This document shows positions 1-64,000 of a stretch of DNA of 64,000 nucleotides, piece by piece. This DNA comes from an uncultured Phycisphaerales bacterium (lineage in GTDB: Bacteria > Planctomycetota > Phycisphaerae > Tepidisphaerales > Tepidisphaeraceae). Made by a program: the position numbers and the translations under genes. Positions within the stretch are counted from its first letter, which is position 1, and each line of letters begins with the position of its first letter. Below the pieces are notes generated by a model. The model made no database searches. It was given only the letters and a program-made list of their open reading frames with translations, and was not told the origin of the DNA. Location of the stretch: the NCBI GenBank assembly GCA_963755915.1, contig CAVWLP010000002.1, forward strand, positions 1,728,001-1,792,000, written 5' to 3'.

Positions 1-1058
1 CCCACAGCGTTTCCCCGCTGCTGGGGCAGGGCGGAGCGGCGCCGGCGACGCAGCCGTCGGTGGTGCAGTGGAATTCACCGGCGGTGAAGCCGCCGGGGGA
101 CACGCTTCCGCCGGCGTCGGTGCGGCCCACATCGAACCAGGGTGCGGCGCTGGCGGCAGCACAGTTTAAGCAGGACGACAGTCTTCCGCAGATTCTTCCG
201 GAGAGCGCGGACTTTGCCGACACCGCCCATCCGTCCGCGGCGGGAACAGTCTCGGCGGGAACGCCGACTGCGGACGATGAAACGGAGCGGAAGATGCTGA
301 AGATGGTCGAGGATTATCCGCAGGACCTGGGGTATCAGTTTGATTATGAGCTGCTTCGGCTGGTGCGGGACGAACCGACGCCGGAGCTTTCGACGGTAGC
401 GCAGCTTACGCCGGAGGATCGGGACCTGCTGCTGGCGTTGATGGATGGGCTGAGCAATTTCCGCAACGCGGCCAAGGATGAGGGGAACATCATGCTGAAC
501 CGCAAGATTCAGCCGCTGCTGGAGATGGCCGACCGATTGCGTTCCGAAGCGCAGCTTTCGATTCCGACGGTTGCGTTTTGCTCGCAGGTGCAGAGCTACG
601 GCGTCTATACGCCGATGGCGACGTCGCAGTTCCCGGCGGGGCGCAACAACGACTTGATCGTCTACAACGATGTCGCGAATTTCACGTCGATCGAAGGCAG
701 CGACGGGATCTGGCGGACCCGGCTTCAGCAGCAGATGGTGCTCTACACCGACAACGGCCTGGCGGTTTGGCCGGAGCGGAGCAACGCCGACACGTTCATC
801 GATCAGTCGCGGAACCGGCGGCATGATTTTTTCATCTCCCGGCTGGTGAGATTGCCGTCGTCCCTGGCGGCGGGGAAATATGTGCTGAAGGTGACGCTGA
901 CGGACGAGCAGTCGAACCGGGTAGTGGAGGCGAGTTCGCCGCTGGAGATCGTGGGGGATACTCAGGCGCCGCAGGCCCAGCCGGCGAGCGATCAGACGAT
1001 AGGTGGGCAGGGGGGTGGCGATCAAACCGGCGCGACGCCGGATGTGCTTTCGCCCTGA
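1..1058 (+). CDS. Hypothetical exported-type protein, 5' truncated by window; C-terminal beta-sandwich-like domain
   Basis: Frame open from window start to TGA at 1056-1058; Pro/Ala-rich N-part (APATQPS); C-terminal ...LAAGKYVLKVTLTD. Confidence 0.75.
   Translation, partial: HSVSPLLGQGGAAPATQPSVVQWNSPAVKPPGDTLPPASVRPTSNQGAALAAAQFKQDDSLPQILPESADFADTAHPSAAGTVSAGTPTADDETERKMLKMVEDYPQDLGYQFDYELLRLVRDEPTPELSTVAQLTPEDRDLLLALMDGLSNFRNAAKDEGNIMLNRKIQPLLEMADRLRSEAQLSIPTVAFCSQVQSYGVYTPMATSQFPAGRNNDLIVYNDVANFTSIEGSDGIWRTRLQQQMVLYTDNGLAVWPERSNADTFIDQSRNRRHDFFISRLVRLPSSLAAGKYVLKVTLTDEQSNRVVEASSPLEIVGDTQAPQAQPASDQTIGGQGGGDQTGATPDVLSP
1018..1058 (+). repeat. 41-bp direct repeat, copy 1 (3' end of the upstream gene)
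   Basis: gcgatcaaaccggcgcgacgccggatgtgctttcgccctga; 36/41 identical to 1623-1663. Confidence 0.85.
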
Positions 1059-1245
1059 TCCGTGGTGGGGAAAGCTGCAAAATCTTTCGTTTTTTTGATA
1101 AGTTGAACCAGGCGGCCTCATGAGAGACTTCCCGGCTAACAGAATCTAATGAAATAATTCGCGTCTAAATCGAAACCGTCGGTTTTCGCCGGCCGATGGA
1201 TTCGTTGCTGCGATTGAAGCTAAGCGTGCGCTTTGGACCGGCAGT

Positions 1246-1617
1246 ATGGAAACAAAACCCACAATATTGGTCATTGAAGACGACAAGCCGATAAGCGTCT
1301 TAACCTGTGGCCTGCTGGAAGATGCCGGATTTGCAACGAGGCCCGCATATTACGGGGGCGTTGGCATGCGTCTGGCACAGGAGAGTGTTCCGGATCTGAT
1401 ATTACTTGACCTGATGCTGCCGGATATTACGGGGTTTGAGGTGTGCGAGCAGCTCAAGCAGAATCCGCTGACGAATCGGATTCCGGTGGTGATTTGCACG
1501 GCGATGGCGGATGACGAGAGCCGCCGGCGGGGGATCGAGTGCGGGGCGCATGCGTATCTGATAAAGCCTTATAACCCCGAAACACTGGTGGAAATGGTCA
1601 GGAAATTGGCGGCGTAG
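1246..1617 (+). CDS. Single-domain response regulator (CheY-like receiver)
   Basis: ILVIEDD, PDLILLDLMLP, G.EV, YLIKPY motifs. Confidence 0.95.
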   Translation: METKPTILVIEDDKPISVLTCGLLEDAGFATRPAYYGGVGMRLAQESVPDLILLDLMLPDITGFEVCEQLKQNPLTNRIPVVICTAMADDESRRRGIECGAHAYLIKPYNPETLVEMVRKLAA

Positions 1618-1622
1618 CGAGC

Positions 1623-1663
1623 GCGATCAGACGGGGGCGACGCCGGATGTGCTTTCGCGGTGA
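1623..1663 (+). repeat. 41-bp direct repeat, copy 2 (displaced gene end)
   Basis: gcgatcagacgggggcgacgccggatgtgctttcgcggtga; encodes DQTGATPDVLSR* versus DQTGATPDVLSP*. Confidence 0.85.
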
Positions 1664-1738
1664 AGGCGGGGGGAAGTGTTTGCGTCGGGATTAAAGTTTA
1701 TATTTGATGGCGTGCACGATCCTCGACGAGTCGAGGAA

Positions 1739-1769
1739 CCCCCCACCTTGGGGTACCAGGGGAGGGGGG
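1739..1769. repeat. REP-like palindrome family A, partial copy
   Basis: ccccccaccttggggtaccaggggaggggg, GTAC-centred like the other family A copies. Confidence 0.5.
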
Positions 1770-1807
1770 ACGAGGAGGTACTGGGATAGGGGATAGAAGA
1801 CGCCGCC

Positions 1808-2515
1808 ATGAAATTCAAAAAACCCCCGCTTCGAATCCAGCCCACCACGCTTTGGGATTATCCGTCGCAGGATTATGGGGACGACGAGCAGGGGGTTTCG
1901 GGGTTTAAGGGGGCGACGCCGAGCTACATCATCTGGAATCTGCTGATGCGGTATACCAGGCCGAAGGATCTGGTGATCGATCCGTGCGCGGGGAGCGGGA
2001 CGACGCTGGACGTGGCCCGGGACCTGGGGCGGAGGGCGCTGGGGTATGACGTGGCGCCGACGCGGAAGGATATTTTCCGGGTGGATGCCCGGAAGCTGCC
2101 GCTGGAGGATGAGAAGGCGGATTTTGTGTTTATCGATCCGCCTTATTCGACGCATATTGAATATTCGAACGATCCGCGGTGCATCGGGAAGCTGGATGCT
2201 GCGGGGGCGGAATATTATCGCGCGATGGAGCAGGTGATTTCCGAGATTCATCGGGTGCTGCGGCCGGGGAAGCATATGGCGCTGTACGTGAGCGATTCGA
2301 TGGTGAAGGGGAAGGGGTTTTATCCGATCGGGTTTGAACTGTTTGAGAGATTGCGACGGAAATTTGAGCCCGTCGATGTCGTTGCCGTCGTCCGCCACAA
2401 CAAGACGCTGAAGATGGGGAACTATCGGGCGGCGGCGGAGGAGGGGAATTTTTTTCTCAGGGGGTTTAATTATTTGTTCATTATGAGGAAGGCGCAGGGG
2501 CTACAGAAGAAGTAG
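1808..2515 (+). CDS. Orphan amino-methyltransferase (N4C/N6A DNA methylase or TRM11-like)
   Basis: Motif I IDPCAGSGTT followed by motif IV FIDPPY; no neighbouring nuclease. Confidence 0.85.
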   Translation: MKFKKPPLRIQPTTLWDYPSQDYGDDEQGVSGFKGATPSYIIWNLLMRYTRPKDLVIDPCAGSGTTLDVARDLGRRALGYDVAPTRKDIFRVDARKLPLEDEKADFVFIDPPYSTHIEYSNDPRCIGKLDAAGAEYYRAMEQVISEIHRVLRPGKHMALYVSDSMVKGKGFYPIGFELFERLRRKFEPVDVVAVVRHNKTLKMGNYRAAAEEGNFFLRGFNYLFIMRKAQGLQKK

Positions 2516-3304
2516 AAGCGCACTGCGGCGTGGGATGGCGGGGAATCGCCAGCGTGTTCCAGCCGCATTTTGGCCAGGGAGTCTGGCCGGAGATGGGGAG
2601 CTTGGGATCGAATAAATCGTAGTCGGCACAGTGGAGGTGGTCGGTGACCGGGGCGCAGGTTTGTTCGGCGACTTCGATGTAGATGATTGGCCGTACCTGG
2701 CTGAGAAGGCGTTTGGCGCCCTGGAAGATGGCGACCTCGGCCCCTTCGACGTCGATTTTGACGAAAGCCGGCGAGGGGGAGATTTCCAGGAGATCGTCGA
2801 GGGACATCATGGGGACGAGCTGGCGTTCGCGAATGCCGCCCATTTGATTGGAGGGGCGCATGAACTGGGCGAGGGTGTTGGAGGCGCGCCGCGCTGGGCA
2901 ATAAGGAACTCGGCGGCGCGGTGGCAATCGCCGACGGCAATTGGAAGCGTGTCGATTTTGGCGCAGTTTTGGGGAAGATTTGCGGCGGTGCGACGAATTA
3001 ACTGGGCGAGCATAAGATCGGGTTCGACGCAGAGGACGCGACCGGCGGGCCCGCATTTGGCGGAAGCGGCCGCTCCGAAAACACCTACGTTAGCGCCAAT
3101 ATCCCAGACGATCTCACCGGGCTTGATGTGGGAAGAAGCCATCTGGATTAATTCGACATCGCACCAGTTTTCTCCGGGCTTGAGGAGGGCGAGGGCGGCG
3201 TCGGGGGTGACAAGGACGCGCACGTGAGAGAAGGGTCGGGGCAGGTGACGCCAGATGGTTTTGCCCCTGGACAGACGCTCAACGCAGGTACGGAGAAATC
3301 CCAT
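2481..3304 (-). CDS. FkbM family methyltransferase (one frameshift near 2885)
   Basis: VWDIGANVG and CVEPD in ORF 2807-3355; FVKIDVEGAE in ORF 2481-3056. Confidence 0.9.
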
Positions 3305-3419
3305 TTGGTCACCGGGATCAGAAAAAGGATAGATTTGCAAGCTTATTATGCACACGGGGGAGGCGTCAATGCGAAAATGAGAAGGGTATAGCCAGCAAAC
3401 CAGGCAGAATTCGATGGAG

Positions 3420-4316
3420 TCAAAGCCCGCCGCGCAGGGGGGTGATGATATGCAGGCGATCTTCGACGAGCTTCATGAGGAAGCTGAGGCGATTTTGGTG
3501 GAAGGCGCGGATGGGGGCCTGGGGGTCGGGGAAGTTTTGGGGGAGGGGCCAGTCGGGGGGGAGCAAATCTTTTTGGGGGATGTCGCGGGATTGGCGAAGG
3601 TCGCCGATTTCCATGTCGGTGAGGATTCGGGATTGGCACCAAGGGAGGATATCGCGGGCGTGGAGGGAGATGGGTTGTTCTGGCGCGGGGTCGGGCCAGG
3701 GGCCGATGCTGGTCCGGCGAAGTTGGCTGAGGTGAGCGCCGCAGCCTGCAAGACGTCCAAGGTCGCGGGCGAGGGCGCGGACGTAGTAGCCGCCGCGGAC
3801 GGTCATTTTGAGGGTGCTTTCGTGGGGGAGATTGTGATTCAGGAAGGCGGCTTCGTGGAGGTAGACGCGGGAGGAGGGCATGACGACGTCTTCGCCGCGG
3901 TGGGCTTTAAGATAGGCGCGTTCGCCGGCGACGCGTTTGTTGCTGGTGGGGTGGGGGGTTTGGTCGTGCCAGCCTTGGAATTGTTTCAGGAGATCGTCGA
4001 GGTGTTGGGGCGTGAGGGTGGAGGGATCGCCTTGGGAGATGATGTGGCCGTGGGGGTCGCCGTTGTCGGTTTCAGTGCCCCAGCGGATGGTGGCCTCGTA
4101 GGTTTTGGGGATGGGGTGGAGGTAGTCGAAGAGGCGGGTGGCGGGTTCGACGAGGATGATCAGGAGCCCGGAGGCGAAGGGATCGAGAGCGCCGCCGTGA
4201 CAGATTCGGGGTGGGCGGCGGCCGGGGGCGGGCTGGAGGGATTTCATGCACGTTTGCACGACGGAAAAGCTGGTGGGGCCTGGGGGTTTGTGGAGGAGGT
4301 GGATGCCGGGGGTCAT
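3420..4316 (-). CDS. truB: tRNA pseudouridine(55) synthase TruB
   Basis: LHKPPGPTSF, HGGALDPFASGLL, KTYEATIRWGTETD, GGYYVRALARDLG, LSQLRRTSIGP. Confidence 0.93.
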   Translation of the reverse strand: MTPGIHLLHKPPGPTSFSVVQTCMKSLQPAPGRRPPRICHGGALDPFASGLLIILVEPATRLFDYLHPIPKTYEATIRWGTETDNGDPHGHIISQGDPSTLTPQHLDDLLKQFQGWHDQTPHPTSNKRVAGERAYLKAHRGEDVVMPSSRVYLHEAAFLNHNLPHESTLKMTVRGGYYVRALARDLGRLAGCGAHLSQLRRTSIGPWPDPAPEQPISLHARDILPWCQSRILTDMEIGDLRQSRDIPQKDLLPPDWPLPQNFPDPQAPIRAFHQNRLSFLMKLVEDRLHIITPLRGGL

Positions 4317-4327
4317 AGAAAAAACAC

Positions 4328-4370
4328 AAACGGGGACGCAGCTAGTTGAAAACTAGCTGCGTCCCCGTTT
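4328..4370. repeat. Perfect 20-bp inverted repeat (REP-like or terminator) overlapping the MFS stop codon
   Basis: aaacggggacgcagctagtt-gaa-aactagctgcgtccccgttt. Confidence 0.9.
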
Positions 4371-5555
4371 CCTTATGGAGACGACGCAGGCGGCGAGGAC
4401 GCTGATCCAGAGGATGGCGGCGACGGCAAAGATGGCGATGTGCGGGTTGCCGGGATTGAGCGTGGCGGCGAGTGCGCCGCAACTGGGGCCGAGGACGGCG
4501 CCGACGCCGATGAGGGCTTCGTGGTAGGCGTTCTGGGCGGTGCTGCCGTCGCTGAGGACCATTCCGAAATAGAGGCTGGCGGCGTAGATGAGGCCCATGA
4601 CGGCGCCGAGGGCGATTTGCCAGAGGATCATGGAGAGGGCGGAGGGGATGAGGGTGGTGCCGAGGAAAGCGGCGAGGAGGATGATGGCGGCGATGAGAAG
4701 GGCGCGGGGACGGGTGTGCCACCAGTTGGCCATGCCCAGGGCGAGGAATGTGAACCAGCGGGCGATCATCCAGACGCTGGCGAGGAGGGTACCGACCTGG
4801 GGGTCGGCGGCGCGGATTACCGGGAGGGTGGGCATGATGGCGCCCAAGGCGTAGACCACGGCGAAAGTTGAAGGAAGGGCGATGCGCGAGAGGCGCTTGG
4901 CAAGGGTGCGGAGGGGGATCAGCTCGGGATTGGGGCGAAGCTGGGCGTGTGGATGGGGCGTTTGGCGCTGGATGCGCAGGAGCATTGCGCAACTGATGAT
5001 GTGGCCGGTGGCGGCGATGAGGAAGATTGCCTGGGGCCAATGGGCGAGGATCAAACCGCAGGAAGCGACGGTGGCAGCGCCGACGCCGGACCAAACGAGG
5101 TTGTAGGTGGAAATCCGTCGGGACATTTGCGCGGGGGTTGCGCCGATGGAGATGAGGCTTTCGAGCAGGGGCCATTGGGCGGCGCTGACGCCGGCGTAGG
5201 CGAGCAGGAAGATTGAGAGGATGGCGGCGGATGGAGCGTAGAAGGCGGCGACGGAGATGACGATGAGGGCGATCTCGAGATTTCGCAGGAGTATCTGGCG
5301 GCCGAAACGGGTGGAGAGGGGGTTGGCGGCGAGAGCGCCGAGGGTGTAGGTGAAGCCCTGGCCGGCGGAAAGTATCAGGCTGCTTTTGGCGTCCCAGAGG
5401 AACTGCTTCTTCATGTAGAAGAAGATGGCGTACATGAGGAGGTTGGCGGAGACGGAAACGAGGCCCTGGATGGTGAAGAATTTCACCAGGAAACCGCGTG
5501 GGATGAAGCGGGCGGGGGGTTTGGCGGGAAAGAGGTCGGCGGCGAGCGTTTCCAT
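4353..5555 (-). CDS. Major facilitator superfamily transporter
   Basis: About 12 hydrophobic segments, motif A-like ANPLSTRFGRQ; start placed at METLAAD. Confidence 0.85.
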   Translation of the reverse strand: METLAADLFPAKPPARFIPRGFLVKFFTIQGLVSVSANLLMYAIFFYMKKQFLWDAKSSLILSAGQGFTYTLGALAANPLSTRFGRQILLRNLEIALIVISVAAFYAPSAAILSIFLLAYAGVSAAQWPLLESLISIGATPAQMSRRISTYNLVWSGVGAATVASCGLILAHWPQAIFLIAATGHIISCAMLLRIQRQTPHPHAQLRPNPELIPLRTLAKRLSRIALPSTFAVVYALGAIMPTLPVIRAADPQVGTLLASVWMIARWFTFLALGMANWWHTRPRALLIAAIILLAAFLGTTLIPSALSMILWQIALGAVMGLIYAASLYFGMVLSDGSTAQNAYHEALIGVGAVLGPSCGALAATLNPGNPHIAIFAVAAILWISVLAACVVSIRKRGRS

Positions 5556-5846
5556 TGGAATTCTGTTCGGCAGTTTAGGAGCGGTGGCGGAAAAAATCCT
5601 GTGAGGCGCGATCCTGCTGCGGCCGGTTGGCGTAGTGGTTGATGCAGATCGAATCGACGAATGGGCGGCAGCTTCAATTTGTATCGTCGAAAAGCGGAGA
5701 TGCGGAGCGATTTTCGGGTGTCTCCGGAGGCGGGAAATTGCCAAGATCGGAGGCACACGTTTGTGCCCGCTGCCATTGCAACATGGTGGCGCGTGTGCCG
5801 GGACGTTTTGTTTTGTCCCGGCCTTTTTTGCGCGGGAAGGGGAAAA

Positions 5847-5889
5847 GATTTGAAATTTGAGATTTGAGATTTGAGATTTCAGATTTGAG
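5847..5889. repeat. Heptamer tandem repeat (ATTTGAG-like, 6 units)
   Basis: gatttgaaatttgagatttgagatttgagatttcagatttgag. Confidence 0.9.
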
Positions 5890-6104
5890 GATTTGGGGGC
5901 GATAACTTTTTGGGTTTGGTGAAAAAAGGGTTGCAAGCGCGGGGGTGTGGGCGTGTAATGTTTGGCGCGTTCGTCCGGCAATATCGCCAACGGCAATGCT
6001 GGGGCGGCGGTGGGTGTATATGTTGTCAGTCGGTGCCGTTCTTGGCCGATAACGACCGTGCGGATCGAGTATTAGGCCCGAAATTGGGAGAGGACTGATA
6101 TTTT

Positions 6105-7879
6105 ATGCAGACCGTTGTTCACGTCACCCACGAAGCGATTCAAAAAATTGGCGGAATTGGCGCGGTATTACACGGACTGCTCACCAGCCGCACCTATCTC
6201 GACAAGGTCCCGCGCAACATCCTGGTGGGCCCGTTCTGGCCCAGCGATGACATTGCCGAGCATCGGCTCGGTCCGCAGGGGGAAGTGCTTTATAGCAGCC
6301 TGGATCATCTCTATCGCTCGCCGCTGACGAGCCGGTTTCGGCAGATCGAGCAGGAGTTCGACGTTGGGATCGTCTACGGCCGGCGTAAATTTTCCGACAA
6401 GGAGACGGGGGTCACCAGCACGCCCGAAACGCTGCTGATCGACGTGACGCGGTATGACGCCCAGAAGATCAACCAGTTCAAGTTTGAGATGTGGAAGACC
6501 TTCGGGATCGAAAGCTCGAAGTACGAATCGATCTGGGATTTCGAGCAGTACATGCGCCTGGCCCGGCCGGCGATCGCGGCGCTGCACGCCCTGGGATGCG
6601 GCAGCGAGCTCGAGCCTTGCGTGATCCTCAGCCATGAATACATGGGCATGCCGACGGCGCTGGCGGCGGTTCTGGAGGGAGAGCGCAGCAATTTCCGCAC
6701 GATTTTCTATGCGCACGAAGTTGCCCCGATGCGGCGGGTGGTCGAGCACCATCCCGGCCACGACACCATGTTTTACAACGTCATGCGCTCCGCGGTCAGC
6801 CAGGGGCATTACCTGGAAGACGTCTTCGGCGACCAGAGCGAATATTACAAGTATTCTCTGGTGAAGGCGTCGCGCTTCTGCGACGGGATTTTTGCCGTCG
6901 GCGATTACGTGCTGAAGGAAATTCGGTTTTTGGGGCCGGACTTTGTGCACGTCGACAGCCAGATTGCCTACAACGGGGTTCCGTGCTGGAAGATCAGCGT
7001 TGAGGAGAAGATGTCGAGCCGGCAGAAGCTGCGCGCGTATTGCAATACGCTGCTCGGGTATGAGCCGGATTATGTTTTCTCGCACGTGACGCGATTGGTG
7101 CCGAGCAAGGGCTTGTGGCGCGATCTGCGCGTGCTGGAGCACGTGGAGCGGATCTTGCGCGAGCGCAACGAGACGGCCGTGCTCTTTACGCTGAGCACGG
7201 AGGTGCCGGGGCGGCGCGGCGATGATATCAGGAAGATGGAGCAGCATTATCACTGGCCGGTGGTGCATCGCGAGGGGCTGCCGGATATGTCCAACGGGGA
7301 GGCGGCCTATTACCAGGGCGTGCAGGAATTCAATGCCCGCTCGCGGAATGTGAAGGTGGTCTTCGTCAACCAGTTTGGGTTTGACCAGAAGGTTTGCGGG
7401 CTGAGGATGCCGGCGGATATGGAGTTCATGGATATCCGCAAGGGCTCGGACGCGGAGTTTGGGCAAAGCATTTATGAGCCGTTTGGGATTGCGCAGGTGG
7501 AGCCGATCAGTTTCGGCGGCATTTGCGTTTTCTCGAATGTGTGCGGATGCGCCGGTTTCGCGGACAAGGCGGCGGGGGGCAAGCCGACGCCGAACGTGCT
7601 GGTGGCGGATTACACGGATCTGCCGAACAAGACACTGCGCCGGATCAGCTCATGGCGATCGGTCAGCCGCAGCGGGATGAGATTGAGCATGCGGTTTCGG
7701 GCGTGGTTGCCCAAGAGCTTGTGCAACGGCTGCCGCGAACGCCGGCAGAGTTTGAGCAGTTCCTCGAGCGCGGGCACGCGCTGGCGAGCCAGATGAGCTG
7801 GGACGTAGTGGCGCGCGATTATGTGCTGCCGGGAATCCAGCGGGCGAGCCGGGCGAAGCGGTTGCAGCAGATCGCTTGA
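6105..7879 (+). CDS. GT3-like glycogen synthase / GT-B glycosyltransferase (frameshift near 7637)
   Basis: HEAIQKIGGIGAVL, LSHEY, TIFYAHE and SIYEPFGIAQVE parallel the GT3 motifs EVANKVGGI, HEW, TIFTTH and SYYEPWG; C-terminus in ORF 7523-7879. Confidence 0.8.
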
Positions 7880-7956
7880 GGAAGTTTCGAGTTGCTGGTT
7901 GCGAGATAAGAGCACCCTTTAACCACATCGTGTGACGCGCGGTATCATCTCTGGGC

Positions 7957-8559
7957 ATGAGACGCTTAGGGCGATCGGTGTTTAATGCGCTGGCGGTGGG
8001 ATCGCTGGTGCTCTGCATCGCCATTGGGGCCGCCTGGGCGCTCGGTTTTCCCTTGTCCGCAAAGAGAATGCATTCACTCGGCGCCCGATGGGAATTCGGG
8101 TGGTTTCTCGTGCGCCAGCCTCCCGTGCGAACAGAATGCCAAGCTGTACTCTGTCATTATTTACGCGACCTCGTGCCGGGCCCTCCAGCCCCTCCGGCCG
8201 GGTCCAATATACTAACCCCGCAGATCGTGGCTTGGAGCAAACAGTTTGGAAACACGCGAAATTGGGGCACGGCTGGGGGATTTTTTATAGCTGCGTGGCC
8301 GATTATTGGGGACATTCATTCAAAGCGGGTGGCGATGATGGGGTATGGGTACACCGTCGGTGCGCCGCCGTGGATCTGGATGGGACTTCTGGCGATTCTG
8401 CCGGCGATTGCCGCGATTCGCTGGCGCGGGCGGACTCGCAGACGACGACTGTGCGAAGGATTGTGCCCGGTTTGCGGGTACGATCTTCGCGCCACGCCCC
8501 AGCGATGTCCGGAGTGTGGGACGGCTGTTTCGATTGCGGTAGCAAGTCACAATGTCTAG
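7957..8559 (+). CDS. Two-TM membrane protein with C-terminal double zinc ribbon (paralog 1)
   Basis: N-terminal TM, variable loop, TM, basic stretch, CPVCGYDLRATPQRCPECG. Confidence 0.85.
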   Translation: MRRLGRSVFNALAVGSLVLCIAIGAAWALGFPLSAKRMHSLGARWEFGWFLVRQPPVRTECQAVLCHYLRDLVPGPPAPPAGSNILTPQIVAWSKQFGNTRNWGTAGGFFIAAWPIIGDIHSKRVAMMGYGYTVGAPPWIWMGLLAILPAIAAIRWRGRTRRRRLCEGLCPVCGYDLRATPQRCPECGTAVSIAVASHNV

Positions 8560-8607
8560 GAGCGACGGATTCAGCGGGTACCCTCAAGCGCGGTATCATC
8601 TCCGGGC

Positions 8608-9222
8608 ATGAGGCGCTTAGGGCGATGGGTATTTAATGCGCTGGCAGTGGGGTCGCTGCTGCTTTGCATTTTCACGGGGGTTGTTTGGGGGCTGCATTTC
8701 AATTCCACAGCCATTGTAGCGATTAAACTGCCGTTCCGGTGGGAAACGGGGTGGTACCTTGGTAGGGGGATTGACGGGATTCATCGAGCTCAACTATCGG
8801 TGGCGTTTATGTATTCGCCGCCGACGCGAATCTTGAGTCCGCCGTTCTCGGGATTCGCCTTCACTCCGCAGGATCGAAAATGGATGAATCAGTTTGGCGC
8901 AGGATCGCGATCGGGTCGCGGAGCATTTCAATTCAGCGAAGGGCCGGTGATCGTCTACGACCGGACGCTGGGGCGCCTTGTGATGTTTGGGTACACACAT
9001 GAAATCGGCCTTCCCGTGTGGTTCGTCATGGTGCTTTTGGGGATTCTCCCCGCGCTGGCAGGGTGGAGATGGCGGCGGATTCGGATCGAGCGGGCTCGGA
9101 AGGGATTGTGCCCGGTTTGCGGGTATGATCTTCGCGCGACGCCCCAGCGATGTCCGGAATGTGGGACCGTTGCTGCTCCGAAGGGACCGTTGGAGATCAA
9201 GGCAGGTTTGTTCGGTCGGTGA
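8608..9222 (+). CDS. Two-TM membrane protein with C-terminal double zinc ribbon (paralog 2)
   Basis: Same architecture; near-identical DNA at both ends to 7957-8559. Confidence 0.85.
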   Translation: MRRLGRWVFNALAVGSLLLCIFTGVVWGLHFNSTAIVAIKLPFRWETGWYLGRGIDGIHRAQLSVAFMYSPPTRILSPPFSGFAFTPQDRKWMNQFGAGSRSGRGAFQFSEGPVIVYDRTLGRLVMFGYTHEIGLPVWFVMVLLGILPALAGWRWRRIRIERARKGLCPVCGYDLRATPQRCPECGTVAAPKGPLEIKAGLFGR

Positions 9223-9232
9223 GTTGTATCAG

Positions 9233-9273
9233 GCCCTCACCCCAGCCCTCTCCCTGAGTACAGGGAGAGGGGG
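9233..9273. repeat. REP-like palindrome family A
   Basis: gccctcaccccagccctctccctgagtacagggagaggggg. Confidence 0.85.
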
Positions 9274-9290
9274 TCGGAGGGGAAGAGCAC

Positions 9291-10031
9291 ATGTATTCGA
9301 TTGTCATTTGCTCGAAGGATGATGCGAAGTTCTCCGCCGTGTCGGCGAACCTGAGAGACCGGTTCGGCGGGCGGGAATTTGAGATCGTGCGGATTGCTGA
9401 TGCGCAATCGATGGCCGAGGGGTATAACCGCGGGGTGGCGCAGGCGCGCGGCGAGCGGGTGGTTTTTTGTCACGATGATATTGAGATTCTCAATCCCGAG
9501 GCGGTCGAGCGGCTGGAGGAGCACCTGGGAAAATTCGACATCGTGGGGATCGCAGGGGCGGATCGCCTGATCGTGGCCTCCTGGGTGGGCGCGGGACCGC
9601 TGCATACGTTTGGGCAGGTGGCCCAGTTTCAGGAGGACGGGAGCCTGGCGGTTTTTCTGTTTGGGACATCCCAGCGCGTGACCGGGGGGATGCAGGCGCT
9701 GGATGGGGTCTTTTTGGCCGTGAACCGCCGGGTGTTTGCGAAGATTTCGTTTGACGCGAAAACGTTTGATGGGTTTCACCATTACGATCTGGATTTTACG
9801 TTTGCGGCATACCTGGCGGGATTTCAAATCGGGGCGGCGAGCGATGTGCATTTGCTGCACGCGTCGATGGGGACCTGGGACGAGGCATGGAGGCGGTATG
9901 CGGGGATTTTTACGGCGAAATATCGGAAGCAGCTTTATCCAGAGCCGCTGAGGAAGCATTTTTCGGCGCGGATATTCGCGAAGAGCAAGGAGGAGTGTGC
10001 GGAAATTATGCGCGAGGCGACGCCGAAATAA
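9291..10031 (+). CDS. GT2-like glycosyltransferase
   Basis: YSIVICS, SMAEGYNRG, VVFCHDD, ALDGVFLAV, FHHYDLD. Confidence 0.88.
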   Translation: MYSIVICSKDDAKFSAVSANLRDRFGGREFEIVRIADAQSMAEGYNRGVAQARGERVVFCHDDIEILNPEAVERLEEHLGKFDIVGIAGADRLIVASWVGAGPLHTFGQVAQFQEDGSLAVFLFGTSQRVTGGMQALDGVFLAVNRRVFAKISFDAKTFDGFHHYDLDFTFAAYLAGFQIGAASDVHLLHASMGTWDEAWRRYAGIFTAKYRKQLYPEPLRKHFSARIFAKSKEECAEIMREATPK

Positions 10032-10038
10032 GTTTTTT

Positions 10039-10070
10039 GTCCGTTTTGAGGGGCGAGCGGCCATATATAT
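10039..10070 (+). promoter_or_regulatory. GTCC-N19-CATATATAT motif, possible ECF sigma promoter (copy 1)
   Basis: Same two boxes with identical 19-nt spacing at 52912-52943. Confidence 0.4.
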
Positions 10071-10248
10071 CGGTGACACCCGAGCAGTTTCTGGGGCAGT
10101 TTCTGCGCCATCGGGGAGCTCGATCTGCAACAAAGGTCGAGGATCGTCGTCTTAATAGGTTGATGGACGGAATGCCGTGGCCGGTCAACCTTGCTGCGCG
10201 GGGGGGAGGTTTATTCTGGTCTGGTGACCACTTCTATAAACCGGAGCT

Positions 10249-12486
10249 GTGAATGATCGGCGGAGGGAAGGAGCAACTGATGCGAATCGGGGGGAGAAGA
10301 ATCTTCGATTGGCGGGGTGGGTGATGGTCGTGGGGGTGCTGGTTTGCTATTCGATTCATATCGCGAGACTGGGGCTCGACTGGCGGCAGGATTTCTGGGT
10401 CTTCTGGGCCCCGGAACATGCCCAGGGAGATATCGATAATGCGATGAAGAATGGGGACATGGTGCTGCGCCATGCGGATGACATCGCCCAGGCGGATTCG
10501 AAGAATAGCCGGGGGCCGCTAGAGGTGAATGCGGCAACCATCGAGCATCCCGGGCCAGGCCTGTTTGATTCGCCGTTTACGGTCGGCAATTTTTTCCAGC
10601 GCTGGCATCGGCTCCGGCCCGTTTATGGGCAGATTATTCGCGGGTGGGTTGCGACCTATGAGGATCTTTTTCACAGCAATCCCGACCAGGATTACGATCT
10701 GGATTATCCACCGATGCGGCTGCTGACGATGACGCTTTGGACGTGGAAGGTGCAGAGCGAGTATCCGGGGCTGACGCAGTTTCCGCATCAGCCGCAGCGG
10801 GTGTTCGACCCGTATCGGAACCAGTCGGTGCTGGCGACGATGGACGTGGCCCAGCCGGTGCTGAGGATCAACGAAATTGCCGAGGGAACGACGGCGATCT
10901 CCGTTTTCCTGCTGGTGTGGCTCTGGATGGAGCGGCGGCCGAAATCGCTGGGGCTGGCGCCGTTGGGGTGTGCGCCGGAATCCTGGCGGGCGCGGTGGGG
11001 GGATCCGATGCTGCTGGCGCCGGTGGTGATCCTGGGGATTTGCGCACTGTTCCGGTCGAACGTGACCTGGACGTGGGCGCTCTCCGCGCCGGATAGTCTC
11101 AGTACATCGCTCATCGATCCGCGGGTGGTCAGCGTGAGCTGGTGGGTGATGCTGCTGCTGAGATTTTTGTCGGCCGTCTCCCTGGCGCGATTTTTGCCCC
11201 GGCCATATCGAGCGCCGATGTGCGCGCTCGTGGCCGGCACGTTTGCCTGGCTGAATCCCGCCTCGATTTTGGATTCGTTCGGCTGGCCGCAGTGGGACAC
11301 CTGGCTGCCGCCATTTTTCCTGGTGGCGGCCGTGCTGGCGACGCTCGACTGCTGGGTGATCGCGGGGCTGGTGCTGGGGGTGGGGTGCATGTTCAAGGGG
11401 CAGTTGATTTTCGTTTCGCCGGTGCTGTGGCTTTGCCCGCTGCTGGCGGGGTGGCCCGGGAAATTCATGCGGATCGTCACCGGGACCGCGGCCGGGGCGG
11501 GATTGATCGTCTGGCCCTGGCTGGTGACCAATGAGATGGCGCTGAAATGGGTCTTCTTCGCGGTGGCGACGGCGGTGTTTTTCTGCGCGCTTTCGGTGCT
11601 GCGGGGATTTTTGTGGGAAGAAGGGAAGGAGGCGTGGCGACAGTTATCCGGGAAATGGACGCCCCGCGTGAACCAGGGAATCCTGGCCGGCGGAGGGATC
11701 GGAATCGTAGCCGTGCTCTGGCTGACGGGGGCGCTGATGATTCGCCACGGAACGTCGATCGCGCCGGTGCTGCTGGGGATCGCCATCGTCGCGGTGCCCT
11801 GGGTGCTGCGCCGAAAACTGACGGGGGCATGGATTTTGTTCGTCTTCGCGGCGTCGCTTTGGCTGGTTTATGTCTACGCGGGAGGCAGTACGTCGTGGTG
11901 GGACGTGGGATTTGTGTATGGCACGCAGAAGCATTCCGTCATGCAGCTTGGGGCGGAGAGCCTGAGCAATCTCTCGTCGCTGCTGCATGAGCGATATCAA
12001 TGGGAGCTACACGATCACGTGACGACGCTGAATTTGCTGGGGCATCCAATCGATCTGGACGTGCAGGGGTTTTGCGGGGCGATTTATTTCGTATGCGCGT
12101 TTTTGTGCGCCGGCGCGGCCGCGATGCACATGCGGCGCAATGACGCCCGGTTTCTCATCGTATTGGTAGCCCCGTGGGTCCTGTTTACCATGCTCCTGAC
12201 GCAGATGACGGCGCGGTATACGGTGCTGCCGGCGGTGGTTGCCTCCAGCCTGGTGGGGGTTTCGGTGGAGATGAGCTTGTTCCCGTTTTTGCAGACGGTG
12301 CTGGCGTGTCTGATGCTGGGGAACCAGACCATGGGAAGCCAGAGCGCCACTGCGCCGATCACATTTTCGATCACCTCGCCGACGTATCCCGATCTGGGCT
12401 GGCTAACGGTTCTGCTGGCAGCGGTCTTCCTGGTGAGCGCGCTGATGCCGACGATTCGGTGGCGGCGGCGGGTCGAGGTGCTCTGA
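10249..12486 (+). CDS. Multi-TM GT-C fold glycosyltransferase, ALG6/ALG8-like (paralog 1)
   Basis: DYDLDYPP, NPASILDSFGWPQWD, GCMFKGQ, TQMTARY; many TM segments. Confidence 0.7.
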   Translation: MNDRRREGATDANRGEKNLRLAGWVMVVGVLVCYSIHIARLGLDWRQDFWVFWAPEHAQGDIDNAMKNGDMVLRHADDIAQADSKNSRGPLEVNAATIEHPGPGLFDSPFTVGNFFQRWHRLRPVYGQIIRGWVATYEDLFHSNPDQDYDLDYPPMRLLTMTLWTWKVQSEYPGLTQFPHQPQRVFDPYRNQSVLATMDVAQPVLRINEIAEGTTAISVFLLVWLWMERRPKSLGLAPLGCAPESWRARWGDPMLLAPVVILGICALFRSNVTWTWALSAPDSLSTSLIDPRVVSVSWWVMLLLRFLSAVSLARFLPRPYRAPMCALVAGTFAWLNPASILDSFGWPQWDTWLPPFFLVAAVLATLDCWVIAGLVLGVGCMFKGQLIFVSPVLWLCPLLAGWPGKFMRIVTGTAAGAGLIVWPWLVTNEMALKWVFFAVATAVFFCALSVLRGFLWEEGKEAWRQLSGKWTPRVNQGILAGGGIGIVAVLWLTGALMIRHGTSIAPVLLGIAIVAVPWVLRRKLTGAWILFVFAASLWLVYVYAGGSTSWWDVGFVYGTQKHSVMQLGAESLSNLSSLLHERYQWELHDHVTTLNLLGHPIDLDVQGFCGAIYFVCAFLCAGAAAMHMRRNDARFLIVLVAPWVLFTMLLTQMTARYTVLPAVVASSLVGVSVEMSLFPFLQTVLACLMLGNQTMGSQSATAPITFSITSPTYPDLGWLTVLLAAVFLVSALMPTIRWRRRVEVL

Positions 12487-12487
12487 C

Positions 12488-15183
12488 GTGACCACGCCAA
12501 CCACCCAGGCTTACGATTTGAAGGATTCAGCGCCGGCGCTGCCGGCGGCGGTGGCAGCGCCGCCTCCGCCGGTGATGATGGTCCGTCGCGACCGGCGGCT
12601 TCAGTGGTGGGGCAAATTCCTCACCTGGGCAATGGTGGTGGTCTTCCTCGCCGGCGGCACGCGCTGGGCCCTTCGCGCGGGCTTGGCCCAGCGCGATGAA
12701 ATGTGGCAGTACACCCATTCGATCCGCTTCAAGGAGGACATCAGCCGGGGGTATCAGTTCGGAAACGCGACGCTGCGCTACGCCGAAACCCAGGCGGGGC
12801 TCGATCCCTTGGCGGATGCCTATGCCGCACAAACCGCTGACTTTCTGCGCAAGCACGACCGCCCGGATTTAATCGGCAAGCAAAGCCCGACGTTTCGCCG
12901 GCTCACGATTCGCGAGGTGGCGGGCGGAATCGTCGGGTATATCGATTCGGTTGTGGAGCAGGGAGGCGATTACGACCTCGATTATCCGCCGCTTCGGCTC
13001 GGGGTGATGACGCTTTGGGTGCGGCACATTCAGCGCACGCATCCCGAGCTCGACACGTTTCCGCAGGAGCGAGCCGACGACACCGACCTGGTGCAGGAGG
13101 AGGACATCGCCGGACCGGTGCTGAATTTCAACAGCTTCTGCGAAGGCGCGGCCGCGGTGGGGATGTTTCTGCTGGTGTGGCTGTGGGTGCATCGGAGTTT
13201 CAAGCCGGTTGCGCCGCTGGCGATTGGGAGATGGATCCGGAAATTGCGCAGCGCGCCGAAGCCGCTGCTGACCCTGCGCCGCGCCCGTCGGGCCGCTGGG
13301 GTTGGACGGTCCCGCACGGGATTTTCGCCTTCATGGCGGCGACGACGGCGTTCTGGTGCGCGTACTCGGCGCTGGTGAAGTTTCCACCGCGACCGACGCC
13401 GGCGGTTTCGGTGGTGCAGATTCAGCCGGGGGACAATGGGGCGACGGTCGTGGTGAATGTTGACGCGCAGGGACAGGAGAGACGCGCAGTGGCATTTGCA
13501 GTGGGGGCCGACGGGGAGTTATGGGGAGAATTCCGCGGCGCAGTCGCTGGATTCATCGGTGGGGGACCAGCAGGTGAGCGCGCAATTGAGCCCGGTGCAG
13601 CCAGGCGAGACGATTCATTTTCGGGTATGCGCCAGCAGCCCCGGAGGGTGGACGAGCAGCGACGATTTTTCGTTCGTGAACCGCGGGGGAGCGATCGACG
13701 TCAACAGCGACCCGGTGGGGGGGATCGATTGGCCGAGCGCGACGGTTTGGCTGCGAATGCTGGTGCTGTTTGTCGCCATGGTCCTCAGGCGCAACTCCTG
13801 CCGCAGATGCACAAGGGGTGGGCGTGCGGAGCCGTGGCGGCCATGCTCGTCTGGTTTGATCCGATTATCCTCATCGATTCGCACGCCTGGCCGCAGTGGG
13901 ACGTCTGGATCCTGCCGATCTTCATTTTCGCGGTGCTGGCGGCTTCGCTGGACTGGTGGATGCTCGCCGGGGCGATGATCGGAATCGGGTGCATGTTCAA
14001 GGGGCAGATGCTGCTGGGGGGGCCGGTGCTGCTTCTCTGGCCCCTGATCGGTGGGCGATTGAAAATGTTTGGCCGGGCCGTGACCGGATTTGTGATTGCG
14101 GCGGAGCTGATCGTCTGGCCGTGGATCGTGAATTCATCAGCGGGATTGCACTGGATTGAATGCGCGATCATCGCGGCGCTGCTGCTGATGGGCGTTTCGC
14201 TGATGCGCCGGCAATTGTGGACGGCGATCCGCCAATGGCTGATCGACCCGCTCATCGGCCCGCGGAAGGGTTCGCGCGATCTGCTGGCAGATGGCGGTGG
14301 AGACAATGCGGCGACGGCGCTGGTAACCGCGTCGTCCGTGCTGGCCGCGGTCATCGTGGCGATGGTGCTGATCTTCGCCGGGATGATGCACAAGCAGTCG
14401 GCGCTGCCGCCGGGGACGATGACACTGTTTCTTCTGTTCGTGCTGGTTCCGCCGTGGCTGCTGCCGCGCAGGTCGCTCTTTTACTGGATGGCCGCCGTAG
14501 CCGCGGCCGCGATCTGGATTTCCTCCTCGGCATTCAACGGAAGCTATTCGTGGGCCGAGCTGGGCTTTGCCTATGGCGCGGTCAAGCACGACCAGATGCA
14601 GATGGGGCTGCGGAATTATTCGAATCTCACGTCGATCCTGGCCCAGAATTACCAGTGGGACATTCACGACACCATGGGCACGCTGCGCTTCGCCTTTTCC
14701 ACGCCGGGACCGTGGCGGATTGGAAGTTGGGCCATCCCCTCCGTGAAATGGAGCTGGTCAAGCGACCTGGACACGAAAACAACAATGGCCACGGTTTACG
14801 GCATTTGCCTCCTCATCTCCGCGGCCGCGGCGGCGCTGCACAGCCGCCGCAACGACCGGCGGTTCCTCGTGGCCATCATGGTGCCCTGGGTGGTCTTCCC
14901 GATCGTCATGTGCCAGATGGGCGGAAGATATCCGATCTGGGCATCGGCCCTCTCGGCAGCGATGGTCGCTGTGTCGCTGGAACTATCATTGTTGCATGTT
15001 TTGCTGGCAGTGGTCGGGTTTGCGACGATTGCGCATCAGCTTTTGAATTTTGACAATTCGCGGTGGCCGCAGTTGTTTGAGTTTATGACGCCGACGTTTC
15101 CCGGGGCGGGGTGGCTGATGGTGTTTGTGATGGGAATCTTCTTTTTCGCGGGGTTGGTGCCGAGTCGGACGTGCTCGGAGTGA
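12488..15183 (+). CDS. Multi-TM GT-C fold glycosyltransferase, ALG6/ALG8-like (paralog 2) with inserted Fn3-like domain; frameshifts near 13276, 13483 and 13789
   Basis: DYDLDYPP, DPIILIDSHAWPQWD, GCMFKGQ, CQMGGRY; pieces in ORFs 12488-13378, 13015-15183 and 13457-13978. Confidence 0.68.
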
Positions 15184-15186
15184 AGA

Positions 15187-15265
15187 TATTGCCTATTTCC
15201 AATTTCCTATTGATGGATCGCGATTTTTTTCTTCAATAGGCAATAGGAAATCGGCAATAGGAAAT
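15187..15265. repeat. Inverted heptamer-repeat hairpin (TATTTCC/CAATAGG-type units)
   Basis: tattgcc-tatttcc-aatttcc-tattga ... caatagg-caatagg-aaatcgg-caatagg-aaat. Confidence 0.85.
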
Positions 15266-15312
15266 CATCCTCGCGTTGGAAATTAACGCCAATCCCCCTT
15301 AATCTGCATCCC

Positions 15313-16413
15313 ATGAACGTAAAGCTTTTGGATTTACAGGCGCAGTACGCGCCGATCCGCGAGGAGATTCGCGCCGCGCTGGATGAAGTTTTCGATCACC
15401 AGGCCCTGGTGCTCGGGCCGCATGTTGAGAAGTTTGAGAAAAACCTGGCCGCCTATTGCGGCGTAAAGCATGCCATCGGCGTCAGCAGCGGCAGCGATGC
15501 GCTGCTGTGCTCGCTGATGGCCCTGGGGCTGAAGCCTGGCGATGAAGTCATCTGCCCGACGGTTACGTTTTTCGCGACCGCCGGAGCGATCGCCCGGCTG
15601 GGGGCCAAAATCGTCTTCGCGGATATCGAGCCGGCGACGTTCAACATCGATGTCTCCACGCTTGAGAAAAAGGTCACCCCCAAAACGCGGGCGATTATCC
15701 CCGTCGATCTCTTCGGTCAACTGGCGAATCTGGAGGCCGTGAACGAAATCGCCGCAAGGCACGATCTGAAGGTAATCGAGGATGCGGCCCAGTCGATTGG
15801 CGCCAAGCGCCATGGAAAGCGCGCCTGCTCGGCGGTCTTCGCCGGATGTTTGAGCTTTTATCCCACCAAAAATCTGGGCTCCTTCGGCGACGCCGGCGCC
15901 ATCTGCACCAACGACGACAGTTTCGCGGAAATCTGCCGGCTCATGCGCGTGCACGGCTCCGGCCATCAATATTTCCACAAATACGTCGGCGGGATGTTCC
16001 GCATGGCGGCCGTGCAGGCCGCGGTCCTGAACGTGAAACTAAAATATCTCGAGCAGTGGCACGAAGCCCGCCGGCGCAACGCGGCGATCTATGACACCAT
16101 GCTGGCCGGAAGCAAGGTGGTGACGCCGAAGATCGATGCCGGCAATTGGAGTATTTACAACCAGTACGTGGTCCGCGTGCCGAACCGCGACCGGGTAAAG
16201 CAGGTCTTGCAGGAAAAGGGCATCGGCTCGGCGATCTATTATCCACTGCCCCTGCATATGCAGGAGTGTTTCGCCTACCTGGGGTACAAGGCCGGGGATT
16301 TTCCGCAGAGCGAGCGGGCGTGCGCGGAGGTGCTGGCGCTGCCGGTTTATCCGGAATTGCCGGAAGAACAGGTGAGATACGTGGTAAAAGAGTTATTGGC
16401 CGCGGTCGGGTAA
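15313..16413 (+). CDS. DegT/DnrJ/EryC1/StrS sugar aminotransferase
   Basis: VSSGSDAL, VIEDAAQSIG, LSFYPTKNLGSFGDAG, LALPVYPEL. Confidence 0.97.
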   Translation: MNVKLLDLQAQYAPIREEIRAALDEVFDHQALVLGPHVEKFEKNLAAYCGVKHAIGVSSGSDALLCSLMALGLKPGDEVICPTVTFFATAGAIARLGAKIVFADIEPATFNIDVSTLEKKVTPKTRAIIPVDLFGQLANLEAVNEIAARHDLKVIEDAAQSIGAKRHGKRACSAVFAGCLSFYPTKNLGSFGDAGAICTNDDSFAEICRLMRVHGSGHQYFHKYVGGMFRMAAVQAAVLNVKLKYLEQWHEARRRNAAIYDTMLAGSKVVTPKIDAGNWSIYNQYVVRVPNRDRVKQVLQEKGIGSAIYYPLPLHMQECFAYLGYKAGDFPQSERACAEVLALPVYPELPEEQVRYVVKELLAAVG

Positions 16414-16472
16414 GAATTCCGCGAAGATTGAGCGTACTCAGCCGGAACAGCGGGCGCTGAAGATCGGGGTGA

Positions 16473-17261
16473 ATGCACGACCCTAATTCCTGGCAGAACA
16501 AATTCCACCCCTACACGCTAACCCATCTATGCGTCGTGCTGGTGTTTCTGGCGTTCGTGGTGGCGATGGTGCTGATGCGGCGGAGCGATGTCGTCGCCGA
16601 CGATCCGCCGCTCCGGCGGAGGATGGATCGCATCATCGGGTGGATCTGCCTCGCCGGGGCCTGTTTCGTCCAGCTTGTCACGCTCTGGCCCTCGCGGTTT
16701 GATTATCGCGCCTCGCTGCCGCTGCATATCTGCGACATTGTGATGTTTGTGGCGCCGCTGGCGCTTTTGCTGCACTGGCGGTCGCTGCGGTCGATCGCCT
16801 ATTTCTGGGGGCTGGGGCTATCGTCGATCAGCTTTATTTATCCCGATCTGTGGTTTGGCCCAGGGCATTTTCAGTTCTGGGTCTTCTGGACGGGGCATGC
16901 CTGCATCGTCGGTGCGGCGCTCTATGACATCACCGGCTGCGGGTTCAGGCCGAAATGGCACGACTACCGCTTCATCGCCTGGTTTTCGATCCTGTACGTC
17001 GCCATCCTGCTTCCGATCGACGCCCGGTTTCACCTGAATTACGGCTATATCGGGAAGACCTATGGCGGCCAGCGCTCGCCCACGGATTTTCTGGGCGTCT
17101 GGCCCTGGCGGGTCCCCTTAATGCTCCTGATGGCGCTGGGGATAATGTTTGCTCTGCTGCTGCCCTGGGTGATCCGCCACAAGATCGCCGCGAAGAACCT
17201 GGAAGAGAAGCAGGAAAGCGGGGGACCGGCGCCGCAAGGGTTGCAGAGCGGGGTCCGATAA
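16473..17261 (+). CDS. YwaF/TIGR02206-like integral membrane protein
   Basis: SLPLHICD, NYGYI, LGVWPW; about 7 TM segments. Confidence 0.85.
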   Translation: MHDPNSWQNKFHPYTLTHLCVVLVFLAFVVAMVLMRRSDVVADDPPLRRRMDRIIGWICLAGACFVQLVTLWPSRFDYRASLPLHICDIVMFVAPLALLLHWRSLRSIAYFWGLGLSSISFIYPDLWFGPGHFQFWVFWTGHACIVGAALYDITGCGFRPKWHDYRFIAWFSILYVAILLPIDARFHLNYGYIGKTYGGQRSPTDFLGVWPWRVPLMLLMALGIMFALLLPWVIRHKIAAKNLEEKQESGGPAPQGLQSGVR

Positions 17262-17311
17262 CCCGCGACGGTTGTAATAGAAGCTTAACTCGCGCCCGGA
17301 CCGATAGATGA

Positions 17312-18122
17312 ATGGACGGCGTGAGCGACGTGCAACCCCCTACTGCCGGAATCGAGCAATCCCTGCTGGGCCAGCTTGGCCAGACCCAGCGGCAGCTTGA
17401 CGAGCTGCGCCAGCAGCTAACCGAATCCCAGCGCCTCGCCACCATCGGCACCATCTCCGCCGTCATCGCCCACGAGTTCAACAATCTCCTCACGCCGATG
17501 GTGAGCTATTCCCAGTTTGCGCTTCAGAGCGCCAAAAGCGATAAGCCCGACATGGAGCTGATCATCAAGGCCCTGGGCAAGGCCTTCGCCGGGGCCGAGA
17601 AGGCCGGGAAGATCTGCGCGGCGATGCTGGCCCTGGCGCGGGGGGAGACGTCGTTTAACAAGGTGCCGGTGCAGACGCTGATCGACCAGGTGCTGGCAGT
17701 GCTGGCGCGATCCGCAGAAGGACGGCATCGCGCTGCGCGTCCAGGTGCAGGGGGATCTGTGCGTGCAGGGGGAAGACGTGCAGCTTGAGCAGGTGCTGCT
17801 CAACCTGCTGATCAACGCGCGGCAGGCGATGCTCGGCAGGGGCGGCTCGCTGACGATCAAGGCAACCGCGACGGGGGAGAGCGAAGTAAAAATCCAGGTC
17901 ATCGACACCGGCCCGGGGATTCCGGAGAACCTGCTGCCGAAAATTTTTCAGCCATTTTTCACCACCAAGGGGACGACGAAAAAAGACGAGGCGCGGGGCA
18001 CAGGATTGGGCCTGGCGATCTGCAAAGACATCATCGAGCATCACAAGGGGCGGATCACGGTCGAGAGCAAGGTTGGGGAGGGGACGACGTTTAACGTCTT
18101 TCTGCCGGCCGCGACAAACTAA
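17312..18122 (+). CDS. Cytoplasmic histidine kinase (HisKA + HATPase; frameshift near 17705)
   Basis: IAHEFNNLL H-box; LLNLLINA, DTGPGI, IFQPFFTTK, GTGLGL. Confidence 0.92.
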
Positions 18123-18177
18123 CAAACCACTCCCACCCGGAATCCGCCTCTCATCAACTACTATTATTTTTCCCCGT

Positions 18178-18224
18178 GTAGCCGCCGGGCTTGACCTCGG
18201 TGAGCTGTGTCGAACCGCCCGGCG
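18178..18224. repeat. GTAG-headed REP-like hairpin (family B) with a family C repeat nested in its loop
   Basis: gtag-ccgccgggc-tt[gacctcggtgagctgtgtcgaacc]-gcccggcg. Confidence 0.7.
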
Positions 18225-18311
18225 CGTCCCCTGACACCTCAAGGCCCCCCCGAACGTAACCAGGGCAAATAAAATTATGCCGCTTTCCATCGCGACGGTA
18301 GACTGAGGCCT

Positions 18312-18908
18312 ATGTCCGAAATCGAAACACTCGAAGCGGAAATTCAAAAGAAGATCGCCCGGCTGAATGAGCTGCGCAAGAAGGTCAAACCCGCGGCCGT
18401 GAAGAATTATCAGTTCAAAACGCTCGACGGCGGCGTCTCTCTGCTTGAGCTCTTTGGCGACAAATCCAAACTCTTCGCCATTCACAACATGGGCCAGGGC
18501 TGCCGCTATTGCACGCTCTGGGCGGATGGACTCAACCCGTTTGTGCCGCATCTGGAGAGCAAATTTGCCGTGGTCCTGCTTTCAAAGGATCCGCCCGATG
18601 TCCAGCGGGCGTTTGCCAATTCGCGCGGATGGCGGTTCCGCACGGCCTCCCACGGCGGTGGGAAATATATCCAGGAGCAGACGACCCATAAGGGCCAGGA
18701 CAATTTTCCCGGCCTCGTCTGCTATCAGCGGAAGGGGAACAAAATTTTCAAATTGAACTCCGTGGAATTCGATCCCGGCGATCTCTATTGCCCCATCTGG
18801 CATATCCTGAGCCTCGGCGGAATGGGCGAGGAATCCTGGACGCCGCAATACTCTTACTGGAAACGCCCGCAGAAGCTGGATGATGGAGGACAGAATATTC
18901 TCGAGTGA
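18312..18908 (+). CDS. DUF899 family thioredoxin-like protein
   Basis: NYQFKTLDGGVSLLELFGDK, GCRYCTLWADG, FANSRGWRF. Confidence 0.88.
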   Translation: MSEIETLEAEIQKKIARLNELRKKVKPAAVKNYQFKTLDGGVSLLELFGDKSKLFAIHNMGQGCRYCTLWADGLNPFVPHLESKFAVVLLSKDPPDVQRAFANSRGWRFRTASHGGGKYIQEQTTHKGQDNFPGLVCYQRKGNKIFKLNSVEFDPGDLYCPIWHILSLGGMGEESWTPQYSYWKRPQKLDDGGQNILE

Positions 18909-19011
18909 GCTACGGGGATCAGGGCTTCATCCGCTGAAAAATCCACATTTTTATCGGACTATCTCACGTTTTCGCGCGGGCCGAGCCGATAGGAGGGTCG
19001 GGAGTCTATCT

Positions 19012-19623
19012 ATGCCCGTCACCGTCGATCATTCGCCCCTGTCCGCCGAGGAACTGGGTCTCAAGACCGTCGGACAGGTCCTCGCCCACCTCCAGAGGAA
19101 AAAGCGCCTGGTCGTCCACGTCCTGATCGACGGCTTGGTGCCCGACCTCCGCCACCTCGGCGACATGCGGCAATCGCCGGTCGAGAAGCATCACGTCTTC
19201 ATCGAAACCGCCGACCCCCGCGAAATGGCGATGGAAGTCCTCAAGCAGGTCGAAGCCCAGATCGGCGAGGCGGACCGCATCAAAAATGAAGCGGCCAGGC
19301 TGCTCCAGACCAATCAAAATGTCCGCGCGATGGAGAAACTCTCAGGATGCCTCACCACCTGGCATCACGCCCAGGAATCACTCCTGAAAACCGCCCGGCT
19401 CATGAAGATCGATCTGGACAAGATCACCGCCGGCGGTCGCCCCATGAAGGAATCGATCCTCCTTTTCGCCGAACAGCTCAAGCAAATCCGCACCGCCCTG
19501 GAAAACCGCGATTTCGTGACCCTCAGCGACGTGCTGATCTACGAAACCGAGCAAACCGGGCCCCGGTGGCGCGACATGCTCGATGCGCTGCGCCGCGCAA
19601 TCGGCGCGGACGCGCCCGCGTAG
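19012..19623 (+). CDS. Conserved hypothetical helical protein
   Basis: ATG at 19012 after aggagg/ggag; C-terminal ALENRDFVTLSDVLIYE; good codon pattern. Confidence 0.75.
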   Translation: MPVTVDHSPLSAEELGLKTVGQVLAHLQRKKRLVVHVLIDGLVPDLRHLGDMRQSPVEKHHVFIETADPREMAMEVLKQVEAQIGEADRIKNEAARLLQTNQNVRAMEKLSGCLTTWHHAQESLLKTARLMKIDLDKITAGGRPMKESILLFAEQLKQIRTALENRDFVTLSDVLIYETEQTGPRWRDMLDALRRAIGADAPA

Positions 19624-19629
19624 AAAGCA

Positions 19630-20568
19630 TCACAGTTCCTTCGTGAGTTCCGGCGGCTTATTGACGCCGGCCTTGCCCCTGAAATCCCGGCATCCCGGTC
19701 CAGCACCCAGCCGCTCAAAATCGATTTCGCTGTTGATCTCAGCGCCCACCAGCAGCACCAGCCCGTCGATATAGAAAAAAAGCAGAAGAATCGCCGCGCC
19801 GCCCACCGTCCCGTAGGTCTGGTCGTAGCGGGCAAAGCGATTGACATAAAACCGAAAAACAAAATTCGTGAGCAGCCAGACGAGGGCCGTGAAAATCGCC
19901 CCGGGGCTGAGAAGGTTGAACCGCTGGCGGATGTTGGGGCCGAATTGGTAAATCACGCCCGTAACGGCCAGCGCGAAAAAGATGGACAGAACATATCGCG
20001 CCGCGTCGAAAGCGAAATAGATGCGCCCGGTGATGACGCCGTGTGACGCGGCCCACGCCCCCACGGCTTCACCGATGGGCAGTAGAACAATCAGGAACAG
20101 CACACCAATCGTCACCCCGATCGTCAGCACAATGGCGACCGCCCGCTGGTGGATATACGACCGGGTCTGCTTCACGTCGTAGCACCGGTCCAGCGCCGAC
20201 ATCGTCATCGACATTCCCCCGCTGGCGACCCACACGCTCACCACCAGCCCGATTCCCAGCCAACCCGTCCGCGGCTTGTCCACGACCTGCTTGATGTTGT
20301 CGTTGAGCGTCGAGGCTTCCTTTCCCAGAATCTGGCTGATGAACCCCGCCACGGCGCTGCTGGCATTTGCCCTGGTTTTGTCCGGGAGATACGGCACGAG
20401 GCTCAGCAGCAGGATCAAAAACGGAAAAATCGAAAAGAGCCACGAATACGCCAGTGCCGATGCCCACACGTAAATCCCATCTTCGTTCATCTGCTGGCGG
20501 ACGCAGCGCAGGAACGCCCAGGCTCCATGAGATTTCAGCACCGGGCGAACGTCACGCAGAGAGGCCAT
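19630..20568 (-). CDS. YihY/BrkB family membrane protein
   Basis: ASALAYSWLFSIFP, YDQTYGTVGG, LLVGAEINS. Confidence 0.93.
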   Translation of the reverse strand: MASLRDVRPVLKSHGAWAFLRCVRQQMNEDGIYVWASALAYSWLFSIFPFLILLLSLVPYLPDKTRANASSAVAGFISQILGKEASTLNDNIKQVVDKPRTGWLGIGLVVSVWVASGGMSMTMSALDRCYDVKQTRSYIHQRAVAIVLTIGVTIGVLFLIVLLPIGEAVGAWAASHGVITGRIYFAFDAARYVLSIFFALAVTGVIYQFGPNIRQRFNLLSPGAIFTALVWLLTNFVFRFYVNRFARYDQTYGTVGGAAILLLFFYIDGLVLLVGAEINSEIDFERLGAGPGCRDFRGKAGVNKPPELTKEL

Positions 20569-20617
20569 GGGCCAATTGTTGGTCCGCCCATTCAGAATTG
20601 CAATGGAGTTTCCTGAT

Positions 20618-21239
20618 TCAATGACCCGTCGTCGCAGCGGTTTTTCGCACCAGGCGGTAAAGCAGCAGGATCGCAATGATCGCGATGAACGCGGTCTGCT
20701 TGAGGTGATACCCGTCGATGAGCGCCTGCCACCCCACCAGCTTGCCGAACATCGCATAGTGCATCCCGGCACAAATGACCGAGATATACACAAGCTCATG
20801 CAGCCGCTTCCATCGCGCCGCCCCGAGCCTCTTGATGCTGGCGTTGGTGGACGTAAGGGCCAGCGGAACCATCAGCAGCAGCGCGATCATTCCAAAGAGG
20901 ATGAAGTTGTTCTGAATGACGTCCAGCACGACGGCGCTCACACTGAGCTGCCGCTCAACGCAGAAATAAATCGAGAAATGCGCGCAGCGCGTAGAAGAAA
21001 GCAAACAGCCCCAGCATCCTGCGGAAATGGCTCAGCCAGTTCCACCCCGAAATCTTTCGCAGCGGCGTTACCGTCAGGGTAAGAACCAGGAAGGTAAGCG
21101 CCGTCAGTCCGGTCACGTGGATCGCGCGGTCGACGGGATTAGCGCCGAGCTGATGCCAATAGTTGTCCCACATCAACATCGCCCCCGGCACCAGGCCGTT
21201 GACGAGCAGCGCGAATTTTGCGAAGCCGGGATCTTTCAT
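20618..21239 (-). CDS. msrQ: Methionine sulfoxide reductase heme subunit MsrQ (frameshift near 20980)
   Basis: LGANPV, TLTVTPLR, RRMLGLFAFFY, LALTS, WKRLHELVY; directly downstream of msrP. Confidence 0.93.
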
Positions 21240-21245
21240 CTGAAT

Positions 21246-22219
21246 CTAAAAATTCTTCCGCAAATCCATCCCCGCATACAGATACCCGACTTCATCAGCG
21301 TAGCCGTTAAACATCAGCGTCGGCCGCTCGCCAACGCCGATGCGCCGTTCCGTCGCCTGGCTCCAGCGCGGGTGATCCACGTTCGGATTGACGTTGGCGT
21401 AAAAGCCGTATTCGTCGGGCGCGACAATGTTCCACGTCGTGGACGGCATATCCGCCTGAAGCGTGATCTTTACGATCGACTTAATCCCCTTGAACCCATA
21501 CTTCCACGGCACCACCAGCCGAACAGGCGCCCCGTCCTGAGGCGGAAGCTGCTTGCCATATATTCCGCTGGCAAGAATCGTCAGCGGATGCATCGCCTCG
21601 TCCATGCGCAGCCCTTCGACGTAAGGCCACGGAAGCCCGTCGCCGGATTGATTGGGAAACCGCCCGGGGTCGAGTAGCGATTGAAACCCGACATATTTTG
21701 CCGAGCTGAGCGGCTGCACGTGCTCGAGAACCTTCGACAGCGAAAACCCGTCCCATGGAATCACCATCGACCATGCCTCGACACACCGCATGCGATAAAC
21801 CCGCTCCTCGATCCGGGCGATCTTCAGCAAATCATCGATGTCGAAAGTCGCCGGCTTCGAGCAAAGCCCGCCCACGGCCACCTGCCACGGCCGGCTGACG
21901 AATCCAGCAGCAGCGTCCGCCACCGCTTCCTTCTCAAATGAAAACTCATAGAAATTGTTGTAATGCGTGATGTCTTGGAAGCTGGTAAGGGCTTCGCTCG
22001 TCGCAAACCCCGCGGTGTTCAGGCCGCCCGGCGCGTGGTGGCGGCGGGGATGGCGATGTCACCGATCGGCGCGAAAGCCCCCGCTTTGGGCGCAATTGGA
22101 TTGAGCTTGCGATAAACCCACCCCGTCGCCGATACCGACGCCGCCAGCACGCCGGCGCGGAGAAAGTTCCGGCGGTTGAGATACAGACGCTCGTCGGTAA
22201 TCTCGTCGGTAGCCGCCAT
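21246..22219 (-). CDS. msrP: Methionine sulfoxide reductase catalytic subunit MsrP (frameshift near 22031)
   Basis: [15 protein letters not shown] Tat signal; [45 protein letters not shown]. Confidence 0.96.
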
Positions 22220-22270
22220 ATTGGAATTCTACGCGTGAATTCGCCAAATAGATGCTAAAATACCCTGGCC

Positions 22271-23465
22271 CTAAGCCGCTTCCAGACGATTGCGTTGCGT
22301 TCCCCCGGAGTCAGGCAAAAATTTCGACAGCACCACAATCAAAACCCCCGGCACCATAAAAACCATCTTCTCATCCGCAAATCCCAGCCAATACATCGGC
22401 GCCGCCACCACGATCGCCGTCACCACCCGCAGCATCGACCTTCTGGGCGGCACGATCCTCAGCCAGACGATGGCTGGAAACACCAGTCCGTAAAACCCCA
22501 GGAATCCCCGGTAAATGAGTTCCCCGAGCTCGATTCCGTTGTAAGAAAACTGTCCCCACTGCCAAACCCCCAGTCCCACCGCGATCAGCAGTATGAGCCC
22601 AAAGACCAGAAAATGTCCAAACGACGGCCGCCGATCCCCCGGCGAAATCTGCCGGACATGCAGCGCCACCGTCAGGCAGCTCTGCACGATGAGGTGGACC
22701 GCCAGGATCATCGCCACCTGCGGATTGCGCCGGATCGAACGCGATAAACCAGCCGCTGTATCCCACCGTGATCGCAAGCATCAGCGTGAAGAGGATTCCA
22801 AATCCAAACGCAAACGCCGCCCGGGCCTCGGTGCGCGGCATCGCCTGTCGTGCCGCGTGAAATGTCATGTCCAGAAATGGGCAGCAGAGAAAACCAAAGA
22901 TCCAGACCGGCGCCAGCCAGAGATTGTTGATGGGATCGAGCCGCATTGCTCCGACCGGATGTGCCAGATACGGGAGATCTTTGCGCCAGATTCCCCAGGC
23001 CATCACGACAATCGAAATCAGCAGCGCCATCGCGGGCGCCAGAAAATTCCCGCCCTTTTTCCAGTGCAGCATCACCCAGAAACAAAAAAACACCGCGGCC
23101 ATCGCCGGCCCGGCACTGGGGCCGATAAGCCATCGAATCATCCACGCCGCGAAAAACGCGTGATAGGCGATCGTGATCAGCGAAAACCACACAAACGACG
23201 CCCGATTTTCCTCGATCATCCGCCGGCTCTCATCCGCCCCGCGGATGATCCATCCCATCGCGGCCGCGCCGACAATATTGGGCACCGCAAAGAAAATGAC
23301 CCCGGTAATCCCCAGCTCGCGCATCAGCAGCACCGGCAAAAACATGCCGATGCACCACGTCCACGACATCGCAAGATAAACCGCCCATCCCCCAGTTCGC
23401 GCGACCGTTTGCGCGACCGTTCCCCCCACCGACTTCAGTCCGCCGTTTGTCGAAATATCGCTCAC
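22271..23465 (-). CDS. Multi-pass membrane protein, possibly solute:sodium symporter-like (frameshift near 22727)
   Basis: AMSWTWCIGMFLP, AVPNIVGAAAMG; about 13 hydrophobic segments over ORFs 22371-23465 and 22271-22777. Confidence 0.7.
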
Positions 23466-23469
23466 GAAT

Positions 23470-24117
23470 TTACAGGCTCTGGCTCAACTCGGCCGCCGCC
23501 CGCTGCCGCGCCTTCTTCAGCTTATGCTGAATCTTCGGCGTGACGTGAAACGTCGCCTCGCATCGCCCCACGCGCTTGTCCTTCTCCCCGATCGTCGATA
23601 CCTGCTGCAGAATCTCCAGGTCCAGCGTCACATTAAATTCCTGCCCGGTCTCCAGCATCTGCCGAATATTCTCCCGCGGCGTCATCCGATAAACCGCCGG
23701 CCCAAAACACGGCCGCATGAACGTATATTCCAAATGCTTGCAAACCACCGTGTAATCCCCCCCGCAAATCCCAAACACATACATCCCCCCGGCAATCTCG
23801 CTGTTCGCCAAAAGCGCCCCGCCGGCCATCGCCCGGTACCAGTTCCGGTTAAACCTTCTGAACGGCAACACCGCCGCGTAAGTGTCGGCCGACATGGCGG
23901 TGATCTTGATGCCGCTGAAGAATGCGTAAGGCAGCCAGATCAGCGAACAGATCCGATGCCAGAAGTTGTCGCGAACCGACAATCGGCTGACAAACGCTTC
24001 GATCCGGTCGTACAAGCGCGAAAGTCGCCCGCTGGGAATCCGCGACGCAATCGGCCGCGCCTCTTCCGTGGCCTCCGTTGCCTTAACATTGCTTGTTGGT
24101 ATCGGTAGTGTACTCAT
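23470..24117 (-). CDS. Hotdog-fold / thioesterase-like protein (DUF4442-like)
   Basis: FSGIKIT...LPFRRFNRNWYRAMAGGALLA...LEYTFMRP. Confidence 0.65.
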   Translation of the reverse strand: MSTLPIPTSNVKATEATEEARPIASRIPSGRLSRLYDRIEAFVSRLSVRDNFWHRICSLIWLPYAFFSGIKITAMSADTYAAVLPFRRFNRNWYRAMAGGALLANSEIAGGMYVFGICGGDYTVVCKHLEYTFMRPCFGPAVYRMTPRENIRQMLETGQEFNVTLDLEILQQVSTIGEKDKRVGRCEATFHVTPKIQHKLKKARQRAAAELSQSL

Positions 24118-24227
24118 TCAAAACAGCGGCAAATGGCTGGCTGAATCATAGGGAGGGCCAATGTCTCACGCAACCGCGAGGGCCACCCTAAGCCTTCATG
24201 CCCAGGGCAATCGCATCTTCCCTCTTA

Positions 24228-24268
24228 CCCCCTCGCCCGGTACTCCGGGAGAGGGTTGGGGTGAGGGC
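24228..24268. repeat. REP-like palindrome family A
   Basis: ccccctcgcccggtactccgggagagggttggggtgagggc. Confidence 0.85.
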
Positions 24269-24305
24269 AGTGAAAGAATTTTGGGCCATACGCGACTGCC
24301 TGCCT

Positions 24306-25559
24306 TCACGCCGGATGATATGCCTGCTCGATCAGGTCAGCGGTCTGCCCAATCGGATTGCCCGCCCGTAACTTTTCGCGAATCGACACACACGCCTCCC
24401 CCCGCGACCCATCAATGATTTCTCCCAGCGCCCGCGCCGCCCGCTCCCCCGAAAATCGCCTCGCGGCAACGATTTCCCCCACCCCCAACCGCTTCAATCT
24501 CTCCGCATTATCAAACTGATCATGCGCCATCGGCACCGCCAGATGCGGCACACCCGCCGCCAAACCCTGCGCCGATGTCCCAATCCCTCCATGATGCACC
24601 ACCGCCGCGCATTTCGGAAACACCCGGCTGAACGGCGCATACTCCACATACCGAATCCCTGCCGGCAGATTCCCCGGCACATTCTCCGCATGCCGCGAAA
24701 GCAGCAATCCCCGCCGCCCCAGCATCACGCACGTCTTCACCGCCTCCTCAAAAAATCGGTCCCCATGCTTCATCGCGCTCCCCGCCGTAAACGCGATCGC
24801 CGCCTCCCCCTCATTCAAAAATCTCTCCAGCCCCTCATCCACCGGCGCGATATCCGCCTCGTCATAAAGCGGAAACCCCGTCAGCACCGTCTGCTTCGGC
24901 CAATCGGCCGCGGGCGCCGCAAACCACTCCGGAAAGAGTCCAATCACCCGATCCGGCGAATGAATCCACCCCCCCATGATCCGCGTCACCGGCTTCAGCC
25001 CCACCTTCGCCCGAAACGCATTCACCGGCGTCGCTATTGCCGGATCGATTGCCAGCCGATCCGCGAGCCAATAGGTGAGCCGATTTCCCCATTCCGGCAC
25101 CCAATCCGCAACGGGAAGGGGGGGTGTCTTGGCCGGACGAATCGCACTCCGAAACACCGCCGGCTGCAAATGCACCGACACCGCCGGGATCCCCATCACC
25201 TCCTGCGCCACCCGTCCCGCCACCGCCAGCGTCGACAAAACCAACACCGTCCTCCCTGGCACATAATTCTTCAGGATCGCCTCATAACACGGCCCCATCA
25301 TTTCCCCCACACCTTCCGCCACCACCTGAAACCCCCGCACCGGCCGCCACAATTCCGGTCGCGCCGACATCTTTTCAAACTGCTCAATAGTTCCGATCGC
25401 TGCAAACTCCAATCCCACCGCCCGCGCCAGCTCCTCAAACATCGCCGGCAAAATCACGCACACCTCATTGCCCCGCCGCTTCAGTTCCCTCCCGATTGCC
25501 AGAAACGGATGGACATCGCCATGACTCCCGAGGGCGACGATGAGAATTCGAAGGGACAT
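24306..25559 (-). CDS. GT1 glycosyltransferase (RhlB-like)
   Basis: LGSHGDVHPF, VLTGFPLYD, VVHHGGIGT, PMAHDQFDNA. Confidence 0.93.
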   Translation of the reverse strand: MSLRILIVALGSHGDVHPFLAIGRELKRRGNEVCVILPAMFEELARAVGLEFAAIGTIEQFEKMSARPELWRPVRGFQVVAEGVGEMMGPCYEAILKNYVPGRTVLVLSTLAVAGRVAQEVMGIPAVSVHLQPAVFRSAIRPAKTPPLPVADWVPEWGNRLTYWLADRLAIDPAIATPVNAFRAKVGLKPVTRIMGGWIHSPDRVIGLFPEWFAAPAADWPKQTVLTGFPLYDEADIAPVDEGLERFLNEGEAAIAFTAGSAMKHGDRFFEEAVKTCVMLGRRGLLLSRHAENVPGNLPAGIRYVEYAPFSRVFPKCAAVVHHGGIGTSAQGLAAGVPHLAVPMAHDQFDNAERLKRLGVGEIVAARRFSGERAARALGEIIDGSRGEACVSIREKLRAGNPIGQTADLIEQAYHPA

Positions 25560-25572
25560 TGGAGTGAATCAT

Positions 25573-25647
25573 AATGCCGAATGCCGATTGCCAAATGCCG
25601 AATGAAAAATGCGGCGGTTTTCGTTCGGCATTTGGCAATCGGCATTC
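25573..25647. repeat. Inverted heptamer-repeat hairpin (AATGCCG/CGGCATT units)
   Basis: aatgccg-aatgccg-attgcca-aatgccg-aatgaaa ... tttcgtt-cggcatt-tggcaat-cggcatt. Confidence 0.88.
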
Positions 25648-25657
25648 CCCCCTCCCC

Positions 25658-25686
25658 TTGCATCCCATCTCCCCCATTCATAGACT
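25658..25686 (+). promoter_or_regulatory. Putative sigma70 promoter of nuoJ-N
   Basis: TTGCAT-N17-TAGACT upstream of nuoJ. Confidence 0.5.
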
Positions 25687-25727
25687 TTGCGCCCTCCCCG
25701 GCTCTAAAAACCGGTGAGATGTTTTAA

Positions 25728-26642
25728 ATGCTTGCAATCGCTTCAACATTGGCTGCCGCTCCTGACGCCGGCGCGACGAACTTCTACCTCATCGAGCCGA
25801 TGATCATCCTCCTGCTTTGCGTGGTAGGGGGGGTCGCGACGATGTTTTTCCTCCCCGGACCCAGGCAAGCCCCCAAGCTCGGCGGGTTTATGCTTACCGT
25901 CGCCGGCATCGCCTTTGCCCTGATACTCCTCCGCGTCGCGGCAGGGCCTGCCAATTCGACCGTCGGACCCTATTTCTGGATTTTCTCCGCCATCGCCCTC
26001 GTTGGCGCCGTTCGCGTGATTACCCATCCCCGGCCGGTTTATTCCGCCCTCTATTTCGTCCTCACTATATTTGCCAGCGCCGGCCTGTTCATTCTCCTAC
26101 ACGCCGAATTCATGGCGGCCGCACTCGTGCTCATCTACGCCGGGGCGATTCTAATCACCTATGTTTTCGTGATTATGCTTGCCGCCTCCGCCCAAACCAC
26201 GGGCCACGGCTCCCTCGCGGGCTTAGCTGAGTGCGACACCGTCTCCCGCGACCCCTTCGCCGCCTCCTGCGTCGGCTTCGCCCTCATGGGCGTCCTGCTC
26301 TTCGTCATTTTCGATAAATCCGATCCGGCTCCTCCCCTAAGCCCAACCCCGCCGGACATTGCCATCATGCCCGAGGAGCTGGTTCACGGCTCCACCCAAT
26401 CCATCGGGCAATATCTCTTTCAGGACCAGACGGTTAATCTCGAGCTTGCCGGGCTTATTCTCACCATCAGCATGGTCGGCGCGATCGTGATCGCCCGCCG
26501 GCGCGTCACCGACGTCGACCAGGCCTACGAGCCCAGCTCAGAGGCCATCACCGCGACAGCGACGCCGGTCAACGACGATCCGCACAGCATCCCGGTTTAC
26601 GGAACCACCAACCCCAAGCAAAAGGCCTTTCCGGAGCGATGA
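25728..26642 (+). CDS. nuoJ: NADH-quinone oxidoreductase subunit J (extended)
   Basis: PVYSALYF, AEFMAAALVLIYAGAILITYVFVIML, ELAGLILTISMVGAIVIAR. Confidence 0.93.
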   Translation: MLAIASTLAAAPDAGATNFYLIEPMIILLLCVVGGVATMFFLPGPRQAPKLGGFMLTVAGIAFALILLRVAAGPANSTVGPYFWIFSAIALVGAVRVITHPRPVYSALYFVLTIFASAGLFILLHAEFMAAALVLIYAGAILITYVFVIMLAASAQTTGHGSLAGLAECDTVSRDPFAASCVGFALMGVLLFVIFDKSDPAPPLSPTPPDIAIMPEELVHGSTQSIGQYLFQDQTVNLELAGLILTISMVGAIVIARRRVTDVDQAYEPSSEAITATATPVNDDPHSIPVYGTTNPKQKAFPER

Positions 26643-26947
26643 GCCCTATCGAGCTTCAACATTATCTGGCCGTCGGGGCAATCATGTTCGTGATCGGCCT
26701 CATCGGCTTCATCACCCGCCGAAACCTCATCGTCATCTTCCTCTGCACAGAACTCATGTTCCAGGGCGTGCTGATTAATCTTATTGCCTTCAGCAGATAC
26801 TCCGGCAACCTGGCGGGCCAGGCATTTGTGATTTTCGTCCTCGTCATCGCCGCCTCGGAGGCCTCTTTGGCGCTCGGCCTCGTCGTCCTCCTCTTCCGTC
26901 AGAAAAATACTCTCGACGCCGACGCCTGGCGGGAATTGAAGTGGTGA
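26639..26947 (+). CDS. nuoK: NADH-quinone oxidoreductase subunit K
   Basis: RRNLIVIFLCTELM, GQAFVIFVLVIAASEA. Confidence 0.96.
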   Translation: MSPIELQHYLAVGAIMFVIGLIGFITRRNLIVIFLCTELMFQGVLINLIAFSRYSGNLAGQAFVIFVLVIAASEASLALGLVVLLFRQKNTLDADAWRELKW

Positions 26948-26969
26948 TACAGCTCATTTTGGTAAGGGA

Positions 26970-29071
26970 ATGGAAGCACTCTTCGCAGCAAAATTTTCAT
27001 ACCTGATCCCCCTCCTGCCCCTCATCGGCGCGGCCATCGCGGGATTCTCGGCGCACAAATGGCTCCATGGCCAATCCCACTGGCCGATCTGGATCGGCGT
27101 CGGCCTCAGTGCCGTAATCTCGCTTTCGCTCCTCTTCGGAATGCTCGGCCTCTGGCACGACGGCAAACCCCTCTCCATCGTCATCGACTGGTACACTTGG
27201 ATCGAAGCCGGCTCCTTCAAAGCCACCGCGGGCTGCTTCTTCGATCCCCTCACTGCCGTCATGCTCAGCGTCGTCACCGGCATCGGCTTCCTTATCACCG
27301 TCTACGCCGCCGGGTACATGAAAGGCGAGGAAGGCTATTTCCGCTTCTTCGCCTATCTGGGCATTTTCATCTTCTCCATGACCTGCCTGGTCATGGGCAA
27401 CAACTTCATCATGCTCTATCTCGGCTGGGAGGGCGTCGGACTCTGCTCCTACCTCCTCATCGGCTACTACTACGACAAACCCAGCGCCCGCGAAGCCGCC
27501 AAGAAAGCCTTCATCACCACCCGCGTCGGCGATTTCGGCTTCGGCCTTGGCATCATGCTCATCTGGTTCGCCTTCGGCACCGTCAGCTACTTCGGAACCG
27601 GCGTCGGCACCCACACCGGCGTCCTCGAACTCGCGACCCTGCCGCTAGACCAGCTCGCCAACATCCCCGGCGTCAACGCCTCCCTCGTCCCCTCCGCCAT
27701 GAAGTGGATCCCCTTCCTCCTCATGCTCGGCGCCTTCGGTAAATCCGCACAATTCCCCCTCTACGTCTGGCTCCCCGACGCCATGGAAGGCCCCACCCCC
27801 GTCTCCGCCCTCATCCACGCCGCCACCATGGTCACCGCCGGCGTCTACATGATCGCCCGCTGCGGCACGCTCTTCGTCACCAATGGCAACGCGATGACCA
27901 CCATCGCCTGCATCGGCGCGTTCACCAGCCTCCTCGCCGCCACCATCGCCTTCGCCAGTTCGACATTAAAAAGGTCTTCGCCTACAGCACCATCAGCCAG
28001 CTCGGGTTCATGTTCGTCGCCGTCGGCTGCTTTTCCCCCGTTGCCGGCGTCTTCCACCTCGTCACCCACGCCTTCTTCAAGGCCCTCCTCTTCCTCTGCT
28101 GCGGCGTCGTCATGCACGCCATGCTCGGTGAACTCGATATGCGAAAAATGTCCGGCCTCAAGGCCGTCCTTCCCAAAACCCGCTGGCTCATCCTCATCGG
28201 CTGCTTCGCCCTCTCCGGCTTCCCATTCTTCAGCGGCTTCTTCTCTAAGGACCAGATCGTCGACGCCGCCTTCGCCCGAAACAATTTCCTCGGCCTCTTC
28301 ATGCTCGGCGTCGCCTTCATGACCGCCTACTACACCTTCCGCCTCTATTTCCGCGTCTTCGAAGGCCCCCTCGTCCTCCCCCCTCCTCCAGAGCCGGCCC
28401 CGCACGCCCCCGATCCCCACGGCCATTCAGACGAACATGCCCACGATTCCCATGGTCATGACGCCCACGAGCACGAACATCACAATCACGAGCCCATGCT
28501 CATGATCGCTCCCCTCTTCTTCCTCGCCATCGGCGCACTCTTTGCCGGCTACATCAATTTCCCCGCAACCCCCTTCGGCCAGTTCCTCGGCAAGAGCCCC
28601 TCCCTGATTAACGCATACAACATGGTCCAGGGCGCCGCCGGCATTCCCGAAGGCATTGCCAATTCCATGGGCCAGAGCGATGAATCTGAAAAAGTTCACT
28701 TGCTCATGATCCTGAGCGGAGTTATTTCCGCTTTTGGAATCGCACTCGCCTGGTACCTTCACCTCGCAAACCGCACCCTCGGCGACGAAATCCCCCAGCG
28801 CTTCGCGCCCCTTTCCCGTCTCATCGAAAATAAGTTCTACGTCGACGAAATCTACCAGGCCTGCATCATCGAGCCTCTCCGAACCCTCGGAAACATCCTC
28901 TACAACTTCGACCGCTGGGTCATCGACATGCTCGTCAACGCCGCCGGCTGGATTTGCCAGCTCGTCGGCTATTTCCTCAAGTTCACCACCCAGCGCGGCT
29001 ACCTCCAGGGATACGCCGGCGCAATGATCCTCTGCCTCGCGGCAATCCTTCTCCTGATCTTCATGCACTGA
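26970..29071 (+). CDS. nuoL: NADH-quinone oxidoreductase subunit L (frameshift near 27953)
   Basis: GWEGVGLCSYLLIG, GKSAQFPLYVWLPDAMEGPTPVSALIHAATMV, HAFFKALLFL. Confidence 0.96.
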
Positions 29072-29072
29072 T

Positions 29073-30725
29073 ATGAGCCCAACCCTGATCATCCTCCTGC
29101 TCCTCCCAGCCGCCGGCGCTCTCATCGGCGCCTTCATCCCCGTCGCCGCCGCCAAAACCTGGGCGTTGCTCGTCAGCCTGGCCACGCTTCTTGTCGCCTT
29201 CATCGCCCTCTGCTCGTTCCATTTCGACGCGCCCGGCTTTCAGCTTGCTTTCGATAACGCCGCCCTCGCCCTGCCTGTCCACGCCTCCTTCTCCCTCGGC
29301 ATCGACGGCATCAGCCTTTGGCTCGTTCTCCTCACAGCTTTGCTGATGCCCTGCGCCATCGCCGCCAGCTTCGAGAGCATCAAGGACCGCCCCCGCGAAT
29401 ATTACGCCTGGATGCTCCTGCTCCAGTGCGCCATGCTCGGCGTCTTCGTCGCCCGCGACATCCTCGTCTTCTACATCTTCTTCGAACTCACCCTCGTCCC
29501 CATGTTCTTCATCATCGGCATCTGGGGCGGACCCTCGCGCCGCGACGCTGCCGGTAAATTCTTCCTCTTCACCTTCACCGGCTCCCTCTTCACCCTCGCC
29601 GGAGCGGTCTATCTCGGCTACCACGCCGGAACCTTCGACATCCAGGCAATCGTCGAATACGCCCGCACCTCGCTCACTCCCACCGAGCGCTATTGGGTCC
29701 TCCTCTCCCTCATCGCCGGCTTCGCCGTCAAGGTGCCCCTTTTCCCCGTCCACACCTGGCTCCCCCTCGCCCACACCGAAGCCCCCACGGCCGGCAGCGT
29801 TATCCTTGCCGGCGTCCTCCTGAAGCTCGGCACCTATGGCCTCATCCGCCTCGCCGTACCCATTGGCCTCCTCGCCGCCGACTCTTCCGTCACTTTCCCC
29901 GGCGTCATTCATTTCCTCGGCGTCCTCTCCGTCATCGGCGTCATCTACGGCGCCCTCGTCGCCTGGGTCCAGCAGGACATCAAAAAACTCGTCGCCTACA
30001 GCTCCGTCTCCCACCTCGGCTTCTGCGTGCTGGGAATGATGGCCCTCAATCTCCACGGCCTCGAAGGCTCCGTCCTCTACATGCTTAACCACGGCCTCAG
30101 CACCGGCGCAATGTTCCTCGTCATCGGCATGATCTACGAGCGCTACCACACCCGCGACATCAACCAGCTCTCCGGACTCGCCCGCCGAATGCCCATCATG
30201 GCCTTCTTCTTCGTCTTCTTCACCCTCGCCAGCATCGGCCTCCCCGGCCTCAACGGCTTCGTCAGCGAGTTCCTCACGATATTCGGCGCCTTCACCAGCC
30301 CCCACCTGGGCGTCGTCTACGGCTCCTTCGCCGCCCTCGGCATCATCCTTGGCGCCGTCTACATGCTCCACATGACCGCCCGCGTCATCTTCGGCCCCCT
30401 CAAAACACCCGAACTCCACGGCGAACACGCCCACGAAACCCCAGGCGACATCGGCCCCCGCGAAATCGCCATCCTCATCCCCCTCGCCATCGCCGTCGCC
30501 TACCTCGGCGTCTACCCCTCCGGCGTCCTCCGCTCCATGAATAACCCCCTGAACTACATGACCCAGCCGATCACAACTTCCGAAGCCAGAAATCAGATAC
30601 ACCAACCAATCCCGAAAACTCAATTGACGAATTCCCCCTCTTCCCCCTCCCCTTGTACTCCGGGGGAGGGCAGGGGTGGGGGCCGTCTTCAAGCGTGGCA
30701 ACGCTCTCGAAGCCGACTCGAATGA
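29073..30725 (+). CDS. nuoM: NADH-quinone oxidoreductase subunit M
   Basis: FFELTLVPM, VKVPLFPVHTWLPLAHTEAP, KKLVAYSSVSHLG; C-terminal tail reads through a REP. Confidence 0.96.
   Translation: MSPTLIILLLLPAAGALIGAFIPVAAAKTWALLVSLATLLVAFIALCSFHFDAPGFQLAFDNAALALPVHASFSLGIDGISLWLVLLTALLMPCAIAASFESIKDRPREYYAWMLLLQCAMLGVFVARDILVFYIFFELTLVPMFFIIGIWGGPSRRDAAGKFFLFTFTGSLFTLAGAVYLGYHAGTFDIQAIVEYARTSLTPTERYWVLLSLIAGFAVKVPLFPVHTWLPLAHTEAPTAGSVILAGVLLKLGTYGLIRLAVPIGLLAADSSVTFPGVIHFLGVLSVIGVIYGALVAWVQQDIKKLVAYSSVSHLGFCVLGMMALNLHGLEGSVLYMLNHGLSTGAMFLVIGMIYERYHTRDINQLSGLARRMPIMAFFFVFFTLASIGLPGLNGFVSEFLTIFGAFTSPHLGVVYGSFAALGIILGAVYMLHMTARVIFGPLKTPELHGEHAHETPGDIGPREIAILIPLAIAVAYLGVYPSGVLRSMNNPLNYMTQPITTSEARNQIHQPIPKTQLTNSPSSPSPCTPGEGRGGGRLQAWQRSRSRLE
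30643..30683. repeat. REP-like palindrome family A within the nuoM 3' end
   Basis: ccccctccccttgtactccgggggagggcaggggtgggggc. Confidence 0.8.
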
Positions 30726-30753
30726 ATCCAATTTTGATGGCGGGGGCCAGTCA

Positions 30754-32343
30754 ATGAGCGAACTCCTCACCGCCATGTTCCCCGAGATCCTCCTCTGCGC
30801 AGTCGCCTGCGTCCTCATCCTCATGGGCGTCTCCTTCAAGCCCGCCGTTCGCCGCGCCGCCCCGATTCTCTCCATCATCGCTCTCTTCATCGCCGCCGTC
30901 TCCCAGCTTTCCCCCATCGCCGGCAACGCCCCGCGCTTCGACCTCCACTGGTACACCGTCCACGTCTATGAATTCGCCCGCTACGTCAAAATCCTCTCCT
31001 CCGGCATGGGCATTCTCCTCGTCCTGCTCGTCTGGCCCTCCAACCGCGACGCCACCGGCGGCCCAGCCCACAACTTCGCCTCCGAAGCCTCCGAATTCTT
31101 CGCCCTCATGCTCCTCTCCATCGCCGGCATCTTCATCATCGCCAGCGCCAACGACATCATGCTCCTCTTCCTCGGCTTCGAACTGGCCAGCATCCCCACC
31201 TACATCATGGTCAGCATCTCCCGCCCCCAAACCACCGCCCATGAAGCCGGCGTCAAATATTTCTTCCTCGGCGCGATGGCCTCCGCGCTGCTTCTCTTCG
31301 GCCTAAGCTATCTCTACGGAATGACCGGCACCACCCGGCTCGACCTCATCACCGACAATGCCGTCCCGGCCGCCGGCCTCTCCCCCTGGCTCATGCTCGC
31401 CGTCGTCATGATCATCGCCGGCCTCGCCTTCAAAATGGCCATCGTCCCCATGCACTTCTACGCCGGCGACGTCTACCAGGGCGCCGCAACCCCCGTCACC
31501 GCCTTCCTCAGCTTCGTCCCCAAGATCAGCGGTTTCGCGGCCCTCCTGAAAATCCTCTTCGCCGTCACCGGCGGCACCTGGCATATCGACCACCAGATCG
31601 TGAAGCTGATGTGGGTTCTCGCCGCCCTCACCATGACCGTCGGCAACGTCCTGGGCCTCGTCCAGATCAACGTCAAACGCGTCCTCGCCTACAGCTCCAT
31701 TGCCCACAGCGGCTACATGCTCGTCGGCGTCACCGCCCTCCTCAGTTCCAGCAGCTACGACGTCCAGACCTCCGCCCTCCAGGGCATCCTCTTCTATCTC
31801 GCCGCCTACGGCCTGACCAACGTAGCCGCCTTCGGCGTGCTGATCCTCCTCCCCGCACGGTCCCCCCAGACCGCCGCCAGCGCCGAAACCTTTGACGACC
31901 TCGCCGGCCTCGGACGCGAGCACACCCTCCTCGGCCTCGCCATGGCCGTCGCCTGCTTCAGCCTCATCGGCATCCCCCTCACCATCGGCTTCATCGGAAA
32001 ACTCTTCCTGATCCTGCCCGCGTGGAAGGCCAACCTCACCTGGCTCGTCGTGATCCTCGTCATCAACGCCGCCATCAGCGCCGGCTACTATCTGCGAATC
32101 ATCGGCGCCCTCTTCCTGGCCTCCGAATCCTCCGGCCCGCGCTTCCAGCAGCCCCCGCGCCAGGAGGATCATCCCATCCACCACCCCATGCCCGTGCTGA
32201 TAGCGGTCGGCGTGGCGATGGTCGCCGTCCTCTGGCTCGGAACTATCTGGCCGAGCACCACCCGCCTGGCCAACCGCGCCGCCGAAGGCGCCCAGATCGA
32301 ACCCCCCGCCAAGCCCGCCGTCGCCGCGGCAGCACAAAATTAA
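30754..32343 (+). CDS. nuoN: NADH-quinone oxidoreductase subunit N
   Basis: EAGVKYFFLG, FKMAIVPMHFYAGDVYQGA, KRVLAYSSIAHSGY. Confidence 0.95.
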   Translation: MSELLTAMFPEILLCAVACVLILMGVSFKPAVRRAAPILSIIALFIAAVSQLSPIAGNAPRFDLHWYTVHVYEFARYVKILSSGMGILLVLLVWPSNRDATGGPAHNFASEASEFFALMLLSIAGIFIIASANDIMLLFLGFELASIPTYIMVSISRPQTTAHEAGVKYFFLGAMASALLLFGLSYLYGMTGTTRLDLITDNAVPAAGLSPWLMLAVVMIIAGLAFKMAIVPMHFYAGDVYQGAATPVTAFLSFVPKISGFAALLKILFAVTGGTWHIDHQIVKLMWVLAALTMTVGNVLGLVQINVKRVLAYSSIAHSGYMLVGVTALLSSSSYDVQTSALQGILFYLAAYGLTNVAAFGVLILLPARSPQTAASAETFDDLAGLGREHTLLGLAMAVACFSLIGIPLTIGFIGKLFLILPAWKANLTWLVVILVINAAISAGYYLRIIGALFLASESSGPRFQQPPRQEDHPIHHPMPVLIAVGVAMVAVLWLGTIWPSTTRLANRAAEGAQIEPPAKPAVAAAAQN

Positions 32344-32402
32344 AAACCCACCGTCGGCATCAGTCGAACCGCGCCAAGAATTAAAGCGGGAATAAAAAAG
32401 CG

Positions 32403-33925
32403 TTACTTCAACCGAAAAATCACCCACTGATCCTGCTGATCAAATCTAAGCTGCCCCGGCGGTATATCCGCCCAATTCGCATCTGACAATCCCGTCGCCC
32501 CCGCATCCTCCACCCACCCCGCCTGCTTAATTCTCTGAATAGTTGCCACCAGTTTCGGATCCGAATTCCGAGTGCAAAACTCCCTGTCCCAAAGCAGCAG
32601 CACGCCGGTCTGCGGACGCTCAATATCCTCCATCGACCACGGCGCCACAAACCTCCGGTCCCAAGGGCTCACATTCAAATAAAAATAAACCCCCGGATGG
32701 TTCGTCATAATCCTCGGATATTCCCCGCGCAGCTTGCTCCCCTCATACCACCGCACGATCTTCTCCGCCTGGCTCCAGCTCGCCGACTGCCTGATCGGCA
32801 AAAACGGATAGACCCAGTTCACCACCCCCGGTACAACCACCGCCAGCGCCCCCACGAAACCGCGCGCTTCCAGTTGAGCCGCTCAAACACCCACTCCCAC
32901 CCCCGCGCCGCCAAACATCCCCACAGCGGCGCCGCGATCAGCAGATATCGCGCCGACCCGCTGCTGGAAAATTTCCCCAGCCAGAACAGCAGGCTATGCC
33001 CAACAAGAATCCCCAGCGGCAACCCCGCAATTACCCAATCCACCCGCCCCGCATGCTCGCGCAATTTCCCGCGCGAAAAACAAAGCCACATCCCAATCCA
33101 CACCGCCGGCAGCGCAAACGGCCCCACAACCATCGGCAACACCGCCAGAAAATAAACGAGCGGCCCCCTCGGATACTCGCTCCCCGACTCATAAGGCCAA
33201 TGATCCGCCAGCCACATCCACCAGGGCCGATCCGCCGGCCCCACCATCACATGCCCCGCAACACTCCACGCCAAAACCCCCATCGGCAGCACCACCAGCG
33301 GCCGCCATTGCCGATTCAAAATCAGCACCACCGCCGCGAGACCAAGCAGCCCAAACCCCTCCGGCCTACCCAGCGGCGCCATCGCCATGAAAATCGCCAT
33401 CCCCCCCCACGCCTGCCTCTGATAACACAGCACCGCCACCGCGAGCACCAGCGCGAAGGGGAGCTCCGTCAATTCGGAAAAAGAATGCAGAAAAACCAGC
33501 GGCGACCCCAGCGTAAAAATCATCGCCAGCACCGGCCATCTCATCCCCTCCCCCCGCGCAATCTCCCCGGCCACGATCCCGCACCCGATGGCAATCACCA
33601 TGCTCGCCAGCCGCGCCCCCACCAGCCCCCCGATCCACGCCGGGATCGCCAGCACCGCCGTACACAACGGCCTTCCCCAGATATCCACAAAAAAAATCGG
33701 CTGCTCAAACGCATGCCGCGCAAAGATGAAATGGGTCGCCCCGTCCGATTCGAGAAAGCCCCGGGAAAGAAAACCCGCAGACGCCGAGCAGACCGCAAAC
33801 CCGAGAATCGCCCAGGCCGCGGAAACCCGAAACCCGAAATTCGAATGACGAATCAAATTCGAATGACCAAAATTCGAAACCCCATGGGCCGTTTCGTCAT
33901 TCGAATTTCGAATTTGATTCGTCAT
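32403..33925 (-). CDS. Multi-TM GT-C-like membrane protein (frameshift near 32846; start uncertain)
   Basis: ESDGATHF, DIWGRPL, LTELPFA, LGRPEG, SARYLL; soluble C-terminal part in ORF 32403-32855. Confidence 0.7.
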
Positions 33926-33949
33926 TCGAGTTTCGAATTTCGAATTTCG
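33822..33949. repeat. Inverted heptamer-repeat hairpin (GAAATTC/GAATGAC-type units)
   Basis: gaaaccc-gaaaccc-gaaattc-gaatgac... mirrored by ...gtcattc-gagtttc-gaatttc-gaatttc. Confidence 0.88.
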
Positions 33950-33958
33950 CGGCCGCCC

Positions 33959-35071
33959 CTACTCAATCTCAACTTCTACCCCCGCCTCCGCCGCGCGATA
34001 CACCCCATCCAAAATCTTCTGCACCGCCAGCCCCGCCTCCCCCGGCGCAGCCAGCGGCTCATCCTTCAGGCAGGCGTCCACGAAATTCCTCAGCTTCCGC
34101 GAAAACAGGTACGAAAAATCCGTCTTGCTCCCCACAAACGCCGCCGATTCGTTCACCATCGTCCCCGCCCGGTCCGTGAAAATCGTCGGCGGGTCCCACC
34201 GGCATCCCCCCTTGTCTCCCACCACCTCGAAATTCCACACGTCCTTCTCGATATGCCCCGCAAACATCGCCTCGATCTGCAAAATCGCCCCGTTCTCAAA
34301 CCGTATCTGCCCAATCGCCAGATCTTCAACGGTGTAGGTCTTAAAATCCCACCCCGGCCACTGCGACACCACATCCGACTTCTTATTCCCCATATACGTC
34401 CACGTATTCCCGGCGGCTGCGACGGGCTTGGGCGAGCCGATCAGGTAGTGCGCCATCTCAATCACGTGCACCCCGATATCGATCATCGGCCCGCCCCCCT
34501 GCAAATCCTTCTGCCCGAACACGCCCCAGTTGGGAATCCCCCTTCGCCGCAGCGCCTGGCACTTTACGAACATGATCTTCCCAAACGTCCCCTCGTCCCG
34601 CGCCCGCGTCAGAAATTCAGTATTTGGATGAAATCGATATTGGAATCCCACGCACAATTTCTTCTTCGCCTTCTTTGCCGCGTCGATCATCTTCTGGCAC
34701 TGGGCCGGATTCATCGCCATCGGCTTCTCAACAATCACATGACACCCCGCCTCCGATGCATCAATGCTCGGCTGCGCGTGAATCCCATTGGGCGTGCAAA
34801 CATTCACCGCGTCCGGCTCCTCCTTCTTCAGCATCTCCTTCCAGTCGGTGTAAAGCCCCTTGATCCCAAACTTCTGCTCCATGAGCGACAGCCGCTCCTT
34901 CTTCAAATCGACTCCCGCGACAATCTCCACATCCGGAAAATCCTTCAGCGCGCGGATATGCGTCTCGCTGATCCCCCCGCACCCAACGACCGCCATGCGC
35001 AGCTTCTTGCCGGTATATTCCTCTTTAGCTTCCGTCGCAAACGATTCGGTTGACACGCTTTTTTCAGCCAT
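33959..35071 (-). CDS. Gfo/Idh/MocA family oxidoreductase
   Basis: AVVGCGGI, VCTPNGIH, VIVEKPM, GGGPMIDIGVH. Confidence 0.95.
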   Translation of the reverse strand: MAEKSVSTESFATEAKEEYTGKKLRMAVVGCGGISETHIRALKDFPDVEIVAGVDLKKERLSLMEQKFGIKGLYTDWKEMLKKEEPDAVNVCTPNGIHAQPSIDASEAGCHVIVEKPMAMNPAQCQKMIDAAKKAKKKLCVGFQYRFHPNTEFLTRARDEGTFGKIMFVKCQALRRRGIPNWGVFGQKDLQGGGPMIDIGVHVIEMAHYLIGSPKPVAAAGNTWTYMGNKKSDVVSQWPGWDFKTYTVEDLAIGQIRFENGAILQIEAMFAGHIEKDVWNFEVVGDKGGCRWDPPTIFTDRAGTMVNESAAFVGSKTDFSYLFSRKLRNFVDACLKDEPLAAPGEAGLAVQKILDGVYRAAEAGVEVEIE

Positions 35072-35108
35072 TGTTGATTCCTTAAAAATAAATCTATACG
35101 AGAACTAT

Positions 35109-38100
35109 TTATCCCAGCTTCGCCAACTCCGCCTCCACTTCCGCAAGCTGGTCCTTCGTCTGCTGAACCAGCTTCGCCGGCGCCTTGGAAATATACGCTT
35201 CATTCGCCAGCCGCGCATCCAGCGTCTGTTTCTGTTTCGCCAGCTCCTCCTTGCGCTTGCTCGTCCGCTCCCGCTCCACGTCTTCATTAACCAAATTCTC
35301 CACCACCACGGTGCAATCCCCGGTAGACGCATGCGCAATTCCCTCGCCGACCGCGACGCGTGCATCAACGCGAATAGTACATTTTGCCAGTAATTCGATC
35401 ATCTCGCGACTCGCCTCGATCTCCGCCCGCACCTTCGGATTCTCCGACGCGATGATCGCGCTGACAACCGCATTGTCTTTCGCCTCGAAGTCCGTCCGCA
35501 GCCGCCGAATCTCCTGGATCACTTTCTTAACGCGCGGAAACAGCTCATTCTCCGCCTCATCATCCACCGCCCCCCGCCGCGGCCACCGCGCATGCACCAG
35601 CCGCTTGCTCCCCTCATTCTCAATCCACCCAGGCAAGTTCCGCTCCCCGCGCACTTCATTCAATTTCCACCAGATCGTTTCAGTAATGAACGGCACCATC
35701 GGATGCATCAGCCGCAGCACCCCATCCAGCACCGCCGCCAGCACATTCCCCGTCTGCCCCGCCCGCTGCGAATCCTTCATCGCCGGCTTCGAGGCCTCCA
35801 CATACCACGAACAAAAATCCTCCCAGAAAAAGTCGTAACAGATTTTCGCATACTGATCGAACCGATAAGCCTCCAGCGCCGAATCCGCCTCGCCAACCGT
35901 CCGATTAAACCGCGACACAATCCACCGATCCGCCAGCGACCATTTCGACTCGTCCAGCACCACAGGCTTCACGCTCGCCAGGTTCGCGATCACGAAATGA
36001 TTCGCCACGTTCCAGATCTTGTTGCAGAAAAATCGCCCAATATCGAACTTGTCGGACGTATTCCTCCCTTGCGCATCCTTCTTCACCGGCATCCGCACAT
36101 CCTGCGTTTCGGTTGCCATCAGCGTCAACGTAAACCGCATCGCATCCGCCCCATGCGTCTGGATGATGTCCAGCGGATCAACCCCATTCCCCTTCGATTT
36201 GCTCATCCGCTCCCCCTTGCCGTCGAGGATCGTCGGGTGGATGTAGACGTGATGAAAAGGAATGCCCAGCTTTTTCCCGTCTCTTCCCTCTTTTCCCTCT
36301 TGTCCCTCTTTTCCCCGCCCCCGGTACTCCGGGGGAGGGTGAGGGAGGGGGTTCCCACTATGTGCTCTATTTTTTTCAAGGCCCTGACCCCGACCCTCTC
36401 CCGGAGTACTGGGCGAGGGGGAGGAGTCATGCTCGCCCATATTATACATCCCCAGCATCACCATCCTCGCCACCCAAAGCGTGATGATATCCCTCCCGGT
36501 CGCCAGCACATTCGTCGGATACCACTTCCGCAATTCCGCCGTCTCCTCCGGCCAACCCAGAGTGCTATGCGGCCAAAGCCCGGAGGAAAACCAGGTGTCG
36601 AGGACATCGGGGTCCTGCAAATATCCGCATTCTTCCAGCGCAGCGATGATCTCGGTGTCCGCGGGATCGCGCACGCATATATCAAACAATTCGCTGTCTG
36701 GATCCACTGGGCCAAGAGGGCCAAAATCCGCCAATAATCGGCCGCGCCGACAAAGGCGACCTGCTGTTTCCCATTTTTGAATCCGATTCAATATCGTGGC
36801 ACTAGATGCGGAAGCTGGACCACCCATCGCCCCAGGCTCCCTCCACACCGGAATCCGATGCCCCCACCAAAGCTGCCTCGAAATCGGCCAATCCCTCTTC
36901 TCCCCCAGCCAGCTCAAATACTGCTGCGCATGCCTCTCCGGAAAAAACTCAACAATCCCCTCCCTCACAACTTGAAGCGCCGGCTCCGCCAGCGGCGCCA
37001 TCGTCACAAACCACTGATCGCTCAAATACGGCTCCACCGGCGTCTTGCTCCGGTCGCTATGCCCCACCTGCGTCTCATACGGCTCCTCCTTCACCATCAG
37101 CCCCAGCCCCTCCAAATCCTCCACCACCTTCTTCCTTGCCGCCTCCCGCTTCATCCCGGCATACTTCCCCCCATTCTCGTTGATGGTCCCATCCGGATTC
37201 AGAATATTCACAATCTCAATCGCATCCGCCTTCCCCAAATGCCGCTGCCACACCGCATAGTCATTCGGATCATGCGCCGGCGTCACCTTCACCACGCCCG
37301 ACCCAAACTTCGGATCCACCAGAATATCATCCGCGATAATCGGAATTCTCTTATTCACCAGCGGCAAATCCACGCTCTTCCCAATCGCCCAGTTCCACCG
37401 CTCATCTTCCGAATGCACCGCCACCGCCGTATCCCCCAGCATCGTCTCCGGCCGCGTCGTCGCCACGATCATCGCCTTATCCGTCCCAGTTATCGGATAC
37501 CGGATATGCCACAACGATGTCTTCACCGTCTCATGAAAAATCTCGTCGTCGGAGATGGAAGTCTGCAAGTGAATATCCCAATTCACCATCCGCTTCCCCC
37601 GATAAATCAGCCCATCCCTGAACAGCTTGAAGAAAGTCTCCCTTACCGCCCGCGCACACTGTTCATCCAGCGTGAATCGCAGCCGGTCCCAATCGCACGA
37701 GCACCCCATCCGCTTGATCTGCTCGAGGATCCGGTCCCCATACTCCTGCTTCCACTCCCAAATCCGGCGGACGAGTTCTTCGCGCCCCAAATCATGCCGC
37801 GTCTTGTTCTCCTTCTCCTTGAGCTGTTTCTCCACCACCGCCTGCGTCGCAATCCCCGCATGATCGATCCCCAGCACCCAAAGCGCATTAAACCCCCGCA
37901 TCCGGTGATTCCGGATCATCACATCCTGCAAAGTATTATTAATCGCATGCCCCAGATGCAGCGCCCCGGTAACATTCGGCGGCGGAATCACAATACAATA
38001 CGCCTCCCCGGGCCCCGAAGGATCCGCCGCAAAACACTTCTCCTCCAGCCAAACCCGATTGGCCTGCGCCTCAATCGTCGCCGGATCATAATTTTTCGCC

Positions 38101-38114
38101 GTTTCACCGCTCAT
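35109..38114 (-). CDS. valS: Valine--tRNA ligase
   Basis: PPPNVTGALHLGH, ATTRPETMLGD, KVTPAHDPND, ISRQLWWGH, DVLDTWFSS, RMSKSKGN; start could be TTG at 38120. Confidence 0.98.
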   Translation of the reverse strand: MSGETAKNYDPATIEAQANRVWLEEKCFAADPSGPGEAYCIVIPPPNVTGALHLGHAINNTLQDVMIRNHRMRGFNALWVLGIDHAGIATQAVVEKQLKEKENKTRHDLGREELVRRIWEWKQEYGDRILEQIKRMGCSCDWDRLRFTLDEQCARAVRETFFKLFRDGLIYRGKRMVNWDIHLQTSISDDEIFHETVKTSLWHIRYPITGTDKAMIVATTRPETMLGDTAVAVHSEDERWNWAIGKSVDLPLVNKRIPIIADDILVDPKFGSGVVKVTPAHDPNDYAVWQRHLGKADAIEIVNILNPDGTINENGGKYAGMKREAARKKVVEDLEGLGLMVKEEPYETQVGHSDRSKTPVEPYLSDQWFVTMAPLAEPALQVVREGIVEFFPERHAQQYLSWLGEKRDWPISRQLWWGHRIPVWREPGAMGGPASASSATILNRIQKWETAGRLCRRGRLLADFGPLGPVDPDSELFDICVRDPADTEIIAALEECGYLQDPDVLDTWFSSGLWPHSTLGWPEETAELRKWYPTNVLATGRDIITLWVARMVMLGMYNMGEHDSSPSPSTPGEGRGQGLEKNRAHSGNPLPHPPPEYRGRGKEGQEGKEGRDGKKLGIPFHHVYIHPTILDGKGERMSKSKGNGVDPLDIIQTHGADAMRFTLTLMATETQDVRMPVKKDAQGRNTSDKFDIGRFFCNKIWNVANHFVIANLASVKPVVLDESKWSLADRWIVSRFNRTVGEADSALEAYRFDQYAKICYDFFWEDFCSWYVEASKPAMKDSQRAGQTGNVLAAVLDGVLRLMHPMVPFITETIWWKLNEVRGERNLPGWIENEGSKRLVHARWPRRGAVDDEAENELFPRVKKVIQEIRRLRTDFEAKDNAVVSAIIASENPKVRAEIEASREMIELLAKCTIRVDARVAVGEGIAHASTGDCTVVVENLVNEDVERERTSKRKEELAKQKQTLDARLANEAYISKAPAKLVQQTKDQLAEVEAELAKLG
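36264..36431 (-). repeat. In-frame 168-bp insert in valS: two inverted family A REPs plus 9-mer repeats
   Basis: REP copies at 36313-36351 and 36381-36421; GGGAAAAGA-type 9-mers; translated as HDSSPSPSTPGEGRG...KEGQEGKEGRDGKKLG. Confidence 0.85.
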
Positions 38115-38318
38115 ATTCAAGCGAAAATCTTAAACGCTCGGACCGTCTTTGTCATATCGCCAATCGAATTTCACCGCCCGCTTCTCTGGAGATCGCGGAG
38201 AGCACGGAGAAAACAAAAAGACCACGGATTACACGGATGGGCACGGATAAGATGACCTTCCCCACGTTTGGTGGGCGCGGCCTGAAGCCGGATAATCCGG
38301 CTGAAGGAGCGAATTGCC

Positions 38319-38621
38319 ATGGGACGCAAACATTATTCCAGGGAGTTTCAGGACGAAGCCTGCAAACTCGTCACCGATCAAGGCTACACACAAAGGAAAG
38401 CGGCCCAGGAACTGGGCCTTCCGGTGCACATCGTGCATCACTGGATGAAAAAACGTGGACTGATCAAGCCCGCGGCTGAGGAGCCCGCGTTTCCAGACAC
38501 CAACGATCCGACGCTGCTCAAGGCCCGCATCCGCGAGTTGCAAAAGCAATTGCGGCGGGTCGAAACCGAGAAGGAGATTTTAAAAAAAGCGACGGCCTAC
38601 TTCGCCAGCCAGAACCCATGA
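38319..38621 (+). CDS. IS3 transposase OrfA (HTH)
   Basis: RKHYSREFQDEA..AAQELG..W; coiled coil ending EKEILKKATAYF. Confidence 0.95.
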   Translation: MGRKHYSREFQDEACKLVTDQGYTQRKAAQELGLPVHIVHHWMKKRGLIKPAAEEPAFPDTNDPTLLKARIRELQKQLRRVETEKEILKKATAYFASQNP

Positions 38622-39478
38622 GATTCGCCTGGATCAAAGAACATTGGGACCCGTTCGATCTGGCCGCATTGTGCGATGCGCTGGAAGTCAGCCGCAGCGG
38701 GTATTACGCCTGGCTGAAACGTCCAGCCAGCCCGCGGCACAAGCGCCGGGAAGAGCTGACTGAGAAGATCCGCGAGGTTCATGAGGAGAGTCGCTATACC
38801 TACGGCAGCCCGCGGGTGCACGCGGAGCTGGCGGATCGGCAGGTGAGCGTCTGCGTGAACACGGTGGCGCGTCTGATGAAACAGGCCGGATTGCAATCGC
38901 GGATTCGCCGGCGATTCGTCGTCCATACCACCGATTCGAATCACGATGAGCCGGTCGCGGCCAATGTGCTGGACCGCCAGTTCGCAACTGAGGCGCCCAA
39001 CCGCAAGTGGTGCTGCGACATCACCTACGTTCCGACGGATGAAGGATTCCTATACCTGGCGGCCGTGATCGACCTGTGCAGTCGGAAAATAGTCGGCTGG
39101 TCGATGGCCGATCATCTGCGAAGTGAGCTGTGTCTGGAAGCGATATCGATGGCGCTGACACATCGCCGACCGGAGCGAGGTTTGCTGCACCACTCCGATC
39201 GCGGTGTCCAATACGCCTGCGAGACTTATCGACAGATGCTGGCGGAGCATGGGATGGAGCGGAGCATGAGCCGCACCGGCAATTGCTACGACAACGCGGT
39301 GATGGAGAGCTTTTTCAGCACGCTGAAGACGGAGCTCATTTATCACGAGCACTACGCAACGCAAGCGGAGGCTCGGCGTTCGATCTTTGAGTACATTGAA
39401 GTGTTTTACAATCGCCAGAGACGTCACTCGGCGATAGGCTACCAAAGCCCCGAAGCGTTCGAGGCCAGCCTGAACTGA
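38618..39478 (+). CDS. IS3 transposase OrfB (DDE)
   Basis: YGSPRV, WCCDITY, HHSDRGVQY, CYDNAVMESFF, FYNRQRRHS. Confidence 0.96.
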   Translation: MRFAWIKEHWDPFDLAALCDALEVSRSGYYAWLKRPASPRHKRREELTEKIREVHEESRYTYGSPRVHAELADRQVSVCVNTVARLMKQAGLQSRIRRRFVVHTTDSNHDEPVAANVLDRQFATEAPNRKWCCDITYVPTDEGFLYLAAVIDLCSRKIVGWSMADHLRSELCLEAISMALTHRRPERGLLHHSDRGVQYACETYRQMLAEHGMERSMSRTGNCYDNAVMESFFSTLKTELIYHEHYATQAEARRSIFEYIEVFYNRQRRHSAIGYQSPEAFEASLN

Positions 39479-39709
39479 CGATTTGGCCGCGCCCACCGAA
39501 CGTGGGGAAGGTCAAGAAATCTCTTTTTTATCTGTGAAATCCGTGTAATCCGTGGTTCTCTTTCTTCCTCAGCGCTCTCCGCGATCTCCAGCGAAGCGGG
39601 CGGTGAGACGCATTTTCCTAACTGTTCGGCCCAAACAGCGCCCGATCATACGCCGAGTAAATGCAATCCTGCGTATACAAATCGACATGCAGAAGATTCA
39701 TCGCCCCCT

Positions 39710-40339
39710 TCAGCGCCCGAACATAAACTCCCCCCCATCCCGCGACCCCAGGATAAAAAACAGCACGATCAAAATCCCAAACGATATCTGCGGATCCCTC
39801 GCCTTCGCCGCAAAATCCCCCGGCAAATACGGCCGAATCACATTAAACCCATCCAGCGGCGGCAGCGGGATCAGATTGATCAGCGCCGCAAAAAATTGGA
39901 TCACCCCCATCGCCCCGCAAAAAATCTGCCCCGGCGTCCAATCCGCCGCCGACGCCGCCGGATTCACCCACCCAAACCACGGACACAGCGGCGCCACGCA
40001 AACCCCAAACAAAATCAAATTCACCATCGGCCCCGCCGCCGCAACCAGCGACCGCCACCCCTTGTTCCGCAGCAGTTGCGTATTCACATACGTCGCCGCC
40101 CCCACCATTGGAATTCCCCCCATCGCCACAAACAGCAGCGGCAACACGATCGTCATCATCGGATTCGCATACTTCAACGGATTCAGCGTCAGCAACCCCC
40201 GCTGCTTGATCGTGTAATCCCCCCCAATAAATGCCACCAACCCATGCGCAAACTCATGCAACGTCACCGAAATAATCCACCCAATCATAATCGCCCAGAA
40301 AATCGGGCTCGACCAGTTGACCGCTGCGAGAGGAAGCAT
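39710..40339 (-). CDS. Site-2 protease (peptidase M50)
   Basis: LHEFAHG, TLNPL, AAAGP, NLIPLPPLDG. Confidence 0.94.
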   Translation of the reverse strand: MLPLAAVNWSSPIFWAIMIGWIISVTLHEFAHGLVAFIGGDYTIKQRGLLTLNPLKYANPMMTIVLPLLFVAMGGIPMVGAATYVNTQLLRNKGWRSLVAAAGPMVNLILFGVCVAPLCPWFGWVNPAASAADWTPGQIFCGAMGVIQFFAALINLIPLPPLDGFNVIRPYLPGDFAAKARDPQISFGILIVLFFILGSRDGGEFMFGR

Positions 40340-40553
40340 CGACGAGAATATAGGCGAAAGCCCCGCGCTTTCCTCATCCCCCTCGCTCGCTGGCCCATTT
40401 GACTTTTAGCCTAACACCTCAAGGACGCACCGAACGTCACCAGGCCAGCCATGTGCTCTCGCGGCGGAAACGTGTTGGCATATACGAGCTAGCGAGTCTC
40501 CTCGTCATGAAAACCGTAACCGAAAATACTCTTTCTCCTCCGCGACGAACAGT

Positions 40554-42041
40554 TAATCCCGTTCGGCACGCAGGCTTCATCGGAGCATTCCAAAGCTGTG
40601 GAGGACGCGAAACAATTGAAGCTTAGATACTTTTACTTTCCCCTGCTGCACGCCGGCGTCCGCAAGAGCGCAGCATCAACCGCGAGGTCTCCGCGGCGAC
40701 GGATTCCCCTTCAGTTTACTCCCAGTTTTTTCAAGGCCTCCGCTCTTGCCCTCAGCTTAATCCCGGTGTTATCCGGCTTGTTCAGGAATCGAAGCACGTC
40801 CTGTTCCTCGGCCAGCCCCAGCAGATACCAGCCGATCATGTTCCGCATCGCCTTGTTCGGCTTCCTGCCGCTGATCAGCTGAATCAGCACGCAGACGATC
40901 AGCGCCAGTGGATTTGGATGTCGATCCCCTCCTGGCGTTGGCTCAGCAGGTGACGCATGCCCAGCAGTTGCTTGAAGATCCGGAAGAACAACTCAACGGT
41001 GTAGCGGTACAGATAAATCAGGGCGATCAATTCCGCCGGCAGGTCCAGCAGGTTCGTGTACAGGATGATCAGGTCCGTCGGCTTGTTGCCGCTGCGCGTG
41101 CGGCGCGGATGGGGTTTCACCTGCACTTCCACCCGTCGCACCACCCTATCCGCCGCCGTCTCCAGGCCGTCGAGTTTCACCAGCGCGTCTCGCACCACGC
41201 CGCCGTCCAATGCTTCCTGTGAAAGCAATCGTTCTTCAAACAGCTCAAACACCGAGTTTTCCGCGGCCCGCATCACAAAGGAGCTTTGCGCCGCGGCGAT
41301 GTCCGCAAAGAGGCTCCGGTCGGCGTAGCCGCCGTCTCCTACATAGCACCGTCCTGCTTCCAGGCTGCGCCGCAGGACGTTGTTTTCACGGTTGGCCCCC
41401 GCGTTGCGAGCGCCAGTGCGGTCGAGGCGATGGACTTTGAACGTCTCCAGATCGAATTGAACGTGCAAACGCCAGCCATAGACCGCTTTCCCGTCCCGGG
41501 AGGTGTTGTAGCGCGCATCGATGCCGCAAGCGGATTTGGCCAGCCGACTCAGCGCCGTCAGCACCGTCCCGTCGACCAGCGTGATCGCCTGCCCAAAGTC
41601 CGCAAGACGCGGATCGGGCGCCGGGGCAGTTCCCCCGCCAATTCCTCAATCAGCGGCGTCAAACGCCCCGGCTCGAACACCCGAACCGATTCAGAGAAAC
41701 TGCCCACGGAAAAACGCTTAATTCCCAGCGCCTTGGCCACCTTGGGCAGTTCAGCAACCTCCTGAAGATCCCGCAGGGATTGGATCAGCGGATTCCAGGT
41801 GTAAAGCAAAACCAGCTTGCAATAATCGTCGAAGTGAAGCTGGCGGTTCCCGGCTCGATCCCGCTCACAGCCCACATCCCGCAGCGTGGGCAGCAGCGCG
41901 AAGACGCGCCGCAGATGTCCGAGGCACAGGATCTCTTTTTCCTTCAGTCTTGCCTGCACGTCCGGCAGCATGCCATAAAAAGATCAAAGGCGCAATCTCA
42001 ATATCTTGCTGCTTGCGCGAACCCCGTGCCGAACGGGATTA
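40554..42041 (-). mobile_element. IS4-family insertion sequence, 1488 bp, complete ends
   Basis: Perfect 17-bp IR taatcccgttcggcacg; 9-bp target duplication acgaacagt (40545-40553 and 42042-42050). Confidence 0.93.
40711..41971 (-). CDS. IS4-family DDE transposase (frameshifts near 41618 and 40902)
   Basis: CYVGDGGY, IYLYRYTVELFFRIFKQ (YREK-like signature); C-terminus ...ALKKLGVN* ends at 40711. Confidence 0.9.
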
Positions 42042-42084
42042 ACGAACAGTCACACGTTATTCTCCCCCACGCTATAATCCCCCA

Positions 42085-42654
42085 ATGCTCGTGCTTATCG
42101 ATAACTACGACTCCTTCACCTACAACCTCGTCCAAAAACTTGGCGAAGTAGACCCCTCCCGCGAAATCCGCGTCTTCCGAAACGACAAGGTCACCCTCCC
42201 CGAAATCGAGGCCCTCAAACCCACCCACATCGTCATCTCCCCCGGCCCCTGCACCCCCAAAGAAGGCGGCATCAGCAACGACATCATCCGCCACTTCGGT
42301 CCAAAGCTCCCCCTCCTCGGCGTCTGCCTCGGCCACCAGTGCATAGGCTTCGTCAGCGGCGCCATCGTCGAACGCGCCCCCCGTCTCATGCACGGCAAAA
42401 CCGACAAAATCCACCACGACGGCAAAAGCATTTACGAAGGAATGCCCAACCCCTTCACCGCCACCCGCTACCACAGCCTCATCATCCGCGCCGGCACCCT
42501 CCCGCCGGATTACATCGTGACAAGCTGGACCGACCAGGACGAAATCATGGGCGTCCGCCACACCTCCTGGCCCCTCGAAGGCGTCCAATTCCACCCCGAA
42601 AGCTTCCTCACCGAGCAGGGCGAGCGATTACTCGCGAATTTTTTGAAGAAATAA
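42085..42654 (+). CDS. trpG: Anthranilate/aminodeoxychorismate synthase component II (glutamine amidotransferase)
   Basis: IDNYDSFTYNL, ISPGPC, GVCLGHQ, RYHSL, GVQFHPES; could equally be called pabA. Confidence 0.95.
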   Translation: MLVLIDNYDSFTYNLVQKLGEVDPSREIRVFRNDKVTLPEIEALKPTHIVISPGPCTPKEGGISNDIIRHFGPKLPLLGVCLGHQCIGFVSGAIVERAPRLMHGKTDKIHHDGKSIYEGMPNPFTATRYHSLIIRAGTLPPDYIVTSWTDQDEIMGVRHTSWPLEGVQFHPESFLTEQGERLLANFLKK

Positions 42655-42700
42655 GTCCAATCCGTTACTTTGTTGGATTATTATTTCCGGAAAGGAGTCC

Positions 42701-44396
42701 ATGCAACTCGATCGGCTCAACAACCAAGACTGCATTGAAGGAATGTCCCAGATTAAGGAAGGCTCCATCGACCTCGCCTTCGCCGATCCCCCTTTCAACA
42801 TCGGTTACAAATACGACATCTACGAAGACCGCCGCAAGGCTGACGACTATCTCGACTGGACAAAGCAGTGGGGCCAAGCCCTCGTCCGCACCCTCAAACC
42901 GACCGGCACTTTTTGGCTCGCCATCGGCGACGACTTTGCGGCGGAGCTCAAATTGATCTTTCAGAAGGATCTTGGGCTTTTCTGCCGAAGTTGGGTCATT
43001 TGGTATTACACCTTTGGAGTAAACTGCAAGCAAAAATTCAGTCGCAGCCATACCCATCTTTTTCATTTTGTAAAGGATCCCAAAAATTTCACCTTCAATC
43101 GGAATTCCATTTTGGTTCCGTCGGCCCGCCAACTGGTATATTCGGACAAACGGGCAAATGAAAACGGGCGACTGCCAGATGACACTTGGATTCTTCGACC
43201 CCAAGAAGCTACTGGAAGCTTCAAACCGACAGAGGATACCTGGTACATTTCGCGGGTCTGCGGAACCTTCAAGGAGCGGGCTGGCTGGCACGGGTGCCAA
43301 ATGCCGGAGCAATTGCTTGGCCGAATCATAAAGGCGTCCTCGAACGAAGGCGAAACTGTTCTCGATCCGTTTGGCGGGAGCGGAACAACCCTTGCAGTCG
43401 CCAAAAAGCTGGGACGCCGTTTTATTGGATTTGAAGTTTCAAAAAACTACGCGAAGCAGATAGAGTCGCGTTTGAATTCAGCACAATTCGGAAGTCCGCT
43501 TTTAGGTGTATTGCCTCAAAGCGACAATCGCCCCGATCATGCCACCAAACGCGTGCAAAGAATTGCCCCGGCCTCCTCCTCCTCGCCCTCTCGTCAAGTG
43601 CCCAGAAAGTCGGACCTGCAATTTTCTGACGCTGGAATTGTTGAAGCTTTTCGCGTAGTTAGGGATGGCTTTCCGGTGGATCGCGTCATCGCAGACCCCG
43701 AGTTGAATCAGCGGTTTGCCGAGAAGTGCGCAGCTTGGGCTCTCGGGTAACCTCTGCAAATGGAACAACCGGTTGATGTACCTTCGTAAAGCGGGCAAGC
43801 TCAAGGGCTTTTCTCGATCAAGAATCACTACATTTGAATACGAAGAAAGGGAATACGACCGATATCGATTCGCCTGCGAGATCGCAATTCAGCATTTCGA
43901 ACAGGATGATTTGACGCTTGATAGTGTATTATGTGATCCAAATCTTGCTTCAAAGTTTGACGAATTCGTCTTAACGATGATTCCTGATAAGCCAAGCTCT
44001 CTAAAAATTCGTTGGTTTGCGCTGCGAATTCGCAAGAGTGCAACGCCAGATTTCAGAAAATCGGCAGCTCAAACTGAGCGCATACCTATGCCAAAGCCGC
44101 GCCAGAATCCTTTTGAGTTGACGCTTTCTGAGTTGCCAGCCCAGCCTGGCCTCTATTGGCTCTCAGGCAACAAGAAGAACCTATACGTTGGGGAAACTGA
44201 TAATCTGCGTGAGCGCGTTAAAACCCAATTTGGCCATCGCAAATTTGATTTTTGGAAGGTGCCACCGGATCATTTGGAGATATCAATTCGTGCTATCGAT
44301 GCCCCCGCGACAACTCTTCTGCAGAGATATCAATCTCGGTGGATTTCCGAGTGGCAACCGATCGGAAACTATTCGAAATTAGCAGCGGCGGAATGA
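42701..44396 (+). CDS. Beta-class N4C/N6A DNA methyltransferase fused to two ~60-aa repeats and a GIY-YIG-like domain (frameshift near 43729)
   Basis: FADPPFN first, then HGCQMP...LDPFGGSGTT; a repeat unit spans the frameshift; C-terminal PGLYWL...LYVGETDNLRER...PIGN. Confidence 0.8.
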
Positions 44397-45172
44397 ATGA
44401 TACGCCCGTAAAACAAGCCTTCAAATTGGTCCGGGAAAGCCGCTCGCCTGAATATGTCATTTGTGACCCTGTCCTAAACGAGAAATTCCTTACTCAGGCC
44501 CGACGTCTCGGTTTCGATCGAACTGACGCCGAAATCAATACGGAGCTAATCAATCTACGAAAGGCAAATAAGCTCAAGGATTGCCCTACGAGCAATCGGG
44601 AAAAGCCCGACCCCAATCGGAGACGTTATCTGAACGCGGTGTTGAACGGCGCCCGAATGCTCGAGCGGCAATTTGGAAAGAACGTGGATAATATCATCTG
44701 CGATCCGGTGGCTCGTGCGCAATTCGACGCTTTGATCCAATTTTTGAGTCCTGGAGCATCGAAATTTGAGACCCAATACGCGGCTTTAAGCCTGCGCAAG
44801 TCGAGACGATTACGCCCAGAGCCTATTGGGCAAATCGTTCGTGCTGTTGCGAGTAACTTCGTCAATCTCGTGGAACTGGAACGGCGTATCAATCAGGTAC
44901 CGGATCACCCCGGAGTCTACATGTTCTTTGACGACCAAGTAACTTTGTATGTCGGGAAAGCAGATAGCCTTCGAAAAAGAATAAAGAAACACGTCTCGAC
45001 CTGGTCATACCGCGATATCATCAGTCGGATTCGTGACGGTCTGCAAGCAAACGCGTTCGTCGCCTATCACGAATTGCCCGTTACAATATCGAATTTGGAG
45101 CTTGCCGCTTACGAAACCGAGCTTATTCGCTCAAGAAAACCCGAACATAACCGCGCTGGTCGGATGACGTGA
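44393..45172 (+). CDS. GIY-YIG nuclease with two N-terminal ~60-aa repeats
   Basis: ATGA overlap with the upstream stop; PGVYMF...LYVGKADSLRKRIKKH...YETELI...PEHN. Confidence 0.88.
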   Translation: MNDTPVKQAFKLVRESRSPEYVICDPVLNEKFLTQARRLGFDRTDAEINTELINLRKANKLKDCPTSNREKPDPNRRRYLNAVLNGARMLERQFGKNVDNIICDPVARAQFDALIQFLSPGASKFETQYAALSLRKSRRLRPEPIGQIVRAVASNFVNLVELERRINQVPDHPGVYMFFDDQVTLYVGKADSLRKRIKKHVSTWSYRDIISRIRDGLQANAFVAYHELPVTISNLELAAYETELIRSRKPEHNRAGRMT

Positions 45173-45537
45173 CAATGAGCAAGAGCATTGCCAAGAAGTC
45201 ACTTGAAATGACAAGCCTTTTCGAGGCGGAGGTGCTCGTCCAACTAATGCTCAAAAATTGGGGACATCCAAGCGCTGCTGAGCCTGACTACGCTAACAAT
45301 GTACTCGAAAATGCCGCCGAGGCCCTTCGCGAGGCCATAAGCGGTGCCACCCTCATCGAGGGTGTCCCCCCAGCACAGATGAATCTGATCGCCGCCGTCT
45401 GGTATGTTGAAGATTCCGCGGCAAGCCACGAAGGTTTCGGTGCCGAGGAAATGACCGCAAGACGCAATTGGCTCTCCGCCGTACGCCGCGCCTTACCCTC
45501 ATGTTTTTGCGACCAGTCCGATCTTCAGGAACCCTGA
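45169..45537 (+). CDS. Small hypothetical helical protein, third gene of the island
   Basis: GTGA overlap with the GIY-YIG stop (alternative ATG at 45175); 122-aa ORF, same composition as the island. Confidence 0.7.
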   Translation: MTMSKSIAKKSLEMTSLFEAEVLVQLMLKNWGHPSAAEPDYANNVLENAAEALREAISGATLIEGVPPAQMNLIAAVWYVEDSAASHEGFGAEEMTARRNWLSAVRRALPSCFCDQSDLQEP

Positions 45538-45541
45538 CACC

Positions 45542-46345
45542 ATGCCCCCACCCACCGTCCAGCAAACCCGCGACCTCTGGGATCGCATCGCCCCATGGTG
45601 GGACCAGCAGCTCGCCGAAGGAAATGACTTCCAGAAAACCCTCATCATGCCCGCCACCGATCGCCTCCTCGCCCCCAAACCCGGCCAATCCATCCTCGAC
45701 ATCGCCTGCGGCAACGGAAACTATTCCCGCACCCTCGCCCGCAAAGGCGTCAACGTCGTCGCCTCCGACTACTCCCAGAAATTCCTCGACTGCGCCCGCG
45801 CCCGCACCACCCCCCAGGACGGCCAAATCGAATACCTCAACATCGACGCCACCAACATGGCCCAGCTCCTCGCCCTCGGCGTCGATCGCTTCGACGCCGC
45901 CGTCTGCAGCATGGCCATGATGGACATGGTCGCCATCGACCCCATGATGGACGCCCTCCGCGAAATCCTCAAACCGACAGCCCGCTTCGTCTTCTCGCTC
46001 CCCCACCCCTGCTTCAGCTCCAACGACATGAACTTCACCGCCGACCTCGAAATCCGCGGCGAAAAAATCGAGCAAACCTACGGCATAGAAATCCGCAAAT
46101 ACCTCACCCAGGAATCCGGCCGCAGTGTCGGCCTCCTCAACCAGCCCGAGCCCCACTATTTCTTCCACCGCCCCCTAAGCGCCATTTTCGCCGCCTGCTT
46201 CTCCGCCGGCTTCGTCATCGACGGCGTAGAAGAACCCGCCTTCCCCAAATCTTCCTTCGCCAAAAACGCCTTCAGTTGGCCCAAGCGCCCCGAAATTCCT
46301 CCCGCCATCGTCCTCCGCGCCGTCCCCAAACCCGAATGCGACTGA
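45542..46345 (+). CDS. Class I SAM-dependent methyltransferase
   Basis: ILDIACGNG, FDAAVCSMAMMD, FSLPHPCF, FHRPLS. Confidence 0.92.
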   Translation: MPPPTVQQTRDLWDRIAPWWDQQLAEGNDFQKTLIMPATDRLLAPKPGQSILDIACGNGNYSRTLARKGVNVVASDYSQKFLDCARARTTPQDGQIEYLNIDATNMAQLLALGVDRFDAAVCSMAMMDMVAIDPMMDALREILKPTARFVFSLPHPCFSSNDMNFTADLEIRGEKIEQTYGIEIRKYLTQESGRSVGLLNQPEPHYFFHRPLSAIFAACFSAGFVIDGVEEPAFPKSSFAKNAFSWPKRPEIPPAIVLRAVPKPECD

Positions 46346-46355
46346 CCCTCCCCGT

Positions 46356-46378
46356 GTAGCCGCCCCGCTTGCGGGGCG
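46356..46378. repeat. GTAG-headed REP-like hairpin (family B)
   Basis: gtag-ccgccccgc-tt-gcggggcg. Confidence 0.75.
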
Positions 46379-46407
46379 CTTTATTCTCTTCAACTGCGCA
46401 CCAATCC

Positions 46408-48535
<2,128 letters not shown>

Positions 48536-48600
48536 GCCGTGGAGATTTCCATTGAGCCCCGCGCGCTGCGCCTTATTCTTCTTTGTATTTCCCCCTATTT

Positions 48601-48641
48601 CCCCCTCGCCCGGTACTCCGGGAGAGGGTCGGGGTGAGGGC
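48601..48641. repeat. REP-like palindrome family A
   Basis: ccccctcgcccggtactccgggagagggtcggggtgagggc; one mismatch to the 24228 copy. Confidence 0.88.
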
Positions 48642-48670
48642 TAAAAAAAAATTCAAATAGCCAACTTAAA

Positions 48671-49670
48671 CTAATCCCTCTCAAAAAAATCCCTCACCAA
48701 ATCCGCATCTTCATCCGGCACCCTCCCCACAGAAGAGATCGTCTTCTGCGAATCCCCCGCCCAACTGCCCGAATTCCAACCCGCAACCTCCGTCTTCCCC
48801 GAAATCCCCATCGCCAAAGTCGATCCATTCTCCCCCCTCAGTGTCGCATGCAAATCCGATTCCCCCATTCCCGCCCCCGCGCCTCCCGCATGTGCCGATT
48901 GTTCACCGATACCCCGAATCTCCTGTCGCGCCCCCAAACCACCCTTCGTCTCCGCCTTCCCGCCTCCCACAGAAGCATTCATGCCCCCCGCATGCGAAGC
49001 CTCATCTCCCGCCAATCCCAACCCCGCATCCGACTCCTCTTCCCGATCCTGCTCAGCCCCCCGATTCGATGAATCCACACCCCCCGCCCCCGGCGGCCGC
49101 GCCTCCCCCAAATCACTTATTCCTTGCCCCACCGAAGCCCCAAACTCCCGCACGGTTCCCGCCAGCGCCAAACGTGCCCCGGCGTTCCCCGCATTATCCC
49201 CTCGACCTCCAAACATCCCCAGCGTGATCAGCAACCCCGCCAGAACGCCCACCCCAGCCCAGCCCCGCGCGCCCACCCGCTTCACCTTCACATCCGACGC
49301 CCGGGCCCACTTGCACCGCTGCTCCGCATAGTTCAGCAGCGCATCGCCCCACCCCGATTTCCCGCCAACTCCCAGTGATTCGATGGTCCCCAGAAGATCA
49401 TCCAGCCCAAGCTGCCGATCCGCCTCCACGGCCGCCTCCAGCCGCGTCGGCAGCCGGGTCACTCCCCAGACAATTCCGCACACCAACCCAATCGCCGGCA
49501 TTCCCCACGCAAGCTGCATCCCCGATTCCCCGCACCACCACGCGATCGGCATCAGCACCACACCCAACCCCGCGCCAGCTCCAAGTCGCAATTGCCAATG
49601 ATTCCAATCCTCGCGCAACCGCGATGCGCCGTCTCACCGCCCCCACAAATTTTCCTGCAGACCAATCCAC
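48671..49670 (-). CDS. Hypothetical membrane protein with Gly-rich tail (frameshift near 49575)
   Basis: AVRRRI.., TM pair, EAAVEADRQLGLDDLLGT, C-terminal VPDEDADLVRDFFERD. Confidence 0.7.
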
Positions 49671-49691
49671 CAGGCTCTCTCCTGAATTTCC

Positions 49692-50342
49692 CTATCCCCG
49701 CCTCCTCAATTCCAACACCGATTCCCTTACGCATTCCAAATGTGGATTGATCTGCAGCGCCTTCTCATAACACTCAATTGCCGCGCTCACTTCGTTGAGA
49801 TGTGCATGACAATGCCCCATCCCCGCCCAAGCTCCAAAATGGCACGGCATCCTTTTTGTCGTCCGCTTGCAGTCCGCAACGCTCCTCTGATAATCCTCGG
49901 ATAAATAATAAGCGATCGCCCTCTGGTTATACGCTTCGGCGAAATCCGGATCGCTCTGTATCGCCCCGCTGAAAAGTTCGATCGCCCTCTTCAAATCCCG
50001 CCGGTCCATCGCCTCCGCCCCCCGGCACACAAGCTGATTCGCCTCCATCGTCTTCCCGCTCCGAAACCAGATCGCCCACAGCGCATGTTCCGCAAGCTCG
50101 TTTATCACCTTGTCCGGATCCTTCAGATGAAACGAAAGCTCCTGCGTACAACACTGCGGCCCCACCAGCGCTAACGCCAGCAGGGCCACTTTCCTCGCAT
50201 CCGTATGCGGCGATCGAAGCAAATCCCTGATCTGCTCCGGATCCCACCTCGTCTTCAGCAGCTCCATCAACCCCGGCAAATCCTTCCGCGCCAAAAGCGG
50301 CTCGACCAGTTCGACGAATTGGCAAGGATCTATTGCGGTCAC
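49692..50342 (-). CDS. HEAT/TPR repeat protein
   Basis: AEHALWAIWFRSG, DPDFAEAYNQRAIAYY, HFGAWAGMG, ALQINPH. Confidence 0.9.
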   Translation of the reverse strand: MTAIDPCQFVELVEPLLARKDLPGLMELLKTRWDPEQIRDLLRSPHTDARKVALLALALVGPQCCTQELSFHLKDPDKVINELAEHALWAIWFRSGKTMEANQLVCRGAEAMDRRDLKRAIELFSGAIQSDPDFAEAYNQRAIAYYLSEDYQRSVADCKRTTKRMPCHFGAWAGMGHCHAHLNEVSAAIECYEKALQINPHLECVRESVLELRRRG

Positions 50343-50430
50343 GGTTGTCTACCCACCATTGGGTTATGTTATGCCCGTCAGACAGGTGGCTTCCAGTTAT
50401 ATCCCGGCAGCCTCTAACTCTTTTAACAGC

Positions 50431-50643
50431 CTATGGATGGCCCGGCTTCTCAAAAACGCTTCCCGTATCCGAGCTCTTTTCCTGCTGGGCCTGGATCGCC
50501 TGGGCGCTATAGGGGTCGGCATACAAGGCCTCCCGTTGCGAAAGAGGCATATCCAGAGGCTTGGGAGTGTAGCCCGTATCCAGTGCCGATGTCCCACATC
50601 CCAGTAGGAAAAGCGGAAGAATTATCCACAAGCCGTGCCGCAT
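50431..50643 (-). CDS. Small putative lipoprotein
   Basis: MRHGLWIILPLFLLGC lipobox-type signal, 70 aa. Confidence 0.65.
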   Translation of the reverse strand: MRHGLWIILPLFLLGCGTSALDTGYTPKPLDMPLSQREALYADPYSAQAIQAQQEKSSDTGSVFEKPGHP

Positions 50644-50737
50644 ATTCCACTTCAAATTCCCACCATATGCCGACGCCCACTTGATGTAAAGCCGACCGTA
50701 ACCGGATAAAATCCTCCTCCTTCGGCGGAGACACCCC

Positions 50738-51502
50738 ATGCCCCAAAACACCCAATTCCCTTCCCGCAAAACCAACGCCCCCGCCCCCGGCGACCTCATG
50801 GGCTCCGGCTCCGGAATCCCCTGGGAAGACCGCGGCTCCTTGGGCTTCTTCGGCGCCTTCTTCGGCACCGCCTTCGGCATCATGTTCAAACCCCTCGCCA
50901 CCCTCGCCAAAATGCGCCGTCCCGAAACTTCCACCGACGCGAAAATCTACGCCTATGCCATCGGCGTCATCTGGTTCTTTGCCGCCCTCATCCAGTCCGC
51001 CTTTGCCTACTACATCTTTTACGTCAATGACCACACCCTCGAAATTGACGGCCAGCAATACCTCATCAACTCCCTCCTCGAAGCCGCCCTTGCCGGCGTC
51101 GCCGGCGCCCTCCTTCCCCGCCTGATCGCCTGGATGTTCTTCCGCCTCACCTCCTTCGACATGACCAGCAACACGCCCCCCGTCCTCATATACAACACCA
51201 TCGCTTATCTCATGAGCCCCAGCCTCCTCGCCCTCATCCCCGGCGGCATCAGACCCTGGCTCGACATCGCCCCCTGCGTCGCCGGCATCTGGATGTTCAT
51301 CCTCCTCCTCATCGCCGCCATCGGCCGCCTCCGCATTCGCGTCGGAGCCGCCATCATCGGCTCCATCCTCACTTTCCTCGCTTCCGCCGGCCTGGTCATC
51401 GGCGGTATCTTCCTCATCCAGGTCCTATGGTGCACTCTCCTCAACAAATCCTCCCTCAACCCGATCGCCCCCGTCCCCAACGGCCGAAACCAGATGCAGT
51501 AG
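50738..51502 (+). CDS. Yip1-like membrane protein
   Basis: IPWEDRGSLGFFGAFFGT...KP, about 5 TM segments; ggag SD. Confidence 0.75.
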   Translation: MPQNTQFPSRKTNAPAPGDLMGSGSGIPWEDRGSLGFFGAFFGTAFGIMFKPLATLAKMRRPETSTDAKIYAYAIGVIWFFAALIQSAFAYYIFYVNDHTLEIDGQQYLINSLLEAALAGVAGALLPRLIAWMFFRLTSFDMTSNTPPVLIYNTIAYLMSPSLLALIPGGIRPWLDIAPCVAGIWMFILLLIAAIGRLRIRVGAAIIGSILTFLASAGLVIGGIFLIQVLWCTLLNKSSLNPIAPVPNGRNQMQ

Positions 51503-52185
51503 CCCAGACTCGAACTCGCCTGCTGGCGCGAATCCACCGCCACTTCCAGACCATCACCGAGCCGATCGCCGTCGGCAGCATTTCGATTCCCTTCACGCGC
51601 ATCGCCAACCCCAATCGCGTGCTCGATGAAATCTGCGCCGAAGAAGACCGCCGCGAAAAACAAACCGGCGTACGCCTCGAAAATCCGCCGCATCTCCCGT
51701 ACTGGGCCGAGCTCTGGGAAAGCTCCCGCGCCCTCGCCTCTGCCCTCTCCCAAATGGACCTGAAAAATTCCCGCGTCCTCGACCTGGGCTGTGGCATGGG
51801 CCTAGCCGGCGCCGCCGCCGCCTCGATGGGCGCCGATGTCACCCTCGTCGATCTCGAATCCCCCGCCCTCCTCTTCGCCCGTCTCAACACCCTCCCCCAA
51901 GCCTGCAAAGTCCGCCGCGTCAATTGGCAAACCGACGACCTAAACCAGCGCTTCGACTTCATCCTCGGCGCCGACATCGTCTACGAAAAAGCCCAGTGGC
52001 TCTTCCTCGAAGAATTCTGGAAACGCCACCTCACCCCCTCCGGCTCCATCCTCCTCGCCGAACCCCACCGCCAATCCGGAGACCATTTCATCGATTGGAT
52101 CCAAACCAGGCACTGGAAAATCGACCAAACCGCCCAGATCGCCAAAGTCCGCATCCTCCGCATCGCATCCTCTCCCTCCGTTTAG
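51427..52185 (+). CDS. METTL21/Methyltransf_16-like protein methyltransferase (start uncertain)
   Basis: PYWAELWES, VLDLGCGMG, FDFILGADIVYE, LLAEPHR. Confidence 0.85.
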   Translation: MVHSPQQILPQPDRPRPQRPKPDAVAQTRTRLLARIHRHFQTITEPIAVGSISIPFTRIANPNRVLDEICAEEDRREKQTGVRLENPPHLPYWAELWESSRALASALSQMDLKNSRVLDLGCGMGLAGAAAASMGADVTLVDLESPALLFARLNTLPQACKVRRVNWQTDDLNQRFDFILGADIVYEKAQWLFLEEFWKRHLTPSGSILLAEPHRQSGDHFIDWIQTRHWKIDQTAQIAKVRILRIASSPSV

Positions 52186-52217
52186 GAGCGTTCCCCTCTA
52201 CTTTCTACGCTCCACCC

Positions 52218-52751
52218 TCAACTCTCTCGCGCAGCCTCCCTCACCCACGCCTCCGTCTGCTTCGGAGAACAAAGCCTCACCCTCCGCGCATGCCCGCAAG
52301 CTTCAGATCGCATAATTTTCGGATACTCCCGTCGATATTTCCTCCACGACTCCAGCGACCAGAGCAAAATCGACTCCTTGGAACAGAACGTCAGCCACCA
52401 GCTCTCCGTATTCCCCGCCCAAAGCGCTTTGCGCGTGTGGGCCCGTCGAATGCTTCGCTCCAGCACGCGCCACATCACCACGCCGAGCGGATAATCAAGC
52501 CAGACAATCGTGTCTGCCCGTGGCCAGATGGTTTGACGAAGCGGAGAATAATTCCCGTCCACGATCCACCTCTCTCCAGAAACCGCCTCCCTCACCCGCC
52601 CCAGCCGCACATCCCTCGGCACCTCCGTCCAGTTCGCCCCCCAGTGCAGCGCATCCAGCTCCACATGCGGTATCCCCAGCTTCCCCGAAAGCGCCCGCGC
52701 CAGCGTCGTTTTCCCGCACCCGCTCGCCCCGAGAATAACAATGCGCTGCAT
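52218..52751 (-). CDS. Adenylate kinase-like P-loop protein (FlaR/topology modulation type)
   Basis: RIVILGASGCGKTT, ELDALHW, WIVDGNY, ADTIVWLD. Confidence 0.9.
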   Translation of the reverse strand: MQRIVILGASGCGKTTLARALSGKLGIPHVELDALHWGANWTEVPRDVRLGRVREAVSGERWIVDGNYSPLRQTIWPRADTIVWLDYPLGVVMWRVLERSIRRAHTRKALWAGNTESWWLTFCSKESILLWSLESWRKYRREYPKIMRSEACGHARRVRLCSPKQTEAWVREAARES

Positions 52752-52808
52752 GGCGCGGATTATGATACATTCGCCCCCACAAACTCACCCCATTTTCCCC
52801 CTCCCCGT

Positions 52809-52831
52809 GTAGCCGCCGTGCTTGCACGGCG
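52809..52831. repeat. GTAG-headed REP-like hairpin (family B)
   Basis: gtag-ccgccgtgc-tt-gcacggcg. Confidence 0.75.
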
Positions 52832-52911
52832 CTTTCCCGCCCAACACCTCAAGACCTACCCACCAACCCAAAAATTATTTCAAAAAAATCCGCGCCCCCA
52901 TTCCAAAATAG

Positions 52912-52943
52912 GTCCAAAACGTACACCTCTGGCGCATATATAT
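52912..52943 (+). promoter_or_regulatory. GTCC-N19-CATATATAT motif, possible ECF sigma promoter (copy 2)
   Basis: Matches 10039-10070 in boxes and spacing. Confidence 0.4.
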
Positions 52944-53268
52944 AGAGAGACCCTCAAACACGATGAATCAACCTGCCAAACATCCCGCCCACCCCTCGCA
53001 ATTCCCTCTGACGCCCGATCCCGGCGCCCCCAAAACCCCAACCGAAAACCCTTCCCCCTCTCCTTTCCCAGGCAAAAACCCCCCGTCGCAATTCCCGAAA
53101 AAACACGTACACCCCCTGGCCCTGCCCCTAAAATTCTCCACTTCTGTCAACGGTAACGAAACCCCCCGCCACGACCCGGAATCGAAGTGTTCGCCCTCAC
53201 TAACTTCGATTCAATTCCGCATCACTCCATATGATGTCGCAATCACGGAAGCAGCCCACACCCGGGCT

Positions 53269-54264
53269 CTACCCCCTCGCCTTAAGCTCCAGCACCGCCG
53301 TAGCCGCCGCGACTCGCACATTCGGATCCGGATCATCCAGCATCGGCCGCAGATATTTCTGCAAATCCGGCCGCCCGATCGCCCCCATGGCCAATGCCGC
53401 CATGCAGCGATGCCGCGGGTTTTTGCTCTCGCGGGCCGGGACCGCCACGTTCCAACCCTCGTCCGATCCGAGCATCCCAACCCCCCGCGCCGCCGCAAGC
53501 CGCACTTCCAGGTAATCGCCCGTCAGTTGTGCCCGAACGTGCTGGATCACCCGCTGGTCCCCTGTTTCCGCAAGTGCCCGCAAAGCGATGATCTGTTCGT
53601 CGGGATACATGCTGATGGAGTAGGCGACCAGGTGTTCCAACCCCTGCTCGTTCCCCAGCCGCCACAGCGCCTCGGCCGCCTGCACGCGAACCGAAGGCGC
53701 CGGATCGACCAGCAGCATCAACAGCATCTGCGTCGCGCTCGGCTCGCCAAGCTGGCCGAGCACCAATGCGGTTGTTCCACGTAGCGATGGGTCGGAACTC
53801 TGCGCGAATTGCTCAAGCTGCTTGGTCAGCCGCGTGTCCCCGAGCATGTGCAGCCCATACCTGACCCCCGCCTGCACCCGCAGGTCGGGATCATACGCAA
53901 TCTTCCGCAGCGGCTTGTAGGCGTCCACCAGCTTCAGCTTTCCGGCCGCCATCGCAGCCGCAAATCGTACCGGCGGCTGCGGATCGGACAGGCCCGCGAG
54001 GATCGGGCCGGCGGCGTCCGACGGGTCGACGTCGCTCAAAGCTTCAATCGCGTTGGAGCGCAAAAATGTTTCGGGGGAATGCGTTTCAGAAATCAATTCC
54101 TCGCGTGCCCGATCGCGTAAAGCCGGGTCAATCGGCTCCGGCACATACACCGGCGCGGACGGCACCGGCGGCGGCGGCAGAGGAATTTTCGGATCGTTTT
54201 TCGGGCTGGAGTTGCACCCTATAAGTGCCACACTCAGAAACAGGATGATCGCTTTGGTCTTCAT
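53269..54264 (-). CDS. HEAT-repeat lipoprotein
   Basis: Signal ending LIGC; repeated L.D....VR..AA.AL units. Confidence 0.9.
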   Translation of the reverse strand: MKTKAIILFLSVALIGCNSSPKNDPKIPLPPPPVPSAPVYVPEPIDPALRDRAREELISETHSPETFLRSNAIEALSDVDPSDAAGPILAGLSDPQPPVRFAAAMAAGKLKLVDAYKPLRKIAYDPDLRVQAGVRYGLHMLGDTRLTKQLEQFAQSSDPSLRGTTALVLGQLGEPSATQMLLMLLVDPAPSVRVQAAEALWRLGNEQGLEHLVAYSISMYPDEQIIALRALAETGDQRVIQHVRAQLTGDYLEVRLAAARGVGMLGSDEGWNVAVPARESKNPRHRCMAALAMGAIGRPDLQKYLRPMLDDPDPNVRVAAATAVLELKARG

Positions 54265-55930
54265 GATACTTTTGCCTCAATCGCAGTGGTCTTTTTCTTT
54301 TTGGCTTTTGCAAACATCGCCCAGCCGGCCATCGCCGCCGTGGCACCTACGCAGACAAACGCAAACAGATCGCCGAACTGCGTGTAAAAGCTCAGCCGGC
54401 TGTCGATCATGATCTGCCCGGTCGTTGTTCCCTCGGTTCTCACCGGAAGCAGATCGCTCACGTGCCCGACGGAATCGATAAACCCGCTGATGCCGGTATT
54501 CACCGACCGCGCCATCCATGCCCGGTTCTCGATGCTTCGCAGGATGGCGGCCTGAAAGTGCTGCGGGTTTTCATTGGCCCTGAACCATCCGTCGTTGGTC
54601 AGGTTCACCAGGAAATCGGCGCGCTTCCCGCCCCCGTCCGTGGGCCGGAACATCGCGCAGCAGATTCGCGCGTCGATATCCTCGAAACAGATCGGCGTCA
54701 CAAAACGCCAGTCGTGATCGTCGTCCTTCAAGTGAAACACGGTAAAAACGTCTCCCGGTTGCATAATATAATCGGAGTAATAGTTCGGCCCCAGTTCCAC
54801 CGACAGGCGATAGAGCCAGGGCATCGACTCTTTGCCGGGAATGAACTCGCCCCAGGGGACGAGGTGAATCTTGTCGTACCGAAACCCCAGGGCGTCGTTC
54901 ATGTGGCCGGTCTTGTCGAAGAGATACGCGGAATTGCGCCGGTCTTCGGGAACGCGATAGGTCTCCGTGCCGCGCACTTCGTCCCGCCAGTTGCCCCAGT
55001 AATCGCCGCCGGTGAGGACCGCCACATGATATCTCGCGGCCAGGGCGCTGATGATGTCATAGACGTCGCGGAATCGATCGTCTTCCATCCGCGCCTGCAC
55101 GTTGAGGGCTTCCATCATGGTTTCGGACCAGACGATCAGGTCGATCTTCCCCTGCGTTTTCTGCAGCGCCGCGATCGATTGATCGACATGAAACTGAAGC
55201 CGCTGGTCAATTTCCGCGCCCTTTTCGCCGCTGTTGCTCTGGGGATAGTTGGACTGGACCAGGGCAAGCGTTGGGCCGGTCGTGAGATAGTGCGGCGTCT
55301 GCTGGATGCGGAAGAAGCCGTACGCCAGGATCATGATGGTCAGGACCGCCGTGGTGATCGCCGCGGGAAGGATGGTGCGGAGTCGTTCCCGATGCATCCA
55401 CGCCATCGCCACCAGCGAGTTCACCATCACCACCCAAAAGGTGATGCCATACGATCCCGTGAGGTCCGCGATCTGGCACACGGGCAGAAAAGGAGTTTGT
55501 GTGTATCCGAGAAAGAGCCAGGGCAGGCCGGTGAAGATGATTCCCCGCGCCACTCGAAGGCCGTCCAGACCGCCGCGATTCCCAGGATGCCGGCAAGAAC
55601 ATTGATGCGCAGCAGCCCCGCGCCGCGGATGATTAGGGCCGCATATCCCCAGAATGAGCCGCAGAAAATCAGCAGGGCGAACATCCCGGGCCAACTGATG
55701 TTGGCCATCCACCACATGTTGGCGACGAAAAAAGCCGTCCCGGCGATCCAACTGATGAAAAACACCCGCTTCTGCGATTTGGTTTCGCCCAGAAATATGA
55801 GCCACGGCGCAAGCCCGATCCACGCGAAATAAAACTGCGAGGTCGGCGCGAAGGCCAGCGTGAGCATCCCCACGCTCAGCCCCAGCAAAACGATGATGCG
55901 AACAATGCGCCCCGTTCGGTTGACCGCCAT
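54261..55930 (-). CDS. lnt: Apolipoprotein N-acyltransferase (frameshift near 55547)
   Basis: TGLPWLFLGYTQ, IVWSET, YDKIHLVPWGEFIP, ICFED, NLTNDGWF, RSVNTGISG. Confidence 0.95.
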
Positions 55931-55985
55931 TGCACCCAATGCTGCAAGCCGCGAAGGGCCGCGTCAAGCGCGCCGGTGCAAGCGC

Positions 55986-56017
55986 AAAAAAACCGCGGGA
56001 ACTTTTCGCTCCCGCGG
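55986..56017 (-). terminator. Intrinsic terminator downstream of the PEP-CTERM-like gene
   Basis: ccgcggga/tcccgcgg stem followed by T7 on the minus strand. Confidence 0.75.
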
Positions 56018-56044
56018 GCAATTTTTTCGCATGGGGGATCGCGT

Positions 56045-56935
56045 TTAAGCCGTCTGCTTGCGCATCCGGCGAACCGCGGCGATTCCGCCCAGGCCCAGCA
56101 GCACCGCCATGCTGCTATACGCCGAACTCGGCAGCGGCACCGCGGGCGGCGACCCGCCCGACGTCGCGCCGGTCACCGATTCGGGAATGCTCACCTGGTA
56201 CGAGCCGCCCGCATCGATCGAGCCGTCCCATTCGAAGGTGAATCCCACGTTGGCGACAAACGGCCCAGTCGAAGAGTTGCTCTCGGAACCGACCGTCCCG
56301 GCGGTGAAGGAATTGGGCGTCGTATCGGGAGTGATCATCACCGTCGTGCCCAGTGAATTCGTGTAGGTCGCCGTGTTCGGCGAAACCGACGGACTCAGGG
56401 TCAAGGTGTTCGTGTCGAGGGAATCGAGCGTGACGTTGCTGACTTCCACGAGCCGGAATGTGAGCGGGCTGATGGGAACGATATTCGAAGTGACGACTGC
56501 CGGAATTTCCTCGGTGTTGTTGATGGTGATCTGATCGACCAGTGCGGACGTGCCGCTGCCGGGCGTCCCGCCGGTGAGCGTGGTGTCGACCGTGAGCGTG
56601 AATCCATCGCCTTCGTAAACCGTAGTCGCCAGGCCGCCGACGGCGAAGGGCGTGCCCGAAACAGTCAGCGTGTTTATCGACTGGAGCGCACCCCCGTCGA
56701 TCGAGATCTGGAGATCCTCACTGCCGGCGGGCGTTCCGCCGTACTGATCGACCCCATCGACTGTCCAGCTTGTGATGAACGGATTCGGTCCGCTGGTGTT
56801 AATCGTCAGGTTGGAATTTCCGCTGGAAAGAGTTTCTGCATGGGCCGCGGGCGAAATGTTCAATCCCGCTGCCAGCACCGCGGCTGCCGCGATGGACAGT
56901 CCGCAATATCCCCTGCTCTTTTTACGACGAAACAT
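56045..56935 (-). CDS. Secreted Ser/Thr-rich protein with VPLP (PEP-CTERM-like) sorting signal
   Basis: aaggag SD, signal peptide ending AHA, C-terminal AVPLPSS + TM + RRMRK. Confidence 0.88.
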   Translation of the reverse strand: MFRRKKSRGYCGLSIAAAAVLAAGLNISPAAHAETLSSGNSNLTINTSGPNPFITSWTVDGVDQYGGTPAGSEDLQISIDGGALQSINTLTVSGTPFAVGGLATTVYEGDGFTLTVDTTLTGGTPGSGTSALVDQITINNTEEIPAVVTSNIVPISPLTFRLVEVSNVTLDSLDTNTLTLSPSVSPNTATYTNSLGTTVMITPDTTPNSFTAGTVGSESNSSTGPFVANVGFTFEWDGSIDAGGSYQVSIPESVTGATSGGSPPAVPLPSSAYSSMAVLLGLGGIAAVRRMRKQTA

Positions 56936-57134
56936 TTTCTTCTCCTTATTGACCCGAAATGTTAGCCTTCGCAATCGGCTACCCGTCCCACCCTGGCGAT
57001 GGTGGTTCAATGCTACCCCATGCCCCCTCCGAAGCAATGCGATTTTTAAGCCCTCGACAGGCCTTGGGCATGCAGGGGCGTGAAGATGGGTAGCCTGAGT
57101 GGTTTATGGGTCTATCTAAGGGATTTTCGGAAGG

Positions 57135-60000
57135 TTATGGATGCAAGCCCGGTGAGCTTAAATCCTGCAAATACAGGAGCCCCATGAGGCTCTCATCCTG
57201 ATCGAAATCGATGGGCCCGGCCCAGCTTGCAGACTCGCCGGTTTCGTTGCGGTGCTGGATAAAGTTGAACTTCATGATCCGCGGATGCCCAGGCGAATCG
57301 TTGAGCAGCAGCTTCCAGGGGATGGCGACTTCACCCGTCCAGGCAGTTTGCTGCGGGTCGGCGGCGTAACGCACGGTTGTGCCATCCGTTTCCCGCCAGG
57401 GGTCGGCGTTGGTGCGCGGGTCGAGCCGCCGCCGTACCACGCACACGCCGTTGGGTTTGCACGCGAGGTAGGTCAGCGGGCCGGGGGTGTTGTCGTCAAA
57501 GATCGGCTGAATGAGCATCTCGCACAAATCCTCGCCCCAGGCCCGGCGGAATTCGTAGTTGACGAAATTCTGGTGCAGCTGCTGCTCGGGCGAAACGCCG
57601 TTGACTGCGAAGGCGACGTAAAAATTGTCCTCGCTCCAGGCGGTGAAGATCTGGGAAGTGGTTGCCGCCGGCGTGATGCGCCAGTGCTGGATCGAGGTGC
57701 GATCGACCATTTTGGTCAGGGGAGCGTCGTTGATGAGGTCATCCGCCGACCAGTCTTCGAGCTTGCCGTCGATGTGAAGGTTTCCCTCCCGGCGGGCGCT
57801 GGCCGCCACAGGGGTCATCACCTGCGCGGAGAAGGAATCGTGCGTGTACCCATCGAGGAAAGTGATCTCCAGCGGCTTGCGCGTTTGAGCATCGATGCGG
57901 TTGAGGTTGACGCGGGCGTTCATCTCGAAACGCTGGACGGCGTACGTGTGGAGCGCCCCGATGATCTGCGGCTCGGGCCGGAATTCCCAGCCATCGCCTG
58001 CAGCGGTCCATTGCAGCTGGTTGTCCTCCGGGCGGTTGTCGCCGGCGTTGTAGATATCCACGCCGAGGCGGAGGAAGGCCCATTTATCGCCGTTGGACCG
58101 GTTGGGATCGTCCCACATCCATTGGGCGGTTCGCGGGAGAATGTAGGGCCGCTCCTTGGGGGCCTGCCAGCGGATCATGTCGAGGTTGAGGCGCTGCTCT
58201 GATTTTTCGACGGAGGGGTCGTCCGGGAGAGATTCAGGCGGCCGCGCCAGGATCGACCGCGCGAGAAGCTGCCGGGCGTCGTCCCAGGTTGCCTGATCGA
58301 TGGTTCCGCTGAGCAGGCCGTATTCCGCATCGGGGGACTGCGTGGGCTGCAACTCGACCTGGCGGGTGAGGAGGCGGGCGAGGAGAAATCCGTTCGTGCG
58401 CATGCCACGCTCTTCGGCGAGAAGGAGATATTCGAAATCTTCCTCGGCTCGGCGCAACCATTTGAGCTGGATGCTGGGGACCGGACCATCGACGCCGAAC
58501 CAGCTTCCCGGATAAAACCAGGTGAGCTTTCCGGGATTTGCGGGCTGCGATGGATCGTCCTGATCGGGAAGCGCGCCGGCCCAGTAAACCAGGTCGGCGC
58601 GGCGGAGATAGGCGAGCCACGCCCAGAGCCGGACGTCGCGCTGGTCCATTCCCGCGCCAATGTAGGGGACGAGCCCCTGGGCTTCGGTGTCGAGCCAATA
58701 TTCCGGCGGCCGCACGTCGCTGGGCCAGCTTTGCGCCGCAGGTCCAAAGACTAAACCGGGTGCGAGCGCCGCGATTCGGCTTGCCATTTCGGGAGCGAGG
58801 GCCATTGGAAAAGATGAGGAGGCGAATTGAACCTGGCTGTCCTCCAGGGGCAAAATCGCCCGCAGCAGCGGATGGGCTTCGAGGATCGATCTTGCCAGCA
58901 TCGAATATTGGATGCTTTCCATCGCGCCTGGCGCGAGCGGAATTGCGCTTAAAGAGGGTCACCGCGGAATGCTCCAGCCAGTCCTGGCCGTTGAAATGCG
59001 TCGCGGCGTTGGACCAGTATTCGCGCTGGCTGGCCGGATCGTAATTATCGATAAAATCGGCGCGGGGCAGCGGCCAGAAACCGAGCGGAGTCTTGTCGGC
59101 GAAGCCATCGCCATTGAGCCAGGGCGAAACGACCGTGTCGAAATCCGACCAATCCACCGCGGGGCGATCGGCGGCGAGCCATTTCACCGTCGGCTGAAGC
59201 CGGGGAACCACGACCTCCACGCGATTCGCCTGGGCGAGCCCGACCAGTTGATCGAGCACCGAGATCGCCGCGGTATATTTATCTTCGCCGCGATTCATCA
59301 GCCGCGGCGTGATCGCCTCAAACGCGTCGGGATAAAGCGACTCGAGCCGGTCCCAATCCAGCTCGCTGACCATCAGCAGGTGCGGATTTTCGGGAATCGC
59401 GAAGTCGTAGACATGCAGCGTGCCCACCAGTGTTGCCGCCGGCGCGGCCAGGCCGTCGGCCGTGACCTGGCACTGAACCGCGTAATCCCCCGCTTTCGTA
59501 TTCTCAGGCACGTGCAGGTCGATCCAGATGATCGGGTAGCCGGGCGAGTGACTCGTACGCAGCGATCTCAGGTCGATCTCACCGTTATCGCAGCGCATCG
59601 GCAGAAGCGCACGCGGCAGTTCGCGCTCGCTGGCGGGCAAGCCGGTTTGTCTAAGATAGCCGGCGCGGTTGGTATCGACCGGCATCGGTAGCGCCTGGTA
59701 GGCGCTGACGCTCTCCGCGGAAATCGCCGGCAAGAAATTAACGCGAAGTTTCCATTGCAGGCCCTGCGGCAAATCGCCCACCTGCAGCGCGAGGCTCGTC
59801 CACTCATTTTTCGCGGCGGAAATTCCGATTTGCTGATCGGCTGCAATCGGCAGCATCGAATCGTTTACATCGATGAGGTTCAGGGTGATGGGCGTTGTGA
59901 TCGTTAGATTTTGCCGCGGCAAATTCTGCCGGCATCCTGACTCGACGCCCATGAAAATTACCACGGCGCAAAGGAATGTCGTTTTTGCAAACAGAGACAT
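57135..60000 (-). CDS. Large putative lipoprotein, DUF4091/glycoside hydrolase-like with CBM9-like C-terminus (frameshift near 58930)
   Basis: SGC signal; AAKNEW; WFYPG...PSIQLKWLRRAEEDFEYL; IDGKLEDW...WTGEVAIPW. Confidence 0.7.
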
Positions 60001-60163
60001 AATAAGGTGCGTAGTTGGTGTGCACTTCCGGGAGCTTTGCCACATCTTTCGCCGATTACGCATGTAAGCGGGTTGATCCGTGCCGGGGCCGAAAAGCTGC
60101 AAAATCGGCCCTGCGGTCCCAAAAACTCGGCGAACGGGAATGATTCTCTCCAAAATCGAAGTG

Positions 60164-60178
60164 TGGCACAACATTTGT
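60164..60178 (+). promoter_or_regulatory. Sigma54-like -24/-12 promoter
   Basis: TGGCAC-AACAT-TTGT, one mismatch at -12 to TGGCAC-N5-TTGC. Confidence 0.45.
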
Positions 60179-60189
60179 TCTACTAGTCC

Positions 60190-60350
60190 ACCGAAGGAAC
60201 GGAGATATGAAGTATTACAGGGATGTCAGGACGGTTGACAATACAACGGCGAGGTCTGGGGAGACCTGAGACCTCGCCACTTAAGCCTCGTTTCCTCCTC
60301 CGCCAGGCCGCACGGCTCTAACCCTCCGCCGTGCGGCCTATTTTATTTTT
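60190..60350 (+). ncRNA. Candidate CsrA/RsmA-binding small RNA
   Basis: Several GGA stem-loops including TTACAGGGATGT; upstream promoter-like site; plus-strand terminator although both flanking genes are on the minus strand. Confidence 0.55.
60305..60350 (+). terminator. Intrinsic terminator (plus strand)
   Basis: aggccgcacggc/gccgtgcggcct 12-bp stem followed by attttattttt. Confidence 0.75.
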
Positions 60351-61376
60351 CACTCCAGTTATTCACGGTGCACTCGATAACTGCATCGGGACAGGACCAG
60401 ACCAGGAAGAACATCGCCTCGCGCGCGAGCGCTGGGCGGGATGGTCGAGCAGAAGCCCGGAGCCTTTGTAGAGCGCAACCGCCGATTGCGTCATTCGCAC
60501 GGCCAGGTCGTGGCAGGAGGCGCGAAGCCGCGGGGCGTTTTCCGCGGCTTCGGAATCGCGATTATTTTGGCACAGTTCCAGGACCTCGCCGCGAATCTGC
60601 GATAGCTGCCGGGCAAATTTCTCGGCGAGCGAACAAGCGCGATCGGATTTTTCGTCTTGAATTAATTCGAGCGCCCCTTTGCAAAGCCCAAACGCCAGAA
60701 ATATCTGCCCCAGTGGCAGGCCCTTGGAAGAGCCGCTCATCACCTTTTCTACGGGCCCGCGCAAAAGCCATCGCCGATCGAGCCGTGCGTTGGTGATTTC
60801 AATCTGCGAGGTCCAGCTCGATCGCAGGGCCACCAGCTCCAGCGGCGGACGAACGGAAACGCCGCTCAAATCCGTGGGCAGGACGAAAAGAATCTGTTGG
60901 CCATCCTCCGTGACGGCTCCAGCCACGATATATTTCGCGATGGCCGCCCCCGTGCTCCAGGGAATCATTCCCTCAAGACGATATCCATCGCCCTCGGCAA
61001 TCGCCTGCAGGCCGCGCTGGCGGCTGGTGGTGAGCTGGGCGATCCCGATCGTCGCAAAGAATTCTCCCCGCGCCATTTGCGGCAAAAGCTCATCGCGCAG
61101 GGGGGAATTTTCGCTGCCATCGATCAGGCCGACGGCCGAGTCGCGCTGGGAGACGACCAGGGCCGTCGAAACCGAAGCCGAGGCGATCGCCTCGTAGCGC
61201 AGGTGCAATTCCAGCGGCTCGATTCCGTCTCCGCCAAATCGCTGCGGTACGAACCACTTGGGCCAGCCGATTTTCGAGAGTTCGCGTAAATCTTCTTCGG
61301 GCCAGCGGCCCCCGCAGTCCAGCTCCGTCGCGCGGCCGCGAATCTGTGCCAGCGTTTGGTCCAGTTGCAGCATCAT
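60343..61376 (-). CDS. Acyl-CoA dehydrogenase family protein (frameshift near 60425)
   Basis: WFVPQRFGG, FATIGIAQL, YRLEGMIPWSTGA, HPAQR..REAMFFLVWS; restored stop at 60343. Confidence 0.88.
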
Positions 61377-61663
61377 CAATTTCCGTTTCGCAAGCGGCCC
61401 AGCGGATCGCGCAAATATCGCCGCTGGCAGTTTGGGCAGATGCGATATTCAAATCGCCGGTGAACCTGGTCCTGAAGCTCCTGGGCCGTCATGTTCTCCA
61501 TTTCCTTCAGCAGATCGTCGATCTCGGCGTCAAAATCGGTGGCTTTCAATTCCGCTTCGCTCATCTCCGGCACGGCCGGGTCGGCAAATACGTCGATGCG
61601 CACAACGTAATGCCCGGCAGGGGAGAGTTCGCGGCCGCAGAGTTCACAGGTCGGGGGGGCCAT
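61376..61663 (-). CDS. Small putative zinc-binding protein
   Basis: CELCG...ICPNC; TGATG coupling to the downstream gene. Confidence 0.8.
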   Translation of the reverse strand: MAPPTCELCGRELSPAGHYVVRIDVFADPAVPEMSEAELKATDFDAEIDDLLKEMENMTAQELQDQVHRRFEYRICPNCQRRYLRDPLGRLRNGN

Positions 61664-61755
61664 CGGGTGCGATTATACGCATTGCACGCACTACCGGGGG
61701 CGGGGGAAAAGAGGGGTCACTTGATTCCCGATAAATTCCTGCCGATAATCCCTAC

Positions 61756-61883
61756 GACTATGACGAACCACCGTTTGTTTCGATTGATGGCCATGCGATT
61801 GGGATAGCCCGCTGGGGCCTTGGCGCCGAGCAGCCTATCCCCGTATGTATCCGTCCGTCGAATCAAACGGTGGTTCTTTTTTT
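61756..61883 (+). promoter_or_regulatory. Structured metG leader: uORF MTNHRLFRLMAMRLG, long hairpin and T7
   Basis: TTGATT-N17-GATAAT (61721-61749); uORF 61760-61807; stem 61765-61777/61864-61876; T7 at 61877-61883. Confidence 0.6.
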
Positions 61884-61901
61884 GTCGAATGAGATATTCC
61901 A

Positions 61902-63456
61902 ATGAATAAGACTTTTTACATCACGACTCCGATTTACTACCCCAATGGGGAGCCGCACCTGGGGCATGCGTACACGACCATCGCGGCCGATGTGCTGTCG
62001 CGATATCACCGCCTCGCGGGGGATGAGACGTTTTTCCTTACCGGGACGGACGAGCACGGAATCAAAATGGTTAAGACAGCGGCGGCGCAGAACATTGAGC
62101 CGCGCGTTCTGGCCGACCGGATGGTGGCCGCCTTCCAGGATTTCTGGAAGGAAATCCATATCACCAACGACGATTTCATCCGCACTACGCAGGATCGGCA
62201 CAAGCTTTCCGTGCAGGAGATCGTCCGCCGGCTTGTGAAGAACGAAGACATCTACCTCGGCAGCTATGAGGGGTGGTACGACGAGGGGCAGGAAGAATTC
62301 GTCACGGAGACCGAGGCGAAGTCTCATGACTATAAGTCGGTGATCAGCGGTCGCCCGCTGACGCGGTATTCGGAGAAGAGTTATTTCTTCCGGCTGAAGA
62401 AATACGTTCCGCGGGTGCGGAAATATATTCAGGACTATCCCGAGTTCATCCAGCCGGAGGCCCGGCGGAATGAGGTGCTGAGCAAGCTGACGGATGATGT
62501 GGAGGATCTGTCGATCAGCCGGGCGACGTTGAAGTGGGGGATTGAGCTGCCGCACGATCCAGATCACGTGGTTTATGTCTGGATCGATGCGCTGAGCAAC
62601 TACATCACCGCGCTGGGATATGCGTCTGCCGACGAATCGCTGTTCAAGAAATTCTGGCCGGCGGATGTGCATGTGATCGGGAAGGAAATCCTCTGGTTTC
62701 ACACGGTCTACTGGCCGGCGATGCTTTTTTCGCTGGACCTGCCGCTGCCGAAAAAGGTTTTTGCCCACGGGTGGTGGACGAGCGGCGGCAGGAAAATGAG
62801 CAAATCGCTGGGTAATTTCATCGACCTCACGAAATTGCGCGAGGTGATCCAGACCTATTCGCTGGATGCGCTGCGATATTATCTCCTGCGCGCCGCGCCT
62901 TTCGGGAGCGATCTGGACTGGACGGATGCGGATTTTCTCAAGGCGTTTAACGAGTTGAAGAACGTCGTGGGGAATTGCCTGAACCGTACGATCAAGATGA
63001 TCGACCGCTACCGCGCCGGCGTGCTGCCTGCGCCGGGCGATCTAGAGCAGATCGACCGCGACCTGCTTTCGCACGGGGACGATCTTCCCGCGCGGCTCGC
63101 GGCGGCGTATGACGGGGTTGATCTCCAGCAGTGTGCCGAGCTTCCCGTGCAGCTTGCCAGGCTTACCAACGGTTATATTGATGCCACCGAGCCGTTCAAG
63201 CTGGCCAAGGATTCCGCAAGCCAGGCGGCTGGACACGGTGCTGAATACGGCGGCGAAGTCGATTTATCGATGCTTGGTGGGATTGCTTCCGATCCTGCCG
63301 GAAAAGGCGGCCGAGGGATTGGGGCAGTTGAAAATTCCAATTGAGGGGAAGCCATTTGGGTGGCTCTACAACAATCCACCTGCCTCTGGCTCAAAGCTTG
63401 GCGAAGCCGTACCACTGTTTCCAAATGTCGTCCCGGGGCAGAAGGCCGGTGGATAA
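61902..63456 (+). CDS. metG: Methionine--tRNA ligase (frameshift near 63218)
   Basis: FYITTPIYYPNGEPHLGH, TGTDEHG, YVWIDAL, IGKEILWFH, KMSKSLGN. Confidence 0.97.
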
Positions 63457-63518
63457 TTTTTGCGCGGTCTGTCGCATCCAAACTGAACTCAACCACGTTC
63501 ACAGCCTCCGCCATGAGG

Positions 63519-63534
63519 CGGAACGGGAATTGCA
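63519..63534 (+). promoter_or_regulatory. Possible sigma54 promoter
   Basis: CGGAAC-GGGAA-TTGCA (GG-N10-GC) ahead of SD gaggtg and ATG 63561. Confidence 0.35.
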
Positions 63535-63560
63535 TCTCCCGATGGCAAAGGCGAGGTGCG

Positions 63561-64000
63561 ATGATGATCAACCTGGTGACCTCCGACGCGATTCGCCACG
63601 GAGTGCGAGGGCGTCGCTCAGTAATCGAGGAAAAAATCGTTCCAAGCGTGGGAACGGATTTATCCGTGCCCGCCCCATCCTTTTGGGGCTCGATCGCGGC
63701 CGGAACGATGGTGGTGCTGGGGATCGTCGCCCTGTCTGATATTCTGATGTTTTGCTCGCATGTGGGCGTCTACCGCGATGGGGCGGCGATGTGGATGATC
63801 ATCACCGCTTGTGTTGCGTATTACGCTGGCGGTTTGGTTGCCAGTCGATTGAGCTTGAATGGCACCTGGTTGCAGGGTGTTGTGCTGTGGGGGTTGAGCA
63901 TTCCGCTGTCTCTGCTGATCATCGCGGGCGTTACCGAGGCGGCGAAGATCGCGTTTGCCAATACCACCGAGATGACGGCGCAGATCATCCATAGCAGCGG
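63561..64000 (+). CDS. Membrane protein, 3' truncated by window (not in ORF track)
   Basis: Open frame from ATG 63561: SFWGSIAAGTMVVLG, AYYAGGLVASRL, QGVVLWGL. Confidence 0.75.
   Translation, partial: MMINLVTSDAIRHGVRGRRSVIEEKIVPSVGTDLSVPAPSFWGSIAAGTMVVLGIVALSDILMFCSHVGVYRDGAAMWMIITACVAYYAGGLVASRLSLNGTWLQGVVLWGLSIPLSLLIIAGVTEAAKIAFANTTEMTAQIIHSS

Follow-up and report, generated by a model that had tools for sequence, protein, structure and literature searches.

Type II restriction-modification (R-M) systems with GIY-YIG endonucleases, such as Eco29kI, Cfr42I and Hpy188I, combine a methylase with an adjacent nuclease that carries the residue set Tyr/Tyr/Arg/His/Glu/Asn, and a GIY-YIG domain also forms the N-terminus of UvrC. 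As to methylases standing apart from any nuclease, Dcm has a protective role towards EcoRII. The two represent a lineage-wide orphan and an R-M partner, isospecific according to the accessible part of PMC12707154. The DnmA-YeeB-YeeC system and clusters of a methylase, a helicase and a GIY-YIG protein (accessible parts of PMC9973331 and PMC4752239) are gene clusters decaying to orphan methylases, while the Type IV enzymes Ahi29725I and Apa233I have a winged helix (wH), an HTH-type domain, N-terminal to GIY-YIG (PMC11037411, accessible part).

The locus described here lies in a window of 64,000 nucleotides from an uncultured Phycisphaerales bacterium and comprises three co-oriented genes on the plus strand between trpG and a SAM-methyltransferase gene (45542-46345). 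Its features are as follows.

42085..42654, plus strand: trpG, the flanking gene, whose 3' side is a variable insertion site in the genus
42701..44396, plus strand: gene 1, a beta-class N4/N6 DNA methyltransferase (MTase) with two HTH-like units and a pseudo-GIY-YIG domain
42701..43495, plus strand: MTase domain of gene 1 (aa 1-265), with DPPF at 42785-42796 and FGGSG at 43370-43384
43634..44045, plus strand: tandem units 1 and 2 of gene 1, helical and HTH-like, spanning the assembly error
43724..43729, plus strand: assembly error of gene 1 within repeated GC dinucleotides, where two bases were dropped behind 43727
44127..44375, plus strand: predicted pseudo-GIY-YIG domain of gene 1; Tyr, Tyr, Gly, Arg and Asn kept, a Gln codon (44331-44333) at the Glu position
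44393..45172, plus strand: gene 2, a predicted nuclease of 259 aa with two HTH-like units (aa 4-62 and 76-143) and a UvrC-like GIY-YIG domain
45169..45537, plus strand: gene 3, 120-122 aa, acidic (pI 4.6), all-helical, of no known family

Judged from its sequence, this cassette is best compared with those Type II R-M systems whose endonuclease is of the GIY-YIG kind, and may function in the same way. Three features set it apart from Eco29kI, Cfr42I and Hpy188I: a nuclease whose compact UvrC-like domain follows two HTH-like units, a conserved dead paralog of that nuclease on the methylase, and a third gene of no known family. Both nuclease domains are matched best, in structure and in sequence, by the GIY-YIG domain of UvrC; the cassette proteins have no other UvrC domain. 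Ahi29725I and Apa233I, as described in the accessible part of PMC11037411, have a single DpnI-type winged helix; the cassette has two units, wingless in the model, and a methylase of its own. Compared with DnmA-YeeB-YeeC (accessible part of PMC9973331), it has no helicase, its methylase is beta-class and not MmeI-like, and a pseudo-nuclease is fused to it. Nor is it a Type IIG/IIC enzyme with an active nuclease and a methylase in one chain, as the fused domain lacks the catalytic Glu; gene 1 gave no match to the Eco57I or MmeI methylase profiles. The layout had been suspected to lie outside standard R-M systems, and indeed Pfam, NCBIfam, PADLOC and PHROGs hold no model for it, and no description of it was found in the literature searched. 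At the domain level, the PADLOC models PDC-S14 and Uzume (UzuA) match only 30-55 aa round the GIY-YIG motifs, with 15-22 bits.

The earlier note on this DNA had described three genes coupled by overlapping stop and start codons and inserted after trpG, in DNA richer in AT than its flanks and devoid of their C-skew, with gene 1 joined across a frameshift at about 43729. All of this agrees with the present analysis. The overlap of genes 1 and 2 is ATGA (stop 44394-44396, start 44393), and for gene 3 there are two candidate starts, GTG 45169, which shares bases with the gene-2 stop, and ATG 45175. The GC content of the cassette is 0.48-0.55 and its GC skew is near 0, the respective values of most flanking bins being 0.56-0.65 and -0.25 to -0.45; C makes up 0.20-0.39 of the third codon positions over most of the cassette, compared with 0.68-0.72 for trpG, the SAM-methyltransferase gene and atpD. 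As for the frameshift, the site is bridged by one contig per run in all four short-read runs (4/4, all from one study, which may include the source sample), and these contigs have two extra bases (GC) behind 43727, are otherwise identical and restore one ORF. The frameshift is an assembly error, and gene 1 is a single ORF encoding 565 aa, since the short-read contigs bridge the site and all longer homologs of the distal frame (107/107, 443-649 aa) are fusions with PF01555. A programmed frameshift or a pseudogene is ruled out by the two additional bases. The first approximately 80 codons of gene 1 have a host-like codon usage, which may point to recombination into a resident gene, although the nucleotide identity of the MTase domain to its homologs is flat along the domain.

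The order of motifs in gene 1, DPPF (aa 29-32) before FGGSG (aa 224-228), is that of the beta class, as was noticed earlier, and the match to PF01555 (E 8e-53, 180 bits at a cut-off of 26.7) places the enzyme among beta-class N4/N6 methylases. In a congener, the resident orphan MTase shares 53% identity with this domain, and the closest named homologs, with 76-81% identity to the ortholog P0288, are records from Tepidisphaeraceae and other Phycisphaerae. The two units of about 60 aa that had been proposed for gene 1 and for gene 2 are mutually homologous (an HMM of unit 1 finds unit 2 with 29 bits) and common to both genes (26% identity, E 1e-13), so that the gene-1 tail and gene 2 are paralogous modules; the units lie outside all Pfam families.

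The GIY-YIG motif set, also proposed for both genes, proved to be complete in gene 2, while gene 1 lacks the metal-binding Glu that corresponds to UvrC E76. E76 is the single metal ligand of UvrC (PMC2241918, PMC3161791, accessible parts), and a structure entry of the Eco29kI variant E142Q calls this variant inactive in its title. Among 107 gene-1 fusions the other residues are kept almost throughout (Tyr in 105 and 107, Gly in 107, Arg in 105, Asn in 104), whereas the Glu column is occupied by Gln in 104/107. By its residues, then, the GIY-YIG domain of gene 1 is a conserved pseudo-nuclease. The fusion proteins are only 44-78% identical, and one Gln fixed across them is not expected from drift; the residue pattern therefore indicates selection for a copy that either does not cut or acts in another way. 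Given this substitution, the heteromeric nuclease suggested in the earlier note is not supported as one with two working GIY-YIG sites. Moreover, a heteromer is not obligatory, because gene 1 also occurs without gene 2 (G157, G548, G225, G379 and several f26 genomes), and the pseudo-nuclease fusion is kept without an adjoining gene 2 in several f26 and f22 genomes.

The structure model of gene 2 (pLDDT 95.5) best matches the GIY-YIG domain of UvrC (1ycz; Z 9.2, rmsd 2.5, 86 residues aligned), and the match to the restriction enzyme Eco29kI is lower (Z 6.4). With a complete catalytic set (Y176, Y186, R196, H200, E241 with the codon 45113-45115, and N253), gene 2 is predicted by its modelled fold and its residues to be an active GIY-YIG nuclease. 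E241 aligns with UvrC E76, stands twelve residues before the conserved Asn, is present as Glu in gene 2 and in 87 of 90 homologue hits examined and is invariant in 82/82 rows of the gene-2 alignment. Unit 2 resembles HTH and winged-helix domains (Z 5-6, which may reflect a common arrangement only), both units are helical, and neither has a beta-wing in the model according to DSSP. No DpnI chain was present among the 50 structural matches listed by VIA, although gene 2 and DpnI may be related, and neither Pfam nor the fold search matched gene 2 to DpnI. Viral contigs yielded no gene-2 relative with the patterns of the close family. A separate UvrC-like gene is located elsewhere in the genome (C2:468149).

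The likeness to UvrC allows another interpretation, in which the units read a modified base, a mismatch or another DNA structure instead of an unmethylated sequence, gene 2 is a modification-dependent (Type IV-like) or repair nickase accompanying methylases much as Vsr accompanies Dcm, and the dead copy parks the methylase at such places. The basic residues R56, R135 and K136 of the units, invariant across modules that accompany other methylase kinds (four of them), are in line with this, and so is the existence of m6A-reading wH-GIY-YIG enzymes (accessible part of PMC11037411). However, the units of the model lack a beta-wing, gene 2 would turn on the host if it read the mark set by the methylase of its own cassette, and no lesion-specific motif was identified; we consider this interpretation unlikely.

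Gene 3 is the least familiar of the three. Its model has a pLDDT of 92, and it has 45 homologs, itself included. Every one of the 45 locus rows that contain gene 3, which are redundant and represent fewer genomes, places it right after gene 2 or gene 1; it was matched in 3/401 genomes of the phylum. Foldseek gave no match at E <= 0.001, and a Pfam search over 51 members of the family returned sub-threshold matches only. About 11 of the 50 rows listed by VIA are C-terminal helical lobes of nucleotidyltransferases, the best Z being 5.3, and such matches are too weak to assign this fold. The family is acidic (median pI 4.5), and the modules that it accompanies are basic (pI 9.5-9.8). Such a pair could be read as an antidote (gene 3) and a nuclease toxin (gene 2), an addiction or abortive infection unit riding on the methylase, with methylation not deciding what is cut, and related modules are in fact fused to HicB-type RHH and HTH_3 domains. 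Yet gene 3 is retained without gene 2 in G157 and G548, nucleases like gene 2 occur beside a methylase without gene 3 (L140, L043-L045), and this reading offers no reason for the conserved dead copy that the methylase carries, so that we find a toxin with its antidote quite improbable here.

The co-occurrence of the genes in other genomes, which the earlier note had proposed to check, is well documented. The layout recurs across Planctomycetota, with both gene order and overlaps conserved: G204, G210, G223, G114, G818, L033, L036/L037, L106 and L120 have all three genes intact and in sequence, and L040 has the same order with a stop within gene 2. The neighbourhoods of these loci have no flanking gene family in common, and most full cassettes are located among housekeeping genes, not in defence islands. 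Thus the methylase and endonuclease-like genes are linked and co-inherited in the manner of Type II R-M systems. The site behind trpG is empty in G420 and G283. In G301 it is occupied by a truncated methylase, in G883 by a solitary methylase of the cassette type, and in G372 and G382 by other genes. The module of two units and a GIY-YIG domain is more widespread than the cassette, being matched in 24/401 genomes of the class and in 19/104 of the host family and forming 280 clusters at 50% identity (E <= 1e-30). Outside the cassette it stands on or beside Eco57I/DISARM-like, D12, HsdM and MmeI-type methylases, mostly with a degraded site. It is fused to Eco57I/DISARM-like methylases in G040 and G397 and, next to D12 methylases, to HicB-type domains in G301 and G087; in G016 it is found in the vicinity of HsdM and GmrSD.

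The MTase family itself is present in 100/104 genomes of the host family, nearly always as a single copy. When matches of at least 586 bits are taken as cassette-type (16 genomes of the host family) and the rest as resident-type, 14/16 carriers have no resident-type match, although this count overstates independence, the carrier genomes being related and 81-97% complete; both types are held by G223 and G453. The other genomes of the family have a match in 84/88 cases, low-scoring rows not having been verified one by one. In a quick tree of 66 rows the resident (99*) and cassette-type MTases are on separate branches, the latter inside a clade (98*) with homologs from Planctomycetia. The resident gene is divergent from thiE in most loci examined. 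At this site the neighbours abut in G000 and G883, leaving it empty; 10/10 further carriers tested have no intact resident copy within approximately 1-1.5 kb of thiE, and G108 retains a deleted remnant of the resident methylase there. Unlike the carrier counts, the empty thiE sites are independent of genome completeness. The cassette MTase thus seems to replace the near-universal resident orphan of the host. The displacement pattern is observed; that the resident was lost because the incoming enzyme does its job is our inference. As in the case of Dcm and EcoRII, the cassette methylase is homologous to a lineage-wide orphan and apparently redundant with it, but here the cassette enzyme replaces the resident in most carriers, and it is a beta-class amino-methylase, probably forming m4C.

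Decay is seen as well: G301 is truncated within unit 1, G880 and G453 have broken genes, and G157 and G548 lack gene 2. Among the best 80 of at least 586 confirmed methylase loci, nine are fused, one lacks the fusion but is followed by gene 2, and the other 70 are stand-alone genes among housekeeping genes. Searched with one query protein at a strict cut-off, the family was found in 46/301 genomes of the phylum; it is nearly fixed in some families (22/24, 7/7, 4/4) and was not found in others. In several f26 genomes a fused-only methylase is the single copy. On an unrooted tree of 146 rows the fused and stand-alone states need 14 changes, of which at least 6 are forced by starred branches. Being unrooted, this tree does not distinguish gain of the fusion from loss, though the stop inside unit 1 of G301 reveals tail loss in that case. 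G283 is one row in the tallies, trees and k-mer test, and no conclusion rests on it.

The prevalence of stand-alone methylases among housekeeping genes in these best 80 loci, together with the fused-only single copies of the f26 genomes, also fits a role outside defence, the methylase being a housekeeping epigenetic writer, the modules serving as DNA anchors or autoregulators, and genes 2 and 3 being passengers. Methylases with fused repressor domains are known (accessible part of PMC12707154), and DnmA-YeeB-YeeC showed no anti-phage role in B. subtilis according to the accessible part of PMC9973331. Nevertheless, gene 2 retains all its catalytic residues, E241 in every row of its alignment, and the cassette shares with conflict systems a patchy distribution, a foreign composition and frequent decay. 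We give little credence to a purely housekeeping role.

The explanation that we hold to be the best, tentatively and with slightly less than even confidence, is that the cassette is a Type II-like R-M variant which takes the place of the core orphan MTase and, decaying later, ends as a new orphan. Gene 1 would methylate the host DNA, most likely at N4 of cytosine in GCGC. Gene 2, a single-metal GIY-YIG endonuclease according to its fold and residues in silico, would be steered by its two HTH-like units and would nick or cut DNA without the mark. The gene-1 tail, whose Glu-to-Gln site presumably cannot bind the catalytic metal, would bind the DNA sought by the nuclease without cutting it, and in this way may tether the methylase, shield the sites or repress the operon. 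During settling in a new host, gene 3 would probably restrain the basic modules, which is the weakest step of the scheme. The resident orphan would then be lost, as the incoming methylase does the same job, and later decay of genes 2 and 3 and of the tail would leave a new orphan at a new site. The cassette may have an anti-phage role. Several points argue against the R-M explanation: restriction at GCGC would give little protection from phages grown in relatives already methylating GCGC; the invariance of R56, R135 and K136 is more in keeping with a generic ligand than with a single sequence; the nuclease is nearer to UvrC than to Eco29kI; the fusion persists without gene 2; most full cassettes lie outside defence islands, and GCGC is not visibly more depleted in their loci. 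It is possible, albeit doubtful, that the cassette represents a new class of methylation-linked conflict systems, with a methylase that has a conserved, dead paralog of its partner nuclease as guide or guard. The cassette would then spread by capturing a seemingly indispensable m4C-GCGC mark of the phylum, the 'housekeeping' orphan methylase of planctomycetes being renewed repeatedly from selfish cassettes, and the tandem-HTH unit would be an undescribed DNA reader shared by several methylase systems and by nucleases bearing signal peptides.

In one bacterial family the loci display a series from resident orphan through cassette arrival and resident loss to a new orphan, which bears on the origin of orphan methylases. 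That a nuclease predicted to be active is accompanied by a conserved Glu-to-Gln copy of itself, carried by the methylase, hints at a mechanism of self-protection not found in the literature searched. Gene 2 may become a tool if it is a methylation-sensitive cutter or nickase, and knowledge of a GCGC mark would help DNA delivery into planctomycetes.

The target of the MTase is likely m4C in GCGC, as three indirect lines suggest. Two methylome studies report GCGC methylation in Planctomycetota without assigning an enzyme, and the MTase family is a candidate writer of the m4C mark. One of them describes a planctomycete MAG with two motifs, CAAAT, experimentally assigned to another enzyme, and m4C GCGC, methylated at 17,199/23,308 sites, with no enzyme assigned in the accessible part of the report (PMC8919816, Data S2 and S4). 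According to the same part, the HpaI-like methylase of this MAG could not be cloned; judged by eye, it has the motifs of the cassette MTase family. The completeness score of the MAG is 6.5%, and two supplementary tables have its gene labels interchanged (PMC8919816, accessible part). In the accessible part of a 2026 preprint (bioRxiv 10.64898/2026.06.24.734251) GCGC is methylated in all Planctomycetota genomes of the study. As for other sources, no characterised planctomycete enzyme was found in the accessible part of the Lake Biwa methylome report (PMC6329791), and planctomycetes are not mentioned in PMC4752239, PMC10853773 and PMC11037411 and appear in PMC9516812 only in a reference.

Our own data point to the same motif. 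Ahead of the methylome literature, GCGC was found to be the most carrier-depleted of 16 four-base palindromes. Of 127 four-mers, too, it is the most depleted in carriers, with a median O/E of 0.80 (82 loci) vs 0.97 (17 loci) in a test that took one locus per genome, ignored kinship and compared two groups differing in taxonomy; at GC >= 0.60 the values are 0.82 for carriers and 0.96 for non-carriers. Full-cassette loci, with O/E of 0.55-1.02, are not visibly more depleted than those of other carriers. CAGCTG was rejected as a target: it is avoided in G000 (O/E 0.14), but also in loci of genomes without a methylase match. Upstream of 13 methylase homologs no common operator was evident by eye. 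Base-calling errors at modified motifs may be the reason why frameshifts occur at GCGC. When G000 is compared with its relatives, 5/9 apparent frameshifts have GCGC within 21 nt against a background of 12.8% (p 0.003, uncorrected; n = 9, eight motifs were tried, and some events may be errors of the query genomes). The verified assembly error in gene 1 is also at GCGC.

The 3' end of trpG, directly downstream of which the three-gene cassette lies, is duplicated in a relative (G382), where the copies bracket a 3-kb insert of GAF/PAS-LuxR genes; this duplication suggests that trpG marks an integration hotspot. In another genome (G372) a two-gene insert, unlike the others, occupies the same site, and the upstream flank in the window carries an IS3-type element and a transposase gene.

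L196:937-1041 and 4062-4167 (G382), duplicated trpG 3' end, 106 bp, 87%
L052:2336-3374 (G372), two-gene insert at the trpG site, 168 and 193 aa
Window 38319-39478 and 40899-41971, IS3-type element and DDE transposase gene in two frames, just 5' of trpG

A Pfam search with both G372 insert proteins gave no match; the first of them (168 aa) looks HEPN-like by eye.

Gene 1 opens with ~80 codons (window 42701-42940) in which C at third positions is as frequent as in the host, in contrast to the remainder of the cassette; the counts in gene 1 are 48/90 early and 117/473 later. The change point falls at codon 78, and none of 1000 shuffles gave an equally strong one.

The cassette parts also occur at another site and in another order. 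At L040:6280-10222 the cassette stands directly upstream of thiE, the place held in relatives by the resident methylase, an orphan enzyme of the same family. In the loci L043-L045 a more distant, unfused methylase is followed by an intact module (the two HTH-like units with the GIY-YIG domain) and then by a convergent second module gene, which is the same set of parts arranged another way. Some of the fused methylases or cassettes adjoin the genes listed next.

L185:4075-5104 (G588); L037:1116-4217 and 9337-10075; L083:4648-5655: neighbouring TIR-domain genes, a SIR2-STAND gene, an MNT-HEPN pair and an Mrr-type nuclease

Among the stand-alone GIY-YIG proteins that have tandem units and retain an intact site, many (e.g., P0105, P0106, P0129, P0075 and L098:6467-7420) begin with a signal-peptide-like N-terminus. 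Among the module homologs, a hydrophobic 13-mer was present in 28 of the 41 Glu- and Tyr-containing rows with an extension of 35-140 aa, against 6/42 other rows. The intact-site proteins with such an N-terminus are possibly exported planctomycete nucleases.

Two further genes of the window deserve mention.

Window 1808-2515, second PF01555-type methylase, 235 aa
Window 35109-38120, minus strand, valS-like ORF

In contrast to gene 1, the former has the reversed motif order, the SAM-binding motif preceding DPPY. The latter, judged by eye, seems to have gained about 45 aa of low complexity, inserted in frame, which may represent a repeat element. Finally, CAGCTG is strongly avoided across the whole genome of the window's bacterium (O/E 0.14). 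Many further loci from planctomycetes avoid it too, whether or not a methylase of the gene 1 family is present.

Follow-up and report, generated by a model that had tools for sequence, protein, structure and literature searches.

The plus-strand unit at positions 60164 to 60350 of the window (the 64,000-nucleotide stretch of DNA analyzed here) is, on balance, probably the gene of a single-copy, sigma54-dependent small RNA (sRNA) of ~160 nt in a Tepidisphaeraceae-like soil planctomycete (class Phycisphaerae). The RNA would be the remnant of a CBM48 mRNA that has lost its open reading frame (ORF) and would act by anti-Shine-Dalgarno base pairing. An earlier note on this DNA had described the unit as a candidate sRNA sponge for CsrA, and all of the elements that it named were found in place. 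That the unit is a small-RNA gene in its own right on the plus strand, equipped with a sigma54-type promoter and an intrinsic terminator, is supported by the genus alignment, the promoter count in the family, and stem covariation. Overall, the interpretation in that note is partly supported.

Both genes that flank the unit are on the minus strand; the 5' part of one ends at 60000, and the other occupies 60363 to 61379. The start codon of the divergent gene is 8 nt downstream of the candidate enhancer site listed with the other features in Table 1. Within the predicted transcript, the SELEX-like motif TTACAGGGATGT is at 60215 to 60226 and gtca-GGACGGT-tgac is at 60225 to 60239, while the aggtct-GGGG-agacct region forms the inner part of the longer hairpin that precedes the CU-rich stretch. 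The window RNA was predicted to fold at -67.3 kcal/mol (z = -3.6), and 1 of 200 shuffles folded equally well. A simple promoter/terminator scan missed the promoter, since it covered sigma70 only, and missed the terminator because the 11-nt loop was too long. The neighboring conserved proteins were assigned to no Pfam or NCBIfam family; the ESM Atlas gave a lead only, GH123 N-terminal-like, for a neighboring protein.

Table 1. Features of the sRNA unit and its upstream region (window positions)
Feature	Position	Strand	Remark
Candidate enhancer (bEBP) site, imperfect palindrome TGCGTAGTTGGTGTGCA	60008-60024		157 nt upstream of promoter GG; putative role
Sigma54-type promoter TGGCAC-N5-TTGT (-24 GG, -12 TG)	60164-60178	+	Kept in 13/13 genus copies
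Predicted ~160-nt transcript	60190-60350	+	Putative start from promoter geometry, putative end from U-tract
5' hairpin ccg-AAGGAA-cgg	60191-60202	+	Vestigial Shine-Dalgarno region of ancestral CBM48 mRNA
Vestigial 20-codon ORF ATG...TGA (MKYYRDVRTVD|NTTARSGET)	60207-60269	+	First ~11 and last ~9 CBM48 codons fused in frame
Nucleotide-conserved block GGGAUGU...GACGGUUGACAAUACA	60220-60245	+	Deletion junction near 60239/60240
Hairpin GGCGAGGUC...GACCUCGCC	60248-60278	+	Immediately 5' of CU stretch; in MFE fold
CU-rich anti-Shine-Dalgarno-like stretch CCUCGUUUCCUCCUCCGCC	60286-60304	+	Proposed seed 1
Terminator hairpin, 12 bp (60305-60316/60328-60339)	60305-60339	+	11-nt loop 60317-60327; CCCUCC at 60322-60327, proposed seed 2
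U-tract UAUUUUAUUUUU	60339-60350	+	Directly after terminator stem

The RNA gene is single-copy and occurred in all 13 genus genomes. Across the genus its last ~70 nt differ at three loop positions only, against an identity of just 53 to 68% for the neighboring proteins; these ~70 nt constitute a 3' module made up of UCGUUUCCUCCUCCGCC and a hairpin with a CCCUCC loop. A covariance model of this module (R1) matched 112 of 141 genomes of the family designated f1, in 63 of its 76 genera, with 1 to 6 copies per genome. In a sample of the class Phycisphaerae, R1 matched 15 of 20 genomes of f1 and 16 of 20 of a second family, f5; in the phylum sample outside those families, one weak match was obtained in 150 genomes. 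Cultured strains carry the module as well (e.g., Fontivita pretiosa B-254, copy L117), and 55 of 86 module copies stand alone, without any ORF. No Rfam family matched the RNA, and the whole window gave 0 matches at the gathering threshold. When 59500 to 61000 was searched with cmscan at E ≤ 10, asX6 (17.5 bits) and RNaseP-T (12.3 bits) were the only matches. For five homologous loci as well, no Rfam match reached or approached the threshold, and a search of a limited set of literature found no description of this RNA. The CU-rich pyrimidine tail is common to an entire undescribed family of RNAs that are likely regulatory.

Conservation within the module combines an invariant sequence with covarying stems. 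Across 19 of 19 rows from the two families, CUCGUUUCCUCCUCCGCCA (19 nt of the CU stretch) was invariant, as was the loop CCCUC. In f1, 99.7% of the cells in the terminator stem were paired, and 4 of 10 pairs showed compensatory changes; covariation in relatives, the check that the earlier note had named, rose to 7 of 10 compensatory pairs with 98.4% of cells paired when f1 and f5 were combined. The hairpin at 60248 to 60278 also showed compensatory changes in its inner pairs within the genus. Two of the smaller hairpins read from the single sequence (aca-GGGA-tgt and gtca...tgac) did not hold up, as neither is conserved as a hairpin in the genus. A conserved unpaired seed flanked by covarying structure, the arrangement of anti-Shine-Dalgarno-type RNAs, was found, with the limit that the linear stretch is predicted to be unpaired with a probability of only 0.23 (window RNA) to 0.48 (the mean elsewhere; the genus mean is 0.36), on average no more accessible than the 5' domain in these predictions. 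The CCCUCC of the terminator loop is predicted to be unpaired at ~1.0. RNAalifold paired the CU stretch with the block at 60220 to 60245, which contains columns invariant in 13 of 13 genus copies (a 16-nt block) although they are read in different frames; neither side varies, so this pairing offers no covariation test.

Nineteen nucleotides identical across two families exceed the strict requirement of a short base-pairing seed, and neither Hfq nor ProQ was found in the genome (rated 81% complete) as a matchmaker. Both points would suit an RNA whose pyrimidine stretch and loop titrate or recruit a protein other than CsrA, e.g., ribosomal protein S1, a KH/CSD protein, or an RNase. We consider such a role rather unlikely, given that no candidate protein was identified, that the conserved synteny includes no RNA-binding protein, and that the motif is a near-perfect anti-Shine-Dalgarno sequence, like those of sRNAs with proven base pairing (PMC10746234).

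The sigma54-type pattern was evaluated at several levels. In the window, GGCAC-N5-TTGY occurred once (1.25 expected) and at least once in 72 of 100 shuffles, which by itself is chance level. Genome-wide, the N5 spacer was not in excess (123 occurrences versus 75 to 123 for other spacers), and the pattern alone is therefore not evidence. The unit stands above chance because it is kept in 13 of 13 genus genomes with the promoter position conserved. Sigma54-dependent genes are marked by a conserved -24/-12 promoter (GG-N10-GC) at a fixed distance. A promoter of this type was found in all 13 genus copies, and GGCAC-N5-TTG was present upstream of 76 of 85 module copies in the family, against a background of 0.03 per 300 nt; for five of the nine promoter-less copies, less than 450 nt of upstream sequence was available. 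Positions that the search did not impose were also constrained: T or C preceded GG in 98%, T preceded TTG in 92%, and G never followed TTG. In f5, the -12 element is the canonical TTGC; 11 of 11 f5 copies examined were located behind GGCA[CT]-N5-TTGC, and the family includes tandem arrays of the bare module behind a single promoter. In the window, the -12 element reads TTGT where TTGC would be canonical; this, like the chance-level frequency of the loose pattern genome-wide, counts against the explanation preferred here.

The genome contains one match for rpoN, the sigma54 gene whose presence the earlier note had named as a check, and 18 matches to Sigma54_activat (PF00158). No enhancer-binding-protein gene lies beside the locus, and 0 of the 18 PF00158 matches fall within the window. 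A 17-bp imperfect palindrome, TGYR-N9-YRCA, precedes the promoter by 157 to 205 nt in all 13 genus copies but in only 6 of the 31 promoter-bearing copies from elsewhere in the family.

Judged from its alignments, the RNA looks like the leftover ends of the gene of a small sugar-binding protein. Twenty-two of the 86 module copies follow an ORF of ~108 amino acids (aa) for a CBM48/AMPK1_CBM protein (glycogen-binding module), where the module is the 3' untranslated region (3'UTR); in 19 of these 22 copies, the promoter is in front of the ORF. The window RNA is collinear with both ends of such an mRNA, matching the 5'UTR and ~11 codons at one end and the final codons and 3'UTR at the other. Query positions 5 to 79 aligned to positions 3 to 77 of copy L021 (E = 2.5e-8) and positions 4 to 79 aligned to L134 (E = 0.002), whereas positions 81 to 99 aligned to positions 346 to 364 of the 383-nt L123 (E = 0.007). 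The hairpin at 60191 to 60202 aligned with CGAAGGAA, 5' of the ATG in CBM48 genes; its AAGGA is present in most but not all genus copies (AAAGA in L009, none in L011). The hairpin at 60248 to 60278 has its homologue in CBM48 genes, a GGCGAAG...CUUCGC hairpin across the stop codon. Synteny holds at the locus, where one divergent gene pair flanks ORF-bearing and ORF-less copies alike, and a small CBM48 protein (E ≤ 1e-8) was detected in 0 of 13 genus genomes versus 21 of 24 other f1 genomes. Thus, the three marks of an origin from a CBM48 mRNA, namely, homology at both ends, a syntenic locus, and a missing ORF, were all found. Because the RNA is collinear with the ends of the CBM48 mRNA, its GGA motifs and 20-aa ORF would be relics of a Shine-Dalgarno site and codons.

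This origin bears on the alternative that the unit is an mRNA for a functional micropeptide encoded by the 20-aa ORF at 60207 to 60269, which had been raised in the earlier note. The proposal holds only in a historical sense, the ORF being what is left of the ancestral frame. In its favor, the ATG is ~17 nt into the RNA with AAGGA 7 to 9 nt upstream in most genus copies, and the codons AGG/CGG GAT GT are in the same frame in three clades. Neither frame nor length has been kept across the genus, however. The length and C terminus vary by clade (20 aa, 11 to 14 aa, and 10 to 13 aa), the L009 copy starts with GTG and lacks a stop codon, and a different frame is used in L011. The variable codons change amino acids freely, and the invariant 16-nt block lacks synonymous variation while being read in different frames. 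A working peptide is accordingly highly improbable.

The same relics weigh on the CsrA (RsmA) sponge reading, in which GGA motifs in the 5' half of the RNA would titrate at least one CsrA paralog by binding it. The genome encodes three CsrA paralogs (PF02599 matches above the cutoff), so the proposed partner exists, and only one of the three has a fliW partner; that csrA is directly downstream of fliW, which encodes a protein antagonist, a point that counts against the sponge. The window RNA has five GGA motifs in its 95-nt 5' domain (~5 per 100 nt; 2.9 expected), AAGGA is inside a hairpin loop, and ~3 GGA/GGG sites are positionally conserved in the genus. The match of 11 of 12 positions to the SELEX consensus quoted in the earlier note is present, but its frequency is at chance level (1 versus 0.27 expected; 23 of 100 shuffles), and two genus members (G010 and G002) lack GGA at that site. 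Only two of the five GGA motifs are predicted to be unpaired. GGA was found 46 times in the genus versus 35.6 expected (1.3x) and 61 times versus 76 expected in the other 31 promoter-bearing family members, several of which have none.

The GGA sites appear to be inherited from the Shine-Dalgarno site and the codons for R-D-D-G-T-V (codons 5 to 11 of the ancestral CBM48 gene), and family-wide conservation falls on the CU-rich 3' module rather than on the GGA-bearing part. No Csr/Rsm Rfam model matched even at E ≤ 10. The GacA/UvrY box has the motif TGTAAG-N6-CTTACA; six three-mismatch matches to it occurred in the window (5.45 expected), 0 of them within 9 kb of the gene. Since GGA is not enriched in the family, a CsrA-sponge function is not supported, and we regard it as very unlikely; of the Csr/Rsm hallmarks (a model match, enriched conserved GGA, a GacA/UvrY box, and an encoded CsrA), only the last was found.

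An origin from an mRNA would also agree with a pseudogene remnant in decay, in which the 3' module would serve solely in cis, as a 3'UTR or terminator element (for CBM48 mRNA stability, termination, or autoregulation), with no trans function here. The module is the 3'UTR in 22 copies, the mini-ORF is decaying, and structure predictions pair the CU stretch with 5' sequence of its own RNA. We hold this to be unlikely, as the module and promoter have been retained without the ORF in 13 of 13 species of the genus and a majority of copies (55/86) have no ORF at all. In addition, genomes carry up to six copies, f5 has its arrays behind one promoter, and the 16-nt relic block is nucleotide-invariant across different reading frames. 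As a separate observation, a module in a 3'UTR could act in cis, which counts against base pairing in trans as the best explanation.

Sequencing runs were also searched, and complementarity scans were made. Parts of an 801-nt stretch were found in 20 sequencing runs, 3 of which are RNA libraries. In X10 (RNA, metatranscriptome), a single 228-nt contig covers 60208 to 60426 with five differences and gives neither strand nor ends. In X19 (RNA), an adapter-flanked 140-nt insert covers 60038 to 60177, upstream of the predicted start; X20 contains relatives at 90 to 95% identity, and X1 is DNA. Since the contigs give no strand, ends, or level, a transcript is neither shown nor excluded. The X10 contig extends 76 nt beyond the terminator and may thus derive from DNA or, in antisense, from the 3' end of the convergent gene. 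For the 25-nt seed region, 444 exact complements of 10 nt or longer were found. The 16-nt complement was rejected as a target because it lies on the sense strand of an ABC-permease gene, where it encodes FLLRQ, and the other long complements were rejected as coding-sense sequence for protein motifs that recur. When crude start sites were scored by duplex energy, 22,306 reached -17 kcal/mol or lower, so that this score does not discriminate in this 59% GC genome; neither scan identified a target.

Several known systems share individual traits with the window RNA. Qrr1-5, GlmY/GlmZ, and CrcZ are sigma54-dependent sRNAs with stand-alone genes, -24/-12 promoters, and sibling copies; the window RNA resembles them in promoter type and sibling copies, without homology. 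CpxQ, SroC, and SgrS are 3'UTR-derived or dual-function sRNAs. As in these, a protein-coding transcript ends in the seed and terminator (in 22 copies), with the seed just 5' of the terminator; unlike in these, the ORF has been deleted at the syntenic locus, and the stand-alone sRNA retains the mRNA promoter, the Shine-Dalgarno site, and the first and last codons. The window RNA resembles CsrB/CsrC/RsmX/Y/Z in being small, in ending at an intrinsic terminator, in carrying some GGA motifs, one of them within a hairpin loop, and in coming from a genome that encodes CsrA. It differs from those sponges in having no model match and no GGA enrichment, GGA not being a family trait; in a promoter that is sigma54-type and not GacA/UvrY-dependent as for CsrB/RsmZ; and in a conserved part that is CU-rich and thus complementary to GGA.

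A close parallel is with the alphaproteobacterial "cuckoo" sRNAs (alpha-r14/NfeR1/CcsR). In alpha-r14/NfeR1, ultraconserved CCUCCUCCC anti-Shine-Dalgarno motifs in unpaired regions of variable hairpins are the working seeds (PMC10746234), and the NfeR1 motifs silence mRNAs at translation initiation regions (PMC10746234; PMC4615179). Both groups have ultraconserved unpaired CCUCCUCC(C) anti-Shine-Dalgarno motifs with variable stems, and both have several sibling copies per genome as well as tandem arrays. They differ as follows: (i) neither sequence nor model shows homology (no Rfam match); (ii) cuckoo sRNAs consist of two to four adjacent similar hairpins, each with CCUCCUCCC in the loop (PMC4615179), an arrangement that the window RNA lacks; (iii) the window RNA has a linear CCUCCUCC just 5' of the terminator and only its second motif (CCCUCC) in a loop, that of the terminator; (iv) the promoter is sigma54-type in the window RNA versus sigma70 in NfeR1 (PMC10746234); and (v) the phylum differs, the cuckoo search having reported matches in alphaproteobacteria only (PMC4615179). 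The window RNA is an analogue, not a member, of the cuckoo/alpha-r14/CcsR family.

The most likely inferred function of the window RNA is that of an anti-Shine-Dalgarno-type base-pairing sRNA. In the proposed history, an internal in-frame deletion would have removed ~88 codons of the ~108-aa CBM48 gene, sparing on the 5' side the promoter, a 5'UTR that includes the Shine-Dalgarno site, and ~11 N-terminal codons, and on the 3' side the final codons together with the entire 3'UTR. Selection would keep the 3' module, i.e., the hairpin, the invariant single-stranded UCGUUUCCUCCUCCGCC, and the terminator with its CCCUCC loop. Activation by sigma54 and an enhancer-binding protein would switch the RNA on, and its anti-Shine-Dalgarno-like motifs would pair with GGAGG-type ribosome-binding regions of mRNAs and block translation, a pairing that would need neither Hfq nor ProQ. 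The relic 5' part, rich in GGA, may act as an intramolecular mask over the linear CU stretch. In sister genera, the same module would serve as a 3'UTR-derived or dual-function sRNA.

A wider reading is possible and is put forward tentatively: these RNAs may constitute the first riboregulator family described in Planctomycetota, one of sigma54-controlled, Hfq/ProQ-independent anti-Shine-Dalgarno mimics born as the 3'UTR of a small gene for a glycogen-binding module, then repeatedly freed into stand-alone or tandem sRNA genes. The window RNA would be a transitional form, with an in-frame ORF deletion and with the promoter, Shine-Dalgarno site, and first and last codons retained, in which the relic is now a GGA-rich, seed-masking lid on which CsrA could act.

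Almost no regulatory RNAs have been described for Planctomycetota; a table in a 2022 review gives eight annotated sRNAs for the whole PVC group (PMC9029176). The module provides an easily modeled, conserved handle that marks sigma54-controlled RNA genes across two families of Phycisphaerae, and because cultured carriers such as F. pretiosa B-254 exist, the proposal is testable at the bench. The locus also carries a lesson for reading such sequences, as GGA motifs and a SELEX-like match can be relics of coding sequence and not CsrA sites. With both states found at one syntenic position in sister genera, it gives an unusually clear picture of the change from an mRNA to an sRNA.

Every sequence element that the earlier note had listed was found at its coordinates, confirming the observation. 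The 173-nt stretch folds with an energy of −67.3 kcal/mol (z = −3.6 versus shuffles). The promoter pattern (one observed in the window versus 1.25 expected) and the SELEX-like match (equalled in 23 of 100 shuffles) are not significant alone, and across the genome the N5 spacer of the sigma54 pattern is not favored. A search of the unit against Rfam, the database check proposed previously, returned no matching family down to E ≤ 10.

Features of the predicted sRNA unit (window positions)
Feature	Position	Strand	Basis or remark
TGGCAC-N5-TTGT promoter element	60164-60178	+	sequence
Hairpin ccg-AAGGAA-cgg	60191-60202	+	sequence
20-codon ORF	60207-60269	+	sequence
TTACAGGGATGT, SELEX-like match 11/12	60215-60226	+	sequence
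gtca-GGACGGT-tgac	60225-60239	+	sequence
Longer hairpin GGCGAGGUC...GACCUCGCC	60248-60278	+	sequence
CU-rich stretch	60286-60304	+	sequence
12-bp terminator stem	60305-60339	+	U-tract on plus strand to 60350
Genes on either side of unit		− (both)	ORF calls

Conservation of the RNA was examined by BLAST of the unit against 60 relatives. Each of the genus's 12 other genomes had a full-length homologue; in many other genera the match was restricted to the last ~65 nt, often with multiple matches per genome. An alignment (A2) of this 3' module, consisting of the CU-rich stretch and the terminator hairpin, was used to build a covariance model (R1), which matched 112 of 141 genomes and 63 of 76 genera of the window's own family (f1), at one to six copies per genome. 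In a class sample, 35 of 151 genomes matched, mostly in f1 (15/20) and a second Phycisphaerae family, f5 (16/20), with weak matches in f7 and f10; in a phylum sample, 1 of 150 other genomes matched, weakly. The window's genome has a single copy; a weak second R1 match at 5415-5469 on the minus strand (17.7 bits, E 0.36) is probably due to chance. Public genomes with exact matches to a 21-mer of the module, among them Fontivita pretiosa B-254 and a Humisphaera MAG, all bear the titles Phycisphaerae, Tepidisphaerales, Tepidisphaeraceae, or unclassified Planctomycetota, and from these relatives the window's organism would be a Tepidisphaeraceae-like planctomycete. Within f1, 99.7% of terminator stem cells are paired and 4 of 10 pairs are compensatory; across f1 and f5, the values are 98.4% and 7 of 10, and in all 19 of the same rows neither CUCGUUUCCUCCUCCGCCA nor the loop CCCUC varies. 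Judged from these alignments, a co-varying stem with an invariant CU stretch and loop is the pattern of a putatively functional single-stranded sequence on a structural scaffold. In f5, bare modules also occur in tandem arrays (three copies at ~117-nt spacing in L082, G234:C150; two copies ~108 nt apart in L204, G252:C33), each with one TGGCAC-type promoter in front.

Next, the promoter was assessed across copies. GGCA[CT]-N5-TTGN was found within 300 nt upstream of 44 of 86 unique copies, against a background of 0.03 per 300 nt. When T[TC]G was allowed at −12 and the look-back was lengthened, a promoter preceded 76 of 85 copies, and five of the nine promoter-less copies have less than 450 nt of upstream sequence available. 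Positions not imposed by the pattern behave like those of a sigma54 promoter: T or C before GG (98%), G or A after GGCAC (85%), and T before TTG (92%), while G never follows TTG. In f5, each of the 11 copies examined, including a three-copy array with a single promoter, lies downstream of GGCA[CT]-N5-TTGC. The genome encodes rpoN, as the earlier note had suggested checking, and has 18 Sigma54_activat matches, all outside the window. The promoter before most copies, its non-imposed positions, and the presence of rpoN support the original proposal of an sRNA gene with a sigma54 promoter. All 13 genus copies have, 157 to 205 nt upstream, an equivalent of the 17-bp imperfect palindrome at 60008-60024, compared with only 6 of the 31 other copies; it can be regarded only as a candidate activator site. 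One family subclass (L022, L025, L026, L031, L095, L114, L163, L168, and L180) carries, ~100 to 220 nt upstream of the module and behind a GGCAC-N5-TCGC promoter, a GC-rich conserved 5' element of ~65 nt (GAGCGCGGTTGGTTCCCAC, then a long hairpin); Rfam searches of L025 and L095 gave no match.

The 5' parts of the RNAs point to their origin. Fifty-five copies stand alone behind a promoter and differ greatly in their 5' bodies (23 to 234 nt); 22 are preceded by a ~106- to 109-aa ORF matching CBM_48/AMPK1_CBM, a glycogen-binding module, and 19 of the 22 have the promoter 382 to 455 nt upstream, i.e., before the ORF. The remaining copies are of other types (five) or cut by contig ends (four). In alignments and BLAST, the 5' and 3' ends of the CBM48 mRNA both matched the window's RNA, in collinear order. 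At the 5' end, homology covers the promoter, CGAAGGAA, ATG, and then ...GGGATG..GGACGGTTGA, which in intact CBM48 genes encodes M-T-S-I-R-D-D-G-T-V-E; it then skips to ...AATACAACGGCGAGGTC, the last codons (N-R-T-T-A-K-S...) and the 3'UTR hairpin. Query positions 5-79 matched positions 3-77 of L021 in the unpublished genome G014 (E 2.5e-8), positions 4-79 matched L134 (E 0.002), and positions 81-99 matched positions 346-364 of 383 in L123 (E 0.007); the same homology occurs in public contigs L123, L134, L062, L135, and L157. In many genera, one divergent gene pair (~360 aa and ~595 aa, with no Pfam or NCBIfam family) lies beside ORF-bearing and ORF-less copies alike. At E ≤ 1e-8, the small CBM48 protein gave no match in any of the 13 genomes of the genus; of 24 other family genomes, 21 had it. 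Collinear ends, synteny, and the missing CBM48 gene together indicate that in this genus the ORF has lost an internal part through a deletion that was originally in frame, and the origin of this RNA from an mRNA appears unusually legible. Because the CBM48 gene also occurs in Phycisphaerae families without the module, it seems to predate its 3' module; stand-alone genes with open frames of ~107 to 160 aa were seen in f2, f3, f9, and f11, families in which no CU module was detected. On the minus strand of the window (57135-60174), two ORFs, 57135..58922 and 58234..60174, overlap; the homology of the latter stops near aa 357, and the real gene is therefore ~58927-60000. Relatives have two adjacent genes here, the ~360-aa and ~595-aa neighbor pair, for which ESM Atlas suggests a GH123 N-terminal-like protein, a lead and no more.

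This origin bears on the alternative reading as an mRNA for a 20-aa peptide, which we do not favor. The 20-aa ORF is a fusion of the first ~11 and last ~9 CBM48 codons and is decaying across the genus: by clade it spans 20, 11 to 14, or 10 to 13 aa; in one genome it starts with GTG and lacks a stop, and in another it uses a different frame. A 16-nt block, GACGGUUGA.AAUACA, is nucleotide-invariant in the genus whatever the frame, and the constraint therefore acts at the RNA level rather than the peptide level.

The reading of the unit as a CsrB/RsmZ-like CsrA sponge is not supported. csrA, which that reading presupposes, is present as three paralogs: one directly downstream of fliW in an operon at G000:C3:636292-636961 (L001/L196), and two without adjacent fliW (G000:C2:925132-925290 and G000:C2:1451469-1451642). 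FliW is a known type of protein antagonist. GGA motifs number 46 versus 35.6 expected in the 13 genus RNAs, but 61 versus 76 expected in the other 31 family RNAs, so that there is no family-wide enrichment; several family members have none. Only two of five GGA motifs in the window's RNA are predicted to be unpaired, the SELEX-like site lacks its GGA in two genus members, and no GacA-box-like site was found near the gene. The motifs are remnants of a Shine-Dalgarno site and of codons; the AAGGA hairpin may still offer one CsrA site.

These results demonstrate an RNA gene that is conserved, linked to a sigma54 promoter, and terminator-ended, the invariant part of which is an anti-Shine-Dalgarno-like CU stretch and a CCCUCC terminator loop. 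Such an RNA may pair with GGAGG-type ribosome-binding regions of mRNAs and thereby block translation. Its CU motifs resemble the CCUCCUCCC motifs of alpha-r14/NfeR1, which, according to two reports, block translation by pairing at ribosome-binding regions (PMC10746234; PMC4615179). The loop motif is predicted to be accessible (~1.0); the linear CU stretch is predicted to be partly paired, with an unpaired probability of 0.23 in the window's RNA and, on average, 0.36 within the genus and 0.48 outside it. RNAalifold pairs this stretch with the invariant GGGAUG...GACGGUU block (neither side varies, so there is no covariation), and a role as a lid over the seed would explain conservation of this relic. 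Searches of the genome (rated 81% complete) for Hfq and ProQ detected neither. Genome scans, which were not discriminating, found no mRNA targets; an ABC-permease stretch (G000:C2:746223-746238, L038) identical in sense to 16 nt of the CU-rich stretch codes for FLLRQ and was rejected as a coding coincidence.

A metatranscriptome contig covers 60208-60426, as a contig only, without strand or ends. In metatranscriptome run X19, an adapter-flanked 140-nt insert (60038-60177) ends within the promoter and may represent either the divergent gene's 5' leader or DNA. The literature searched contained no description of such sRNAs in Planctomycetes or Phycisphaerae, and a table in a 2022 review lists eight annotated sRNAs for the entire PVC group (PMC9029176). 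The RNA would represent a new family within a known type, an anti-Shine-Dalgarno-type sRNA behind a sigma54 promoter, for which we infer a base-pairing function.
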